A stretch of 64,000 nt of DNA from Schizochytrium sp. TIO01 (GCA_004764695.1 SMSO01000036.1:2542001-2606000); one strand, 5' to 3'. Shown: positions 1 through 64,000, counted from the stretch's first letter. Notes: generated from the letters alone by a model not told the origin. Program-made: numbers and translations.

Positions 1-1
1 A

Positions 2-2443
2 AGTTGGTCCCGCCGAATTCTATCCCGTGATCAGTGGTATCACCAAAGTACAGGTGATATGATTATTGATCAGGTTGGCTCACAAGGTCTTTTACGCGAA
101 ATCTTCAAGCTATATCAGGATGACTGGTTTCATGTAGCCCTTACGCAGCGAACCTACATCCTTTTTCTTGGCGTCATCTGCATTTATACCATGTACTTGG
201 TTGTCTTCGCTGGCATCTACACGGCATTTCGAGATCCGTATAACACACGTTGTGCTCTCGATGTTGTGGATCCATCCGAGCTTGCGCGCCACCCGTTCCT
301 CATGTCGTTCTCATTTGCCCTTATGACTGCAGCCACAGTCGGCTACACTCTACCTGATCACCAAGAAGGCGCCTTTTGGCATGACTGCTTTGCGATGCCC
401 ACTGTGGTTTGGTGGCAAAGTTTTTTTGGAGACTTACTTAATGCACTTTTGGTCTCTCTAGTGGTAACTCGCGTGGGCCGTGCTGATCTGCGAGGTCATC
501 AAGTTGTCTTCAGTAATAAGGCTTGTATCGTCAGCCGAAATGGTAAATTTTATTTTGCATTCCAATGTTACGACCTGGACATGTCTGCACCCATTGTTGA
601 AGGCCATGTGCGCTGTTATGTGGTTCTCAACGAGACTGATGGTAATACTACTGCAAACTTCCAAACCCGCCACATGCGCCTGGTCAACCCTGATGACGCT
701 CTCGGTGCAAATCTCTTTCTTAGTATGCCATGTGTTGTAGTACATGAGATAGACCAGTGGAGTCCACTTCTGCCTCCCACCATGCGCCGAGAACATTGGC
801 AAGCTCATAATGATGGCTTCGTGCATAATCCTGCAAACCGCTACCGTTATCCTAATGTTTGTCTGCGTGAATCCGACGGAATCTCAGGTACCCGTGGGGC
901 AGCCCAGTGCCCAGTCTGCGCATGGACCTTGTACACGGACGAGCACCTGCTTCGACATGTCCGCTTTCATCAATATGTCGAGCATGCAAAGTTTGAGGAG
1001 GATTCTGATGTTGAGGAGGAGGAAGATTTATGCGAAACCCCTCTACGCCGTCGTGAGATTTGTTGGAGTCCTCGCGACAGCCTCATCAGAAGCCTTTCTG
1101 CCTCAATTGATGGCGTTGATCGCGGCGGAGCATTTCGTTTAGATGGATTTGCCTTGGGGGGCTCTAAGGGCGGCAGCTTTAATCTTCCACCCCCCCTTCT
1201 TAAACCCAACGTTGTATCATTTCGCAGTCTCAAGAAGAAAAGTAGCTCTTCTGATGACTCGGAGCTAGATGACGAAGAAGAAGAGAAAGCAGGGGCTGAT
1301 TTTGGTGCTCGTGGAGCTAGGCATTTTGATTTTCAATTAGACAATGATGATGACGATGGTCTGCCCAAGGATGGTGCCCCCCCCCCGTTGGATTTAAATA
1401 ATGACGAAGAGCCTAAACCTGCTTCGGTTGCTAAATCTCAGCAGCCTGCTGGTAAATCAATTCTGCACTCGGTCAATTTTCGCATGGATACAGAACCTAA
1501 ACGCGCTAATGCCACCACCACCAGTGACAACGACAACAACAATGACGAAAAGGCACTTCAAATCGAGCAGCAAGAGCAACAAGATAAGGCATCACAGGGC
1601 GCGTCCAAACTCCATGGGCTCTTTAATGCGCCACCAAATGATGAAATCAAGACCTCCACATCGATGCCTGCGCGTCCAGAGCGCAGTGCTGGCGGGTCTG
1701 AAAACACAGACATTAAAATCACTGCTACACAGTCCTTCAATTCTATTGATGTTGGAACAGAAACTGGACGCAAACGAGAGGATTCACGCTTCAGTGTGCA
1801 TAGTCGAAGCTCGCGCCGCCGTAGTCACAGCCACCACCATAGTAGTTCGCGTGCTAATAGTGTTCACGACAGGCTGGAAAAGGAGTATCAAGAGCAAATC
1901 CGTCGCGGTAGGTCACGCCGAATTCATCAACATAAGACAGTGAAGCTCAATTACCTGGAAAGTTCAATCGATGAACGTCTCAAGGATCTTTCTGATCTTA
2001 ATAAGCCATCAGGCCATAGTGAGCTTACTGTGGAAGCTCTCACATCGCATGATCGTGTTGTTCATAAAGAAGATGAGGTCGAGCGTCTTCGCGAAGAAGC
2101 GGAGGTACGAGAGTCTTCAGCATCAGCAAAACGTCGGCCTTCATCTTCTCTTTGCCGTACAAGCAAGTTTGTCAAAGACGTCAAGCACTCAATTCAGCAC
2201 TTTATTGAAGCTTCGGAACTAGAAATTATTGTCATTGTAGAAGGTATAGAAGCCCAGTGCTCCACAACCTTTCAATCCCGTCACTCATACACGATGGATG
2301 ATATTATGTATGACCACTGGTTTCGCGATGCTTTTGGCCCAGATGAGCGCAACCCAAGTAGAATGGTGGTCAATCTTAATCACTTTCATGACACCGTCCC
2401 ACTGGACGATCGCACCAAGATTCCTGTCCAGTCTGTGCTTTAG
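2..2443 (+). CDS. Inward-rectifier (Kir-like) channel, probably 5'-partial, with a very large cytoplasmic insertion
   Basis: The frame is open from base 2 (SWSRRILSRDQWYHQSTGDM...). TM1, pore helix and filter 'FSFALMTAATVGYT', TM2, then Kir cytoplasmic motifs 'VVFSNKACI', 'VVVHEIDQWSPL', 'ELEIIVIVEGIEAQCSTTFQSRHSY..DDI' and 'FHDTVP'. Confidence 0.85.
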   Translation, partial: SWSRRILSRDQWYHQSTGDMIIDQVGSQGLLREIFKLYQDDWFHVALTQRTYILFLGVICIYTMYLVVFAGIYTAFRDPYNTRCALDVVDPSELARHPFLMSFSFALMTAATVGYTLPDHQEGAFWHDCFAMPTVVWWQSFFGDLLNALLVSLVVTRVGRADLRGHQVVFSNKACIVSRNGKFYFAFQCYDLDMSAPIVEGHVRCYVVLNETDGNTTANFQTRHMRLVNPDDALGANLFLSMPCVVVHEIDQWSPLLPPTMRREHWQAHNDGFVHNPANRYRYPNVCLRESDGISGTRGAAQCPVCAWTLYTDEHLLRHVRFHQYVEHAKFEEDSDVEEEEDLCETPLRRREICWSPRDSLIRSLSASIDGVDRGGAFRLDGFALGGSKGGSFNLPPPLLKPNVVSFRSLKKKSSSSDDSELDDEEEEKAGADFGARGARHFDFQLDNDDDDGLPKDGAPPPLDLNNDEEPKPASVAKSQQPAGKSILHSVNFRMDTEPKRANATTTSDNDNNNDEKALQIEQQEQQDKASQGASKLHGLFNAPPNDEIKTSTSMPARPERSAGGSENTDIKITATQSFNSIDVGTETGRKREDSRFSVHSRSSRRRSHSHHHSSSRANSVHDRLEKEYQEQIRRGRSRRIHQHKTVKLNYLESSIDERLKDLSDLNKPSGHSELTVEALTSHDRVVHKEDEVERLREEAEVRESSASAKRRPSSSLCRTSKFVKDVKHSIQHFIEASELEIIVIVEGIEAQCSTTFQSRHSYTMDDIMYDHWFRDAFGPDERNPSRMVVNLNHFHDTVPLDDRTKIPVQSVL

Positions 2444-3072
2444 AACTAGTATTAATTCAAAAACAATATTTGAAATGAACATGTTTGCAACACTCGTGTT
2501 GCATATCGCCATGCCTCGTGTCATCTGCTCAATTGATTGATGTATCGTTAAAATTTAAAAAAAAAGCAAGGCATTATCTTTTAAAAGCTTGTCAAAAAGC
2601 ATTGGAAGACACCTCTTATTAATATCTCAAGTTTTCTGGATGTGTGTAAAATTTTCAATTTTAGAGTGTAAACCATATTTAGGAGAAATACTGTTTCAGT
2701 CGCCAAATCTCATTCGCGGCAGGACTCAAAGATATCTAAGACAGCAAGCCTAGGAAGGGAAAAAAAAAGAGAGCTTTTTCCTGCACCATTTTCAATCAAT
2801 CCAAGCAAAGGTTTTAAATCTTCATGATATTTATCATATGCAAGTTTTTTAATGCTCATTTTCTGTGTATCGTCTTTGATGACGATACTCCAAGAAAGAA
2901 AAAGTGGTGTGTGTCGGGTGTAAAACCAAATTGTAGTATGGATAAGTTTTTCCTGTAAACGAAATTTGGAGAGAGGATTTCGAAGGTTATACTTTTGAGC
3001 AAATACTATTGGGCGGAAAACTATATAAAAAACCAGAAACTCATGGGGTAGCCAGTTGACACCTCGGATTTC

Positions 3073-4934
3073 TTATTCCGGGGTACTTGCTCGCCGTTTT
3101 GGTGTCACCAAACGAACTAAAGGCTCACGAGGTGTTTGTGTCAACAACTTGTCACGATTTTTGGTTTGCACAGGTGTTGTCATGCTTCGACTACGAGCGC
3201 CCACATTTGACTCGGACTCTTCTTTAAGAAAAGAGGAAGTAGCTCCACGCCGCCGCCGCTTCACTTGCTGGATAATTGTTCTTACATTTTCAGAGAGAAC
3301 ACGCTGTCTTCCCTCGCCTTGAGCATTCGCAATCTTTTGTGCAGCGTGAGATGTGGTTTCATCAAAGGGAAAAATACAATCGAAAACTGAGAGTTCCTTG
3401 ACTTCTGTATCGATTGCCGAATTCTCTTGAGTATCTTTATCTCCGCCTTCCTCGCCAAAGTGTCTTACTGGCTCTTGAGCCTCTGTTTCAATCGCAGTAA
3501 CTACATGCGATGCAGAACCTGACTTGTTAAAATCAATTTCCTGCCTTTCGTCCACCGAAGGGCAAATTTGCGATTTCCTGGTTGATGATGCGTTCGAAGG
3601 AAATCCCCACGACCGCCTCATGCTACGTACCGTTGACTTACGAGCGCTACACGACTTTGGTGCGGACGACGTTGAGGCCTGCACTAAGTCAAACATAGCT
3701 CGGATCAAGGGCTCCTTAACTCGGCGGTCAATACCACAGTCAATTGAAAGTGCAGGAGCGCAATTGACCTCGAGAAGCCAAGGACGTAGTGCCTCATCCA
3801 CAAGAATATCAAAACCAAAGAGTTCAAAGCAAGAAGAACTTAACGCGCCTGGCTGCAAGGCAGTAAGGATAGTGCAGATTGCGATATCGCAAATTCTTCG
3901 CCAAAGAGTCGCGAAACGGTCCTGAATGAAATGTGCTGGGGAAGATGATGTATCAGAGAAAATATTGTTATTCTGAGGAGCATTCATCCAACGCCGCAAG
4001 GACGCAAAATCCCACTTGCATCCAGACCCAATGACATCTTTGTCGGTATTGTAAGTCTGCGATAATTTATTAATTGAGCTGTTGGTCAGATGAGAAAACA
4101 AATTGTCAATCTCTTGCATATTGTTGTCATACTTGGCGGTTCCAAAGCGCGCTAAGCCATTACGGAACACGTGAATCCGCAAAGGTTGCATACTGGTTAC
4201 AAGAACATAAACACGTAAATCTACTTTATAGCCTCCAATCGTCATTGGGTTGGGGACATAACGTTGAATAACATACTGTTGATCATAACAGAGCTCAGAA
4301 AGGTCTTTGATTAGAAAAATCTTTCGACCTCGAGAGAGATCAGCTGGCTTGCAAATCCACACAGTTTGCGAGTTTTTTTCTCCCAAGGTTTTCTGGGCCT
4401 CGTCATCCTCTGCATAGGCTTGCACAAATTTTGTATATTCTGAAGGAAGAATGAATCCTGCTGGTACAAAATCAAAAATACGACCATGCACAGCACGCAT
4501 CTTGCGCATAGCTCGGATCAAAAGATCTTTTTTGTAAGACATTTTGTATGAGGGAAATGATTAACTCGATCACCTCTTTCGTGTCCAAGTCGGAACTCAG
4601 TTGGGGTAAATCTGCAGTTTCTCCAGCAAATGACAAATGGAGAAACACTGACCTGATTTCGCTTGCGATGTGGGAGCAATTTGCTCCTATTAATACTATA
4701 ACCGGTGCTCTTCTGCTGCTGAAACTTTTTCTTTGATTGTAGCTGATGTTGCTGTGTAGACGTTTGCGAAGCACCATTTTGTGTTTCTGCCTTTTCGCTT
4801 GGTTCTGCATTCACAACCACTTGCCATTTTCTTCGCAAAGCCTCCTCACGAACTGGCAAGGGACATGTCTCAAACACACGAAGGATGCCAAGTTGCTGTT
4901 TGCCCTCAGACGTGTCCTGGACAAGAACCGACAT
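3073..4934 (-). CDS. Tubulin-tyrosine ligase-like (TTLL) polyglutamylase, split by a 1-nt frameshift near 4528-4533; start uncertain
   Basis: ORF 4518..5000 ends 'VNHFPHTKCLTKK' and ORF 3073..4542 continues 'KKDLLIRAMRKM', together forming the TTLL motif VNHFPxxxxLTKKD. Also 'WICKPADLSRGRKIF', 'KVDLRVYVLV', 'HLTNSSINK' and 'FELFGFDILVD...PWLLEVNCAP'. Confidence 0.85.
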
Positions 4935-5629
4935 GGCTGGCTGAGGCTGCACAACTGCGTTTTCTCGGAAATACAGGTCTGCTGCGCATCCAAAACTCAC
5001 TCACCGTTGTCTCCTTTCTCTATCCCTATTGACCCGGCGTAATTCCAATTACGATGCAACATTATTCACGAATATGCTTAAATTTTTAAAATAATAAGTG
5101 TTGTGTTAAACCATAGATCCGTTGAAAATGAACAAGGGACTGGGACACCCGTTTAGAGTCGCGGATTCCGGGGAGGATCCTTATTTTGCGAGGACCCTTC
5201 AAAGAAGAAGTATATTAACGAATGTGTAATTAATTAAAAAGAAGTCTAGCATGCGGATCATGCATTTTCAGCCTGAAAGATTTAGTCTGGAAAATGAATG
5301 ATTGGCTGGAGTTTGGCAAAAAGCAAAGGTTCGCTTCAAGATAGGGTCGATTGTCAGTTTTCAGTAACATCGGGAGAGGCGAGCTGATGTTGATCAGGGA
5401 ACCGTTTATTAGACCTCTGCTGAGTTTTTTTTCATTCTTGTGATACAATTCAGACTTGATAAATTATGAAACCTTTGGTTGGTGCAATTGTTGTGATTTG
5501 TTTGAAGACTTAGAATTAAAATTTGATGTTTGAAAAACGGATGTTAGGAGAAACGAATCAGGCAGGAAGATGTGCTTCATGAAAGTGCAAAGACTTGTGA
5601 GGTTTGAAATTTACGAGGTCCGACTATCT

Positions 5630-7605
5630 TTAGTTAGAGAGATCCATTGCGTCATCGTTTGATGAAGATGTGGTAGTCGCTTGTTCAGTTTCCGCAGGGG
5701 CGGAGGCAGGGGCAGATGATGTAGAGGCAGACAATTCTGCTGTTGAGGTTTCTGTTGTTGAGGCAGCAGGTGCAGGCTTGGGAACTTCAGTAGACACTGA
5801 TGCTGGTGCTTGTGAGGACGGGGCAGGAGGAGGAGGAGGTGGGGGTGGAGGCGTCGTATTAGCCTCAGGTTTTGCATCATTCGAAGCCAACTTGGGAGCA
5901 CCATTAGCTTCTGGTGCTATCGAGGGGGCAGCAGTCGCATCCTTTGGAGCATCTGTTACTGGAGCTGTTGTCTCAGAAGCAGCACTAGGAGCGTTCGATG
6001 ACGCTGGGGTCGTTTGTGATGTCGTGGCAGACAGTTCCGAGGTTTTTGATTCGGTTGTTGCAGAATTTGCAGCTTGGGCAGCGGTGGCAACAGGGGCCTC
6101 CTCTTTGATAGCCTCTGGTACGGAGGTGTTGGCAGTGTTGGCGTTGTTTAATGTCGCAGATGCATCTCCTGTTGTAGTAGACGGATCATTCGCAGGAGTA
6201 GGAGCTGTACCCACAGAACCTGTAGACGTAGCTAAAGATTCCGGAGCTGCTGTTTCAGGGGAAGATGTTGGCGCCATTGATTTTTCCGCAGGGGTGGCAG
6301 ATGCATCAGCCGGGGCACTAGCAGGTTTCTCAGCAACATTTTCTGTTGAAGGAGGTGGGGGTGGGGGCGCAGATGTAGATGCAGATGTTGCAGCGGCGCT
6401 GTTTCCCCCTGCAGGTGCAGGGGGGGGCGGGGGAGGTGCTGCTGCATCTTTCTTCTCTTCAGTACCTACAGGACCTTGTGCTTGGTCTGAGGCAGGAGCA
6501 GGTGGGGGAGGAGGTGTGGCATCCTTCTTCTCCTCAGCTGGTGCAGACGTAGGTGCAGAGGTGGAATCCGCTTCTTTGTTTTCTGCGCCAGGAGGAGGTG
6601 GTGGTGGAGGTACATCATCCACTGCCTTAGTATCACTTGCAGACTTTTCAGATTCTTTCGGTGCTACAGCACTGGCATCTACAGATGTAGGATCGTCTTT
6701 TGCTGCAGAAGAGGAATCGGTAGCAGTAGCAGCAGTAGCCGCAGAGGCGGGAGCAGGAATAGCCTCAGAAGAAGCGGAGTCTGGCTTGGCAGCAGCGGCA
6801 AGGCTCTCATTCTGTGTGGAGGTCGTGGAAGCTGCAGGATCGGCGTTTGATGCATCAGTCATATCCACATCATCCGAGGACTTTGCAGATTCTGCATTGG
6901 TTCCTTCAACATCCATCATTGCCTCATCATCTTCATCAATAACGAGAGTACGTTGCTTTTTGCGACCAAGCTTACCCTTTTTCACATTGTAGCGACCTGT
7001 TTCATGTGGAAGCACCGGTTTGGAGCTGGCTGAGGCATCGCCCAGCTGAAGCTCATTCGGATTACGCTCCTCAATAATATCTGCGACCAAAGAATCGTTT
7101 ACAAGTGCCCGGGGGGGGAGGCGGACAGCATCACTTGAAATGGGAGGGAGATCTATCTTGTTGAACGCGCGAATCTCCTCGGGCCGCAGCCCAAGACGAG
7201 GTGGAGCTTTACTCTCACGGTCGAGATCGAGCGCCACATGTACATCTCTGTCGCTGAGAGGTTCGCCAGCCTTTTGTTGCTGCGGCGCGCGGTGCAAGGT
7301 TAGTGCTTTCGCCTCATTGAGGATACTTTTCGTCGTTCCTGTCCTTGTCCAAGATTTAGATCCAGAATGATTAATCATACGAATAAATTAGATCCAGCGT
7401 CCAGCAAATTCAGTTTGTTAGTTGCGTAATTCCCCTGAAAGTGAAGATAGCCATGAAATAGATCAGATGGAAAAGGTTTGGACTTGTGCAACTTACGATA
7501 TTGATATTCGAGCAGTTGATACATGACGCGGGGGTCCCAATCTTCGATTTGGTTCTCACGCAGCAAGTGTGAGATAGGTTTGAGCGGCACAAACCGGTTC
7601 TCCAT
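5630..7605 (-). CDS. TAF9: TAF9-like TFIID histone-fold subunit with a long Ala/Pro/Ser/Thr-rich tail; exons 7605-7497 and 7338-5630
   Basis: Exon 1 'ISHLLRENQIEDWDPRVMYQLLEYQY' ends at a GTAAGT donor (7496). A CAG acceptor (7339) restores the frame to 'RTTKSILNEAKALTLH...DRDVHVAL...NKIDLPPI...VRLPP', matching the TAF9 pattern (EYEPRVINQMLEFAYRY...ILDDAK...RLPP). Confidence 0.8.
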
Positions 7606-8475
7606 GGTGCCAGATAATTCGTATGACGTCTACAAATACCGCTGCACGCTGAAGTTGTGACAGCCCTCGTCTAGGAGACAACGATGGAGTTGTGGCTCGC
7701 TGAGCTCGGCAATGAGGTTGCCTGCCACAAACAGTCAAGTTCGTAGCTCGCCAAGAGGAACAATATGGGCGAGCCGCAACCAAATAGTCGCCCGTATCTC
7801 GCACCTCTGAGCGCTTCCTTCAAGACGCGCCGACGTCACGAAAAAGGGCGAAGACCGCGAGATCGTAGTTTGGTCGCAAAGCTGTTGTTTTTAATGTATC
7901 AATTGTGCTAAAAAGGAGCGTGATACCCCTATGGTTTATGTTAGTAGGTACTATGCCGATGTCATGGTAAAAAAATTAAAATTTGAACGAGATGACGAGA
8001 GCGAGCAACAATGAATGATAGTAGCTTAAATTTTAGTAACTTCATTTCAAAGTAAGAGCCATAAATTGTTGCAACAGCAGTTGAAAGCTAGTGTAGAAGT
8101 TCACTCACACAGACCAATAAAGTAGAATGGGTTATAAAGTAGATTTCAACACCACTTTTTAATAAATTAGCTACATTCCCTAAACTTTCCAACTACTTAG
8201 AATAATGAGGAATAAATAAATCATCCGTCTAGTATGCACTGCAACCCATATGGTCACGGTGACCCGAACCTGCAAATCACAGGTTTTATCGATGGCAGCG
8301 TGTAAGAGAAAGCGTAGCGTTGACATGTTTTAAAGGTTTATAGAGAGCAAGGAGAAGGTAGCAACTCCATTTCTTCTATTGTTATTATTATAATTGGAAT
8401 ACCCAAGTATCTGCTTTCAACCTGGCAAGAACTGATACACAGATTGTTTATTTTAGCGTGTTGCAAACTCACAGA

Positions 8476-10332
8476 TCACAGCATTTCCGACATTTCAGGC
8501 TGTGGTTGTGAATCAACGTCGGTTGAGTTTGTCGTATTCGAAGCGGAAGCTTGTGAAGCGAGATCACGAACAATCTTGCGTAGACGGTGCTCCATCTTTC
8601 GTTTTTGGCCAAAACGGTACGGGACAATACAGTTTGCCTCCACCGAACCATTTGCAATTGGCAGGAAGCACGGAAAACGGCTCGAGAAGGCAATTTGACG
8701 CAACGCATCAAAGTTTCGAGCATCAGCGATGGCAAACGTCGCGTCTACATGCTCAGCAATGCCTTGGCATTCCTGCATTGCAACCTTGGAGTCATGGGAT
8801 ACGTTAACAAGTAGAAGTAACACGATACGATGGTGCCGCGAGGCTGAGGCGACAAGCGTCTCGAGGTGGGCTACGTCACGAAGGTGAATGGGTTCGGGCT
8901 TTTTCAGCTCCAGACTTTCGCGTACCTGCTCGACCTGCATACCAAGCTGCTCTTTGCGTGTAGGTCCCAGGATAAGGCGTACTGCCAGCTTCGAGACAGC
9001 CGACACGGCAATCTCCATTGGTGCTAGAAGCATCATTGTCTTGAATCCTGAGAAGAATCCTTGCCACCCTTCTGCTAAATACAGTGCTTGAGCGCTCTGG
9101 AACACATTTTGAGATGCAGGATAGAGCGTGTCGGGTGCAGATATCAGGGTACGCTCACACACTACATGCGGCGGCAAAAATGTGACAAAGGTTGCAAAGA
9201 CCGTCACCGCACCAAGTGCTGGTCCCACAAGACTATCCTCTAGCGCCTGAGCTGTGAGTAATTTATCCGTCAAGTACGACATAAATACAGACACGGCCTG
9301 CGTTGCAACATATGCTGAGAACCCATTATATGTTCTCCATCCGAGCGCTCTAATGCTGCTTTCTATCGGTTGTCCCAGTGCTACAAGCCTAGCGAACGCT
9401 ACCTTCGCAGGATACAACACCACGAGGCGCCTTACTTGGCGTTCCAAGCAAAGTGCTGCACGCCACCACGCGTTGCCGTTGGTCCAGAGAGACTTCGGCC
9501 CAGGGCACAGTTGGTGTTCTCCATGATAAGATAAATGATCTCCAATATATGACTGCGAGTCTTCGCGAGATTTTTGAGGTCCGTGCGAAGGTCCTTTGTG
9601 GGCGTGAGTAGAGGTATCGTGCTCCCACGGGTAGAAGGGTGGGACGAGGGCGGAAATGAGGCTTGTCGCCATGCAGAGTGGTACAGCCTGCATGAAGAGA
9701 GCGTGGTGCCACGGAGATTGAGGCCAATCCGGACAACGGGGTGCCGCCGAGGAGCGGATTCCGAGCATTGCGCGGGTCTCTAGGACCTCGACAGGAGCGT
9801 TTGCAGCAGCGGCGAGGAGAGTATTGAGCAGACGGCGGGCTCGAGAGAGAAACCAAGATTCTCTTCGTTTGGCACGGCTGACGGAGTCGAGGAAACGATT
9901 TACAACAACGACTTTGCGATACGCCTCTCGCCAGCGCGTGCGAGCTCGACGGGAACGACGCCGCAATTTGAGCTCAGGAGCATCGGTGGAGAAGAGGTCC
10001 TCGTCGCTGGGACCCTGCTCGGTAACGCTTCTGGCATCGAGGTCGGAGTCGTCGAGGTCTGAGTGCACGTACCCGCGCGAAAGGTCTTGGCCGAGTCGGC
10101 GCTCTCCCTCTCCATCTTCGTCGTGCTCGCGAGCATCCACGGAGTCCGAGTCTGATTCCGAGTCCGATTCGCCATCGGAGGTGTCCACGCCAAAGAGGCG
10201 CGAGCTGAAGCGCCTGCCTAGCCGCTTGAACTCTGTAAAGCCCATCTTTGCATCGCAGATACGTCTCGCCTCGCGAGCTTTTGAGACTTCTGCTGTTTCC
10301 TCGCTCTTGAATCGATTTCTCTCATTTGTCAT
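8476..10332 (-). CDS. Degenerate mitochondrial-carrier (SLC25)-like membrane protein with a C-terminal thioredoxin-like domain
   Basis: 618-aa ORF. Carrier-like signature 'LPPHVVCERT...LYLAEGWQGFFSG', hydrophobic helices and an acidic N-terminus. The C-terminal ~110 aa resemble a Trx fold ('RIVLLLLV...TFAIADA...RFPCFLPIANG') without CxxC. Confidence 0.5.
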   Translation of the reverse strand: MTNERNRFKSEETAEVSKAREARRICDAKMGFTEFKRLGRRFSSRLFGVDTSDGESDSESDSDSVDAREHDEDGEGERRLGQDLSRGYVHSDLDDSDLDARSVTEQGPSDEDLFSTDAPELKLRRRSRRARTRWREAYRKVVVVNRFLDSVSRAKRRESWFLSRARRLLNTLLAAAANAPVEVLETRAMLGIRSSAAPRCPDWPQSPWHHALFMQAVPLCMATSLISALVPPFYPWEHDTSTHAHKGPSHGPQKSREDSQSYIGDHLSYHGEHQLCPGPKSLWTNGNAWWRAALCLERQVRRLVVLYPAKVAFARLVALGQPIESSIRALGWRTYNGFSAYVATQAVSVFMSYLTDKLLTAQALEDSLVGPALGAVTVFATFVTFLPPHVVCERTLISAPDTLYPASQNVFQSAQALYLAEGWQGFFSGFKTMMLLAPMEIAVSAVSKLAVRLILGPTRKEQLGMQVEQVRESLELKKPEPIHLRDVAHLETLVASASRHHRIVLLLLVNVSHDSKVAMQECQGIAEHVDATFAIADARNFDALRQIAFSSRFPCFLPIANGSVEANCIVPYRFGQKRKMEHRLRKIVRDLASQASASNTTNSTDVDSQPQPEMSEML

Positions 10333-13132
10333 CTTCTCACAGGTGCATAGTAAGAACCTACCGGAAAGACTACCAGTGCGACCTGCTTTGGGCTACTGTG
10401 GTGCGAGGATACCCTTGTGTATGAAAGTCTATAACGTACTTGTGGAGTGGTATACCCGAGTGTAAAAAAGGTTATAACGCACTGTACAGCTTCTCCAGAA
10501 GGGCTTCTTAAGTAAGCTACATGAGAGAGGAGTGCAAAATCACCTTCATGCTTTCTTGAGGCAAGTCGAGCTCGATGATCGAAAAGTTGGCGTTGACCTT
10601 GACGTCGTATGTAGGGAGAAGTTGGCAAAGTTCAGACTTGAGGTCTCGCGATAAGGCAAATAAATACACATGGCACACACGCAAAAACGCGCACGAGAAA
10701 GGGGGTGTGCGATTTTTCATTTTTTTTTTGCGGTTGATCTTCGAAGTTGGCGAAGTGGTTACTGGCTTGAGATTGATTAGGCTTTTCATCGCGGAGATGA
10801 CCTATGCTTGATACAGACATCAGCTTCAAATGGACAAAAATAAAACATTGTTTAGTGCAATAGATCTTTGTCAATTCATTTCTCAACGACTCCAGTGTCT
10901 GAACTATGAGAAAGCTTCAGAATGAAGAGGAACGAACTTATTCTTAACCGATATGTTACAATCTCACAGATAGAGAATAAAAGCGCCGCCAGTAGTAGAT
11001 CACATGATACCTTGCATCATGGAGACTGGATATTCCCCTTTTATATCTTTCTCGCACTGATTGCGCCTTCCATAGGTTTCGTTGGTTTGCAGAGATGAAC
11101 TTTAGAGACTTCTTGTAGGTTAAACTAAATAAAAGCGTGCGACATTGGAATCCCTGCTCTCCACCCAACAACGCACTATGTGCTGCAGTTGATTGACTGA
11201 TCTCCACGATCAAAAGCTTTGTTTTCAAGACTAATGTCTATCGTTCTCTGAAACGGTAAGCTGCTGCGGCGAATATAAACTATCGAAAAACACGGTGTAT
11301 CTTTAGGACGTTTTGGATCTCCATCCATCTCTTTGTGGCGTTGAACAAGCTCAGTCGGGATCTAGATACGCCCGTGTCTGATAATTGGATTCTTTTTCTG
11401 TAGCATTGTAGATCGATGTGGTAAAGGTAAGTCTATCCCTGGCGGTATAAAGCATGATGTTTGCAGAGCAGAGCACACGTGGGTGCTACGAAAAACTGCG
11501 CACCCTGAATTTTGTTATGATTTCATTGAGCATGGCCATTCTCAAGTATTTTGACTAATTAACAGTGCGACTCCTGGAGTATGATAGCGATGATGATGAT
11601 GATGCACTGATCATACATAGGCCATCGATGGAGCAGAATGAAGCATTGGGGACCGACCCCAGAGATCATGTCTTGAGAATCCGCATGATGCTCGTGTCTC
11701 GAGACGTTCGTAGAATCTGTGCATCAGTCTGCAAAGATGGGGCTCATAGGTTTCGATCAGGTACTACACACCAGTTGTGCACTGGAAAGTACTTCTTGCT
11801 CGCCCAGAGGTGGAGGTGTCTTTGGTTCACATATGAGCTAGCGCAATAGAGAACGCAAGTGGTGGTGGCGATCGAGCTGCCTGCGTCGAGAACCATGTCT
11901 CTCTGCTGATACACCCCGCGCCCTCGCGAGTTTCAAGTTGTTCTCCACAGCTTAAATGCGCCGTGGGCCTAGTGTCGCGTCCGAGCAGGTCCTTTCAGAT
12001 CATCCCCAGCAATCTAATCTCGACTCACTGGCCGACTTTAGCCTTAGGCCCACTTACATCCACAATAATCTTGGCGCGAATGCCCCGACTTGAATACAAA
12101 AAGAGTTCAAGTTGTTTGTAAGCTGTCGAGCCACAGCATTGGACCAATCGAGCTGCTGTCGTAAGGTGTCTGCTAGATATGTTTGTTGTAAGGTGCGCTC
12201 GCTTTGGCTTGTGAACTTGGCTGGCGCCACATGAGCGAGTGGGTGGGTACTCCCAGTGCCTGCCTGCTTCAGAAAGAGCTCTGCTACCTACCTTCTTCTT
12301 CTCCGAGGCTGCAAGCGAACCGGTCGCCTCCAAGGCATACTGCAGACGCACAGTCGCCTCGAGCGAGTCCGTCAAACGTCAAAGACACCAGTCGAAGAAC
12401 AGAGGACCTCGAGTCCTATAGATCTCGTTCTCCGCAAGAATTCCAATTCTTCTTCACGGTTCTTCTCCAATTTCGATCAAAGAAGAAGTGAAAGAAAGAA
12501 AATGAAAGAAAGAAGAAGTGTGAAGGAGAGAAAGTGTGTGTGAGTTACGCTTCTTCGCCCATCAATCAAAGACCATCATGGAATATGTGCGTCTCTGGAG
12601 CACCGTTGGTCCCGCCGCCAGCGACGGTGCCAGCAACCACAGTGCTGCCATCGCGGCGTCATGAGCAGTGGCAATGAGAGCCTGGAGTCTTGGCGGCAGC
12701 GCTTAATAGGTACCTCACACTCACGCACCTGCACAGCCACCGTCAGAGGTTTACAATCATTATGTTCTTTTACTTAAAAACTTTTTGCTCTTATGAAGCC
12801 TATGCGATGCTAGTACTTACTTATACACTGAAGGGTTTTAATTATAACTTATTTTAAAGGGGGGTGGAGGTGACTGCTATGGAAAAGAGTAGAGGAGGGC
12901 TATTTCAGATAACAAGAAACTGAAAAGAAAATTTCAAGGAAAGCGAGTTTGTGGCGGAGAGAAAGAGCTTTTTTGGTTTTAACTTTAGTTAAAATAAAAG
13001 ATAAAAGACAGTAATAAGAAAGAGAGACAGAAATAAAGCAAAAGGAGGTTTCGCTTTTCCATCAGCGAATAACCAGTTTCTTGAATTTTGTGATTTCCCA
13101 GCACCCGACATCATCATCAGCGCTGATGGGTA

Positions 13133-13165
13133 TACATACATACATACATACATACATACATACAT
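13133..13165. repeat. (TACA)n microsatellite
   Basis: Tandem TACA units seen directly. Confidence 0.95.
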
Positions 13166-14912
13166 CACCATGGCAGCACGGGGTTTGAGTTTTCTGAGCC
13201 ACTTTAAGCTTGTAATGTGTATGATCCTGAATAACCAATCGCCTTGGATCGTCAGCCCAAGTTACCTTCTAAGCTTGCAAGAGCACAAGTTATTGTAAGC
13301 AAGGAGCAGGAAGAATTGATCGGAGTCAGCGGAGCGAGCGAAGAAAAAGAAAGTATCTTGCTCAACTTGTTGAACCTGACAACCTCATCATCCATAATTT
13401 TACTCGGATGATCGTTATTTGTTATCGCCACCATCATCAGCAGGTGGATAGGTAAATACATACCTTTCACCGAATAACGGCATGATGAACAGGAACTTCG
13501 AGTCCTAAATAGAGTTCACTCATGTGATCGAAACCCAATCGACATAGAAGGTACTACATAGTGTATATATCTTCTGGCTCGTTGAACTGGGAAACCTCGA
13601 GTCTTGGATACAAAAGCACCACGAACTCTTGCACGTAGTAACAAGCCTCACTGCAGTGCAGCTCTGTCGAACGACTTGAAGGAGAGGGGAAACACCAAGG
13701 TATTTCCACTAAATCAGGTCTTGAGTTTGGTAACCGCTTCGATTGCCCGATTCCATCATCTTGAGACAAACAAATCGAGCAAGTGGTCTTGAACTTGAAA
13801 CACACACTCAATCATATTCATGATTTGGAAAGACTAGACGTACCTACGAAGTAATTTTTAGAGAGGTAATAATAGGTACTTTGGGTACCCATGCCCGGCC
13901 TCGTTCTCTCGTTCCTCTTCTTGGTGTTCCTAATCTTCGTCTATTACTTTTCAGATCCAGACTCCCACACAAAGAGGAGGGCCATGGTCCTCGAGATCTC
14001 CATTGTATCCTCCTGAAGATGTAGCTTGCTACTTCCTTCGCTCGCACGTGCTCTCTGACTGTTCTGTTCACCTTTCCCTTCGCTCGTGCCTTCACGCATT
14101 CACTCGCTCTCTCACTTTGTTTCTTTATTTCTTTATTTCTTTATTTCTCTCTTTCAAAGTTCTTTCCTTTTCACAGTGATTCTCTCTTTTTCAGACACAT
14201 TCAGTCTCCAATCTCTGATTCACCCCGCCACAGGCCCTGCCCGCCCCAAAGTCTAGCTCACAGAACTGCTTTGGCGGCCACTCCAGGCACCTCAGGCCGG
14301 TCTGGGGAGCCCTGACCGCCTTGGCGTCCTCTTGAAAACCTTGAAGCTTCTCTGCAGCGGCATTTCGTTCGCGGCGTACGGTGAGTGAGCAAGCACGTGC
14401 AACGTGTGCACGGATCGTCGTGCTCTAGGTCTTTGCGACATTCTCACGTGCGAGCACGGGAGGAGTTGAGTGGCGAACGAAGAGCTCGCTGTACTGGAGT
14501 CAGGACGTGGAGGAGTACCGCTGGAGTAGTGGCTAGTTGTATTGGCTTACACGAAGGCTTTTCGTACGTCGTGGAAGTAAAAGGTCAGCGAAGTTAGGAG
14601 GTGGGGCGCCACGTTTCTTTTGGTTGTAACTTCTGCTCGGGCACATACTATTACTGCTACCTCGTCGTATTTTCCTGTTGCATACAAAGCGAAAAGCGTT
14701 GAGGAGACAGAGAACCTTGGCAAAGGTAAATTGAGACGCTCGGATTGTGTGAAACAGCGAAGAAGCTAATTATCGTTTTAAGCGAGGGGAGAAGCTATTA
14801 TATTCCTTTGGACACGCCGGCTTGCTGCTGGCTGTGTGTCGCAACAACTGAAAGCTTGCCAATAGGGTCCCACGCCGATTGTACTGGCGTAGGAAAACCA
14901 TCGAGCAACACA

Positions 14913-17900
14913 ATGGGATCTGGAAAGGCCAATGATCCAGCAAATGCTGTGCGGCGGAGATCCTCACGAAAAAGTCACAGCAAGAAGAATGAGGATGCTG
15001 AAGGAGGAAATGTTGCCGCAGATGTTGAAGCAGAACTGGAGGCCTTGCGACAACGCAATGCAGAACTCGAGGATCAATTGCGTGAAGCAGAAGCTGAGAT
15101 CGACTCAAACAGAGTATTGTCACTTGGACGCGACTCGGCATCCCGTGCATCCTTAGCATTACAACCCCCACAAGGAAAACAACGCAGTCGCTCTGTAGCT
15201 GTTAGCATGCCCTTCAAACCACAGAGGCGAGCCACAGAATCGTACCAGGCTACACGCGACCGTATAAGTTCTTCTCATGATGGACACGAACTAAATAGTT
15301 CAGGGGATATGACCTTTGTGGAACGGCGTCGATCTGCAGGAGCACCGGCTTATTCACGTAACACACGACCTGCTTCGTTTGGTGGAATTCCTACGGATAT
15401 GTTGGCAGAACAAATTGGATCGTCTGAGTCAGGTGCCCCTATGCGTCGCAGTGCAAACATTCAGTCCCGTATCAATAACACTGTGAGGAAGCAGCTTGCG
15501 GATCTTCTTGATCGGCAGCGAGAAGGCTACCGAGAGCGACCTCTTTCTGGCGTTGGGCTCCGTTTAGATGCTAGTGAAGGTGGGGTGGCTCCCGCGCCGC
15601 TCGGGGCTTTTCAACATGGCTCGACAGTTACAAATTCACCGCTGCCGGGTACCTCTGTAGAACATACATCTACTGCAACTATCCCAGCACGGCGAAAGAG
15701 TGCCCGCGGATCGCTGTTGGGCCTTGGTGCTCGTAAACGGCGTGAGTCAAAGCACCCTGAACTCTATTTGGGCGAAACACATGTGAACCTTGAAGGTACA
15801 GGCGAGGGTGAGAACGAAGAGGAGGATGAGGAAGACGATGACATTGAAGGTTCCCATCGTAGGCTCATCTTAAGTCCAAGTGTGAATTACGATGATGTTG
15901 TGGATGAGCAAGTTAGTGACACCACAGATGGGCAACGTTCTAGAGGCCGGGGTCGCTCGAGTACATCCGATACGCGAGATTTAGTTGATGAACGGCTCAG
16001 TAGCCTGGAAGAGTTCAGTGGCGAAGAAGACGACGATGTGCATGATGCAGAAATTGAGAACCGGCATGCCAATAGTAATACAACCAGCCGTAAGAAGTCC
16101 AACATAACATCGAAAAAGGGACAAACGCACACATTACAAGAAAGAACAAGCGCACATGGTAAAACGGCCAATGATCATGCAGAGAATGGATCTGACAATG
16201 ATGAGGATGATGAGAACGACCAAGACGAAGAAATTGAGGCTGCTCGTGAGAGTTTTCGCACTCCGCGACTCTCACGGCAAACATCATCTCGTATGACATC
16301 GTTTATGGTAAATGTTTCACGTTTTCTTACCGCATATCATAAGACTGTTAAGAAAGATGAATCAAAAGCCAAAGCAAAACGCCAGAAACAACATCGACAG
16401 CAATCTATGCGTCTCGGTAATCTTATTCACTACTTGCCTCGTGGCGGTGTCGTAATTCAAACTACTATTGGCTATGTACAATTTGGCATGCCTCCCGAGA
16501 CCGTTAAAGATAGTATGACGATGGGCCTGGAGGTGCCGGAAATCTATGTGGTACCCCGCGAGCGCTTCAACTTAAGTGCAGGGGTCAACGTCTGTGAGAT
16601 CGAGTTCCCAGCATTTTTCAATTTTTTTATTCGGCGCCGAAAGACAACGCTTGTCACACATCGTGAGGCCTATGAAGATCTCCTCATTATTATGACTGAG
16701 GCTCTCAATGGACCTCCAGAGGAATTTCTCTTCGCAGACAAGGAATATTCTGATTTCTGTCCTGACAGTGTTCGTGCCGCATGCCCAGATCATGCGGCCG
16801 AGATATTTCACTTCCGTGCCCCTAATCGTAAACCTGGGCAAAACGAGAACTTGCACATGCTCGATATTGACATGCTGCTTGAATTCAAGTTCTTTGATGC
16901 CTATGGCGTCTGCGATCTTGGAAATGGTGTGATGGTCTTTGACGACGAAGAAAACGTCCGGTTTTGAGCTGGTAGATGCCAAAATGCAAGAAGCTCTCTT
17001 ATCACAGAGCACTTCCTCGGATGACGAAAATAATGCTGTGCATGAGGATGCGGGTGTCCTTGTGCCCTATCGAGTTGCCGAGTCGTGTACAGTGCCCATC
17101 AGTGGAGGTCTTGTTCCTCGTATGGGTATGGATCTCACACCTACTGGAATGAGCCCATCCCCAAGTGAGCATGGCACCGGTTTGCCTGCGCCTTTTCGCA
17201 AAACGCCATCCCAGGATTCTCTCTTGCAAGAAGCTCGGGCCCGAGCGTCGATGAGTAATGGACCACGCACAAACCTTCTCAAAATGGGAGGAGGCCGTAA
17301 CAAATCGATGGCTCCTAGTGTGAATAATTTTAGACATAGTCCCTCTCTGGTGAGCGCAAGTGCGAGCTTGATGCACCGTCCATCCATGTCAATGCCACCC
17401 ACTGGTTCTTTTATAATTCCCAAATTTGGACTCACCGTTTTGGGGAATTCTCATGGATTTGACAAGAATGGATCAACTTCGGGCTTTGTACTTTGGGTGA
17501 ATGGACAAGGTGTCATGGTAGATCCACCTCCACACTCCACTTCGCTTCTTTTTGAGGCTGGCATACCCCCAAACTCAATTACCGCTCTTATACTCACGCA
17601 TTGCCATGCTGATCATGATGCTGGTACATTTCAAAAGATGATCACTGAGCACAAGATCACGTTGATGACCACGACTACAATTTTCGAAAGCTTCAAGCGT
17701 AAGTACGCAGCAGTATCGGGTCTTAAGCCCGAGTTCATTGAGCAGCTTGTCAACTTTCGCCCTGTCTTCCTTGAAGAGCCGAACTATTGGAATGGTGCGA
17801 GTATAAGGTTCTTTTATTCGCTTCACTCTATCCCATGTGTAGGGTTTCAAGCGACTTTTGAAGGCAAGGATGTGGTCTATTCTGCAGATACCTTTTACGA

Positions 17901-19173
17901 TCCCGATGGCATGCGGCGCATGCACGAAGACGGTATCCTAAGCGAAGCTCGATTAAATGCGCTGCTGAGTTTTCCGTGGCACTGCGATGTTGTATTGCAC
18001 GAAGCTGGTGTACCTCCAATCCACACCCCTTTGGAAGCTTTAGCCACGGTGCCTGATCATTTGAAAAAGAATGTGCGACTGATCCATATTGATGGTAACG
18101 CTGCTGCACGCGCAGCAAAGCTTGGTTTTCGCATTGCTGAGGCTGGTGTAGATAACACAATTGTGTTGATTCCTCGGGGTGAAGACCAGGAGATGCTTAA
18201 ATTCCTTCAGTTGATTGGTTCAATTGAAATCTTTCGTCACTTTGAGGTTGCACAGGCTATCGATCTTATGTTGATGGCTCGTGAGGTGTTTTTTCCTAAC
18301 GGTGGCCTCATGCTAGAAAAAGGTACAGTAGATGAGCGATTTATGATCATTCTTGAGGGGCGTGCTATTGTCCAGGTAGATGAGATGCGCAAGTTTTACC
18401 GGGCTGGCGACTTTCTTGGCGAATTAGCGGCCTGGAAGCAGTCGCGCATGATTAAGGAGAAATCCCGCATGGGTTTACTAGATAGAGGTCATGGAAGTCA
18501 CAACGGAAGTTTCATCAGTCAACATGGACGAGACTTATCTGCAAGTGAGTCTTCATCTTCAGAGGAGAGTGAGGAAGACACTGCTCGTGAAGAGGGCGAA
18601 ATGCTATTTATTGACGACCAGATTGTTAAGGAAACTGTCATCGCGGAGACGGACGTGCGTGCAATGGTGATTGACAAATACGCTCTGAATTATTTGCTCA
18701 TGAACGATCCGATTCTACGTGACCGCCTGGAGATTATGATTCATGCCCGCCTCGATGGATCGTGGGAGGCCATCTCACTAAATACTCGTCTTCGTCTCCT
18801 TTCATCAATGCAAAAAACCCAGCTCCAAGGTCTACTGTCTACGCAGCGACTCAAGCGTGGTGATAAGTTGTGGCGCCGTGGGGATCCTGTTGATGTGGCA
18901 GTTCTGATCGCACGAGGAACCCTCATTTTCGAAGAAGTCCATGGACCTGTAGAGAGTGCGGACCTATCGGCATCTACGCATGCACCACTTTCTCCCGGCA
19001 TGCTCATCTTTGATTACTATGGCTGTCACCATCAGCGTGCCATTACTACAACCTTGGTGTGTCTGTCCGAGACTGCCTCGATTTTTGTGATTGACTCAAT
19101 TTCGATGATGCACTTTTTAGATCGCAATCCGATGATTTTGCTTGCACTCCTCAAGTCGCCTATCCTCATTTAA
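14913..19173 (+). CDS. Cyclic-nucleotide-binding metallo-beta-lactamase-fold phosphodiesterase (Dictyostelium PdeD/PdeE-like), split by a 1-nt frameshift at 16962-16967
   Basis: ORF1 has 'LPRGGVVIQTTIGYVQFGMPPETVKD...EIEFPAFFNFF'. ORF2 has 'LGNSHGFD...SGFVLWVNGQGVMVDPP', metal motif 'THCHADHDAG', 'SLHSIPC', 'YSADT', 'HEAGVPPIHT', then two cNMP-binding-like domains ('GDFLGELA'; 'RGDKLWRRGDPV'). Confidence 0.8.
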
Positions 19174-19821
19174 GTGTGCTAGCTTTTTTTCATTTTATGT
19201 AAAACCCTCCCCCCACTCCTTTTTCCTTCTCTGATGCAGTTCCATCATTGTTCCATCAACATTACTGTTTACATATTATTGCTCGTTGTTGCTATATACT
19301 CATCAAAATGTTTGCAACTAAACGGGCGCCTTTATATCTCTCCCATCTTTCATGGGTGGCATGTTCTTCACATGCTCTGAGTCTTTCTGCTCCTCTTTGG
19401 TAGTACCTACCTAGGTACCGCATCGGCACCTGCTATAACTCTGATAACTAATATTGCAGGAGGGAGGAGGCACTCGGCTCCAGAATGAACGCATTTCCTC
19501 AACGAGTAATACTTTCACTAGTAAACGTATACTACCCTAGGCACGACCTTTATTTTCAATGATGTTGTTTTTGTTGTAGTATATGCTGTCACTTGGGACC
19601 ATGAACAAGCTGTCGCGCGGCTTTTAAAGATCGTCTGCATGTAGCTAACTCGGAGCTATGCCATGTGAGCAAGATTCTCGGCCAGCGCATGCGCTCCAAC
19701 GCTTTCTGAGCGTAGTACCCTGCGCTGCTGGCTCGGCACCATCTCTTCTTTTCCGAGTTCCCTCCCGGGCCCAAATTGATAATACCGTGCTATCCGGCAA
19801 AGCTCTCTCAGCCGATCATTT

Positions 19822-19860
19822 ATTCATTCATTCATTCATTCATTCATTCATTCATTCATT
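19822..19860. repeat. (ATTC)n microsatellite
   Basis: Tandem ATTC units seen directly. Confidence 0.95.
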
Positions 19861-22157
19861 AGTTTTGCTCGCACGCATGAAGCACTGCTCGGTGATGTGC
19901 GAGGAGTTCTTCGATCGCCTCCAATTTGCTTTCCCAGGCACCTTTATGCTGTTTCTGCCCATATTTACGCTACGAGTGCGCCTGCTCCAAACAAGCGGTG
20001 TCGTCTCAGAGTTGCGGCCCATGCAATAGCCATGTCCTTGCGATGAGCCCTTTCTCTCAACGCATTTCACTTCCTTCGCATCGTTCGCGCACCAATTCCA
20101 TTCTTGTCCAGCTTTACAAATGTCTCCCATTCCTCTCATCGCCACTGCTAGCAGCTATCGAGGGAATACCCTAGGAGGCCCTAGCTGTTACCAATCGAGG
20201 TCTATTGCTTCTGTAACATTTCCATAACTCACAATTTTTAAATAAAATAAGAATATAAATCAGGTTGCAGAATCGCCTCTGAACGCTAGCATGTTCATGC
20301 CTAGCTCATAAGTAACTGGGGCCTCGGTGCCTCTACGCACTCCATTCGTCGCGTAGTGATTGCTCAACACGGACGAAAGTTCATGTGTGCGGTTTGACTT
20401 GAGTTTTGGCCAAGAGTTGCAAGTTTACAAGATTTTTTCACAATACTAATGACTATTATTAGCAGCAGTACTATTGTTTTTAATTTAAAACAATTGAAAG
20501 TTCTATCTCTCTCTAGAGTGAAATAATAGCTGTAGGTAAGTAGGCACGTAAGTGTTTCTTAGGTGGCTCTAGAGGCACTCTTAGTCAGGCATGAAAGAAG
20601 AGGCACTCCGCGGCTTCTCGCACGGCTTCCTAAGTTGACTAAAAATGAATGACGTCCTGACCAGTAAGCCTGATGACACTGCTACAATTTGCCAGCGCAG
20701 TTGCTTTCAGTTGGGTTCATTCGCTCAGGTATCCATCCACCTGGCCAAGATGGCACAGCACGCGAAACATGAACTTCATTCGAGATGACGCAAGCAAGCA
20801 ATTGCCGTGGGCCTTTATTTTATTTTATTTTATTTTACCTGCATGAAGAACTTGAAGTGAGTCGAATTCACAGCTAGCTCTTCGCATGCGTGTAATACGC
20901 GAGGGTGGCAACCGGGAGGCAGCCTAACCTTCCAAAGGACCGCCGATCCGGCAACATTCACCTCTCGAGGGCACGCACTCACTGACCTTATCTTGGTCTT
21001 CAGCTCTTGGAGCGCCTCTCTTCAAGAATCGAGACGAAACCATCGTTTGCTTTCATCTCGAGTTCTCTAGCACCCTAGCGCCACCTACCACCACCGTAGG
21101 ACTCTAAGTTCTGCCGCTTCCTTTATCTAAGAAGAGAAAGGAACAGAAGAATGAAAGAAGAAAGGAGAAGGAAGAGGATAAATAAATAAATAATACTATG
21201 ACGAGAAAGATCTTTTTTTCTTTTCCCAATCTGCATTACATTCATTATTTATGCCTCTTTTCTCACCTCCACCTCACTCCTAAAGGCCTCGTATCCTTAA
21301 CCGTAGAACGGCCCTCGGAGGCCTCGGAAGCAGCGGCCAGGGATAGTCCACTTGCAGCAAGTGGGTTATTGGGGAACCGCAAGTGGGTTATAGAAGTATA
21401 GTTCATAGTATATTTGGTTCACCCACTGTGGCGGCGCACCTGTCTAGAGCCGCCCTCAGTGCACTGCACGCCGCCGCGACCATCGTCTCGGCCCAGACTG
21501 CAATTGCGATTGAGGTAGGTCTTGTGCGGCGCGAGGGCGCGGCAGCGCCTTCAGGTTTCCGCCAGGTTGCGGGTGTCTCGGAGGGGTGTCGGACCTGTGA
21601 GAACGCAGAGGCTGGCTCTTGAAGGCTGCGACGCTCTGATGTACTAGCAGCAGCGCTGACAGCCACAAGGAGGGCAAGAAGGTGCTCGGAACACGCGTCA
21701 TAAATTGTGTTTAGGCCTAAAGAGCTGAGTCGTGAGGGTGTAATGATTGTTGAAGGCATGTAAAACCAAAACACTAACGTGTAGAACCTGCGAACTTGCA
21801 CTACTACATTGTTGATGCGATATTGAACTCCTTTGTGCTTCTGTTGTTGTTATTGTTGTTGTTGTTGTTGACTATTATTTTTTGTCTGTGAATTCTTTTC
21901 GTCGCAACACCCGGGCTACTGTTGCTACTGCTGCTGCTGTCTCCGGTCGTGAATTTGGTGCTCCGTGTGCGGTACTATAACTACCTATCACCTTTACATT
22001 TACGTTTGTCTGGTCTTCTGGTCACGGGTGTTTTCTTTTTGGCGTTGAATTGCATTATCTTGCTCCCGTACCTCTACATCTCTGGCGCATAAAAACGTGT
22101 AAACGATCCACAGCTAGACACTAGCGAGACAAACATAGTAATCCCCTTTATTCAACC

Positions 22158-23603
22158 ATGAGCAAGCCTGTTAGGTACGCCGCCGACAATGTCGAGAACC
22201 GGCCTCTCAAGATCACCAACACAATGCCCGTGTATGACTCTGTCGCGGACTTGAACCCGTACTTTGGTGAGTTCGGTGGCCGCTACCTCCCCGCAACCCT
22301 CGAGGATGCCCACGAGCAGCTTGAGCAGATCTACGTTCAGGCTTCCCAGGACCCCGAGTTTCAACTGGAGCTTGAGCAGCTTGGCCGCGACTACGTTGGC
22401 CGCCCCACCCCGCTGTACTTCGCTGAGCGCCTCACAAAGCGCATGGGCGGTGCGAAGATCTACCTCAAGCGTGAGGACCTCTGCCACACCGGTGCTCACA
22501 AGATTAACAACGCTCTCGGACAGTGCCTTCTCGCCAAGCGCATTGGCAAGGAGCGTATCATTGCTGAGACTGGTGCTGGTCAGCATGGTGTCGCAACCGC
22601 CACTGCCTGTGCTCTTCTCAACCTTGACTGTACCGTGTACATGGGTGAGGAGGACATGCGTCGCCAGGCGCTTAACGTTTTCCGCATGAAGATCCTTGGT
22701 GCTAAGGTCATTGGTGTCTCCAGTGGTACTAAGACCCTCAAGGATGCCGTCAATGAGGCCATGCGCGACTGGGTCACCAACGTCCGCAACACCCACTACA
22801 TTATCGGTTCTGCCATTGGCCCTCACCCGTTCCCCACGATCGTGCGTGACTTCCAGTGCGTCATCGGTAACGAGACCAAGGACCAGTCCTTGACCCAGCT
22901 CGGACGTCTCCCTGACATGGTCTGCGCTTGCGTCGGCGGTGGCTCCAACGCCATCGGCATGTTCTACCCGTTCAAGGATGACAAGGAGGTCGCTATCCTC
23001 GGTGTCGAGGCCGGCGGTTCTGGTGTTGACACCGACGAGCACTGCGCCACCCTCTCTGCCGGCACACCCGGTGTTCTCCACGGAACTCGTACATACCTCT
23101 TGCAGCACGATGGCCAGATTACTGAGACTCACTCCATCTCTGCTGGACTCGACTACCCTGGCGTTGGACCTGAGCACGCCCACTTCAAGGCCTCTGGTCG
23201 CGCAGAGTACGTTAGTTGCACAGATAAAGAAGCTCTCGAGGGTCTCCAGCTCCTTTCGGAGTGCGAGGGTATCATCCCGGCGCTCGAGTCTTCGCATGCA
23301 ATTTACACCGCATGCCAGCGCGCCAAGACCATGCCTGCCGACAAGGTCATTGTGATCAGTCTCTCTGGACGTGGTGACAAGGATATGGAGTCCGTGGCCA
23401 AGGCCATGGGCGTCGATCTTGGTGTGATGTCTCTCCACGAGATGTCCATCAAGGAGAAGCGCGCCAGCGAAGCTGACAAGGCGGGCCTTGAGAACACCAG
23501 CTTTACTGTTGGTGAGCAGTCTTTTGTGACTGATGACGAGACCCTCAAGGGCAAGTCTTTCGAGACCATGGCCGAGATGGTTGCCTATGTGAAGTCCCTC
23601 TAA
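22158..23603 (+). CDS. trpB: Tryptophan synthase beta chain, stand-alone, with a C-terminal extension
   Basis: 'YFGEFGGRY', PLP lysine motif '[15 protein letters not shown]', 'AETGAGQHG', '[10 protein letters not shown]', '[15 protein letters not shown]', 'PALESSHA' and 'LSGRGDKD'. Strong codon bias. Confidence 0.97.
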
Positions 23604-24480
23604 ATGCTTTGATTTCAACCCTCTGATTAGGAGAAGAGCTGAGTAGCAGCATCATATTTCCTGCTATAGCTGCTCTTTTCGTCGTCTCCCGTTTCCCCTT
23701 TCAAAGGCAGACCTAGATAGTTTTGCCTGTTTTTACGTATCACTGATGTGCGCTCGATAATAAACCTACTTCTATTTTCTGATTGCTCTTTTTACCTCGT
23801 TTGTTTGATTAAGGTTTTGCATTTGATGATCTTGTAAATGTTGGTGACTGACTTACAACTCTAGGAGTCGTTTTCCCCTGTACTTTGATGGCCTCATGGT
23901 TCTTGATACGTAGTAGTTCGTGGCACGTGGGATCCAAAGAAACGAAGAAAAAAGGAACAACTCTAATCTTAACATCCAACCAAACGTGGCTAGAATGAAC
24001 TAAAACTATCATGGTTCGATTTTGTGATCGTGATCTACGAAAACGAAGAGACACCCTTACCATTTTACATAACTAATTTTTAAGTGCTAGGCTCACTAGT
24101 AATAGTTTTAAGAGCTCCTCTTCGTTTTCCTCAAGGGAATCCAGTTGGGATCGGTTGGCTGTGATGATCCCAGTAATTTTCACCTATAGCGTCTACACCC
24201 TCTTGGTCTCACCTTCTCTCTAGCTAGGTAGGCTGGCAACTACTTTCATGCCTCCTTCATATGATGAGGATGGGCTACGATGACATAGCCCTCTTACTCG
24301 GCAGAAGCTACTCCAGTCAATCCTTTGACATGACAGTGGGTAGGAACTCACGCCAAACTAAACTATCACTGATAATAACACAAGTGTTTCATACGAAGCA
24401 GGCAGACACCGAAAAATATCTTGCAGCCTGAGATAATATCCAATTTCCCACATTTCTTTTTTGGACCCTACTACTACACA

Positions 24481-24549
24481 GAAAGAAAGAATGAAAGAAA
24501 GAATGAATGAAAGAATGAATGAAAATGAATGAAAGAATGAATGAATGAA
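24481..24549. repeat. Compound (GAAA)/(GAAT) microsatellite
   Basis: Seen directly. Confidence 0.9.
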
Positions 24550-26506
24550 CCTTAAGCCCACAGAAATCACTTAGGGAGTAGTATCGCTCTGTTCTATCAT
24601 CATGATGTTCACGGCTCTGTGTTGCTCAAGTATGATGCTCGTTTCAGTTGCTCTCTTCATTGTGACTTGTGGTTTGTGTCGTGAAGTAGTGGCGCTATTA
24701 GAGCAAACCCTCTGCGCGAAGCTCTGAAGATGGCGCAATACAACAGCTGAAGCGCAGACACACCTTCATGAATAGATGATTGCATGAAGTGGAATGACTA
24801 AGTGCCAGTGCAGCGAGGTGCCTGCCTGCATGATGCCTATATTTCTGAGTTCAACTTTAGCTTCTTATACTGCTTGGCGTGACTATGTACAGTCTCGCCA
24901 TTAGCGACGAAACTGGGCATTGATTTGAGCGAGCGGTAGTCCACAAAGCCGCGACATAGTTTAAGTGGAGGTCATCATGACATGTGCAAAAACCTACAAT
25001 CGCGCAGGTATGATGTTCAATGAGTCCGTCGTGAAAGAGAGAGCGAAACGAAATGAGGGACTCTTCTGGTTATCACACCGGTACCTACCTACCCCATGGT
25101 CCATGATGGTCGAATGATGTAGCAGTAGATGCTTTATAAGGAGCAGACAGCATCGCATTGCTTCCGTCATGCTGAGGAGCTTACGGTCCAATCAACTAGG
25201 AAGCCAAAAAGAAAGAAAAAAAGAAGAAGAGGTTTATTATGAGTCGAAGTAATCGAGAACATGATTTTCAGAGTTAAGAAGGATTCTATCACTACTCCAG
25301 TTATTATGCATTAATACTAATTATAACAACCACATCAATTGAACAAAATTGAACAAAATAAACAAACAAAACATGACGTAGGTAGTAGGTACGGTACCTA
25401 TCTACGTCAATGTCAAAAAGCACTATTGGGAATCAACTAAAGATACATACTGTTACTTGTCTGTGCCCTCCTGTAAGTGCTTACGGCCCTAATTTATGGG
25501 AGCGATTGCTGCCATCGCATCTTGCTATGACGCTGCGCAACGGGAACTTGCAGCACGAAATTCATCAAACCTTTCTTTGGGGAAGTCTAACTAACTAATT
25601 CTATAGTTTTGCATTACTAAACAAAAAGGAATGGAAACCTTTTTACAATAAAAATGCTTTCAAAGCAGTAGTAGCCCAAATTTACTTTGCATCTATAATA
25701 ATGAGAGCATAAACCATGCACTCGGATTACCTTGAACCTGAATCCCAGATCTGTATCAGCTTCGCAACAACTGAAACGCAAGAACTTTCTTAGCGTAAGA
25801 CTTTGTATACACATTCCTTCGTCTTCATACAGGACGATCTGTTTCCATTCCAACTCTGGCAAATCAAAATATGTGGAAACGAGGTCCATTGTAAACAGTA
25901 ACACATCACTACTCAGTGGGATGTGAGTGCTGCTCAAGTTCCCTAGGTGAGGTTTGCTAGCGAAAATTACTAGTAACGCCGCGTCTATTTTCTTTACTGA
26001 TTCCTCACAATGATTGACGCGGCAGCCCTACAAATAGAGTATACGGAATGTGCCTACTATATAATACTATGGAGTGTTTAATCTTGAAAGTAGAGTATAG
26101 GTATTGGAAATGAAGAATACGTGCTGTGGAGTGCAATAACAAGTGCCACTAGGGTAGGTAGTAGCAGAGGGTACGAGTGCGTAGTGATGCAAGATCAGCG
26201 GCGGCAAATCCGATTGCAAAAGGTTGGGCAAAACCGTTCCGTCCACGCCACATCAGTTGCCGCAAAGGCTTCGTTCAGTGCCGCAAAGGTTGTGCTTCTG
26301 TCGAAGCGTTTCCCGCGTCGCCTGTGGCTATAAATTCTTGACTGCATCGTGCATCGGTGCTTGAGATCGAGAAGCTAGCTGCTACCGACAGCTTGGCCTC
26401 TTCTTGGTTGCGTACGCCGCGCAAAAACCTCAAAAGTAAACCTTTCAAACTTTGCTTGCATAGAGCAAAGTCGATTCACCAAGTAAACGAGCTTTAGTTA
26501 AAGAAA

Positions 26507-28072
26507 ATGTCTTACCAGTACATGGATTGCAAGGCTGACCTCCTTCAGGTGGAGTCGCCCAATGTGCAGTACACTGAAGATGAGATTGCCAGCACTTACT
26601 CGTACGCCACCACCGGCGTTTCTGTGGACCGTGCCTCTGGCAAGATCACTGCGACTCCTAAGGAAAAGGAGGTCCAGTTCAAGACTCAGCGCAAGGTAGG
26701 CAAGGTTGGTGCCATGATTGTGGGTCTTGGTGGCAACAACGGCTCGACCTTGGTTGCTGGTATCCTTGCCAACAAGCTCGGTCTTGAGTGGCGCACCAAG
26801 GAGGGCGTCCAGAAGCCCAACTACTTTGGAAGTGTCACCATGGCCTCCACGATTCGCCTTGGCACTGATGAGAGTGGCAATGATATCTTTGTGCCGTTCA
26901 ACTCCCTTGTGCCTATGGTTCACCCCAACGACCTCGTCATTGGTGGCTGGGATATCTCTGGCATGAACCTCGGTGATGCCATGCGCCGTGCTAAGGTCCT
27001 TGATGTCAACCTTCAAGACCAACTTTACCCCCACATGAAGGACATTGTCCCCTTGCCCTCTGCTTACTTCCCGGATTTCATCGCCGCGAACCAGTCTGAC
27101 CGTGCCGACAACGTGCTCAGCGGTAGCAAGCGTGAGCAGCTCGACAAGATCAAGGAGCAGATCGAGGCCTTTAAGAGCGAGAACGGACTCGACAAGGTCA
27201 TTGTACTCTGGTCTGCTAACACTGAGCGCTTTGCTGAGATCCAGGAGGGCGTCAACGACTCCATGAGCAACCTGCTCGAGGCTATCGATGAGGACGAGGA
27301 GGAGATCTCCCCCTCGACCATCTTTGCCGTCGCTGCGATCGAAACCGGATCTGCCTACATTAATGGTTCCCCGCAAAACACCTTTGTGCCCGGTGTGATC
27401 GAGCTTGCTCAGGAGCGTGGCGTTTACATTGGTGGTGATGACTTTAAGTCCGGTCAGACCAAGTTCAAGAGCGCCTTGGTTGACTTTTTGGTCAGCGCTG
27501 GTATCGCTCCGCGTTCCATCGTTTCTTACAACCACTTGGGTAACAACGACGGTAAGAACCTGTCTGCACCCAAGCAGTTCCGCAGTAAGGAAATCTCCAA
27601 GTCCAACGTTGTTGACGACATGGTTCAGTCAAACGGTATTCTGTACAAGCCTGGTGAACACCCTGACCACTGCGTTGTCATCAAGTACGTCCCGTATGTT
27701 GGTGACTCCAAGCGTGCCATGGATGAGTACACTTGCGAGATCTTTATGTCTGGCAAGCAGACTATTGTGTCTCACAACACCTGCGAGGACTCTCTCCTCG
27801 CCACTCCTCTTATCCTCGATCTTATCATTCTTACTGAGCTTTTGCAGCGTGTAACTTTTAAGGTCGATGGAGAGGCAGAGCACCACGGTTTCCACAGTGT
27901 GCTTTCCCTCCTTTCCTACATGCTCAAGGCTCCCCTTACTCCGCCTGGCACCCCTGTTGTCAACTCCCTCTTCACCCAGCGTGAGGCTGTTGTCAACTTT
28001 ATGCGCGCTTTTGTTGGTCTCCCCCCTGAATCACACATGAGCCTTGACCACCGCATGGGCCGCTCCGCATGA
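26507..28072 (+). CDS. INO1: myo-Inositol-1-phosphate synthase
   Basis: Conserved MIPS blocks 'GLGGNNGST', 'LWSANTERF', '[11 protein letters not shown]', '[10 protein letters not shown]', '[10 protein letters not shown]' and '[10 protein letters not shown]'. TATA-like TATAAA at about 26330. Confidence 0.98.
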
Positions 28073-30412
28073 GCATAAAACAGGGAGTTTCCTGGTGTGA
28101 TCTTTGAGTAGCTTCTACTTGCTTTTATTTTCGTTCATTTCACCAACAATAACAATCACAACAAACACCGAAAGAAGCTCTCACATGTCTCGATCGCCCG
28201 TGCATTCATTCGAGTTGCTGTCGTCGCCATTTCAACAATAACAATAAGAACAGCATTCATAGCAATCATCAATAGTGTTTATCTCCACATTATCATGCCA
28301 CCCAAAAATTAATTGTAGTAGGGACTTTCTCATAATTAGATAGCTTTTTGCCTGACTTTATCAACATGCTGATAAAACTCCCTGTATGTTTAAACTTGAT
28401 CAAGGAGTCTCATTTGTTTCAAAAGAGAGACTCAAGACGATGGACTTTCAAATATCAATTTCTTGGTTTGCAACGAGATTGGTGAATGCATTGCAGGTCT
28501 ATCACAAAGTCAAGAGGACTACACCCAGTAGACTTTAGAACTCTTCTGAATTTTTATGATTGGAGAAGGTCTCTTAGAGATTGTGCACAACATGTTACGA
28601 GAAAAGTGTATCAAACAAAATGAGCTTACTGCAGACATCAGAGACTTTAATGTATGGAATGAGAGGCTAGGGGAGGTGCCTAGTAGTAATCACATCTTCA
28701 AGTTGCTTTTGGGCAAGGGCTTACTTACGTGGTTCTGTTGTTCTACAGAAATTCATTGGTGTGCTCCCCAGACATGTTTCAGTCATCAATGGTACCTTAA
28801 ACCTGTTGAGGGCAATGCGTGTAAATAGTATGATGCCCATACTGACTTAAAACCGCAGATTGTTGGTAAATTCAAAGGCTTTGGTCTTCAATATGATAAA
28901 ATTTCTGTTGGTTATTCGTGGGGGAAATATGCTGAATGTCCCAGTGCAATTATAAATATTCAATCGTTTGTCTGGTTTATAATTGCATGGTATGGAATGA
29001 TGCCTTTGTTGATGTTTACATGAACTACAAGATGGACTTTGGTTTTCTCTGAAATAATTCAGGAAATCTGCTTATCACCGGAACCTGCTTGGTATGAGAG
29101 TGAGGTAGTTCGATTGCACTAAACTCTCAGTGTAGTATAGACTGTGTATAATGAATCCCTACGAAGATGAAGTGCTGGAATGTAGAAGAGGCATAGATTG
29201 CATCCGTATGGCTTGTTCAGATAGTCATCAAGATAGTCTCCTTGTAAAGGTCCCCACAAGTTGCCAGAGATCCGCAAGGCGGCAGAGGATGAAGCAATGA
29301 AACATCATCAAAGTAGAGTTGATAACCAACTAGTACCCGAAGATCTGTCTCTTAATGGAATGACCCTGTGCTTAATCAATGTCAAAGATCGAGAGTACTT
29401 AACATCTAGCCATACGAGTAAAACATCTCATATACCTCTGACTTCGGGCAAGTTGGATAATGTGTTGAGGGTCGTAATAAGATAAGATCAGGCTCCGGAA
29501 CTTGGACATTGAGTATCAATTTACCAGGAGATGAAGCACAGCTCACAGTAGTTTTCCAATGTCATCGGCTCATAGCAATCATTTATTCTATTATTGAAAC
29601 AACACCTACATATATTTGATCTCTACAGCCAATTTGAAACTATAGGGAATGGTATTCCGAGTTTGTGATCTGCGATACGACTGTTCTCAGGCAAATATTG
29701 TATCATACACACAATGAGATTAAGCTTGAGGAAGCCCTAAATTGGCTGCCAGAACGGGATATGGCGGACTTTTGTTTCCATTTATCATGTTTCCAGTAAC
29801 AGAAAATTAAAATCGCCAAAGTTACTTCAAGAACATCACAATATCCTCCATTCAAATTGAGCTGGTATTTGAGCAAGTTTCTAAAGGAGGTAGAGAGGAT
29901 CACGATGAGAAAAGAAATACAAGGCACGAAAATGTAACAAACTAGAATGGACCTTATTGCGCCCTCCCCATTTTCAATCACCATCATTGTACACGTGTGG
30001 TCGTAATTGAATTAAGAAGGGTTATGCAAAAAGTAGGTTATCAGATGTTTAGTCTCTTTTTAAAGTGTGTATAAAAGAAAGAAGAAGAGAACATACAGGA
30101 CAGGGAGCATGAAAATACGCGCTAAGTATAAATCTCTTTGCAAAGAGAGAAAAAGCGAACAAACGAAAGCCTTCACTCTTTCCAATCAAAGTATATCTTC
30201 TGGTGGTTGCAAAGAAAGGTCCTATTGTCATGCTTATCACAAGCAGACAGGTTCGGTTAATGACACGACATGTGCCTCAAAGATACAGGCAAGAGCACAA
30301 TGTGCGTCGCTAGAGTTGCATGGCTTGAACAAACAGACACACACTAAGTTTAATGTGCGTACATTTCCAGCATTGGCTAACCAATAAGGTTGTAAAGAAA
30401 AATCCGCAAGGT

Positions 30413-32532
30413 TTACTCCTGCTCCTTGCGAGCAGCCTCAGCACGCTTCTTACGTTCACGGCGGAGAGCAGCCTTAGACTTTCCACCAGCGTTGGCAGAG
30501 GGGTTCTCGCCAACCACAGCAGTCATACCAGGAATGCTGTTGCTACTGCTACTAGGAAAACCGTTAGCAGCAAGACCAGCGAGGCCACCAAGCTTGCGTG
30601 GGCCAGAAGACGTGTCGCGCTCAGCACGCATCATTGCAGAAAGGGATCCACTGGCGCCAGGCGGCCGGTAGACACCCTTGGGCTTGGCAGCGGCACCGCT
30701 GCTGGCCTCGATCGTGGGGATTTTCTCGCCCTTCTTAAGAGGAGTCTGAGGGCGGTCAGGATAGGTGCCCGAGGCCGCAGGGCGGAAGACAGCCTTGGTA
30801 GCCTCGCGAACCTTGACGTCGTAGAGGTGAACACCACGGTAGGTATAAAATGAGATACCGTTATCCACACGCATACGAGGGAAGAGGGTACCGGTCATGA
30901 AAAAGCGACCGCAAGGTGACCACTCCTGGGAAACGGCACAGTTGGCACGGACGGAGCCCATTTTGGCCTTCTTGTTCATATCCCAAAAGTCCATATCACC
31001 AGACAAGTTGCCAAAGCCACCAAGGCAGACAAAACGGCCGTGTGGGCTGTAGCGGATGGTGTTACGGTGAGCCTGACCGAAATCAAAGATAGGGTCACCC
31101 TTCATGTTGTAGAGCACAGAGCTAGCTGGGCTACGTCCAGAGATAGCAATGAATTGACGGCTCTGAGGGCTCCATGCAAAGTCATGGAAGGGACCATCGT
31201 CCTTATGCGGCATAATTTTACAGTCAAACTGACCATCGGTGTGTAAGAGGTAGAGGGCAGACTCTCCGTAGTATGATTGACCAGTGGTATCGACATCAGT
31301 CTCGGTCTTGACCAAGACAGCCTCTCCGTTGGGAGACCACTCGAACTTGCACTCAGTGGCCTTGAAGGTGGACTTTGTAATAAGGGGCTGCTCAAGCTGT
31401 TCACCAGAGTAGCTGTACACGCTGAGCTTGGCTGGGCCCGAGTTGGACTCAGGTCTAAAGCAAGCAATCATGCAGGGGTTTTCCTCAGAAAGCTCGCCAT
31501 CCTTCTTCTTGAGAGAGAACTGGCTAACACCCTCGCACTTGACCTGTTGTTTGTTTGGTTATACATAATAATGAGAGCAAAGTTAGTCCATCAGCCCATT
31601 TCCTGTCTCTTCAATTTTCTCAAGATTGCTTCACTGCGTGGTATCAGTATCGTTACATCATCTCCCAGTGACCATTAACACGTAACATGTTTCGGATTTG
31701 GTGCTCGGCAAAGCATTAGCGTCATGAGGGCGCCCCCGAAGGAGAAACCAGTCAGAAGTAGTGACGAGTTTGTGCTTTAATGTGGATTTATCTTCATTGC
31801 ACAAAACCTTACATGGTACGAAAACAACTGTTCATGGGAGAGAGTAATACGATGATGCCATGCACGAGCTTATAGGCTCGCTGCTGCAAAAGAGGCTATC
31901 TTTGGGTATGTTTTACAAAAATACCTGCTTGCTCATAGCAGATTTAAAACAGAAAAATATGAAACACTTACCTTGGTGTAGCGGTCGAGCTCGGTGCCGT
32001 TGTACATGTTGATAAAATTCTTGACCATGTGGCCAGCCACAAGCTCGTCATCAGTCCACTTGACCATGGGCCAAGTGGTCTCAAGGAGGTTCTTCTCAAT
32101 CATGCGGAACATGACATTTCCATCGGCAACACGCCAAACGGTGAAATTACCTCCATCTTCAGATGCCTGCGCAGTCCACTTCTCCCAGGTCACAAGAAAG
32201 GTACCAAGCGGAGAAAGTGCCATCTTCATGATGTTGGGCCGTTCGATCTTGTTGATCTCGATGCCAGAGTCAGAGTCGAGGACGGTAACAACATTGTTGC
32301 GGAGGATGGCGACTCGGGATCCGTCAACAGGGTTGAATACAAAGTCTTTCACGGGCGCCTCGACCTTGGAGAAGCGCTCGTCAAGGTCATCCTTGTCCAC
32401 AAGCTCGCCGCGGCGCTTGTTGGGGCCAAGCTTGAACTCGAGGCCCTCACGGCCAAGCACGGCATACTGGATGCGCTTGTACGGCTTTGCTGCAGGCGGT
32501 GCCTCAGCGGCGGCGGCGTCTGGTGCGCTCAT
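30413..32532 (-). CDS. EIF2A: Eukaryotic translation initiation factor 2A; exons 32532-31972 and 31543-30413
   Basis: 'DVDTTGQSYYGESALY', 'GFGNLSGDMDFWD', 'PRMRVDNG' and 'YRPPGA'. Exon 1 has 'SPLGTFLVTWE' and 'WPMVKWTDDE'. A phase-0 intron 31544-31971 (AAG|GTAAGT ... ACAG|GTC) joins the two ORFs in frame. Confidence 0.93.
31701..31802 (-). ncRNA. Intronic box C/D snoRNA; predicted guide for the 18S rRNA adenosine equivalent to human Am512
   Basis: Minus strand: GTGC-A-ATGAAGA (C-like box) ... CTCGTCACTACTT-CTGA (guide plus D') - CTCC-TTCG-GGGG hairpin - ATGACGC (C') ... CCGA (D-like) - GCAC. The GTGC/GCAC terminal stem closes it. The guide is complementary to the conserved 18S segment AGGUAGUGAC. 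Confidence 0.7.
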
Positions 32533-35420
32533 AGCGGCTGCGGCAGGGTGGCTCGACTCGCGCAGCTGCGACGTGGCGGCTGCGACAGAGGAGCTAAATT
32601 GGATTGAGTTAAAGGTTTGTTTTGGATTTGATGCTGCCACGCAGCTGCCGTTTGCAGGAAGTGAATGGCACTTGTTCCGCTAATGTTCCTTTCTTGAGAT
32701 CCATACTTTAATAGTGATGTGAATATGAAATGTGAATAAACAGAGACCCAGGGAACGTTGAATGAGTGATGGAGAATGAAGACTTGCAGGATTCTGGATC
32801 AAATTGATCTAAATCAACGATGTTTAGTGAATGCCACGGGGGCATACGATGATGCTTTTACTGCCACACCACCACCGCCTGAAGTTTTGCGATGATTGTC
32901 ATAACTCCTCAACCAAACATCTTGGATGAGCGAGTGCGCTTCGGAAAGCAAAAAACATCGCTGTGACGTGCCTCGTGTTTTAAGTAGTTATGTGGAGCGA
33001 ATGGAAATTCGGGTTTCACTTACTTAGAGTTCGACCACAAATACCCCTGCAAAGACTCAGACTCATCTTCACCGTGCAATGTTCTCCGTGCTCGCTCGGG
33101 CAGTCCTGCAGCACAAATGACTCTGGTGCAGGACGAAATCCATGCTCTTGTTTAATAATCGAATGAAGATCAAGTCACCATCATTGATGGTGGTGATCTC
33201 GACTGACCATAGGAGTACTTGCTATATAGCACTATGCTATTTGTGGATTGCCAGGTTGGGGCACGCATGAAGACCAACCACTCTCACTAGCCACACGACT
33301 ACTACTCCCATCTATCAAGCTTTGGGCAACAACAATTATGATCACAATAACAACAGTAACAACAAACACTCGAAAGCAAATCACTCATGCTGAAGACCAC
33401 CTGATGCTAGTACCTCTAGCTAGGTGCCTACGTACCTATTGACAGGTGGCCTACCACTGCAACTAAAGTGGGTTGTTGCGATGTTTCCAGTTGACTGTTT
33501 TGGTTTGCAACCACTCAGTGAAAGCGCTATTGATGCAGAAGCTGTATCACTTGCTTAGACGTTCTATTCCAAGACAAACTTAAAAGTTGATCTTTTGTAT
33601 TACGCTCTGTTCAAGTTCGACGTTTTATGAAAATCAGGTTCATGCAGTTGAGACGCAGCCCACAGCGAGTCATGTGTGAAGCAGTAGAAACGTCAAGAAG
33701 CATGAGAAACAAAGCACAGCCTCTTATAAGCTAGGTAGACCTTGAATTTGGCCACGATGGCAATTTATTGAACCGAGGCTGTGAACATGATTAATGCTGT
33801 TCGAACATTCTGCTCACGGCAGCAACCTAGGTTCTTACAGTTGACACGGCCTCGCGATTCCTCGCAAAGTCTGAAATGAATGGTTGGTTCTGGCGTGCTC
33901 AAGCTAGTGTATCGATGTTTTCTCTTTCCTGCACTTACTTTTCGTACGCTCTACTTTGTGGACCCAATTCTCTACTTTGTGGCCCTCTATACTCTAGTTT
34001 TCTCGTCATGCGCAATAGTCGAAAAGGAATAGAAAAACGCACTATGTTTCGCTACTTCTAATATACCTCCTGCTTAGTCTTTCTGGAGGTGCTCAGGGTG
34101 CCATGTGGGTGTATTGTAGAATTGTTTTACTTCATATAAGTGAGGTGGCGCGCGCAGAACTCGCCTGGGAAAGGACTAAGCCAGTTGTTTGCCCGCAGGA
34201 CCCGCGGGATTGAGTCCTTGTGTACAGTAGAGAATACACTTGCAAGTGGAGTAAAGGATGTTTATAAAGTAGACCAAACGGGTTGCAAGTGGGGATCCTG
34301 CGACTTAAGTTCCACTGCTCAGGAATTCGAAAAAAAGTTTTCTTTATTGGCGATTTCTTTTTTCTTCTTCTGAAGATGAAGAAAAAAGACATACCACGAG
34401 GATGGAGGAGAAACGGCGTCGAGCGAGCACATTGGTGTACGTTGGGCAAAAGGTGGCCCCTTATTCTTTGTAAACTAAGCACATGTCCGTCATTCAATTC
34501 GCTGTCTGTCTCGCACTCCTCAATCGTAATCTAATTCACTGTATAAATTTTAATTTGTAATATATATATTATTTTTTTATGTCGCCAAGAATTGCGGAAT
34601 TCGATGAAGAACCCACCAGTAACGGAGTTGATTTGATTCTTCATAGTTCATGTGCCTCCACAGCCAATTCCTGCCGGCTCGTCGCAGATCAAAGACGCGG
34701 TCCACGCAGAGCCTCCCTTGCCTCCTCGCCCTCCTCCTCGAGTCCAAGCTGGTCGCTTTGTGGAGAATGGGCAGCGGACTTTGCATTCATCTTAGAAAAC
34801 GAAAGAAGAAACAAAAAAGGGGCGTCGTACAATAGGACAACACCAAATACTATAGAGAATGGAAAGTAGAGAATGGCATTCTTTCCTTTCCCCCAATAGA
34901 ATAAATAAACTTTGTTTTCCTTTTTTTTCAACCAAAGAAAAAGCGAGAGAAGGCCAAGGCGGTGGAGGAGAGAGTCCGCTGATTGTCGCAACATCGGGAT
35001 TCGCAAGCAGGATGTGTTATTGATTGGTTCCTCGTCCTCAACGGGAGCACGGCACGAAAGAGAGCCTTTGGCATGTAGGAGGGGAAGAAGAAATGCAGGC
35101 AGCCTGGTGCTAGAATATTGCATCCATATAACATGGCAGGGAGCTTTCTTTGGTGCAAGAGGAGTTTTTTAGTTTTTTTAGTTTTAGTCTGAAAGTTTTT
35201 AATTAAAAAAATGTTATTAAAATTGGTGGAGTCTTGAAGGGAGTGGAGGAGACCAGAGAAGACTAGGCAAAGCAAGGCCAGGCAAGACAAGACAAACCCG
35301 ATTGCGATTCCGTGGGCGCTTCGGAAGAGCGCTCAGGAGTGTGCGAGAGAGGTTTGGTACAAGGGCTACTTGCTCGCATCCTTCGCTTGAGTGGAGTGAT
35401 AACGTTTGTGCCCGAGGAAA

Positions 35421-37406
35421 ATGACGTCCAAGTATGACTTCAAGTCGATTCGGCCTGTGCCTACCTCAGATGACTTCTTGGACATCGTCCTGAGCAAGAC
35501 GCAGCGCAAGACGCCGACCGTCGTGCACCAGGGTTATGCCATTGGCCGTATCCGTGCATTCTACATGCGCAAGGTGAAGTTCGCTGCTGAGGCCTTCACC
35601 GAGCGTCTTGGCTGGATTCTCGACGACTTCCCCAAGCTCGACGACATCCACCCCTTCTACGGTGACCTCTGCAACGTTCTCTACGATCGCGACCACTACA
35701 AGCTCGCTCTCGGCCAGCTTAACGTTGCCAAGAGTCTCATCGCCACCACGTCCCGCGACTATGCCCGTCTCCTCAAGTACGGTGACTCTCTCTACCGTTG
35801 CAAGCAGCTCAAGCGTGCTGCTCTCGGTCGCATGGCCACCCTCATGAAGAAGCACAAGAGCTCTTTGGGCTACCTCGAGGAAGTCCGCAAGCATCTCAGC
35901 CGTCTGCCTTCGATCGACCCCAGCACACGTACGCTGCTCATCACTGGCTACCCGAACGTTGGTAAGTCGAGTTTCATGAACAAGGTCACTCGCGCCGACG
36001 TCGAGGTGCAGCCGTACGCCTTTACCACCAAGTCGCTGTACGTTGGTCACATGGACTACAAGTACCTGCGGTGGCAGGTACTTGATACCCCTGGTATTCT
36101 GGACAAGCCTCTTGAGGAGCGCAACACCATCGAAATGCAGGCCATCACTGCTCTGGCGCATCTCCAATGCTGTGTCATGTACTTCGTAGATCTCTCGGAG
36201 CAGTGCGGTTGGACCCTGGAGCAGCAGGTTGCTCTCTTTGACAACATCCGCCCACTCTTTGCCAACAAGCCTCTCGTCATTGTTGCCAACAAGATTGATG
36301 TTGCGCCGTTTGAGGCTCTTTCCCAGGTGCACAAGACCTTGCTCGACAAGATGGTCAAGGAGTCCGGCGCTGAGCTGTTGCCCATGAGTGCAGCTGCTGA
36401 CATGAACATTGCAAACGTGAAGCAGCGCGCCTGCGAGCTCCTACTCGAGCGCCGTGTGGAGATGAAGGCTAAGAGTAAGAAGGCTGCTGGCATCCTCAAC
36501 CGCCTCACCGTTGCGGTGCCCGCCGCACGCGACCAGAAGACACGGCCTGCCTTCATCCCTGAGGGCGTCATCGAGGCCCGCGCTCGCAAACAAGCCAATG
36601 CTGGCGATGATGCCGACATGGACGTGGATATGGACGGAGAGGAGCGCAAGAAGACGCTTCACCAGCTGGAGCAGGAGGCTGGAGGCCCCGGACACATTTC
36701 GTTCGACTACAGGAGATACTACAACCTCCGCAAGGAGGAGTTCAAGTTCGACGTCATCCCCGAGATCGTGGACGGAAAGAACATCGCAGACTTTATCGAC
36801 GTGGACATCATGGAGAAGCTCGAGGCTCTCGAGCGCGAAGAGGACGAGCGCGCCGCTCGCGAAGAGGCAGAGCTGGCGGCTTACGAGGATGCCGAGTCCG
36901 ATATGGACGAGGAGGAGAAGGACTTCGCAGACCGCATCCGCAAGAAGAAGGCACTCATCGTCGCCAAACACCGCGAGGACAAGCACAAGGTACGCGGACG
37001 CCTCTCACGCAAACACACGGCAGCATCCACGAAGGACGCATCTGCCGTCAAGGGCGAGATGGAAGACATTGGATACGACGCAGGCACTGTGGAGCCCGAG
37101 ACTGCTCGGGGACGCAAGCGCGAACGGTCCCTTGGACCTGGTGCCGAGGCCAACGAGGCCGAGGAGTCCGAACGCAACAAGAGGTCCAGCCGCTCCAGAT
37201 CTGTGGTACGCGAGCTTCAGCGCGAGGCGACCTCCTCGCTTGGAACAGTCGAGCGTGCCGTACAGGCGAACAAGCGCATGAAGAAGGCCCAGCAGGGCTT
37301 CCAGCTCAAGGCCCGCGCCGGAGAGGCCGATCGCCATGTCACCATCAAGATGCCCAAGCACTTGTTTACCGGCAAGCGCGGTATTGGCAAGAACCAGAGA
37401 AGATAA
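35421..37406 (+). CDS. NOG1: Nucleolar GTP-binding protein 1 (NOG1/GTPBP4)
   Basis: 'LSKTQRKTPTVVH', G1 'GYPNVGKSS', 'YAFTTKSL', 'DTPGILD', 'NKID' and C-terminal 'PKHLFTGKRGIGK'. Confidence 0.98.
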   Translation: MTSKYDFKSIRPVPTSDDFLDIVLSKTQRKTPTVVHQGYAIGRIRAFYMRKVKFAAEAFTERLGWILDDFPKLDDIHPFYGDLCNVLYDRDHYKLALGQLNVAKSLIATTSRDYARLLKYGDSLYRCKQLKRAALGRMATLMKKHKSSLGYLEEVRKHLSRLPSIDPSTRTLLITGYPNVGKSSFMNKVTRADVEVQPYAFTTKSLYVGHMDYKYLRWQVLDTPGILDKPLEERNTIEMQAITALAHLQCCVMYFVDLSEQCGWTLEQQVALFDNIRPLFANKPLVIVANKIDVAPFEALSQVHKTLLDKMVKESGAELLPMSAAADMNIANVKQRACELLLERRVEMKAKSKKAAGILNRLTVAVPAARDQKTRPAFIPEGVIEARARKQANAGDDADMDVDMDGEERKKTLHQLEQEAGGPGHISFDYRRYYNLRKEEFKFDVIPEIVDGKNIADFIDVDIMEKLEALEREEDERAAREEAELAAYEDAESDMDEEEKDFADRIRKKKALIVAKHREDKHKVRGRLSRKHTAASTKDASAVKGEMEDIGYDAGTVEPETARGRKRERSLGPGAEANEAEESERNKRSSRSRSVVRELQREATSSLGTVERAVQANKRMKKAQQGFQLKARAGEADRHVTIKMPKHLFTGKRGIGKNQRR

Positions 37407-38316
37407 GCATCGTTATTACGAAAAAACAGTCACATTACTTACCTACCTATCTACACAATTCTATCCATCCTCTACCTTTTACTACTTTTACACAGCAAAC
37501 TCATCTTTCGACTTCAATCCTCAAAGAACTCACTACTTTTCGATTACAACCACCACTAGAGACATTAGAAAGAATGAAGCACACACAAGTACAAAAAGCA
37601 TTGTTTCTCATTTGTTTCATTTTCTTCCCTCTCCACTATCGTAACTTGTACTCAATTTTCGCCACGCTGCCTTCAGTAGCAAATACTTTAGCACACCAAG
37701 GATCGACGAAAGAAAATAGAAAATCACCATCGGACATTCAAGACCGCTCGTTAAAATGAGGATTAGCCTCTATCATCATCATGATTGGGCTATTTTCAAG
37801 AAAATACAAGGTCATAAGGACTGAGCTACTTGCAGGCTCTAAAACTCTAATACAAGCAATGTTTTAGAATATCAGTTTTCCCGGGGGAGTGGAGAAGAGG
37901 GCATCTCTTCTAATTTTCGTTGAACTATTTCGCTATTGAGTAAGATACAAGCTCAAGAGATGAACTTCTTTGCACAGGAATCGATTTGTTTCGACACGCA
38001 CTGTAGCTTGCTCTTCATACTTTGAATCTGCATTTCCTTGACATGAAGCTGTATCTAGAACTATCGCCGACACTATCTGCATGTTGAGTCTCGCCATCAG
38101 AAAGAGAAGCAAGCAACCTCTTTCGGTCAAGCAGCAAACCATAAGACTGGGCGATAGTCTTGGCAGATTGAAGCTCCACCAACGTTTGCCAAAATCCACT
38201 AAATCTCTCATCTAGTGAAATGATCTTTTTTTCATATGCAGCTCACCGAATTTTTGAGATTTGCTATCATAAGCAGATCCGTTAGTCAGCAAATAGATCT
38301 CTATGTTTCTGCTTAC

Positions 38317-38856
38317 TTCAATTGCTTCAAGGTGCTGTTCACTTCAATTGTTTCAGCAATATCTTCGCAACCGCTTGTACCAATTTGGTCGCCGCGCAGA
38401 TTACAAATTTGGTATATCAGAACGAAGCAAACCTATAAATCTCCATAGACCAACTCACTCAAGCGAAACCAGATAAGCATTCTGCTGCAAGGCTATAGCA
38501 AGTGTTGTGGCACCTTTAAACCCAATATTGTTTTTACTCAGACTACCTCTCCAAGGATGTAAACGTTAGACAGAATCATATAATGAACGGACCTGAACTA
38601 ACTTGAACTTTCTCATAGAGCTTGAGTGCTGGAGCATGCGAGCTATTGCCAGTATTGATGAGTTTCCGAGCTCCGTCTGAAACAAACTCTACCAATGAGA
38701 AATGATACTTGGCTTGTTGTTAGCAAGTGTCCATAACTATGCAAAGCTAAATATAGCGCACACTGCACTTACTTCAGTCCTTGCAACGTATCATTGTTTT
38801 CGAGTGCACGAGTGAGAGCTTCGATCTCGATTGTACTGAGTCTGGTTGCACCAAAA
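38317..38856 (-). pseudogene. RNase-inhibitor/NLRC3-type leucine-rich-repeat gene fragment with four 84-nt exons; probably decayed
   Basis: Exons 38856-38773, 38686-38603, 38542-38459 and 38400-38317 are each 84 nt with phase-2 donors (GTAAGT, GTTAGT, GTGAGT, GTAAGC). They encode 28-aa repeats such as 'LSKNNIGFKGATTLAIALQQNAYLVSL'. The last acceptor reads TAA instead of TAG. Confidence 0.8.
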
Positions 38857-41800
38857 CTAAGCACTCGTTATTTGCGAGAAGTATTTTCCAATCAATTCAC
38901 AGACAAAGGTGATTAAGTTCCCTTTTGTTTTGTAGTGGATCATTTCATTTGAAATCGAAGAATGTAGTCAAGCCTGCAAACTTCATCATAAGCAATTCTA
39001 TGCATGGCCTCATCTTGGGCTTCATTGGTCTAATTACTATCAACACTCCTTAGAGGAGAGGTTTTAGTTGCCATTCTACAACCGTGCTGTTTCGCAAAAG
39101 CTGGAGAAACGTAGCCAGTCGCATCTTTCCTCTTTTTATTGAAATTACTTGGAAATCTAGAATCAGCACCTACGAAGGACGTGGAGACAGTAATGTTTCG
39201 AAAAACGAATTTGCTTGCCACAATAGACCTATCACAAGATTTACCTTCGATCTTTGGGGAGACAAAATTGGCGAATAGCTTCCAATAAAAATTGTCTCCC
39301 TTTTAAAACTTGACATTAGCGACCCATAGTTGCGAGGGTTTGGGATAATTCGTCCTATTTGGCAGGCCTGATATGCGCCAAAAGATGATGAGTGGCTCAT
39401 AGACGCTATAAGCGTGATGAAAACCACCAACAAATAATGTGAACTCACAGACAGTCAGCATAGTGCCTCGAAGCTTTTGTGAAAAAACTTGTGGGCTCAG
39501 CTCCCTCTAATAAACAATCCTGGTATGTGAAGAACCATAGAAGAAGAGATGAAGACAGTGGGGAAATGAACCATTCAGTTTGCGAAAGACGCAGTCTGGG
39601 CTATTGTAAAAGTATCACGAGAGATAAGACTTATCGCAAAATGCTAAGGGTACTTAGTTTCTTTACATATTTGGATAAACATACTCTCACCGATCAGAGG
39701 CTATTCCTGTCAATCCTTTGACTTGAGTAGGGACTTACAACATTCACTCGTAAGTTGGACGAACAATTCAGAATATTATGTTACAATTTTATACAGTAAT
39801 GAATGCCTCTTAATACTTAATCTAGTTTATTTGATAGAGTTTTTTTACTATGAATTGTGAAAACATCGAAATTATATTTATACGTAAAGCCTCGGCTCGA
39901 TTTATAAAGTTTAAAAAAGCCAATTATTCAACCCAGATGGACTCGTATGGGAAATTAATATGCATGCCTTCTATTCGAGATTTTAAGATATGCGTTTCGG
40001 ACAATTACAGGTACATTTTATGGGCATTGTAGTAAGTTGGTTATATGCTGAAGAAAAAGGTCAAAACACAGTACAAGAGTGGGGGGGGCAGAATTCGGAT
40101 TGGCTTGTCTTTGAAAATAATTTTCATCTTATATGTATGCTTTTATTTTCTTTGTAAAACATGTCGATCATGGATACGTACATGCAAATAAGGTTGCGGT
40201 TATTATACAGATTCTTAATTATAAGTTCAGGTAGTTGCACTGATCACAGATATAGCACCTTGTCTTAAGCATGATTGTATAAAAACTTCTCTAAGCATAA
40301 GAAAACCTCATTTAAGTTTACAAAGGTTTAGCAGAACAATCGATATGACTTGCTCGCAAAGTATCTTCATTAGGAGCTATCATTTTATCATTTTCTTGAG
40401 GGTATCTGGCCTCTCAGTAGACAGGTCATATTGAGCAAGGGGCAAACCTAAATAAAGATATCAAGAGATTTGCTTTTGCTTCTGAAATTGAGGGTATTAC
40501 TACTTTTACTATGTGACAGTTTGATTTGCTACACCTTACTAAATAATACACTTCCTGGCTTAAAATTTAACCATTTAATCAATCTATAGTTTGAAAGTAA
40601 TATACAGCTAACCTAACCTAGCTCTCCTGTCCGAGACTCTCTAAGTCTGAGATGATACACACTCATCCTGCCTGTATGCAGATGCAAAACCCCAATTTTA
40701 TGAATATCCTCCTCCTTCTCTTTCCCCTGAGTTTGCCATCGTTATCGGACTATCTCTGCACGCTTCACTACGTAAGCGACTTTACAATAGATAGTATTCG
40801 CTGGAGTGAATGTATCAAACACCTTGCTTTGTGAAATGGTTAACTCGGCCGTTGGTTTTGATGTTCTGAAATCGCTGAGGTTCCCTATCGAAGGTTCATG
40901 TGGTCAAGACATTTTCCGGGTCCTTAGTTTACTACTATAAGGTCAAAGCTACTAGGGATTGTATATAGACTATCAGATACAAAATTGTGACAGAGCACTA
41001 CACAATTATAGGAAAATGTGGGGGCAAACTATTGGCTGAGGGTTGAGGAAACAAATTTGCTTATCTCCTTGACTTCTATTCTATGTAATGCTGTCTTAGT
41101 TTCCTAATTAGAATATGAACAAGCCCGCTTTGGTGTTCATCTCCAAGGCCAGCAAATCACCAATTCTACAATACCTTCCTCAGTCTAATCATGTATTCCA
41201 AATTCGTGATGTCATCCTCCCAATAAATCTCTGGCTGATCAAGAATTAGCATTCAATAGAAATATCAAATTTAGACATTTGAATGGCAATAAAGGCGCAT
41301 TCAAGTTCTCCTTCGGATTATATGTCTTTACTTCTTGATAGTCATAGCTTCATTTTGTCGGTCTGTCTCTGTGAGTATAAAACACACATCTCAGAATGTA
41401 TTTTAGAGATGGTATGATGTCTTATTTTTTTTTAGCACTGTAGGCTTTTGAGTCTAAACCAGGCAACTCATTGCAATTGAACAACGACAAGTTTCTTTAA
41501 TACTTTTCTTTTCTTGTAGAGGTTGCCCTAGAACGCGATTCTGCATTGCTATGCTACTTTAGTGCTTAGAATTAAAAAAGAAAAAAGAAAATCTACTTTT
41601 GCAAATGTTTTGAATTTTTACTTTGTATGGATATATAAAATCATGAAAATGCCAGGTTTCAATAGACTATGCCTAGATGCTTTAGAAAATTCTAAAGTGT
41701 GTCACGACTATAGTGGATTTCTACATCCATGGGTCTCTGCTTTGTAAATATTTGAGGTTCCGTTAAAAACAATATTGACTCCTGGTTTCTGCTTCCAATT

Positions 41801-44800
41801 TTCCCCTTTTACTTTCAATTTTCAACACTACGAAGGACTCGTTTATGTCAAAATTTCTCTCCAGTTGCAGTTACAAACCTTACGTTTGTGGCAGATAAAA
41901 TAGGGCTGAGCGATCCGTCCGGAGCACTGTGCGTGGTACTGGGTAGTTCCAGGGACCTTTTTCATTTCAGTGCGGAGCACTACTAATACATGCAGTTCTC
42001 TCCACCGTTCTTTCATTCGACAAACATTCTTGGAACTTGATTGGACATCTCGAGCGACCTTGGGAGTGCGATTGCCAGCCAGGATTGCAGTCAATCTCGT
42101 GCGTGGCGTCCGAAGACGCGGGTAGATTGGAAGGCAAATACCAATGGCAGATGTATTAGAACACAAGTTCAAGTGGTGGAGACTCTTTAACACACTTTTA
42201 GTCTTTTAATATTTTTTCTTCTTTTTTGATGGGCCTGTCATTCATTGACGCCCAGCTCGATCTGCGTTCGAATGGGTCTTACAGCTCTGGCTGTAGGCAC
42301 GGCGCCGTTCTCGATGCGTTCGGGCCGTTTCAAATAAGTAGACTCTGCCCGCACAGCTCTGCGGACGCTTTGAAAAGTACCAGCACCGAGTCGTGCTTTT
42401 GATTGGTAGGAGAGATCTGCAAAGTTCCTCGATTTCTGCGACGCAAGAAAGACCTTGGTCCTATACGTCAAAGTCCACATGTGTCGCAAAGGGTGAGTGG
42501 AATAGTTGAAAAACACAAGTTTTCTCATTTAATTTAGGGGATACCTAGGTACCTACTTACCTACATACATGCCCACCTACAGCTGGAGAAATTCGAAAGG
42601 AATGTGTAATTGGCACTCTATTTGAGCTCTTGCTTGGAGATGAATTGCCTTTGCAAAAAGCCCTGCACTCCCTTGTAAAAACATGGGCATATTTTCTCAA
42701 AGCCTGGACCACAGTTCGTCTTACAAGATGAAATTGCGAGAATGTAGGTACTGCTATCAGCCCAAAATGGATGTGTGATGGGAAGGCTGTGCTCGCCTGC
42801 TTATTTCAGATAGTACCTGGAACCCCCAAGTCTTTGGAGCCAGACAGTCAACGAAGTTGCTTCTGGTTTCATTTAGACCAGCAAAATGAGTGCAAAGCCT
42901 AGTTGCTTTTGCGACGCCTACCTGTCTACTCTTAATTAGTGGCACTCAAAAACAATCATTCATCACTCGAGTTTCGTATCGTAGAGTTGCAAAAAACTAT
43001 ACTACTGCTAGTGCTTGGTAGGAAAGCCCGCATTTAGAAATCTCAGAAAACGCCTAGCGGCGAGAAAGTTCCCTGTCCTAAATTACTTTATAACAAACCA
43101 AAGCAAAGAAGAGTGGACTTGGAAACATTTCGATCTTCATCCAAGCATCCCTGCTGTTTTACGAAAAAGCAATCGGCGCCGAGTTCTTTCAGTGGCGGCT
43201 GATATCCTTCGGACGCTGCATTATGAAAGAAATACGGAACTCGCAACACAAAGCGCAAACCCAACAACGCTACCTACTAGATGATACATAGATACTCGTG
43301 TGGGTTTGTGTAAGCCCTCTGCCAGCCTGGCTAGAGGCCATCCATTTGCGTCCCATCACAATTCTTCCTCAGTTATGTGACAATCTGAATTTAGAGTAAG
43401 ATAGTACTGTTAATTGTAGAGCACTAGCAAGTGCTTAGATATCAGTAATCCTTAGGCAGTACCAGAGATTAGAGTCGTAGTATTAGGTCTACTATTATTC
43501 CCTTTTAAAATCTCTTTACCCTCAAGTCACGAAAAGATCGCTTCGCATCTTTTGCTTGCTTCAAGTCAAATATAATAAAATATAGGAATAAGAATAAGGG
43601 AATAATTGGTGGAAATGGAATGGTTTTTTACCGCCAGTAGCACGCATTCTGAAAGTTAACAAGAGCTGATCCATTAAAGTTTTCACTCGCTCGGTTTCTG
43701 ACCATAAGACAGATAACCTCGCAACAGTCTCCATAGGTTGACCTGCAATTTGGATGCTGCTGCTCTTGTGCTCTTTTGATCTGATCCCCTTCAGACATTT
43801 TGCATCTCTCTTCGAGATTCGGTCAATGTCATAAAGCAGTAAATATATTTATTTGTTGATCTCTGATTGTAGTGATAATTTATCAGCGCAAGATTGATCA
43901 TCGGCCCCAACTTCTTCATTTTCGCCGTCCCAAGCGATCTTGAAGGGGGCCCTCTTCGTACGGGGGCTGTAGCGACAAACCTTTCGAGTCTTGTGGCTGT
44001 CGTTTGGTATCTTCGCCAAGAGACCGGCCCAACCGCGATTAAGATGAACACGATCAAGTTTATGATTGCAGCAGCAGCGTCAACACACAAGTTGACCTGC
44101 CTGAGAACTTGAATCTGACAGCCAAGTACCTAATTACTACTTACTATAGCAATATTTAGTAGGACTGATAACGTCATCGAGATAAAGGATATATACCACC
44201 ATAGATATCATGTGAGCTTTTTCAAAATTATTATAAAATAATAACACTAATCATAAAACTATCATTGAAGTTTTACAATTACCATTTTTTTTGTTTTTGT
44301 TCAAAGTAATTAAAAAAAGAAGGAAAAATAAAGAGAGAAGATCGCTCGACACGTGCGAGTATATCCATTTTACTCTCCTCTTGCTGCATTCACGGTCGAA
44401 AGAGCGGTATTTCCTACGTCTTAACTGTCTGGTGATGGCATCCGCGGTGTTAATGCAGTTTCTCAAAGTACTTAAGTACGTACTAAATGCGTTTTTGCAC
44501 CACTCTGATTACTCACTTTAGTTTTAAATTAAAATATATAAATCGATCATTAAAATAAATATTTCAAATACGTAGTGATCGAATAGGCTGACCTGATCAT
44601 GAAAGATTCATTGGTTCGATGAGGTAGCTATCCCTGATTAGCTAAGAACTAATAGGGCACCATTGTGTGCTTGCTTGCGCGATACGTGTCGTTCGCGCGA
44701 TCTTGGCAGCTTGCCGAAGTATTTGTTTTCTATTGTTGTCGACAGAGCAAAACTTGTCCGACAGCAACAATGTGTCCAAAGAAAGTCAAGGGGGCTTCGT

Positions 44801-46910
44801 TTCGGGCCTCAAGCTGCGGTGTGATCAGCTCACCAAAGAGGATAGCAGACTCAGAGGTAAGTAACTTGCTTGCTCAACACAATGTGATTATTTTGGCTTG
44901 GGTTTTTACCAATTAACTTATTTTACCTCTGACGGTGAGAGTGCAATTCCACCTGCACACACTTAGAAGGATTTGCAAAGCTACACATGTAAAGGGTCAA
45001 AACGTGACGATGATGTGCGCACCTAGCTACCTAGGTAGAGGCTCAAATCAATTCTAAGAACTGACTCTGCTGATGTTCAGAGTTTGCTGTCCGAGAGAGC
45101 ACCTACAAATTAGTCGCCGCTCTTCAGTTGAGCTTGATCACTTTCATGAGACTAATGATGAGCTTTTGCAATACCAAGGATGGCCTCTAATTCGAGCTCG
45201 CTGACGTGTTGCCTATAAACTCACTTGCTTTCGCCAGATATATTCCTGCTGCTTTAAATTCAAGGTCGTTGCGCACCTCAAATTTGGGTGAGACATCTTC
45301 ACCGCAGCGAATTTTGCATGCATCTCAATCCACTTTGATCCCTGTTCAATTGAGGGGCGAAGACGTCCTCCTGCATTCTCGATGAATATCAGGCTCACGA
45401 TGTGAAAGTTCGAGCATGCTTTTCATCTCATTTCCTTTTCACCGTAAGCTCAAGTTGTCGCCAATGACTTGGACGTCCGCCTGAGAATTCAAGTTCTGAC
45501 GCCGAGCCTCCTTCACCGAGAAACCCGCCGCCAGACGGCTTCGTGTCGGACGCCGAGCGGATGGTTGGGAGCTGGTCGGGGAGCGAATTTGCTGGCCTCA
45601 TGACGTAAAGAGACAGTGTTTACATATTACCTCTCCATCGATACCCACTTTCCTGAGCATTATTATGTCACGGTTTTAACATAGCACGATGATGGACCCC
45701 ATTGGATTTGATTGACTTTTGATGTTGGTAAAGAATGGTTCGAGTACTACTATTTTATACATACAACTTGCATTCTTCTATATATTTCATAAAAACGTAC
45801 CTACTATCTACGTTGAGAATCATCGAAAGTAAAAAAAAACAAAAACAATAACAGTAGTTAGGCACTTCTGCACTAACCTACTTCGTACTGTCTCGAACTA
45901 TAGTATAATTCAAGTTCTTGGCGTCGTTCGCAGAATGTGCTTTGCTCACCACAAGTCGAGATTCCCGGCTTTGAATTAGCGTTTTGGTTAGATACATGGC
46001 TAATAGAGGAGGGGAAACTCGAAAGGCAATTCTGAAAGAATTGAACACTTTTTCACTTTGGATAAAAACCTTTTGAAATAGAAATAGAATTAGAAATGAC
46101 TCGAATTTTATTTTCAATTTTTTAATCTTGATTATGAAAATTAAGACATTCATGTCGAAGATCGGTTTGAGGATAGTTAGTGCCCGAGCCAAGAAGAGCA
46201 ACTTAAAGAACACAAGGCTCGCATCATCGAACTCCCGTCCTGAGCGGTCTCTGAGTGATAGCTTTAGATGAAACCTTCGCGTATGAATGATAACGAAACG
46301 CAAATCATGGGAAACTTTGCGTTGTCGTGGTGCCTAGGTACTTTGTCCACGAGTTATTGAATCTTCAACATTCGATTCCCACGTTATTTCTTTTTCTCCT
46401 CCTTCTAGTAATCTTAAAAAATAAATAAACCAAAGTGAGTTTAGAAAAAATAAAATTAATCGGTATGCTCTATTTTGGTAATCTATTCCTACTCCTACTC
46501 TTACCCATAGCTCAGTCCTAACCTACCATCGAGGCTGTAGTAGCACATTGGCAGTTCCTGATCAAATTGAAAAGCCCGACGCTCGCTCATCGTGAAGTTC
46601 GAGCTGCTTCGAAAGCATGTTCTAGAGTGAATATATCACGCACGCTTTTACACGCGGTCGCCTTCTTTTACACACGGAGCTGTAAACCTATTCGTTCACG
46701 AATTCATTTCTTGATCGATAAGTTGGCTCCTGCATCTCAGCTGTTACCTGAGACCTAAGGGGGAAATCTGTGAGCGCTTGTGTAAAACTACGGCTGAACG
46801 CAATAGAGTGAAAGAGCACATGTGTTGACGATGCTGCAACTCCAACGTCGAGCGGAGTACTTCGCTGTACAAGCAGGCGGCCTTTGCCGATGGGGCGAAT
46901 TATGAGGGTT

Positions 46911-46968
46911 GAATGACTGACTGACTGAATGACTGACTGACTGACTGAATAAATGTATGAATGACTGA
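46911..46968. repeat. Compound (GACT)/(GAAT) microsatellite
   Basis: Seen directly. Confidence 0.9.
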
Positions 46969-49900
46969 GCTACTCACTGACTAAACGACTTCCTGAGTAA
47001 GTCGGCGTCTGCTGTTTAGTTTACCTGCCTTACGAAATGACTGACTAAGAATAAGTTTCGATTTCGCGCCTCCTTCATAGGAGCTACCTACCTGTTATAA
47101 GGTAGTGCCCCTTCCTCTCTCCCAGTCAAACTCACAAAAACAAAACCCAAAACTAATTAAGTAATTTATGAATTTATTATTAGTTATTTATTTGTTTGTT
47201 TATTATTTTGATATCGAAAAAGAAAAAGGTCTGTTTCATGACAATTGTTGTTATGGATGAGTGAGTGATTAACAGATTGAGTGGCTAAGAGCAACCTCTT
47301 TCTTTCCCGAGAAGCGACGAATGCTTTGGCTGCTCTGGCCGGCAACGGCGCGGCTCCCGCTCGCTGGATCGAGCTCGAGCAGAGTCCGGCCGGGCCGCTA
47401 GCAAGAAGACAGAAGTTTGCCGCTACCCAAAGACAGAAGACCCTTCCATGTGCTGCGTCGGCAGACGAGTTTGTTGGTTGAAGGGGCTTCGAAGCGAGTC
47501 GAGGTTCGACTTACTGGGTAGTAGGTAGGTCTACTGACTAATAACTGTAGGGGGAATAGCTGACTGGAAAGAAGTGTCCCTCGTAGATTCGTCGTCACTG
47601 GGAATTGGAGTGATGGTTGTTGATTGATGAAGCATTTAATAGATGTCGTAGGTAGGTACGCTGGTACGCACTTACCTACTGATGATGACGATGCTGGCGC
47701 TGATTGCATTCCTATTCGCGCACCTTTGATGAGTTCCCAAGGTGTTTTATAAAAATGTTTCTTTGGGTTTGTTTATTTGTTTCGTCTAAAGACAAAAGTT
47801 TCCAAGTGATGTTAAAAAAGAAAAAAGTAAGAAGAAATCATTTTGTGCCAGTGAACTATGATGAAAGTTGTGGATGGCAGCAAGCTCCAAGATGATGGTT
47901 GGGTTGTCTACATTTCCGTTCAACTATGTTAGCTTAACGACCGCCCAGAACCTGAAAAATTAAAAGTCTGGGAGGCATCAGAACTCCAAGAAGCACCGTG
48001 TTCAACGTGCAGCCGATGGGGGTTCTCTTTGCAATGCAAACTGGTCCAAGAAGTAGACCATTTCCAAAACCCTTGCAGGCGTGACGATGAGTAAGATGTG
48101 TTTTGGTCTTTAAAGTGATCCACATCAGAATGTTATGAATTCTACGACAAGAATGCCAGAATACCAATTATGAAGGTTTGCAGAAGATGTTAGACAATCC
48201 GACTATTGTTGAGTGCAGCTCTTATGATCTTCGAGAGACGAAACCGACGGTGAAGTTCGCATACTTGAAACAAACTATTAAAGTCACATGTATACATACA
48301 AACACCAATGCAGTTGTCTATTATGCCTGCCTGCCTGCATGCATACATGCATGCACGCCCGCGCGATTTAGCCTGGGTTTCAAGCTACTCAGAAGAAAGG
48401 CTCATGAACGACTTGAACAGCTCACCATCTGCTTTCCCACCTTTTGTTGCAACCAGGAGAGTAAGGAACGATTGTACTTGTCCGCAACTCGACTCGAGTT
48501 TGCACTCTCCCGAATTCGTTGTTGAGATCCACTCGATGTTCAAACGAAAAGAGGAGAAGAAGAACTGAGAACTCGAACTCCGCGTAGTAGTTCTCATCGA
48601 ATGATCTGATGCGATTCACAGGCTTTCTGAAACATATTAAAAAAAGAAAAAGAAATATGCTTTCAAAGACAAATATCGGGGGGAAATGTAAAAGTCGATC
48701 GCTCATCACCTGGACTTTGGCGAGCCTTGCGAAGCAAGAAACCTGTCCAAGCATCCATCGAGCGAGTCAGCGAATCGGATCGTCGGCCATAGAGATTTCA
48801 AGAAGCAATTAGCCTCAAACTTGCTTTGGCCCAGTTCGCTAGCCCTCGCCCCTTCCTGGATTGTGCAAATTACACTTCTCGTTCTCGTTTTTAAAAGCCC
48901 ACCTTTCATTTCTTCTGCTTGAAAGAGAATAGTTTAGCGTTAAAAAATAAAATAAAATCATTTTTATTTTATTTTTTTAATTTCGTGGATTAAAAAAAAA
49001 ATATAGATGGCAATGTTTGCTTAGTTGAGAGTTGTTTCTTGACAATTACCTCTCTCTGACCTTTAAAGAAGTTCAAAGGGCGACCTACCTTCTCAGTCTT
49101 CGCTAATAGTGAATCGCCCTGATCGCAATCCATAGCGAATGGTTTCAATAGATCTGTTTATGTATAAGAATAAGAATGTTCATGTGGAATACCTAGTTTC
49201 TCGGTGGGCGACTAGATTCTGTATACCTAATAGATAGATATGTACTTACTAAATACTTGAATAATTTTTAGTTCTTTTAAAATATATATATATCGTACTT
49301 TATACTAATAATAATAATAAGTACTAGTACCTACCTACCCAGCAGCCTATTATAGTATTCCAGGCCAAAGACTTTATTCAGTTTTCGGTTCCTACTCCGA
49401 TGAAAGGCGATGAATGATGAGCTAGAATGGGCTACAGTGGTTCTGACGACTAGCAGCGTGAACCGCTATGGCTGCTGCTGTTTTGGGAGAGAGGTACGCA
49501 GAGAGATATTGAACGAAGGTCTTTTCTGGCTAGGATGCTGTTCTGATGAGACATTATTCTACAGGTGTTACCACGCTTTTTCTTTCTCTTTCTCTTTTTG
49601 TTTTTTTGATTTTTTGTTTTTTGTCTTTTTCCTCAGTCGTCATAAAATAGGGACTGTAGGGAAGATTAAATAAGAATTCCTCTGAAGTACAGTCTGCTAG
49701 GGACGGTATAGAGTAACCCATAGAAACAAACTGGCGGCAGGCATAGTTTTACTTTTATCCTTCAAAGAAGGTTTATAATTTTTTCTCTGCCTCTGCTAGG
49801 AAACATCCAACTTATAAAGTAAAAATTAAAATTAAAATAGAAACTATGAGAGGAAGTGAAAGAATAAGACGACCCAACAAAAAGGAGAATAAAAAAGAGA

Positions 49901-50207
49901 GGTCTGAGGGCGTTTGAGTGGACGCGGAGGACCTGTCCTATAGGTATCTTAGCAGATCCTAGTACATTTCGCGAGGCTTGTAAAATCGCCTGCTCTGCCT
50001 TCGAGCGCCAGGAGCAGCAAATCGCGATTGTCATCGATCGTGAGGAAGCGAGCAGAAAGGCTTTGCTCCCGCGAACCTACCGAGGAATATATAGAAAGCA
50101 CCATCAGCAGAGAAGCTGGTGACAAGCAAGCAAGCAAGCAAGCAAACAAGCAATACTAATATCTAATTGAGTTGATTCATTCGTCGTATTACGTTTGATC
50201 AAGCAAC

Positions 50208-53200
50208 ATGACCACTGTGCTCGTGTTCTCTGGCGTCGGCAGCGTGAGCCGTGAGACTGCCAAGCTCGTTAGCGAGCTGCAAGGATTTGAGGTCGTTGAG
50301 GCCGTTCGCGAGCGTCTTGCCAGCGAGCATGGCATCCAGTTGAACGACATTATCGACCGTGTCCAGGAGGACCCTAACTCCCTCTCTGCCAGTGAGGAGA
50401 TCATCGTGCAGCTCGTTGTGCAGCTCAGCGTTGCCCAGATCACCCAAAGTGCTCTTGGTGACGATGAGGAGGTTGTTGCCGTTGGCCACAGCATTGGTGA
50501 GCTCGCCGCCGCCGCTGTGGCAGGTGCCATCAGCATCTCCGATGCCGTGGACGTTGCCGTGCGTCTCGGCGAGGTGACAAAGACCGCTGAGGGCGGCCTG
50601 TACTACGGTAAGATCCAGGTTGGCGACCAAATTGCCTCCGTGAACCAAATTGAGGAGGACGGCAGCCAGGTCGGCGCTGTCATTGTACTCGGTGGTGCCC
50701 AGGACTCTGCGGACCGTACCAAGGTCCACACCGGTTTCCCGTGGCACGCCCAGGTCTACCGCGAGCAGTCCTGGCAGCCGCTCAAGTCTGCACCTGTATC
50801 CAAGCCTCAGCGTCTGCCTTTGGCACTCTCGCTGCTCGGAGGCTTTGCTGATGCTAGCCAGGTTCTCGGTGACGAGTACTGGACCCAATGGACTTACACC
50901 GGCGTAGACCTCGCCAAGGCCCTGCAGCAGGTTCGCGAGAGGTACCCTAAGATCGCTCGCGTTGTAGAGCTCGGAGCCCACCCGATGTTGCAACCTTCTC
51001 TCCGTGCTGTCTTTGGCAGCGACGTTTCTGTCTCGTCTCAGGCTGACCGTCAGCAAGGTCTCCACCTCAGTGCTTGGAAGGAGATTGCACAGGTCAACAA
51101 GGGTTCTGGACTGCTCGACTGCATCCGCAATGCATTCCCGGTCGCGCTCGATGAAGATGCTACCTGGCTTGAGAGTGGTCTTGGCAGCGCGGACATTGTC
51201 CAGGGTGCCGCTAAGCTCGCCAAGCAGGGTGCCTTCCCGGGCCTCAAGCCGCAGGATCTCTACCGCTTTGTTACCCCGCAGGATCTCGTCGCTAGCTACG
51301 GCGTCCGCTTTGGTGCTGATAGCCAGCAGCAGAAGCAATCCAAGACCAACGCTGTTGCAGGCGACCGTGCCGCTGTGGTGATTCGCGCCATGAGCTGCCT
51401 CCTCCCGGCCAACATTAAGTCTCCTGCGCAACTCGCGGCCTTTACGGCATCCCAGGGCGACGCAGTGCGCTTTGACGCCGGCTTCGATGGTGGCAAGCGC
51501 GCTGCTGCCTTTCTCGGCGACATTACCATCGAGTACGCCAAGTTCGGACTCTCCGCTAGCGAGGTGAAGACCATGGATCCTCAACAGGCCCTTGTGCTCT
51601 CTTGTGTTGATAAGCTGTTGCAAGAGCATGAGATTGAGCAGCTCCCCGCTCGCACCGGTGTATACATTGGTGAGTGGAACTCTGAGTTTGAGGGCGACCG
51701 CTCATCGGTCTTTTACCCCACCGGCACCAACGCTAGTCTCGTCGCAGCTCGCGTGAGTCACGTGTACCGCCTCCAGGGTCCTTGCAAGGTGATCAATTCC
51801 GCTTGTGCGTCCTCGCTCGAGGCCGTGCTCGAGGCTCAGCGTGACGTTGCCTCAGGCAAGGTCGACTTTGCAATTGCAGGTGGTGTGAACTTGCTTTGGG
51901 ACCCGTCATTCTCGCAGTGCATGGCCCAGTCTGGATTCCTTGCGCCCGGAGCTCGTTGCCGCAGCTTTGACGCCTCTGCTGACGGCTACGTGCGCTCTGA
52001 GGGTTGTGGTCTTGTGCTGCTTACCCGCAAGAGCGCCGGTGTGCCTTACTATGCTGAGGTTCTCGGAGGTGCCTCCAACCACAACGGAGGTCGCAGCGCC
52101 AGCATCACTGCGCCGAGCCCAATTGCTCAGGGCGAGTGCATTGCCGAAGCCCTTGAAGACGCTCAGATCGAGGCTAAGGATGTTGACTACGTTGAGTGCC
52201 ACGGCACAGGAACCAAGCTTGGTGACCCAATCGAGTGGAGCGCTCTCGCCGGTCTCATCGGTAAGGACCGCGAGGCGGCTAACCCTTGCTACTTGGCCAG
52301 TGTCAAGAGCAACCTCGGACACCTCGAGGCTGCTGCAGGTGTCGTTGGTCTCATCCACGCGGCACTGATCTTGAACAGGCAGGAGGTGCCCCATATGGCG
52401 AACTTTGTCAAGGCTAACCCTCTTCTCGAGAAGTGCGAGGGTCTTCGTCTTGCTGAGAAGGCTAATGTGCGTCCTTCTAAGCCGCTTCAGGTCGCAGGCG
52501 TGTCATCCTTTGGATTCGGAGGTAGCAACGTTCATGTTGTACTCCGTGCCTCTTCTGGAGACCTGCCGGTTGCGCGTGCTCCCGTCGCTACTGCCGTCGC
52601 CTCTTGTAAGAAGAAGGTCTTCGTTTTTGACCGCACTATGAACCGCGCTCTCCCTGTGGTAGCTGAGAAGCCCCAGCAGGTCCAGGTTCAGCCGCAGCAA
52701 GTCCAAGTGAGCCAGGAGGCTGCCAGCATGAAGCAGTCTGTTGTTGAGCAAACCTTCTGGGAGGCTGTCCGCTCTGTGGCCGGCGAAGTGACTCCTGAGG
52801 CACAGATTCTGCAGAGTGGTGTAGATTCTCTCGGCCTTACCGAGCTCTTCCTTCGCATCGAACAGAAGCTTGCTGTTGAGGCCTCTGACCTTAGCGAGTT
52901 CCTCGGCGGAGGATACACTTGGAATGACCTCTGCGCTCGTATTCTGCAATCTGCCAACATTCCCGTTCCCGCAGCTCCTCAGCAGCCTATTGTGCAGCAG
53001 CAGGCTGCTCCTGTGGTGGCCGCACGGCCCAAGAAACAGGCGGCCCGTGCCCCAGAGTCTGAGCACGAGGATGCATCACCGGAGTTTGCCACCTGGGCTG
53101 TGCCGCGTTTTGACGGTATGATCCGTACGTCTCACGTCGGTTCCCTGCCGCGTGCTCGTGAGCCGGAGCAGCAGTACAAGGAGCTGCACAAGATTATTCA

Positions 53201-56042
53201 GCGTCAGCTTGAGATTGGTGTGACTTACATTAACGATGGCGAGGCAGGCCGCATGGACTACGCGACTGCCGCGCTTACCCGCATGAGCGGCTTTGAGGAG
53301 CAGGAGAACCTTCTTGCCCCTCAGCCGCAGGATCTCTCTGATCTTCCTTGCCTTGCTCGCCGCTTCCTCGTACGGTCCGGCCTCATCACTCTCAACAGCA
53401 AGGTCCGTACTTGCAACCCGCACTGTATCGGAGAGATTGCCTACACCGGCCAGAAGGCTCTTGAGAGGGAGCTGCAGACGGTGCGCCGTGCTTTGCAGCA
53501 ATGCAACGCAGGCCTTCCTGGTCAGGCCTTCTGGACGGCGCCCTCGCCCGGTACCCTGGGTATGTTCTTTGAGAACAGCGCTCAGCAGGACTACCCTTCA
53601 TACGACGACTACGTGGCTGCTATCGCCGATGCTCTCCATGTAGAGTACACAACCATCGTGGCTCATGGCTTCATCCTTCAGATTGACTGCCCAGACTTGG
53701 CTATGTCGCGCCACACGCGCTTCAAGAACCTCGGACTCACCGCATGGAAGCGTCTCATGAACATGCACGTGAAGATGCTCAACCGCGCTCTTGATGGCAT
53801 TCCAGCCAACCGCGTGCGTGTGCACGTTTGCTGGGGTAACTATGCGGGATCTCACCACCGCGATGTTAGTGCCACTGAGGTACTCCCGATCGCCTTCAAG
53901 ATCAAGGCTGGTGGTTTTGGCTTCGAGACCGCTAACCACCGCCATAACTCCGACTTCTTGCTCGTTGGCGATGGCCTTGAGCTCCCGCCCAACGTGGACA
54001 TCTACCCTGGTGTCATTGACACCTGCTCCTCTAGCGTAGAGGATCCTGCTGTTGTTTGCGAACGTATTTGCCGTTATGCCAGGCTTGTTGGACCCGAGCG
54101 TGTTGTAGCCAGCACTGACTGTGGCTTCTCCACCACTGCCGAGACTCAAGGCATCCCTGGTGAAGTTGCCCACATGAAGCTCCGCGCCCTTGTGGCTGGT
54201 GCTCGCATGGCATCCCGTATGTTCAACCCCAAGGTGATTCCTTCCTTCGTGTTGCGCCCTGCCATGCGCCGCTTCTACTTTGCTCAGAGCCCGTCTGAGA
54301 CCGTACAACAGACGCTAATCAAGCTCCGCGACGGTCAGACTGAGACTCGCCTCGTGCTCACCCCGAACAACGATGCCGCACTTGTGGCTTCTCACATCCG
54401 CCTCTTTGTGGATGTCCCTGTTCTCTTCGACAACGATGGCGCCGAAGCTTCTGTTGCCTTTGCTGAGGAGGTTAAGAGCTGCCTTGCCGATGGCAAGGTG
54501 CGCCACTCCCCTGCGTACCCTGTCGAATCCATGCCTGACCTCTCTATGGAAGACATGGTCTTCCCCACTGAGGGTACTCCTCGCGAACAGTACGATGTTG
54601 TCGTTGTTGGTGCTGGTATTGTGGGTCTCTTGGCTGCGAAGCGCCTTTTGGACGCTGGTATTGATGTTGTGCTTCTTGAGAAGGCCGATTTTGTTGGTGG
54701 TATTTGGACGACCTTTGCAAACGCAAAGAGCCAGGTCAACAGTTCTGAGGGATCGTACCGTCTTATTCACGAATACCGCGAAAAGGCTAACCGTGACCAC
54801 AGTACTACTGCCGAGGTCCGCGCTGACATGCTTGCCGTCGCTCGCGAGCTGCGTGACCAGGGTCGCATCTTCACCAAGACTTGCGTGACCTACGTGGACC
54901 GCGATCCTGCCTCCAAGTACGTTGTTGACATCGAGGGCGGTATTCGCATCACCTCCACTGGTGTCATTCTTGCTATCAACGACCGTGTCGGTACCCCGCG
55001 TCCCATCATGTGGAAGAACCACGAGAACTACAAGGGCATGATTGTGGATGGCTTTGGTGGCGATGCCGATGCTAAGAACGTTGACTGGGTGGGCAAGCGT
55101 GTTGTTGTTGTTGGTATGGGTGCCTTCGCCGTGGAGAACGCACGTACCGCTCTTGAGCACGGTGCCAAGAACGTTGTCGTTGTTGCCCGTCGCCATGGTA
55201 CCATCTGCCCCAAGTACATTGACTACATCAACTTTGTACACCGTGCCAGTGTCGATGACATTGGTGAGGAAATGAACGCCACTTTCAACAGCAAGAACAT
55301 GTTCTTGTGGCGCAAGCTCTACGAGGCAAGTAACTCTACTCAGCCTGAGACCTGGATGGGCAAGATCAAGCACACTGGTCACACCATCTCTGTGTCTGAT
55401 GTGTGGTTCATTGGCCACTTCCTCGGCAAGCTCGAGACCCGTCTCGGCGAGATCGACCATTTTGTGGAGAACGGAGTGGTTCTCTGTGGCGGCGATCCCG
55501 ACGAAGTGATTGAGGCTGATATTGTGGTGCGCTGCACCGGCTTCGAGCGTAACTCCTCCCTCGTGCCCCAGCTGTCCCCTTACCGTACCATGAACGACAT
55601 CAACTACTTGGACAAGGACCTTATGTACCTCGCTGACGCCTTTATTGATGACGATGCATTCAACTCCTTCTTTGGTTCCAGTGTGCTCGAGATGTCCAAG
55701 TTCTTCATCATGGTGTACCTGCACTTCTTCAAGGGCAACGATGCCAAGGTTCTTGAGGACCATGCTGATACTGACCTGGCCCCCAAGGTCGATGTCCAGT
55801 CTCGTAACTGGACTGATTACATCCGTGGTGCAGAGTTCCTCGTTCAGAATGTGCCCGCTATTCGTGAGCAGGCCAACGAGCTCCTCCGCAGCCGTCGTGA
55901 CGACTTTGTCAACGCCCAGTCTGTTCAGGATTACGTGAACGCCAACAAGCGTGAGTGGAGCGAGCTTCATGAGCTTCTGACTCAGGGCATGATTGGTGAG
56001 GAGTCTGGCATCCAGCTGCCCTACCCTGACTGGAAGTTCTAA
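50208..56042 (+). CDS. Hybrid type I PKS: AT-ACP-KS-ACP-MetE II-like domain-flavin monooxygenase
   Basis: AT 'GHSIGE' (~50484); ACP 'GLGSAD' (~51177); KS 'MDPQQ', 'NSACASS', 'HGTGTKLGDPIE', 'KSNLGHLE', 'SSFGFGGSNVH' (~51370-52550); ACP 'GVDSL' (~52818). MetE-II/CIMS-like 'TSHVGSLPR', 'HVCWGN', 'FETAN', 'STDCGFST' (~53120-54230). FAD/NADPH motifs 'GAGIVG', 'GGIW', 'GMGAFA', 'CTGF' (~54590-56040). Confidence 0.9.
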   Translation: MTTVLVFSGVGSVSRETAKLVSELQGFEVVEAVRERLASEHGIQLNDIIDRVQEDPNSLSASEEIIVQLVVQLSVAQITQSALGDDEEVVAVGHSIGELAAAAVAGAISISDAVDVAVRLGEVTKTAEGGLYYGKIQVGDQIASVNQIEEDGSQVGAVIVLGGAQDSADRTKVHTGFPWHAQVYREQSWQPLKSAPVSKPQRLPLALSLLGGFADASQVLGDEYWTQWTYTGVDLAKALQQVRERYPKIARVVELGAHPMLQPSLRAVFGSDVSVSSQADRQQGLHLSAWKEIAQVNKGSGLLDCIRNAFPVALDEDATWLESGLGSADIVQGAAKLAKQGAFPGLKPQDLYRFVTPQDLVASYGVRFGADSQQQKQSKTNAVAGDRAAVVIRAMSCLLPANIKSPAQLAAFTASQGDAVRFDAGFDGGKRAAAFLGDITIEYAKFGLSASEVKTMDPQQALVLSCVDKLLQEHEIEQLPARTGVYIGEWNSEFEGDRSSVFYPTGTNASLVAARVSHVYRLQGPCKVINSACASSLEAVLEAQRDVASGKVDFAIAGGVNLLWDPSFSQCMAQSGFLAPGARCRSFDASADGYVRSEGCGLVLLTRKSAGVPYYAEVLGGASNHNGGRSASITAPSPIAQGECIAEALEDAQIEAKDVDYVECHGTGTKLGDPIEWSALAGLIGKDREAANPCYLASVKSNLGHLEAAAGVVGLIHAALILNRQEVPHMANFVKANPLLEKCEGLRLAEKANVRPSKPLQVAGVSSFGFGGSNVHVVLRASSGDLPVARAPVATAVASCKKKVFVFDRTMNRALPVVAEKPQQVQVQPQQVQVSQEAASMKQSVVEQTFWEAVRSVAGEVTPEAQILQSGVDSLGLTELFLRIEQKLAVEASDLSEFLGGGYTWNDLCARILQSANIPVPAAPQQPIVQQQAAPVVAARPKKQAARAPESEHEDASPEFATWAVPRFDGMIRTSHVGSLPRAREPEQQYKELHKIIQRQLEIGVTYINDGEAGRMDYATAALTRMSGFEEQENLLAPQPQDLSDLPCLARRFLVRSGLITLNSKVRTCNPHCIGEIAYTGQKALERELQTVRRALQQCNAGLPGQAFWTAPSPGTLGMFFENSAQQDYPSYDDYVAAIADALHVEYTTIVAHGFILQIDCPDLAMSRHTRFKNLGLTAWKRLMNMHVKMLNRALDGIPANRVRVHVCWGNYAGSHHRDVSATEVLPIAFKIKAGGFGFETANHRHNSDFLLVGDGLELPPNVDIYPGVIDTCSSSVEDPAVVCERICRYARLVGPERVVASTDCGFSTTAETQGIPGEVAHMKLRALVAGARMASRMFNPKVIPSFVLRPAMRRFYFAQSPSETVQQTLIKLRDGQTETRLVLTPNNDAALVASHIRLFVDVPVLFDNDGAEASVAFAEEVKSCLADGKVRHSPAYPVESMPDLSMEDMVFPTEGTPREQYDVVVVGAGIVGLLAAKRLLDAGIDVVLLEKADFVGGIWTTFANAKSQVNSSEGSYRLIHEYREKANRDHSTTAEVRADMLAVARELRDQGRIFTKTCVTYVDRDPASKYVVDIEGGIRITSTGVILAINDRVGTPRPIMWKNHENYKGMIVDGFGGDADAKNVDWVGKRVVVVGMGAFAVENARTALEHGAKNVVVVARRHGTICPKYIDYINFVHRASVDDIGEEMNATFNSKNMFLWRKLYEASNSTQPETWMGKIKHTGHTISVSDVWFIGHFLGKLETRLGEIDHFVENGVVLCGGDPDEVIEADIVVRCTGFERNSSLVPQLSPYRTMNDINYLDKDLMYLADAFIDDDAFNSFFGSSVLEMSKFFIMVYLHFFKGNDAKVLEDHADTDLAPKVDVQSRNWTDYIRGAEFLVQNVPAIREQANELLRSRRDDFVNAQSVQDYVNANKREWSELHELLTQGMIGEESGIQLPYPDWKF

Positions 56043-56077
56043 GAAGTCTGTACCTATGAAAACGTTAACCACCAAAT

Positions 56078-56972
56078 GGTAGTGACTATTCAGTATAAAT
56101 GATATATTACAATTATTTAGCTCTTTGTTAAGAAGTCAAGGTTAGATAAAGAAAATGGCATGGCCAAGGAACCACCAAGCTTCAAACGATTCAATACAGT
56201 AAAATACTTCAAACAGATGTTTGGAGCCTTAGCATGTGTGTGCCCTTTGGGTGTTCCTCGGAGGCAAGCGCATATTCGCAAGTGACGATGTTGAACCCAT
56301 TTATGGCTGTGGTTGCAGCGGCCACAAACAACGTAACACTCCAATAGCGTTATCAACGTCAGAGTGTCATCCGCCCCTCCCCCCCCCAAAAAAAATTAAA
56401 ATGCCAAATTGACGATCTCCAGCGCGCCTATCCAGACGCACCTGTCGTATAAAAAGACATCGGTAGCGGGGTCGACTTCAAATGGCCGGGCTTGTGCGCC
56501 CTAGTGGACGACCGAGATTCACCACAAGCTTGCACTTTGGCTCTATGATAGTATCGTGTTATTCCTAAACCTCCCAGATGGTCAAGAAGTTGGCAGGACG
56601 GATTAAATTTAGGCAGCTCGAATGATGTGTCGCTGGCTTCCTTCCGCCAAGCACTCATTCATAAAGCTGGGCTTTCTCCCTGGGTGTAAACTTGTTATTT
56701 GCCGAGAAGATTATACTTCAAAGCATGGAATAAATGTGGGTACCATCCTCGAACAGGAGCACCCAAGGTTTTCAAATGCCCCCTCCTCACCCCGCCAAAA
56801 AAAAAAGCAAATGCGTAGCCGATCGTGACATCCGCCAGAGGCTTCCTCCTGTGCAATCTATTCTCCAAGAGCGTTATTCTAAATTGTCTTTAAGTCATGG
56901 GTTTGTTTCCAACCCGCGCATGGGCCTTAGCCCTACACGTCGTCATCGTAGGAAATGTAAGCTTTATATAGG
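56078..56972 (+). mobile_element. Internally deleted IS607/Fanzor2 relic (non-autonomous)
   Basis: 56078-56511 is colinear with 62534-63004 (left end plus TnpA); 56411-56511 matches 62904-63004 at about 80% by manual count. It then jumps to TnpB/Fanzor C-terminal remnants in shifting frames: 'EIHHKLALWL', 'SFRQALIHKA', 'PGCKLVICREDYTSK', 'KVFKCP', 'CVADRDI'. Boundaries are approximate. Confidence 0.85.
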
Positions 56973-57104
56973 TAAAACTCTAGGTAATACGATTGCAAAG
57001 AATATTTTAGTATATTTACTGTGATTGATATTACCATCTTGTAACCGACTTATGATGATATATATTTTATTCTTTGCAACTTTTGCTCTTTCTCTATCTT
57101 TCTC

Positions 57105-57191
57105 TTTTGCATTTCCAGAGGTTCTCAGGCTGCATTCTTTTATTATAGACTATGTCTTTCTTTTTTGCATTCCAGTGGTTCTCAGGCTGCA
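57105..57191. repeat. Short imperfect direct repeat, 2 x ~30 bp
   Basis: TTTTGCATTTCCAGAGGTTCTCAGGCTGCA (57105-57134) and TTTTGCATTCCAGTGGTTCTCAGGCTGCA (57163-57191). Confidence 0.85.
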
Positions 57192-57846
57192 GTTTCTTTT
57201 TTCCCTCATATACTAAGTATGGTTTAAACAAGATTTTGAAATGACTTTAAACACTTGATCTCACCAAACGTCACGACAAACACCAAAAGAACTTTTGCTT
57301 TCTATATAAAAATATAATATATATAGCACAATCATCATGGAACCTCGAACCTGCCATCCCACAACCAGCATTATTTTGCGCAATTCTTGGTACAAAGAGT
57401 TGATAAGAATGTGGGCTGTATCGCTCACTTCCTTCGTTAGACCCTGGTGAAACAACTTTTGTTTACTTTGCTTTATTTTCTCTTTGTGTTCCTCTATTTT
57501 CTTTCATTTCTAAACATGTGTAAAATTTAAGCTACCCAGAAGGATGAGATATTTTGGGTAATTTCATCCATGATACGAAACTCTCGTTCATATCGGATGA
57601 GCTTGGGTTTGTTTAGAATTCGGAAAAAAAATAAAAATATAAAAAATCATCGCATTGCAAGAACAGCGAGGGGAGAAGGAAGAAAGGAAGAAATAATGAA
57701 AAGATAATGAAATTCTAAGCCTAAGTCACCGTCCACATAGTCCTACAAGGAAGCTTCCGTTACATACATGTTCTAGCACGAAGCCTCGAGCTATTTAAAG
57801 AGATAGGAAGGATGGTGTTGGATGAAGAGGTCTTTACTGTACTTGG

Positions 57847-58800
57847 TTAGTTGAACTCAACAATTTCAATCTGTTCGCCACTCTCAGCAGGCTCGGCGTC
57901 TTCAGCTGTTTCTTGGCCCCTCTTTGACACCGAAGGTACCATTCGACGCAACATGGCCCTGAACTGCCCCTTGGACCCCAGGTCGATAATCACCTTGGGT
58001 CTCTCGTCGTCCACAATCGTCTGCAAGATAGTTTCCCACTGCACCGTACATTCTACCTGCTTCGCAAGCGTGTTAAGCACGTCGTCTTCCTCTGTATACA
58101 GCATTCCTGTAGCATTGGAGAACACATCGACATTCTTCCTGCCTTTTGCAGGTTTTACCTTGCCCTTGAGCTGTCGAATCGCCTCTGCTCCGTCCTGCAT
58201 GAGCTCAGTATGAAATGCACCCACGAGTTCCTCTCTAGACTGAGCTTTCTCAGCAATTTCTGGTACCCATTTCACGCCTCGCATCGCCTCCGCGGGGCCA
58301 GCAGCGACACGACATCCTGGAAAGAGTCTAATCGCGATGCTGACGCCGTTTTGCTGTTCAATTTTGGTCTCATCCTGCACGCCAAGCAGCGTGACCATAG
58401 ATCCTGGCCGTGCTTCACATGCCTTTTGCATAGCCTCTGCACGAGCTTTGAGCACCTTGAGGGTGTCGCGAAGACTAAGTCTGCCGGCACCTGCGAGTGC
58501 AGGGACCTCACCAAGTGAAAAGCCTGCGAAGTAGGTGGCCTCTGAACCAGTTAGAAGCTCTCCTTGCTCGCGACGGAGTCGATCCAGGAGGTCCAAAAGT
58601 CTCACACCGAGAGCGAGCTGCCCATAGTAGGTGCTTTGTGCAAGCTGCGCAGCTGTGAGCCGTGTGATGTCAACCTTGAGCTCGTCAAGAGCGCATGAGG
58701 CAACACGGCTTGAGGTGAGAGGAGCAGCGGCATCGCTTGCGAGACGTGTGCCTTGGCCAGGCAGCAGGACATAAACCACGCGGCCGTCTGAGGAAGACAT
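57847..58800 (-). CDS. Stand-alone acyltransferase, malonyl-CoA:ACP transacylase (FabD/trans-AT)-like
   Basis: 'LLPGQG', catalytic 'GFSLGE', malonyl-binding Arg in 'LKARAEAMQ', 'GAFHTELM' and 'LAKQVECTVQWE'. No obvious N-terminal targeting extension. Confidence 0.88.
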   Translation of the reverse strand: MSSSDGRVVYVLLPGQGTRLASDAAAPLTSSRVASCALDELKVDITRLTAAQLAQSTYYGQLALGVRLLDLLDRLRREQGELLTGSEATYFAGFSLGEVPALAGAGRLSLRDTLKVLKARAEAMQKACEARPGSMVTLLGVQDETKIEQQNGVSIAIRLFPGCRVAAGPAEAMRGVKWVPEIAEKAQSREELVGAFHTELMQDGAEAIRQLKGKVKPAKGRKNVDVFSNATGMLYTEEDDVLNTLAKQVECTVQWETILQTIVDDERPKVIIDLGSKGQFRAMLRRMVPSVSKRGQETAEDAEPAESGEQIEIVEFN

Positions 58801-59441
58801 CGTTTACCTACTCGTGGCCTAGGTGCCCTCGCTTTTTGCAGGAGGCAGCACTAAAACCTAGTTCGTTTTGGGTTTGGACGCGAAATTGAAACCTGGTGGT
58901 GAAAATGTATCTTTGAAAAATAATGATAATAGTACTCTAGAGGCAACGGTAGAATCACAACTCCTTAAAATCATTTAACTTGAGCCAAACGATTCATTCA
59001 TGACTCTAGCCAAAGCATCTGGGTATAGCTGTAGGCATCAGGTTCTTTAAACCACCTTATAGTAGTAGAAACTTATTACCTCTATAATGCTTCATGATAG
59101 ACGAACATCATTTTTTGTGTATTTCCTCCCTTCTTTTATTGGTACACAAGAACAATTGTGCATGCAAATGTTTGGTTACATGTACTTACCAAAAACATGC
59201 CCTTTATTAAAAATTTAAAGTACTGGGAATACTTTGGATTAGAAAAGTGACGCATTTTAACTTTCTGGTCCATCGATTTTCATCAGTGCTACTAAAGATA
59301 ATGGACTTCTTCCTCACTGAATTGATGAAGTATTTCAAGATTCGATTGTATCTTGACCCCCTTTGTACTGAACACTCGATACTATCGAACATAGGTTCAT
59401 AGGACTGTGCAAGAGTATAAGAAGAGAAATAAAATCCCAAC

Positions 59442-59442
<1 letters not shown>

Positions 59443-59472
<30 letters not shown>

Positions 59473-59473
59473 C
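59443..59473. repeat. (CTT)n microsatellite
   Basis: Seen directly. Confidence 0.95.
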
Positions 59474-59860
59474 GTTTAATTACATATGAAAATGGCCATG
59501 TGGTGTTGACCTGAACCATATTATCCTTCCTGTATGATATCCTTCGTCACAGGATAATGGATTGTTATAGGTAACGTTGAACATTTGAACGCTGAATTTG
59601 ATTGAATTTTGTGTCTGTTATTATTATTATTGGTTTGTTCTTTATAACAATAAAAAGTGAATATCGTACGGAACTGAGTCTAGCATGACCACTTCGTCAA
59701 TTTAGTCTCATCACTGTGATCCTCTTTTCAAAACGAGAAGGATATGTGTAGCATGTACTGACTAAGTAACTATGTGGCTGCCAATATCACATCGTGAAAT
59801 CACCTCCGTATGCGTTAGCTTTTGGAGCTCCAGAGTATAGCAAGCTATGACCAAGGGTAG

Positions 59861-62341
59861 CTAATATTTAGATTTGTCCCGGTGAGCCCAACACTTGGTG
59901 CCTCTTTGAGCAGGTTTATCACAGTCAATCTCCTGGCAAACCCTTCCGCCACCGTGCGCCCAGCACTTGAGCCCATTCTGCGCTGCAGTCAGGCAGCCTG
60001 GCTCTGTGCACCTCCGCCCACCACCATGCGTTGTACACTTGCCTCCCATTTTGGCCGGGGTATCACACCCTGGGTGCGAGCATCGTTTTCCGCCGCCGTG
60101 AGCAACGCAAAAGCCGCTGGAGTCTGCCACCTTTCCACAGCCTGGCGTTTCGCATCGAGCGCCACCTCCATGAGCAATACACTTTCCACCCTTTTGAGCA
60201 GATTTTCGGCATCCAGGCTCATCACAGCGCTTTCCGCCACCATGGGCAATGCACTTTCCACCTGACTTTGCACTTTTTTCGCAACCTGGTTCTTGACAGC
60301 GATCCCCTCCTCCATGAGCTTTGCATTTACCGCCCTTTTGTGCAGCCTTTTCACAGCCAGGTTCTTGGCAGCGATCTCCGCCACCATGGGCGACGCATTT
60401 ACCTCCTTTTTTAGCATTTTTCCTGCACCCAGGATGTTCACAACGGCCGACACCACCATGATGTTTGCACTTTTTATTCCTCCCTGCCGTGACATTGTCG
60501 CATCCACTCTCTTGACATCTGTTGCCCCCACCATGCGTTACACACTTACCCCCTTGCTTGGCAGAATTTCTACAGCCGGGCTCTTCACAACGTTTACCAC
60601 CGCCATGCGCAATGCAAAGACCTCCACCTTGATCCTTCTTGCCGCAACCAGGTTCTAAGCATATTCTCTTTCCTCTCCAAACGTGGACTCTCTTCCCTGG
60701 AGTTGCATTTGTGACGTTGTCCTCGACTTCGGAAGGAGCTGTATTTGATGTAGGTTGCATTTTATTAGTAGAATGTACCACAGATGATGATGAAGAAAAA
60801 GGCACCGGCGTGGACTTTGGAGTACTTGTGCTACTTGACCGTGTCTTGCGAGTTATTTCACCAGAAGCAACTTTCGATGGAGCCGACTGACCGTCACGAT
60901 CATCTTCATCTTCAACTGGACTCTCACTTTCTTTATTTTCACTGTTGATGCTAAACTCACTTCCACTTGCGCTGATGCCATGATCTAGTTCTTGCTCACG
61001 TTCAAGCCCTGCTTCATCAGCAACATCGCGCAAAGATTGCGGAGCAGCCTTTCGCCTAGGTTGTTTTCGAAGAGTTTTCGAAGAGGCTGTGCCAGAGGGA
61101 CCATCAATATCGTCTTCAGCATAAGCTTCGCTTTCACCTCTGCCACGTTTCTCATTCAAACGATGCATTGATCTTGTATTTTCTGTGCGCTTATCACTAC
61201 TATCACTTTCTGAGGATAAGGCGATATTACGCTTGCCTTTGTTTCCTTTCTTCTTGTCGTTCTTCCTCGACTTTGGCGTTTCTGCATGTTCCTCATGGAC
61301 ATCATTGTTCTCTGCTACACTTTCTTGGCTTTCGTCACTCTCTATGTCGTCATTCTCAGAACGACGTGAACTATGCCAATGGCGATGATGTGAAGTCAAT
61401 GCTGATCGGCTTGTTCTTGAAGAGTGAAGTTCAGATTCTTCATCTGAATCCTCGCTTAAATCTGATTGTCTCACCCTGCGTCGATCCGATTTGCCTCTTC
61501 GTCTCCCAGCCATCTCTGTGCCATGGCTATTACTGCTTCTGCTACTGTCTTCTTCATCAGAGGAATCGACAGCATCGTGATTTCGGCGACGAGTAGACTT
61601 TTTAATACTCCTCTTCTTACTCTTCTTTGTTTTCAAATATTTGCCGTGCTTCGGAATCTTTTCATGTTGGGATATGTCTTCGTCCACTTTTATGTTCTCC
61701 AGCTCCTCGTCATCTTCAGAATTTCGAGAGTTTTCATCGTCCTCATTTTCATCTTCGAAGTCCGCGTGGTTACGAGTCGATTTCTTCCTTTTTGAACGTT
61801 TGGAGGACTTTTCTCTGCTTCTGTAACGCTTTGCTCTTCTCTCAGGGTCTGAGCTCTCAAAGTCGGACTCCTCATCATGTTCTTCATGGTCTTTCGCCTC
61901 ATCTGCTTCGGACTCCTCGCTGTGCGAGTGATCTTGCTGGGGGCGAGAGATCTTTTGTCCATATCTATGTTGTTTCCTGTGCCTTTTCTTTGTCCTTTTC
62001 AGGCTTTGAGACTTTCCTGTGTCCGACACAGACTGTTCATCATCATCATCTTCTTCTTCTTCCTCTTCTTCGTCCTCGAAATTGTCAACATTATTGAAGT
62101 CTTCGCTTTTTCTAATCCGTTCCAAGCGGCGACGACGACGTCTGAAAGGCGTACTTTCGTGTTTGCGTCGCTTAAGACGCCTCTGACGATGCCCGTCAAG
62201 ATCTTCCTCTTCCTCCGAGGACCCTTGCGAGTCTGCGCTGTTGGCCTCATTCACAGAGCTTGAGACCACCACATCTTCTTCGCCGGCCGAAAGCTCTTTG
62301 TGTCGCCTCCTCGTAGATCGTTTTCTGGGGTCTTTGGCCAT
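59861..62341 (-). CDS. Protein with 11 tandem Cys/His 'CxxxGC...CxxHGGG' zinc-finger repeats (WRKY19-like type) and a long charged low-complexity N-terminus
   Basis: Eleven ~24-aa C-x4-C-x9/10-C-x2-H repeats at about 59875-60670. Arg/Lys clusters suggest nuclear localisation. Start taken at MAKDP (62341); the ORF extends to 62515. Confidence 0.85.
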   Translation of the reverse strand: MAKDPRKRSTRRRHKELSAGEEDVVVSSSVNEANSADSQGSSEEEEDLDGHRQRRLKRRKHESTPFRRRRRRLERIRKSEDFNNVDNFEDEEEEEEEDDDDEQSVSDTGKSQSLKRTKKRHRKQHRYGQKISRPQQDHSHSEESEADEAKDHEEHDEESDFESSDPERRAKRYRSREKSSKRSKRKKSTRNHADFEDENEDDENSRNSEDDEELENIKVDEDISQHEKIPKHGKYLKTKKSKKRSIKKSTRRRNHDAVDSSDEEDSSRSSNSHGTEMAGRRRGKSDRRRVRQSDLSEDSDEESELHSSRTSRSALTSHHRHWHSSRRSENDDIESDESQESVAENNDVHEEHAETPKSRKNDKKKGNKGKRNIALSSESDSSDKRTENTRSMHRLNEKRGRGESEAYAEDDIDGPSGTASSKTLRKQPRRKAAPQSLRDVADEAGLEREQELDHGISASGSEFSINSENKESESPVEDEDDRDGQSAPSKVASGEITRKTRSSSTSTPKSTPVPFSSSSSVVHSTNKMQPTSNTAPSEVEDNVTNATPGKRVHVWRGKRICLEPGCGKKDQGGGLCIAHGGGKRCEEPGCRNSAKQGGKCVTHGGGNRCQESGCDNVTAGRNKKCKHHGGVGRCEHPGCRKNAKKGGKCVAHGGGDRCQEPGCEKAAQKGGKCKAHGGGDRCQEPGCEKSAKSGGKCIAHGGGKRCDEPGCRKSAQKGGKCIAHGGGARCETPGCGKVADSSGFCVAHGGGKRCSHPGCDTPAKMGGKCTTHGGGRRCTEPGCLTAAQNGLKCWAHGGGRVCQEIDCDKPAQRGTKCWAHRDKSKY

Positions 62342-62608
62342 GTTATTGCCCTCTGCAACTGCGAAGCTTCTTTGTTGTTCTCCCCTCAGAGCCGCGGCAG
62401 CACTTCGCCTGTTGCCAGCGCAGCAAGGAAAGTACTTGCTTCTTCGATAATCTAGTTTGCCAAAGAGACTTTGTGTGGAATGATGTTTGAGACTCGACGG
62501 TATAACAAAAACCATTAAAAGTTCTTATATTTCGTAGTGTTTGTTTCATATACATCATATATTATGCTTATTTAGGTCTTTGATAAGAAGTGGAGGTTAG
62601 GTAAGAAA

Positions 62609-63293
62609 ATGGGTTCCTCGCCAAGCTCCAGACGCTGCAAGTGGCGCAAATCTCCAATACAAACCAGCAAAGTTCTTTCACCAGAAGTTTGGGGTCTCGG
62701 CAAGCGCCCTTCGGGGCTGGGCCGATGGCGGACGCGTGCGCTGCGCGCACCTCCCCGGAGGCAAGCGGATCTACGCCAGCGACGCTGTCGAGCGCATCTT
62801 TGATTGCGGTTCCACCGGCCGCGAGCAACGCAGCTCTGGACATACCGTTATGTACGCCAGAGTGTCCTCGACCAAGCTAAAGGAGGACCTCGAACGCTAG
62901 GTTGGCGATCTCCAGCGCGCCTACCCAGATGCTTCCGCCGTCTTCAAAAACATCGGCAGCGGGGTCAACTTCAAACGCCAAGGCCTGTGCTCCCTACTGG
63001 ACGCTTGCGACCGCGGAGGAATCCGCCAAGTTGTGGTCATGCACCGCGACCGACTTGCGCGAATCGCAGTCGACCTCTTGGAACACTTTTTCGAAAGAAA
63101 AATGTCAAACTCTTGGTACACGGCCAAGATGCACATGCCGGAGACTCAGACACCTAAAGACCTCCTCGGAATCATCACCGTCTTTGTATCATTGCATCAC
63201 GGAAAACGAGCAGCGCAAAATAGACGGCGACGACACAGCGAGGAAGAAGCGAGCTCGCACGAAGGCGCGCAAGACCACCAAGAAAGAATATAA
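62609..63293 (+). pseudogene. tnpA: IS607 TnpA (MerR-like HTH plus serine resolvase) pseudogene
   Basis: Manual translation: 'KFGVSASALRGWADGGRVRCAHLPGGKRIY...VMYARVSSTKLKEDLER*VGDL...IGSGVNFKRQGL...VVVMHRDRLARIAVDLLEHFF...DLLGIITVFVSLHHGKRA'. In-frame TAG at 62898-62900, and probable frameshifts near 63100. Confidence 0.92.
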
Positions 63294-64000
63294 CCTTGTC
63301 CGTGCCAGAAAGGTTAGAGTATACCCTACTGAACACAATTGCTTAAATGGTTTGGTGTCACTAGAAGAGCCTCTAATACTGGCGTTGCGTTTCATCGAGA
63401 TGTGGCAAAGGGTGAGGAGGAAGCCATCAAATTGCATCAAGAGTCGTGCCTTAAGAAGGATATTAAAACGAAGCAGGTTTTAGTAGACGAAAATGGGAAT
63501 CCCCAAACGCATGGTGCCCTCTATGGAGAAAAGAAGGTTGTTCGATATAAAGAAAGGAATGATGCTTCTGAATGGGTTCTCGAGGTCTTACAAGTTATCT
63601 GTGATTCCGGGGTTCTGGATTTCTTCAAGGCTCTTGACTCGGGACGAGCCAAAAACGAAGAACTCTCTGTACAAAAGAAAATTCATGAGCAATCTTTTTA
63701 TAAGTTTCGAACCAAGCGTGATGAATCGCAGATTTTCGAAGTGAATGCACGTACCTGGAATTTGAAGAAATCAAAGACCTCCAACTTTCTTTTTAAAAAA
63801 TCCGTTCGCGCAAAGAAAAGTTCCGATGACCAGATTTCGAACGCAATGCGTGTGCAAATGAATCGCCTTGGGCATGTCTACTTCTTCTTCTTACAAGAAG
63901 AAAAAAAGCGTCCACTGGATCAGGCGCCCAATGCGCACCACAGTGTCGTTGCCCTTGATCCAGGCGTACGTACATTTCAAACGATGTATGACGCTGATGG
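63230..64000 (+). pseudogene. Fanzor2/TnpB RNA-guided nuclease, N-terminal half, frameshifted; start approximate
   Basis: Segments in shifting frames: 'RARKVRVYPT', 'LLKWFGVTRRASN', 'EWVLEV...DFFKAL...YKFRTKRDESQIFEV', 'RVQMNRLGHVYFFF' and RuvC-I 'VVALDPGVRTFQTMYDADG' (Asp at 63957-63959). Confidence 0.88.

What the first reader, a model, noticed from the sequence alone, without database searches (positions are those of the whole stretch)
50208..58800. Candidate new two-gene biosynthetic system: single-module PKS fused to a MetE-like Zn-thiol enzyme and a flavin monooxygenase, plus a convergent trans-acyltransferase
Seen in sequence: one intronless 1944-aa ORF with AT-ACP-KS-ACP-MetE II-like-FMO domains. 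It has an intact KS Cys/His/His triad and two ACP serines, but no recognisable KR, DH, ER, TE or extender AT. A free FabD-like AT faces it 1.8 kb away. Established: AT-less modules are loaded by trans-ATs; CIMS-family domains (MetE, epoxyalkane:CoM transferase) activate thiols on Zn for alkylation; Baeyer-Villiger-type flavin oxygenases act on ACP-bound beta-ketoacyl chains in trans-AT PKSs (PedG, OocK). Inference: a starter is loaded, extended once with malonyl, then oxygenated and coupled to a thiol, giving a small sulfur- or oxygen-modified metabolite. I do not know of a described enzyme with this architecture.
Basis: partly seen in the sequence, partly recalled or inferred. Interest (0 to 1): 0.92.

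Follow-up and report, generated by a model that had tools for sequence, protein, structure and literature searches.

The report
PKS-fused B12-independent methionine synthase
The 1,944-residue gene is real, but it belongs to the already published "MetE-fusion" family linked to making methionine without vitamin B12, not to a new secondary-metabolite pathway; how its polyketide-type and flavin parts supply the methyl group is still unknown.

Summary
There is one intronless 1,944-aa ORF (50208-56042, +) with loading AT, ACP, KS (Cys/His/His), ACP, a short MetE-like Zn domain and a class-B flavoprotein monooxygenase domain. A malonyl-type free AT lies convergent 1.8 kb away. Four independent public assemblies carry the ORF colinear.

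The interpretation mostly fails. This architecture is already published as the "MetE-like complex" of Schizochytrium (Ma 2022) and as the "MetE-fusion" B12-independent methionine synthase (Rao 2024, which lists Hondaea, 69% identical to this ORF).

New here:
- About 43 bacterial genomes, mostly Desulfobacterota, encode the same parts as adjacent genes: AT-ACP-KS-ACP, core MetE and flavoprotein, often followed by a PPTase.
- A SAM riboswitch sits directly upstream in 20 of these loci, which places the module in methionine metabolism.
- The homocysteine-binding and Zn residues are invariant. The nearest solved structure is MesD, an O2-dependent folate-free methionine synthase.
- This genome has MetH but no canonical MetE.
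- The AT adjacency is conserved in Hondaea.

My inferred mechanism (about 0.25-0.3): acetyl plus malonyl-ACP gives acetoacetyl-ACP. Oxygen insertion gives methyl-malonyl-ACP ester. The methyl passes to Zn-bound homocysteine, regenerating malonyl-ACP.

The gene is already known; the mechanism is open and testable.

The parts
50208..56042 (+). Whole ORF, 1944 aa plus stop: MetE-fusion-type multidomain protein
   Evidence: 100% identical protein on an independent 6,055-nt contig (P0001); colinear contigs from 4 studies
50208..51077 (+). Loading acyltransferase domain (res ~1-290): GHSIGE Ser95, W179-H180; the malonyl-binding Arg is not conserved
   Evidence: Pfam PF00698 5.7e-13 on res 6-128, SAT 2.7e-5; invariant columns in A1
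51090..51332 (+). ACP1 (res ~295-375), phosphopantetheine Ser327
   Evidence: Pfam PP-binding E 0.05; G324/S327 invariant in 9 family members; own HMM hits bacterial homologues at about 1e-20
51360..52742 (+). Ketosynthase plus C-terminal extension (res 385-845), Cys533/His~666/His705
   Evidence: PF00109 1.8e-40, PF02801 4.3e-39, PF16197 2.3e-8; A1
52743..52982 (+). ACP2 (res 846-925), GVDSL Ser874
   Evidence: PF00550 3.3e-7; G871/D873/S874/L875 invariant
53100..54242 (+). Core-MetE-like Zn domain (res 965-1345): Hcy ligands S979, E1012, D1160; Zn ligands H1206, C1208, E1240, C1305; no folate-binding barrel
   Evidence: NCBIfam PRK04326 2.7e-16; PDB 1ypx 5.7e-7; profile vs MesD 3RPD 6.9e-13 with ligand residues aligned; invariance in A1 and A6
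54330..56039 (+). Class-B flavoprotein monooxygenase domain with a ~90-aa N-terminal extension shared with the bacterial stand-alone proteins (res 1375-1944). GxGxxG at 1468-1473, GMGAFA at 1636-1641. BVMO fingerprint is degenerate
   Evidence: 46-50% identity to ~615-aa bacterial proteins; AF2 model pLDDT 71, Foldseek PAMO/STMO E ~1e-19
57847..58800 (-). Free malonyl-CoA:ACP transacylase-like gene (317 aa), convergent; candidate priming AT for ACP2
   Evidence: MdcH 1e-29, FabD 2e-26; human MCAT 2c2n 9.6e-21 with Ser/Arg/His motifs; orthologue adjacent to the fusion gene in Hondaea; a more canonical FabD lies elsewhere in the genome

Best explanation
Core claim (about 0.8). The ORF is a thraustochytrid member of the published MetE-fusion family. 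This is a cobalamin- and folate-independent methionine synthase system in which a core-MetE domain methylates Zn-bound homocysteine. The fused ACP, KS, AT and flavoprotein parts make or present the methyl donor.

Shown here:
- The domain set and all catalytic, Zn and homocysteine residues are present.
- Bacteria keep the same parts as a compact gene cluster, often under a SAM riboswitch.
- This genome has MetH but no canonical MetE.

Taken from papers: orthologues are induced without B12 and repressed by methionine or B12.

Proposed mechanism (inference, about 0.25-0.3):
1. The Arg-less AT loads acetyl onto ACP1.
2. The KS condenses it with malonyl-ACP2 to give acetoacetyl-ACP2 plus CO2.
3. 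The flavoprotein inserts oxygen on the distal side of the ketone, as OocK/PedG-type enzymes do, giving the methyl ester of malonyl-ACP2.
4. The Zn-homocysteine thiolate takes the methyl by SN2. This releases methionine and regenerates malonyl-ACP2.

Net reaction: acetyl-CoA + O2 + NADPH + homocysteine -> methionine + CO2.

The neighbouring free AT would only prime or re-prime ACP2 with malonyl. This cycle needs no TE, KR, DH, ER or cis extender AT.
For: Family membership: full-length 69% identity to Hondaea 'polyketide synthase' P0002, and the same architecture in Amoebophrya, Polarella and Symbiodinium. Rao 2024 names these as MetE-fusion homologues with KS and AT extensions. Ma 2022 describes the Schizochytrium orthologue, 4.2-fold up without cobalamin and down with Met, as the 'only MetE domain' in that genome.

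Methionine context: the bacterial AT-ACP-KS-ACP, core-MetE and flavoprotein genes are adjacent in ~43 loci. Rfam SAM riboswitch lies directly upstream in 7 of 10 loci, and in 20 full plus 1 truncated of the loci by my own CM, with no hit elsewhere in 959 kb.

Active site: S979, E1012, D1160 and H1206, C1208, E1240, C1305 are invariant. They align to the ligands of MesD 3RPD.

Genome content: G000 has no PF01717 hit at E<=0.01 but has MetH. In one near-complete Desulfatitalea MAG the cluster copy is the only detectable PF01717 or PF02574 protein.

Carrier use: an Sfp-type PPTase follows the flavoprotein gene in 11 loci. Haptophytes keep ACP-MetE-flavoprotein as a unit.

For the cycle: the AT lacks the malonyl Arg; no release or reductive domains are present; the flavoprotein's nearest solved relatives are BVMOs and a PKS-embedded ACP-acting oxygenase, 8odw; MesD/MesX is a precedent for an O2-dependent methyl source from central metabolism.
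Against: - No enzymology or genetics exists for any member, and the donor is unknown in both papers.
- The bacterial hosts are mostly Desulfobacterota, usually anaerobes, which fits poorly with an O2-dependent step.
- The BVMO fingerprint FxGxxxHxxxW is degenerate (His->Asp). The PAMO Asp66 position is an invariant Gln, and I could not locate the catalytic Arg. Baeyer-Villiger chemistry is therefore not established.
- Methyl migration and a carboxylate methyl ester as enzymatic methyl donor have no direct enzymatic precedent that I know of.
- Haptophyte members lack KS and AT, so these would have to act in trans.
- 27 of 35 cluster-bearing bacterial genomes also have MetH-type domains, so the cluster is not their sole route.
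- Only about half of the bacterial loci carry the riboswitch.
Confidence: 0.7

Rival explanations
1. It is a methionine synthase of the MetE-fusion family, but the methyl donor is something else. Candidates are S-methylmethionine, glycine betaine, DMSP or a flavin-N5-bound one-carbon unit made without O2. The AT-ACP-KS part then has a different, unknown supporting role.
For: Rao 2024 suggests alternative methylated nutrients as donors. The anaerobic lifestyle of most bacterial hosts argues against an oxygenase step. The BVMO motifs are degenerate. Haptophyte members lack KS and AT.
Against: It does not explain why AT-ACP-KS-ACP is strictly linked to core MetE and the flavoprotein in ~43 bacterial loci and fused to them in several eukaryotic lineages. 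It also does not explain why ACP stays fused even in haptophytes, or why a PPTase is in the cluster.
Confidence: 0.3
2. One reading: a single-module trans-AT PKS makes a small sulfur- or oxygen-modified secondary metabolite. A beta-ketoacyl chain is oxygenated and coupled to a thiol, with the neighbouring AT as the dedicated extender AT.
For: Intact KS triad, two ACPs, an AT-less module, a flavin oxygenase fold, a Zn-thiol domain. AT adjacency is conserved in Hondaea.
Against: SAM-riboswitch control in bacteria. B12- and Met-responsive expression and replacement of MetH in published orthologues. Complete conservation of the amino-acid (homocysteine) ligands. No release domain. Wide distribution as a single conserved module in primary-metabolism style across dinoflagellates, haptophytes, labyrinthulids and Desulfobacterota.
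Confidence: 0.08
3. The reading of Ma et al. 2022: the AT and KS domains interact with the PUFA synthase and cause it to release EPA instead of DHA/DPA. The MetE part merely couples expression to B12 status.
For: EPA rose from 1.26% to 7.63% when the gene was induced by cobalamin omission. Their trees place its AT and KS near PfaC-type domains.
Against: The evidence is correlative only, with no knockout. B12 starvation perturbs methylation and lipid metabolism globally, and the PUFA synthase transcripts fell 75-85% at the same time. The same module occurs in Desulfobacterota under SAM riboswitches and in haptophytes without AT and KS. Neither fits a PUFA-release role.
Confidence: 0.05
4. A homocysteine-consuming enzyme rather than a methionine synthase. 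The Zn-thiolate attacks the ACP thioester or an oxidised carbon, giving an S-acyl- or S-alkyl-homocysteine (for example an N-3-oxoacyl-homocysteine thiolactone-like product). It would be induced when homocysteine accumulates.
For: Homocysteine ligands are conserved. Induction when MetH is starved of B12 also raises homocysteine. There is no TE, so thiol attack could serve as release.
Against: SAM riboswitches normally switch on genes that restore Met/SAM, not genes that drain its precursor. P. antarctica grows without B12 while expressing this protein in place of MetH.
Confidence: 0.07

Closest known systems
MetE-fusion protein of Phaeocystis antarctica and homologues (Rao et al. 2024, PNAS, PMC10861871)
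   Same: Same ACP, core-MetE, Pyr_redox_2/CzcO order and the same Zn ligands. The paper states that dinophyte, heterokont, chlorophyte and labyrinthulid members extend N-terminally with KS and AT, and it names Hondaea, whose protein is 69% identical to this ORF.
   Different: The haptophyte prototype lacks AT-ACP-KS. The paper leaves the accessory domains and the methyl donor unexplained. It reports prokaryotic homologues as MetE-domain only. Here the bacterial neighbours supply all the other parts.
'MetE-like complex' of Schizochytrium sp. CCTCC M209059 (Ma et al. 2022, Commun Biol, PMC9734096)
   Same: AT + KS + MetE + CzcO flavoprotein in one thraustochytrid gene. The Zn ligands H233/C235/E267/C330 of their domain numbering match H1206/C1208/E1240/C1305 here, with the same H-C-E spacing.
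   Different: Probably an orthologue from another strain: the last ligand is offset by 2 residues. They did not note the two ACPs and they interpret the gene as a regulator of EPA release.
MesD/MesX folate-independent methionine synthase (Price et al. 2021, PMC7857596; PDB 3RPD)
   Same: A core MetE without a folate barrel. It is the nearest solved structure to this domain (6.9e-13), and its Ser/Glu/Asp and Zn ligands align. It needs a partner protein and O2, and takes its methyl from central metabolism.
   Different: The partner there is DUF1852 (MesX), not a PKS-like protein plus a class-B flavoprotein. MesD is reported only from aerobic bacteria, whereas this cluster is mainly in Desulfobacterota.
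OocK/PedG-type oxygenases of trans-AT PKSs (Meoded et al. 2018, PMC6174933) and the LbmA Ox-ACP didomain (PDB 8odw)
   Same: Class-B flavin monooxygenases that act on ACP-tethered substrates. By my knowledge of that paper, OocK inserts oxygen distal to the beta-keto group to give a malonyl ester. 8odw is among the solved relatives (1.5e-10).
   Different: Sequence relation is remote (~17% identity in Foldseek). The canonical BVMO motifs are not kept. No biochemical data exist for this family.
BioC/BioH pimelate pathway intermediate, malonyl-ACP methyl ester (my own knowledge)
   Same: The proposed donor is chemically the same species that BioC makes.
   Different: BioC makes it with SAM as a disguise for fatty-acid synthase. 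Here it would be made oxidatively from acetoacetyl-ACP and used as a methyl donor. That is unproven.

Membership tests
MetE-fusion family (Rao et al. 2024) | Order ACP, core MetE (~320-380 aa), FAD/NAD(P) Pyr_redox_2/CzcO domain in one protein | tested here: met
   ACP2 858-894, MetE-like 965-1345, flavoprotein 1375-1944
MetE-fusion family (Rao et al. 2024) | N-terminal KS and AT extension in non-haptophyte members | tested here: met
   AT 1-290 and KS 389-843; the same in Hondaea, Amoebophrya, Polarella and Symbiodinium homologues
MetE-fusion family (Rao et al. 2024) | Close homology to named members | tested here: met
   69% identity over 100% of length to the Hondaea fermentalgiana protein GBG23799.1; 39% over the C-terminal half to an Emiliania huxleyi carrier-domain protein
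MetE-fusion family (Rao et al. 2024) | Expression induced by B12 scarcity, replacing MetH | not testable with these tools
   Published for P. antarctica and the Schizochytrium orthologue. The runs found here are contigs without conditions.
Core (folate-independent) methionine synthases, MesD-like | Zn ligands His, Cys, Glu, Cys | tested here: met
   H1206, C1208, E1240, C1305 invariant in A1 and A6; aligned to VHICYG and TNCG of 3RPD
Core (folate-independent) methionine synthases, MesD-like | Homocysteine ligands (E. coli Ser433, Glu484, Asp599; 3RPD Ser22, Glu73, Asp188) | tested here: met
   S979 (GSLPR), E1012 (NDGE), D1160 (QIDCPD) invariant and aligned
Core (folate-independent) methionine synthases, MesD-like | Absence of the N-terminal folate-binding barrel | tested here: met
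   No Meth_synt_1 or second barrel; the domain is ~380 aa
Core (folate-independent) methionine synthases, MesD-like | Converts homocysteine to methionine | not testable with these tools
   Needs complementation or an assay
Type I modular PKS (trans-AT style module) | KS Cys-His-His and carrier-domain serines | tested here: met
   C533, H~666, H705; S327 and S874
Type I modular PKS (trans-AT style module) | Chain processing or release domains (KR/DH/ER/TE) giving a released polyketide | tested here: not met
   None found by Pfam or NCBIfam in the protein, nor among conserved neighbours of the bacterial cluster
Type I Baeyer-Villiger monooxygenases | Two Rossmann motifs and the class-B fold | tested here: met
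   GAGIVG 1468-1473, GMGAFA 1636-1641; Foldseek PAMO 8e-20, TM 0.50-0.53 on a model of pLDDT 71
Type I Baeyer-Villiger monooxygenases | Fingerprint FxGxxxHxxxW(P/D) and the active-site Asp (PAMO D66) | tested here: not met
   The sequence is YKGMIVDGFGG (His->Asp, Trp->Gly). The D66 position is an invariant Gln1509.
FabD/MCAT (the free AT) | Catalytic Ser, malonyl-binding Arg and His | tested here: met
   GFSLGE, RAEAMQ and GAFHT aligned to human MCAT 2c2n at 9.6e-21
FabD/MCAT (the free AT) | Being the genome's housekeeping (only) MCAT | tested here: not met
   A second, more canonical FabD lies at G000:C32:1470763-1471662 (FabD 1e-60 against 2e-26)
SAM-I riboswitch regulon (bacterial cluster) | Rfam RF00162 match above the gathering score directly upstream of the operon | tested here: met
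   7 of 10 loci at 48.5-62.9 bits; 20 full plus 1 truncated of the loci with CM R1. None in the loci where the MetE gene is inverted.

The most novel reading that the evidence does not exclude
The module is a self-regenerating, ACP-tethered methyl generator. A PKS-type condensation followed by flavin-dependent oxygen insertion turns the methyl carbon of acetyl-CoA into the S-methyl of methionine, through methyl-malonyl-ACP ester. No folate, cobalamin or SAM is needed. This would be a new route of one-carbon supply and the first polyketide-synthase machinery used in core amino-acid synthesis. It would be shared by Desulfobacterota (as an operon) and by major marine protist groups (as a fusion).
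Probability: 0.27. Interest if true: 0.92.

Novelty: already known. Interest (0 to 1): 0.6.

Why it matters
Vitamin B12 dependence of marine protists is usually predicted from the presence or absence of canonical MetE. The MetE-fusion family overturns that prediction for haptophytes and probably for others, thraustochytrids of industrial interest included.

Its methyl donor is the central open question. The same question stands for MesD/MesX. Three results here turn it into a set of direct experiments:
- The same parts form a SAM-riboswitch-controlled operon in bacteria.
- The carrier domain and a PPTase travel with it.
- The architecture fits a closed acetyl-to-methyl cycle.

The experiments are acetate labelling, E. 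coli complementation with a small bacterial operon, and intact-protein MS.

For genome annotation, these genes should stop being called 'polyketide synthase' or counted as secondary-metabolite clusters.

Tried and rejected
The test for a trans KS in haptophytes therefore could not be made.
- The ESM Atlas look-up of the N-terminal half returned only generic bacterial AT+KS clusters.
- Four paper searches gave nothing on this architecture. Two later searches found no paper with a donor mechanism.
- Idea that the cluster replaces missing MetH/MetE in bacteria: only partly true. 8 of 35 genomes lack PF02574, and these are MAGs, so absence is weak.
- Idea that thraustochytrid genes nest inside Desulfobacterota (recent transfer): the flavoprotein tree shows bacteria as one clan next to the thraustochytrid/Amoebophrya-like clade. 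It is unrooted, so the direction is unresolved.
- Riboswitch in the second bacterial arrangement (MetE gene inverted, PPTase downstream): none at the gathering or E<=1 thresholds.
- Assembly chimera: rejected.
- Whether the laid contigs are RNA is only the tool's guess. Their 6.0-6.4 kb sizes and shared ends fit an unspliced mRNA but do not prove it.


Full report
**1. Observation**

The window holds one uninterrupted ORF, 50208..56042 on the + strand, of 1944 aa. It is richer in G+C (0.55-0.59) than its flanks (about 0.40-0.46).

Pfam and NCBIfam give these domains:
- an N-terminal acyltransferase, with only residues 6-128 matching PF00698;
- a weak carrier domain near residue 330;
- a full ketosynthase (389-733) with its C-terminal extension;
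- a clear carrier domain (858-894);
- a short MetE-like region (NCBIfam methionine synthase PRK04326 at 2.7e-16; Pfam Meth_synt_2 only at E 0.011);
- a two-Rossmann flavoprotein whose best named relatives are Baeyer-Villiger monooxygenases.

No KR, DH, ER, TE or second AT appears.

An alignment of nine full-length relatives (A1) shows which residues are invariant:
- AT Ser95 and His180;
- ACP1 Ser327;
- KS Cys533 and His705 (the HGTGT His at ~666 is present in all rows except P0014, which is disrupted there);
- ACP2 Ser874;
- the four MetE Zn ligands H1206, C1208, E1240, C1305;
- both dinucleotide motifs of the flavoprotein.

The position of FabD's malonyl-binding Arg is not conserved in the fused AT. 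This is what loading ATs for monocarboxylic starters look like (the last point is my own knowledge).

The convergent ORF 57847..58800 (-) is a malonyl-type transacylase. Its best solved relative is human mitochondrial MCAT at 9.6e-21, and the Ser, Arg and His motifs are in place.

**2. The ORF is not an artefact**

An identical 1944-aa protein exists on an independent 6,055-nt contig (P0001). Twenty-three public runs from ten studies hold at least 97% of the sampled words of the stretch. In four runs from four studies, one contig each (6,008-6,356 nt) lies colinear on 50158-56119 with 2-6 mismatches, no gaps and no joints.

These contigs are barely longer than the ORF, and they come from assemblies of 20-36 Mb against a 64-Mb genome. 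That fits an unspliced mRNA, but the RNA label is only the tool's guess.

**3. What it is: relatives**

The same full architecture occurs in Hondaea fermentalgiana (69% identity over the whole length), other thraustochytrid-like sequences, Amoebophrya, Polarella and Symbiodinium. The C-terminal ACP-MetE-flavoprotein half also occurs alone, for example in Emiliania huxleyi. The window therefore comes from a thraustochytrid. Its assembly has 64.07 Mb in 37 contigs.

**4. Prior literature**

Two papers already describe this protein.
- Ma et al. 2022 (PMC9734096) name the Schizochytrium gene "MetE-like". They list AT, KS, MetE and CzcO-flavoprotein domains. They report that it is the only MetE domain in the genome, is 4.2-fold induced without cobalamin and is lowered by methionine. 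From correlation alone they propose that it makes the PUFA synthase release EPA.
- Rao et al. 2024 (PMC10861871) define the "MetE-fusion" family in Phaeocystis antarctica. The protein replaces MetH when B12 is scarce, and the alga grows without B12. They note that homologues in dinophytes, heterokonts, chlorophytes and labyrinthulids, Hondaea included, extend N-terminally with KS and AT domains. They leave the role of the extra domains and the methyl donor open, and they state that prokaryotic homologues have only the MetE domain.

No later paper in the library gives a mechanism.

**5. New evidence from bacteria**

The flavoprotein half has stand-alone bacterial homologues of about 615 aa at 46-50% identity, including the ~90-residue N-terminal extension. 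A scan of one genome per bacterial species returned 52 loci. Almost all are Desulfobacterota MAGs, with a few Spirochaetota and Myxococcota.

I built HMMs from the domain blocks of A1 and searched these loci:
- In about 43 loci a 930-1000-aa gene with AT-ACP-KS-ACP lies immediately upstream (KS about 1e-150, AT about 1e-65).
- A ~378-aa core-MetE gene (about 1e-135) sits between that gene and the flavoprotein gene. It is on the same strand in about half of the loci and inverted in the rest.

Clustering of all neighbouring ORFs shows that only these three are conserved. The one addition is an Sfp-type phosphopantetheinyl transferase directly downstream in 11 loci. The eukaryotic protein is thus the fused form of a compact bacterial gene set. 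This is strong evidence that the four activities work together on carrier-bound substrates.

**6. The bacterial module belongs to methionine metabolism**

Rfam finds a SAM-I riboswitch above its gathering score 50-350 nt upstream of the AT-ACP-KS-ACP gene in 7 of 10 loci. A covariance model built from these seven finds 20 full and one truncated copy across all loci. Every copy is at that position and strand, with no other hit in 959 kb and none in the window. All but one lie in loci where the three genes are co-directional. The inverted-MetE arrangement has no recognisable riboswitch.

Genome content:
- The window's own genome has no Meth_synt_2 match at E<=0.01 anywhere but has MetH.
- Among five cluster-bearing bacterial genomes, the cluster copy is the only PF01717-like gene in three. 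In a Desulfatitalea MAG with a 5.66-Mb contig there is also no MetH-type homocysteine domain.
- Over 35 genomes, 27 do have such domains, so the cluster is usually an additional route.

**7. The MetE-like domain looks catalytically complete for homocysteine**

A profile of the window domain plus nine bacterial proteins (A6) finds PDB 3RPD as the best solved relative (6.9e-13). Price et al. 2021 identify 3RPD as MesD, a folate- and cobalamin-independent methionine synthase that needs a partner protein and oxygen.

The residues that bind the amino acid in 3RPD (Ser22, Glu73, Asp188) align with the invariant S979, E1012 and D1160. The Zn motif aligns with HVCWGN and TDCGF.

**8. The flavoprotein**

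Its nearest solved relatives by sequence and by fold are type I BVMOs: STMO and PAMO at 1e-15, and Foldseek at 8e-20 with TM about 0.5, on a model of mean pLDDT 71. A PKS-embedded oxygenase that acts on an ACP-bound substrate (8odw) is also among them.

The BVMO fingerprint is not kept (YKGMIVDGFGG), and PAMO's Asp66 position is an invariant Gln. Membership in the canonical BVMO family therefore fails on motifs, although the class-B fold holds.

**9. The neighbouring AT**

- It is not the genome's only FabD-like gene. A more canonical one (FabD model 1e-60 against 2e-26) lies on another contig.
- Its close relatives are few: one in Hondaea (63%) and one metagenomic (50%). After that, identity drops below 40%.
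- The Hondaea protein is GBG23800.1 and the Hondaea fusion protein is GBG23799.1, both on a 762,420-bp contig. The pair is therefore adjacent in two genera.

This supports, but does not prove, a role as the malonyl-priming AT. Bacteria have no AT in the cluster and could use FabD.

**10. Mechanism**

What is shown or published supports the core claim at about 0.8: the protein is a MetE-fusion methionine synthase system.

My proposal for the donor is inference, at about 0.25-0.3:
1. Acetyl is loaded on ACP1.
2. KS condenses it with malonyl-ACP2 to give acetoacetyl-ACP2.
3. The flavoprotein inserts oxygen distal to the ketone. OocK does this on beta-ketoacyl-ACPs, and acetone monooxygenase makes methyl acetate (both from my own knowledge). 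The product is methyl-malonyl-ACP2 ester.
4. The Zn-homocysteine thiolate removes the methyl. This gives methionine and regenerates malonyl-ACP2.

What the cycle explains:
- the missing TE, reductive domains and extender AT;
- the Arg-less loading AT;
- the two carriers;
- the ACP-MetE-flavoprotein unit that survives in haptophytes;
- the PPTase in the cluster;
- the parallel with O2-dependent MesD/MesX.

Its weak points:
- the mostly anaerobic bacterial hosts;
- the degenerate BVMO motifs;
- the lack of an enzymatic precedent for a carboxyl methyl ester as methyl donor;
- the absence of KS and AT in haptophytes.

**11. Phylogeny**

A tree of the flavoprotein domain (44 rows, LG+G4, SH-aLRT) puts the bacteria on one side of a fully supported branch. 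The thraustochytrid and Amoebophrya-like sequences form the clade next to them, and the dinoflagellate/haptophyte sequences form a separate clade. The tree is unrooted, so I make no claim about donor or direction. Half of the bacterial rows were left out to save time.

**12. Verdict**

- The secondary-metabolite interpretation and the novelty claim are not supported.
- The trans-AT idea is partly supported.
- The gene is an already known kind.
- What is new here is the bacterial operon with its SAM riboswitch, the conserved AT adjacency, and a concrete, testable hypothesis for the methyl donor.

**13. Tools that were not available**

Noticed in passing
G000:C31:7535909-7536733 (L062): The genome's MetH activation domain (PF02965, 4e-104) lies in an open frame of 2,867 aa. 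That is far longer than a normal MetH (~1,250 aa), so MetH may itself be fused to something else in this organism.
   Followed up: no
window 59861-62515 (-): An 884-aa ORF with ten copies of the 24-residue Zf_WRKY19 zinc finger (1.9e-68), directly beyond the free AT.
   Followed up: no
L018 11765-12439, L049 11709-12464 and 9 further loci: An Sfp-type 4'-phosphopantetheinyl transferase gene follows the flavoprotein gene in 11 bacterial loci, mostly those where the core-MetE gene is inverted.
   Followed up: partly
L018 6085-9823 (also L025, L026): In three Desulfocapsaceae-like loci, a TRAP transporter (DctP/Q/M) and a PEP-mutase/isocitrate-lyase-family gene are inserted between the core-MetE and flavoprotein genes.
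   Followed up: no
L010-L055, position ~8500-9900 of each locus: The core-MetE gene lies on the same strand as its neighbours in about half of the bacterial loci and on the opposite strand in the rest. Only the co-directional type (plus L016) carries the SAM riboswitch.
   Followed up: partly
G002:C4:41885-43006 (-): A second core-MetE-like frame (PF01717 1.3e-35) with one in-frame TGA in a delta-proteobacterial MAG. It could be a selenoprotein or a broken gene.
   Followed up: no
L049 17186-17258 (-): A c-di-GMP-I riboswitch (48.8 bits), 5 kb downstream of the cluster and unrelated to it.
   Followed up: no
window 50120-50157: read laying skipped these 38 letters just upstream of the start codon as a repeat, and all four contigs are laid only from 50158.
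   Followed up: no
window 56078-56972: An earlier first-reader note places a deleted IS607/Fanzor2 copy in the gap between the ORF and the free AT. I did not examine it.
   Followed up: no
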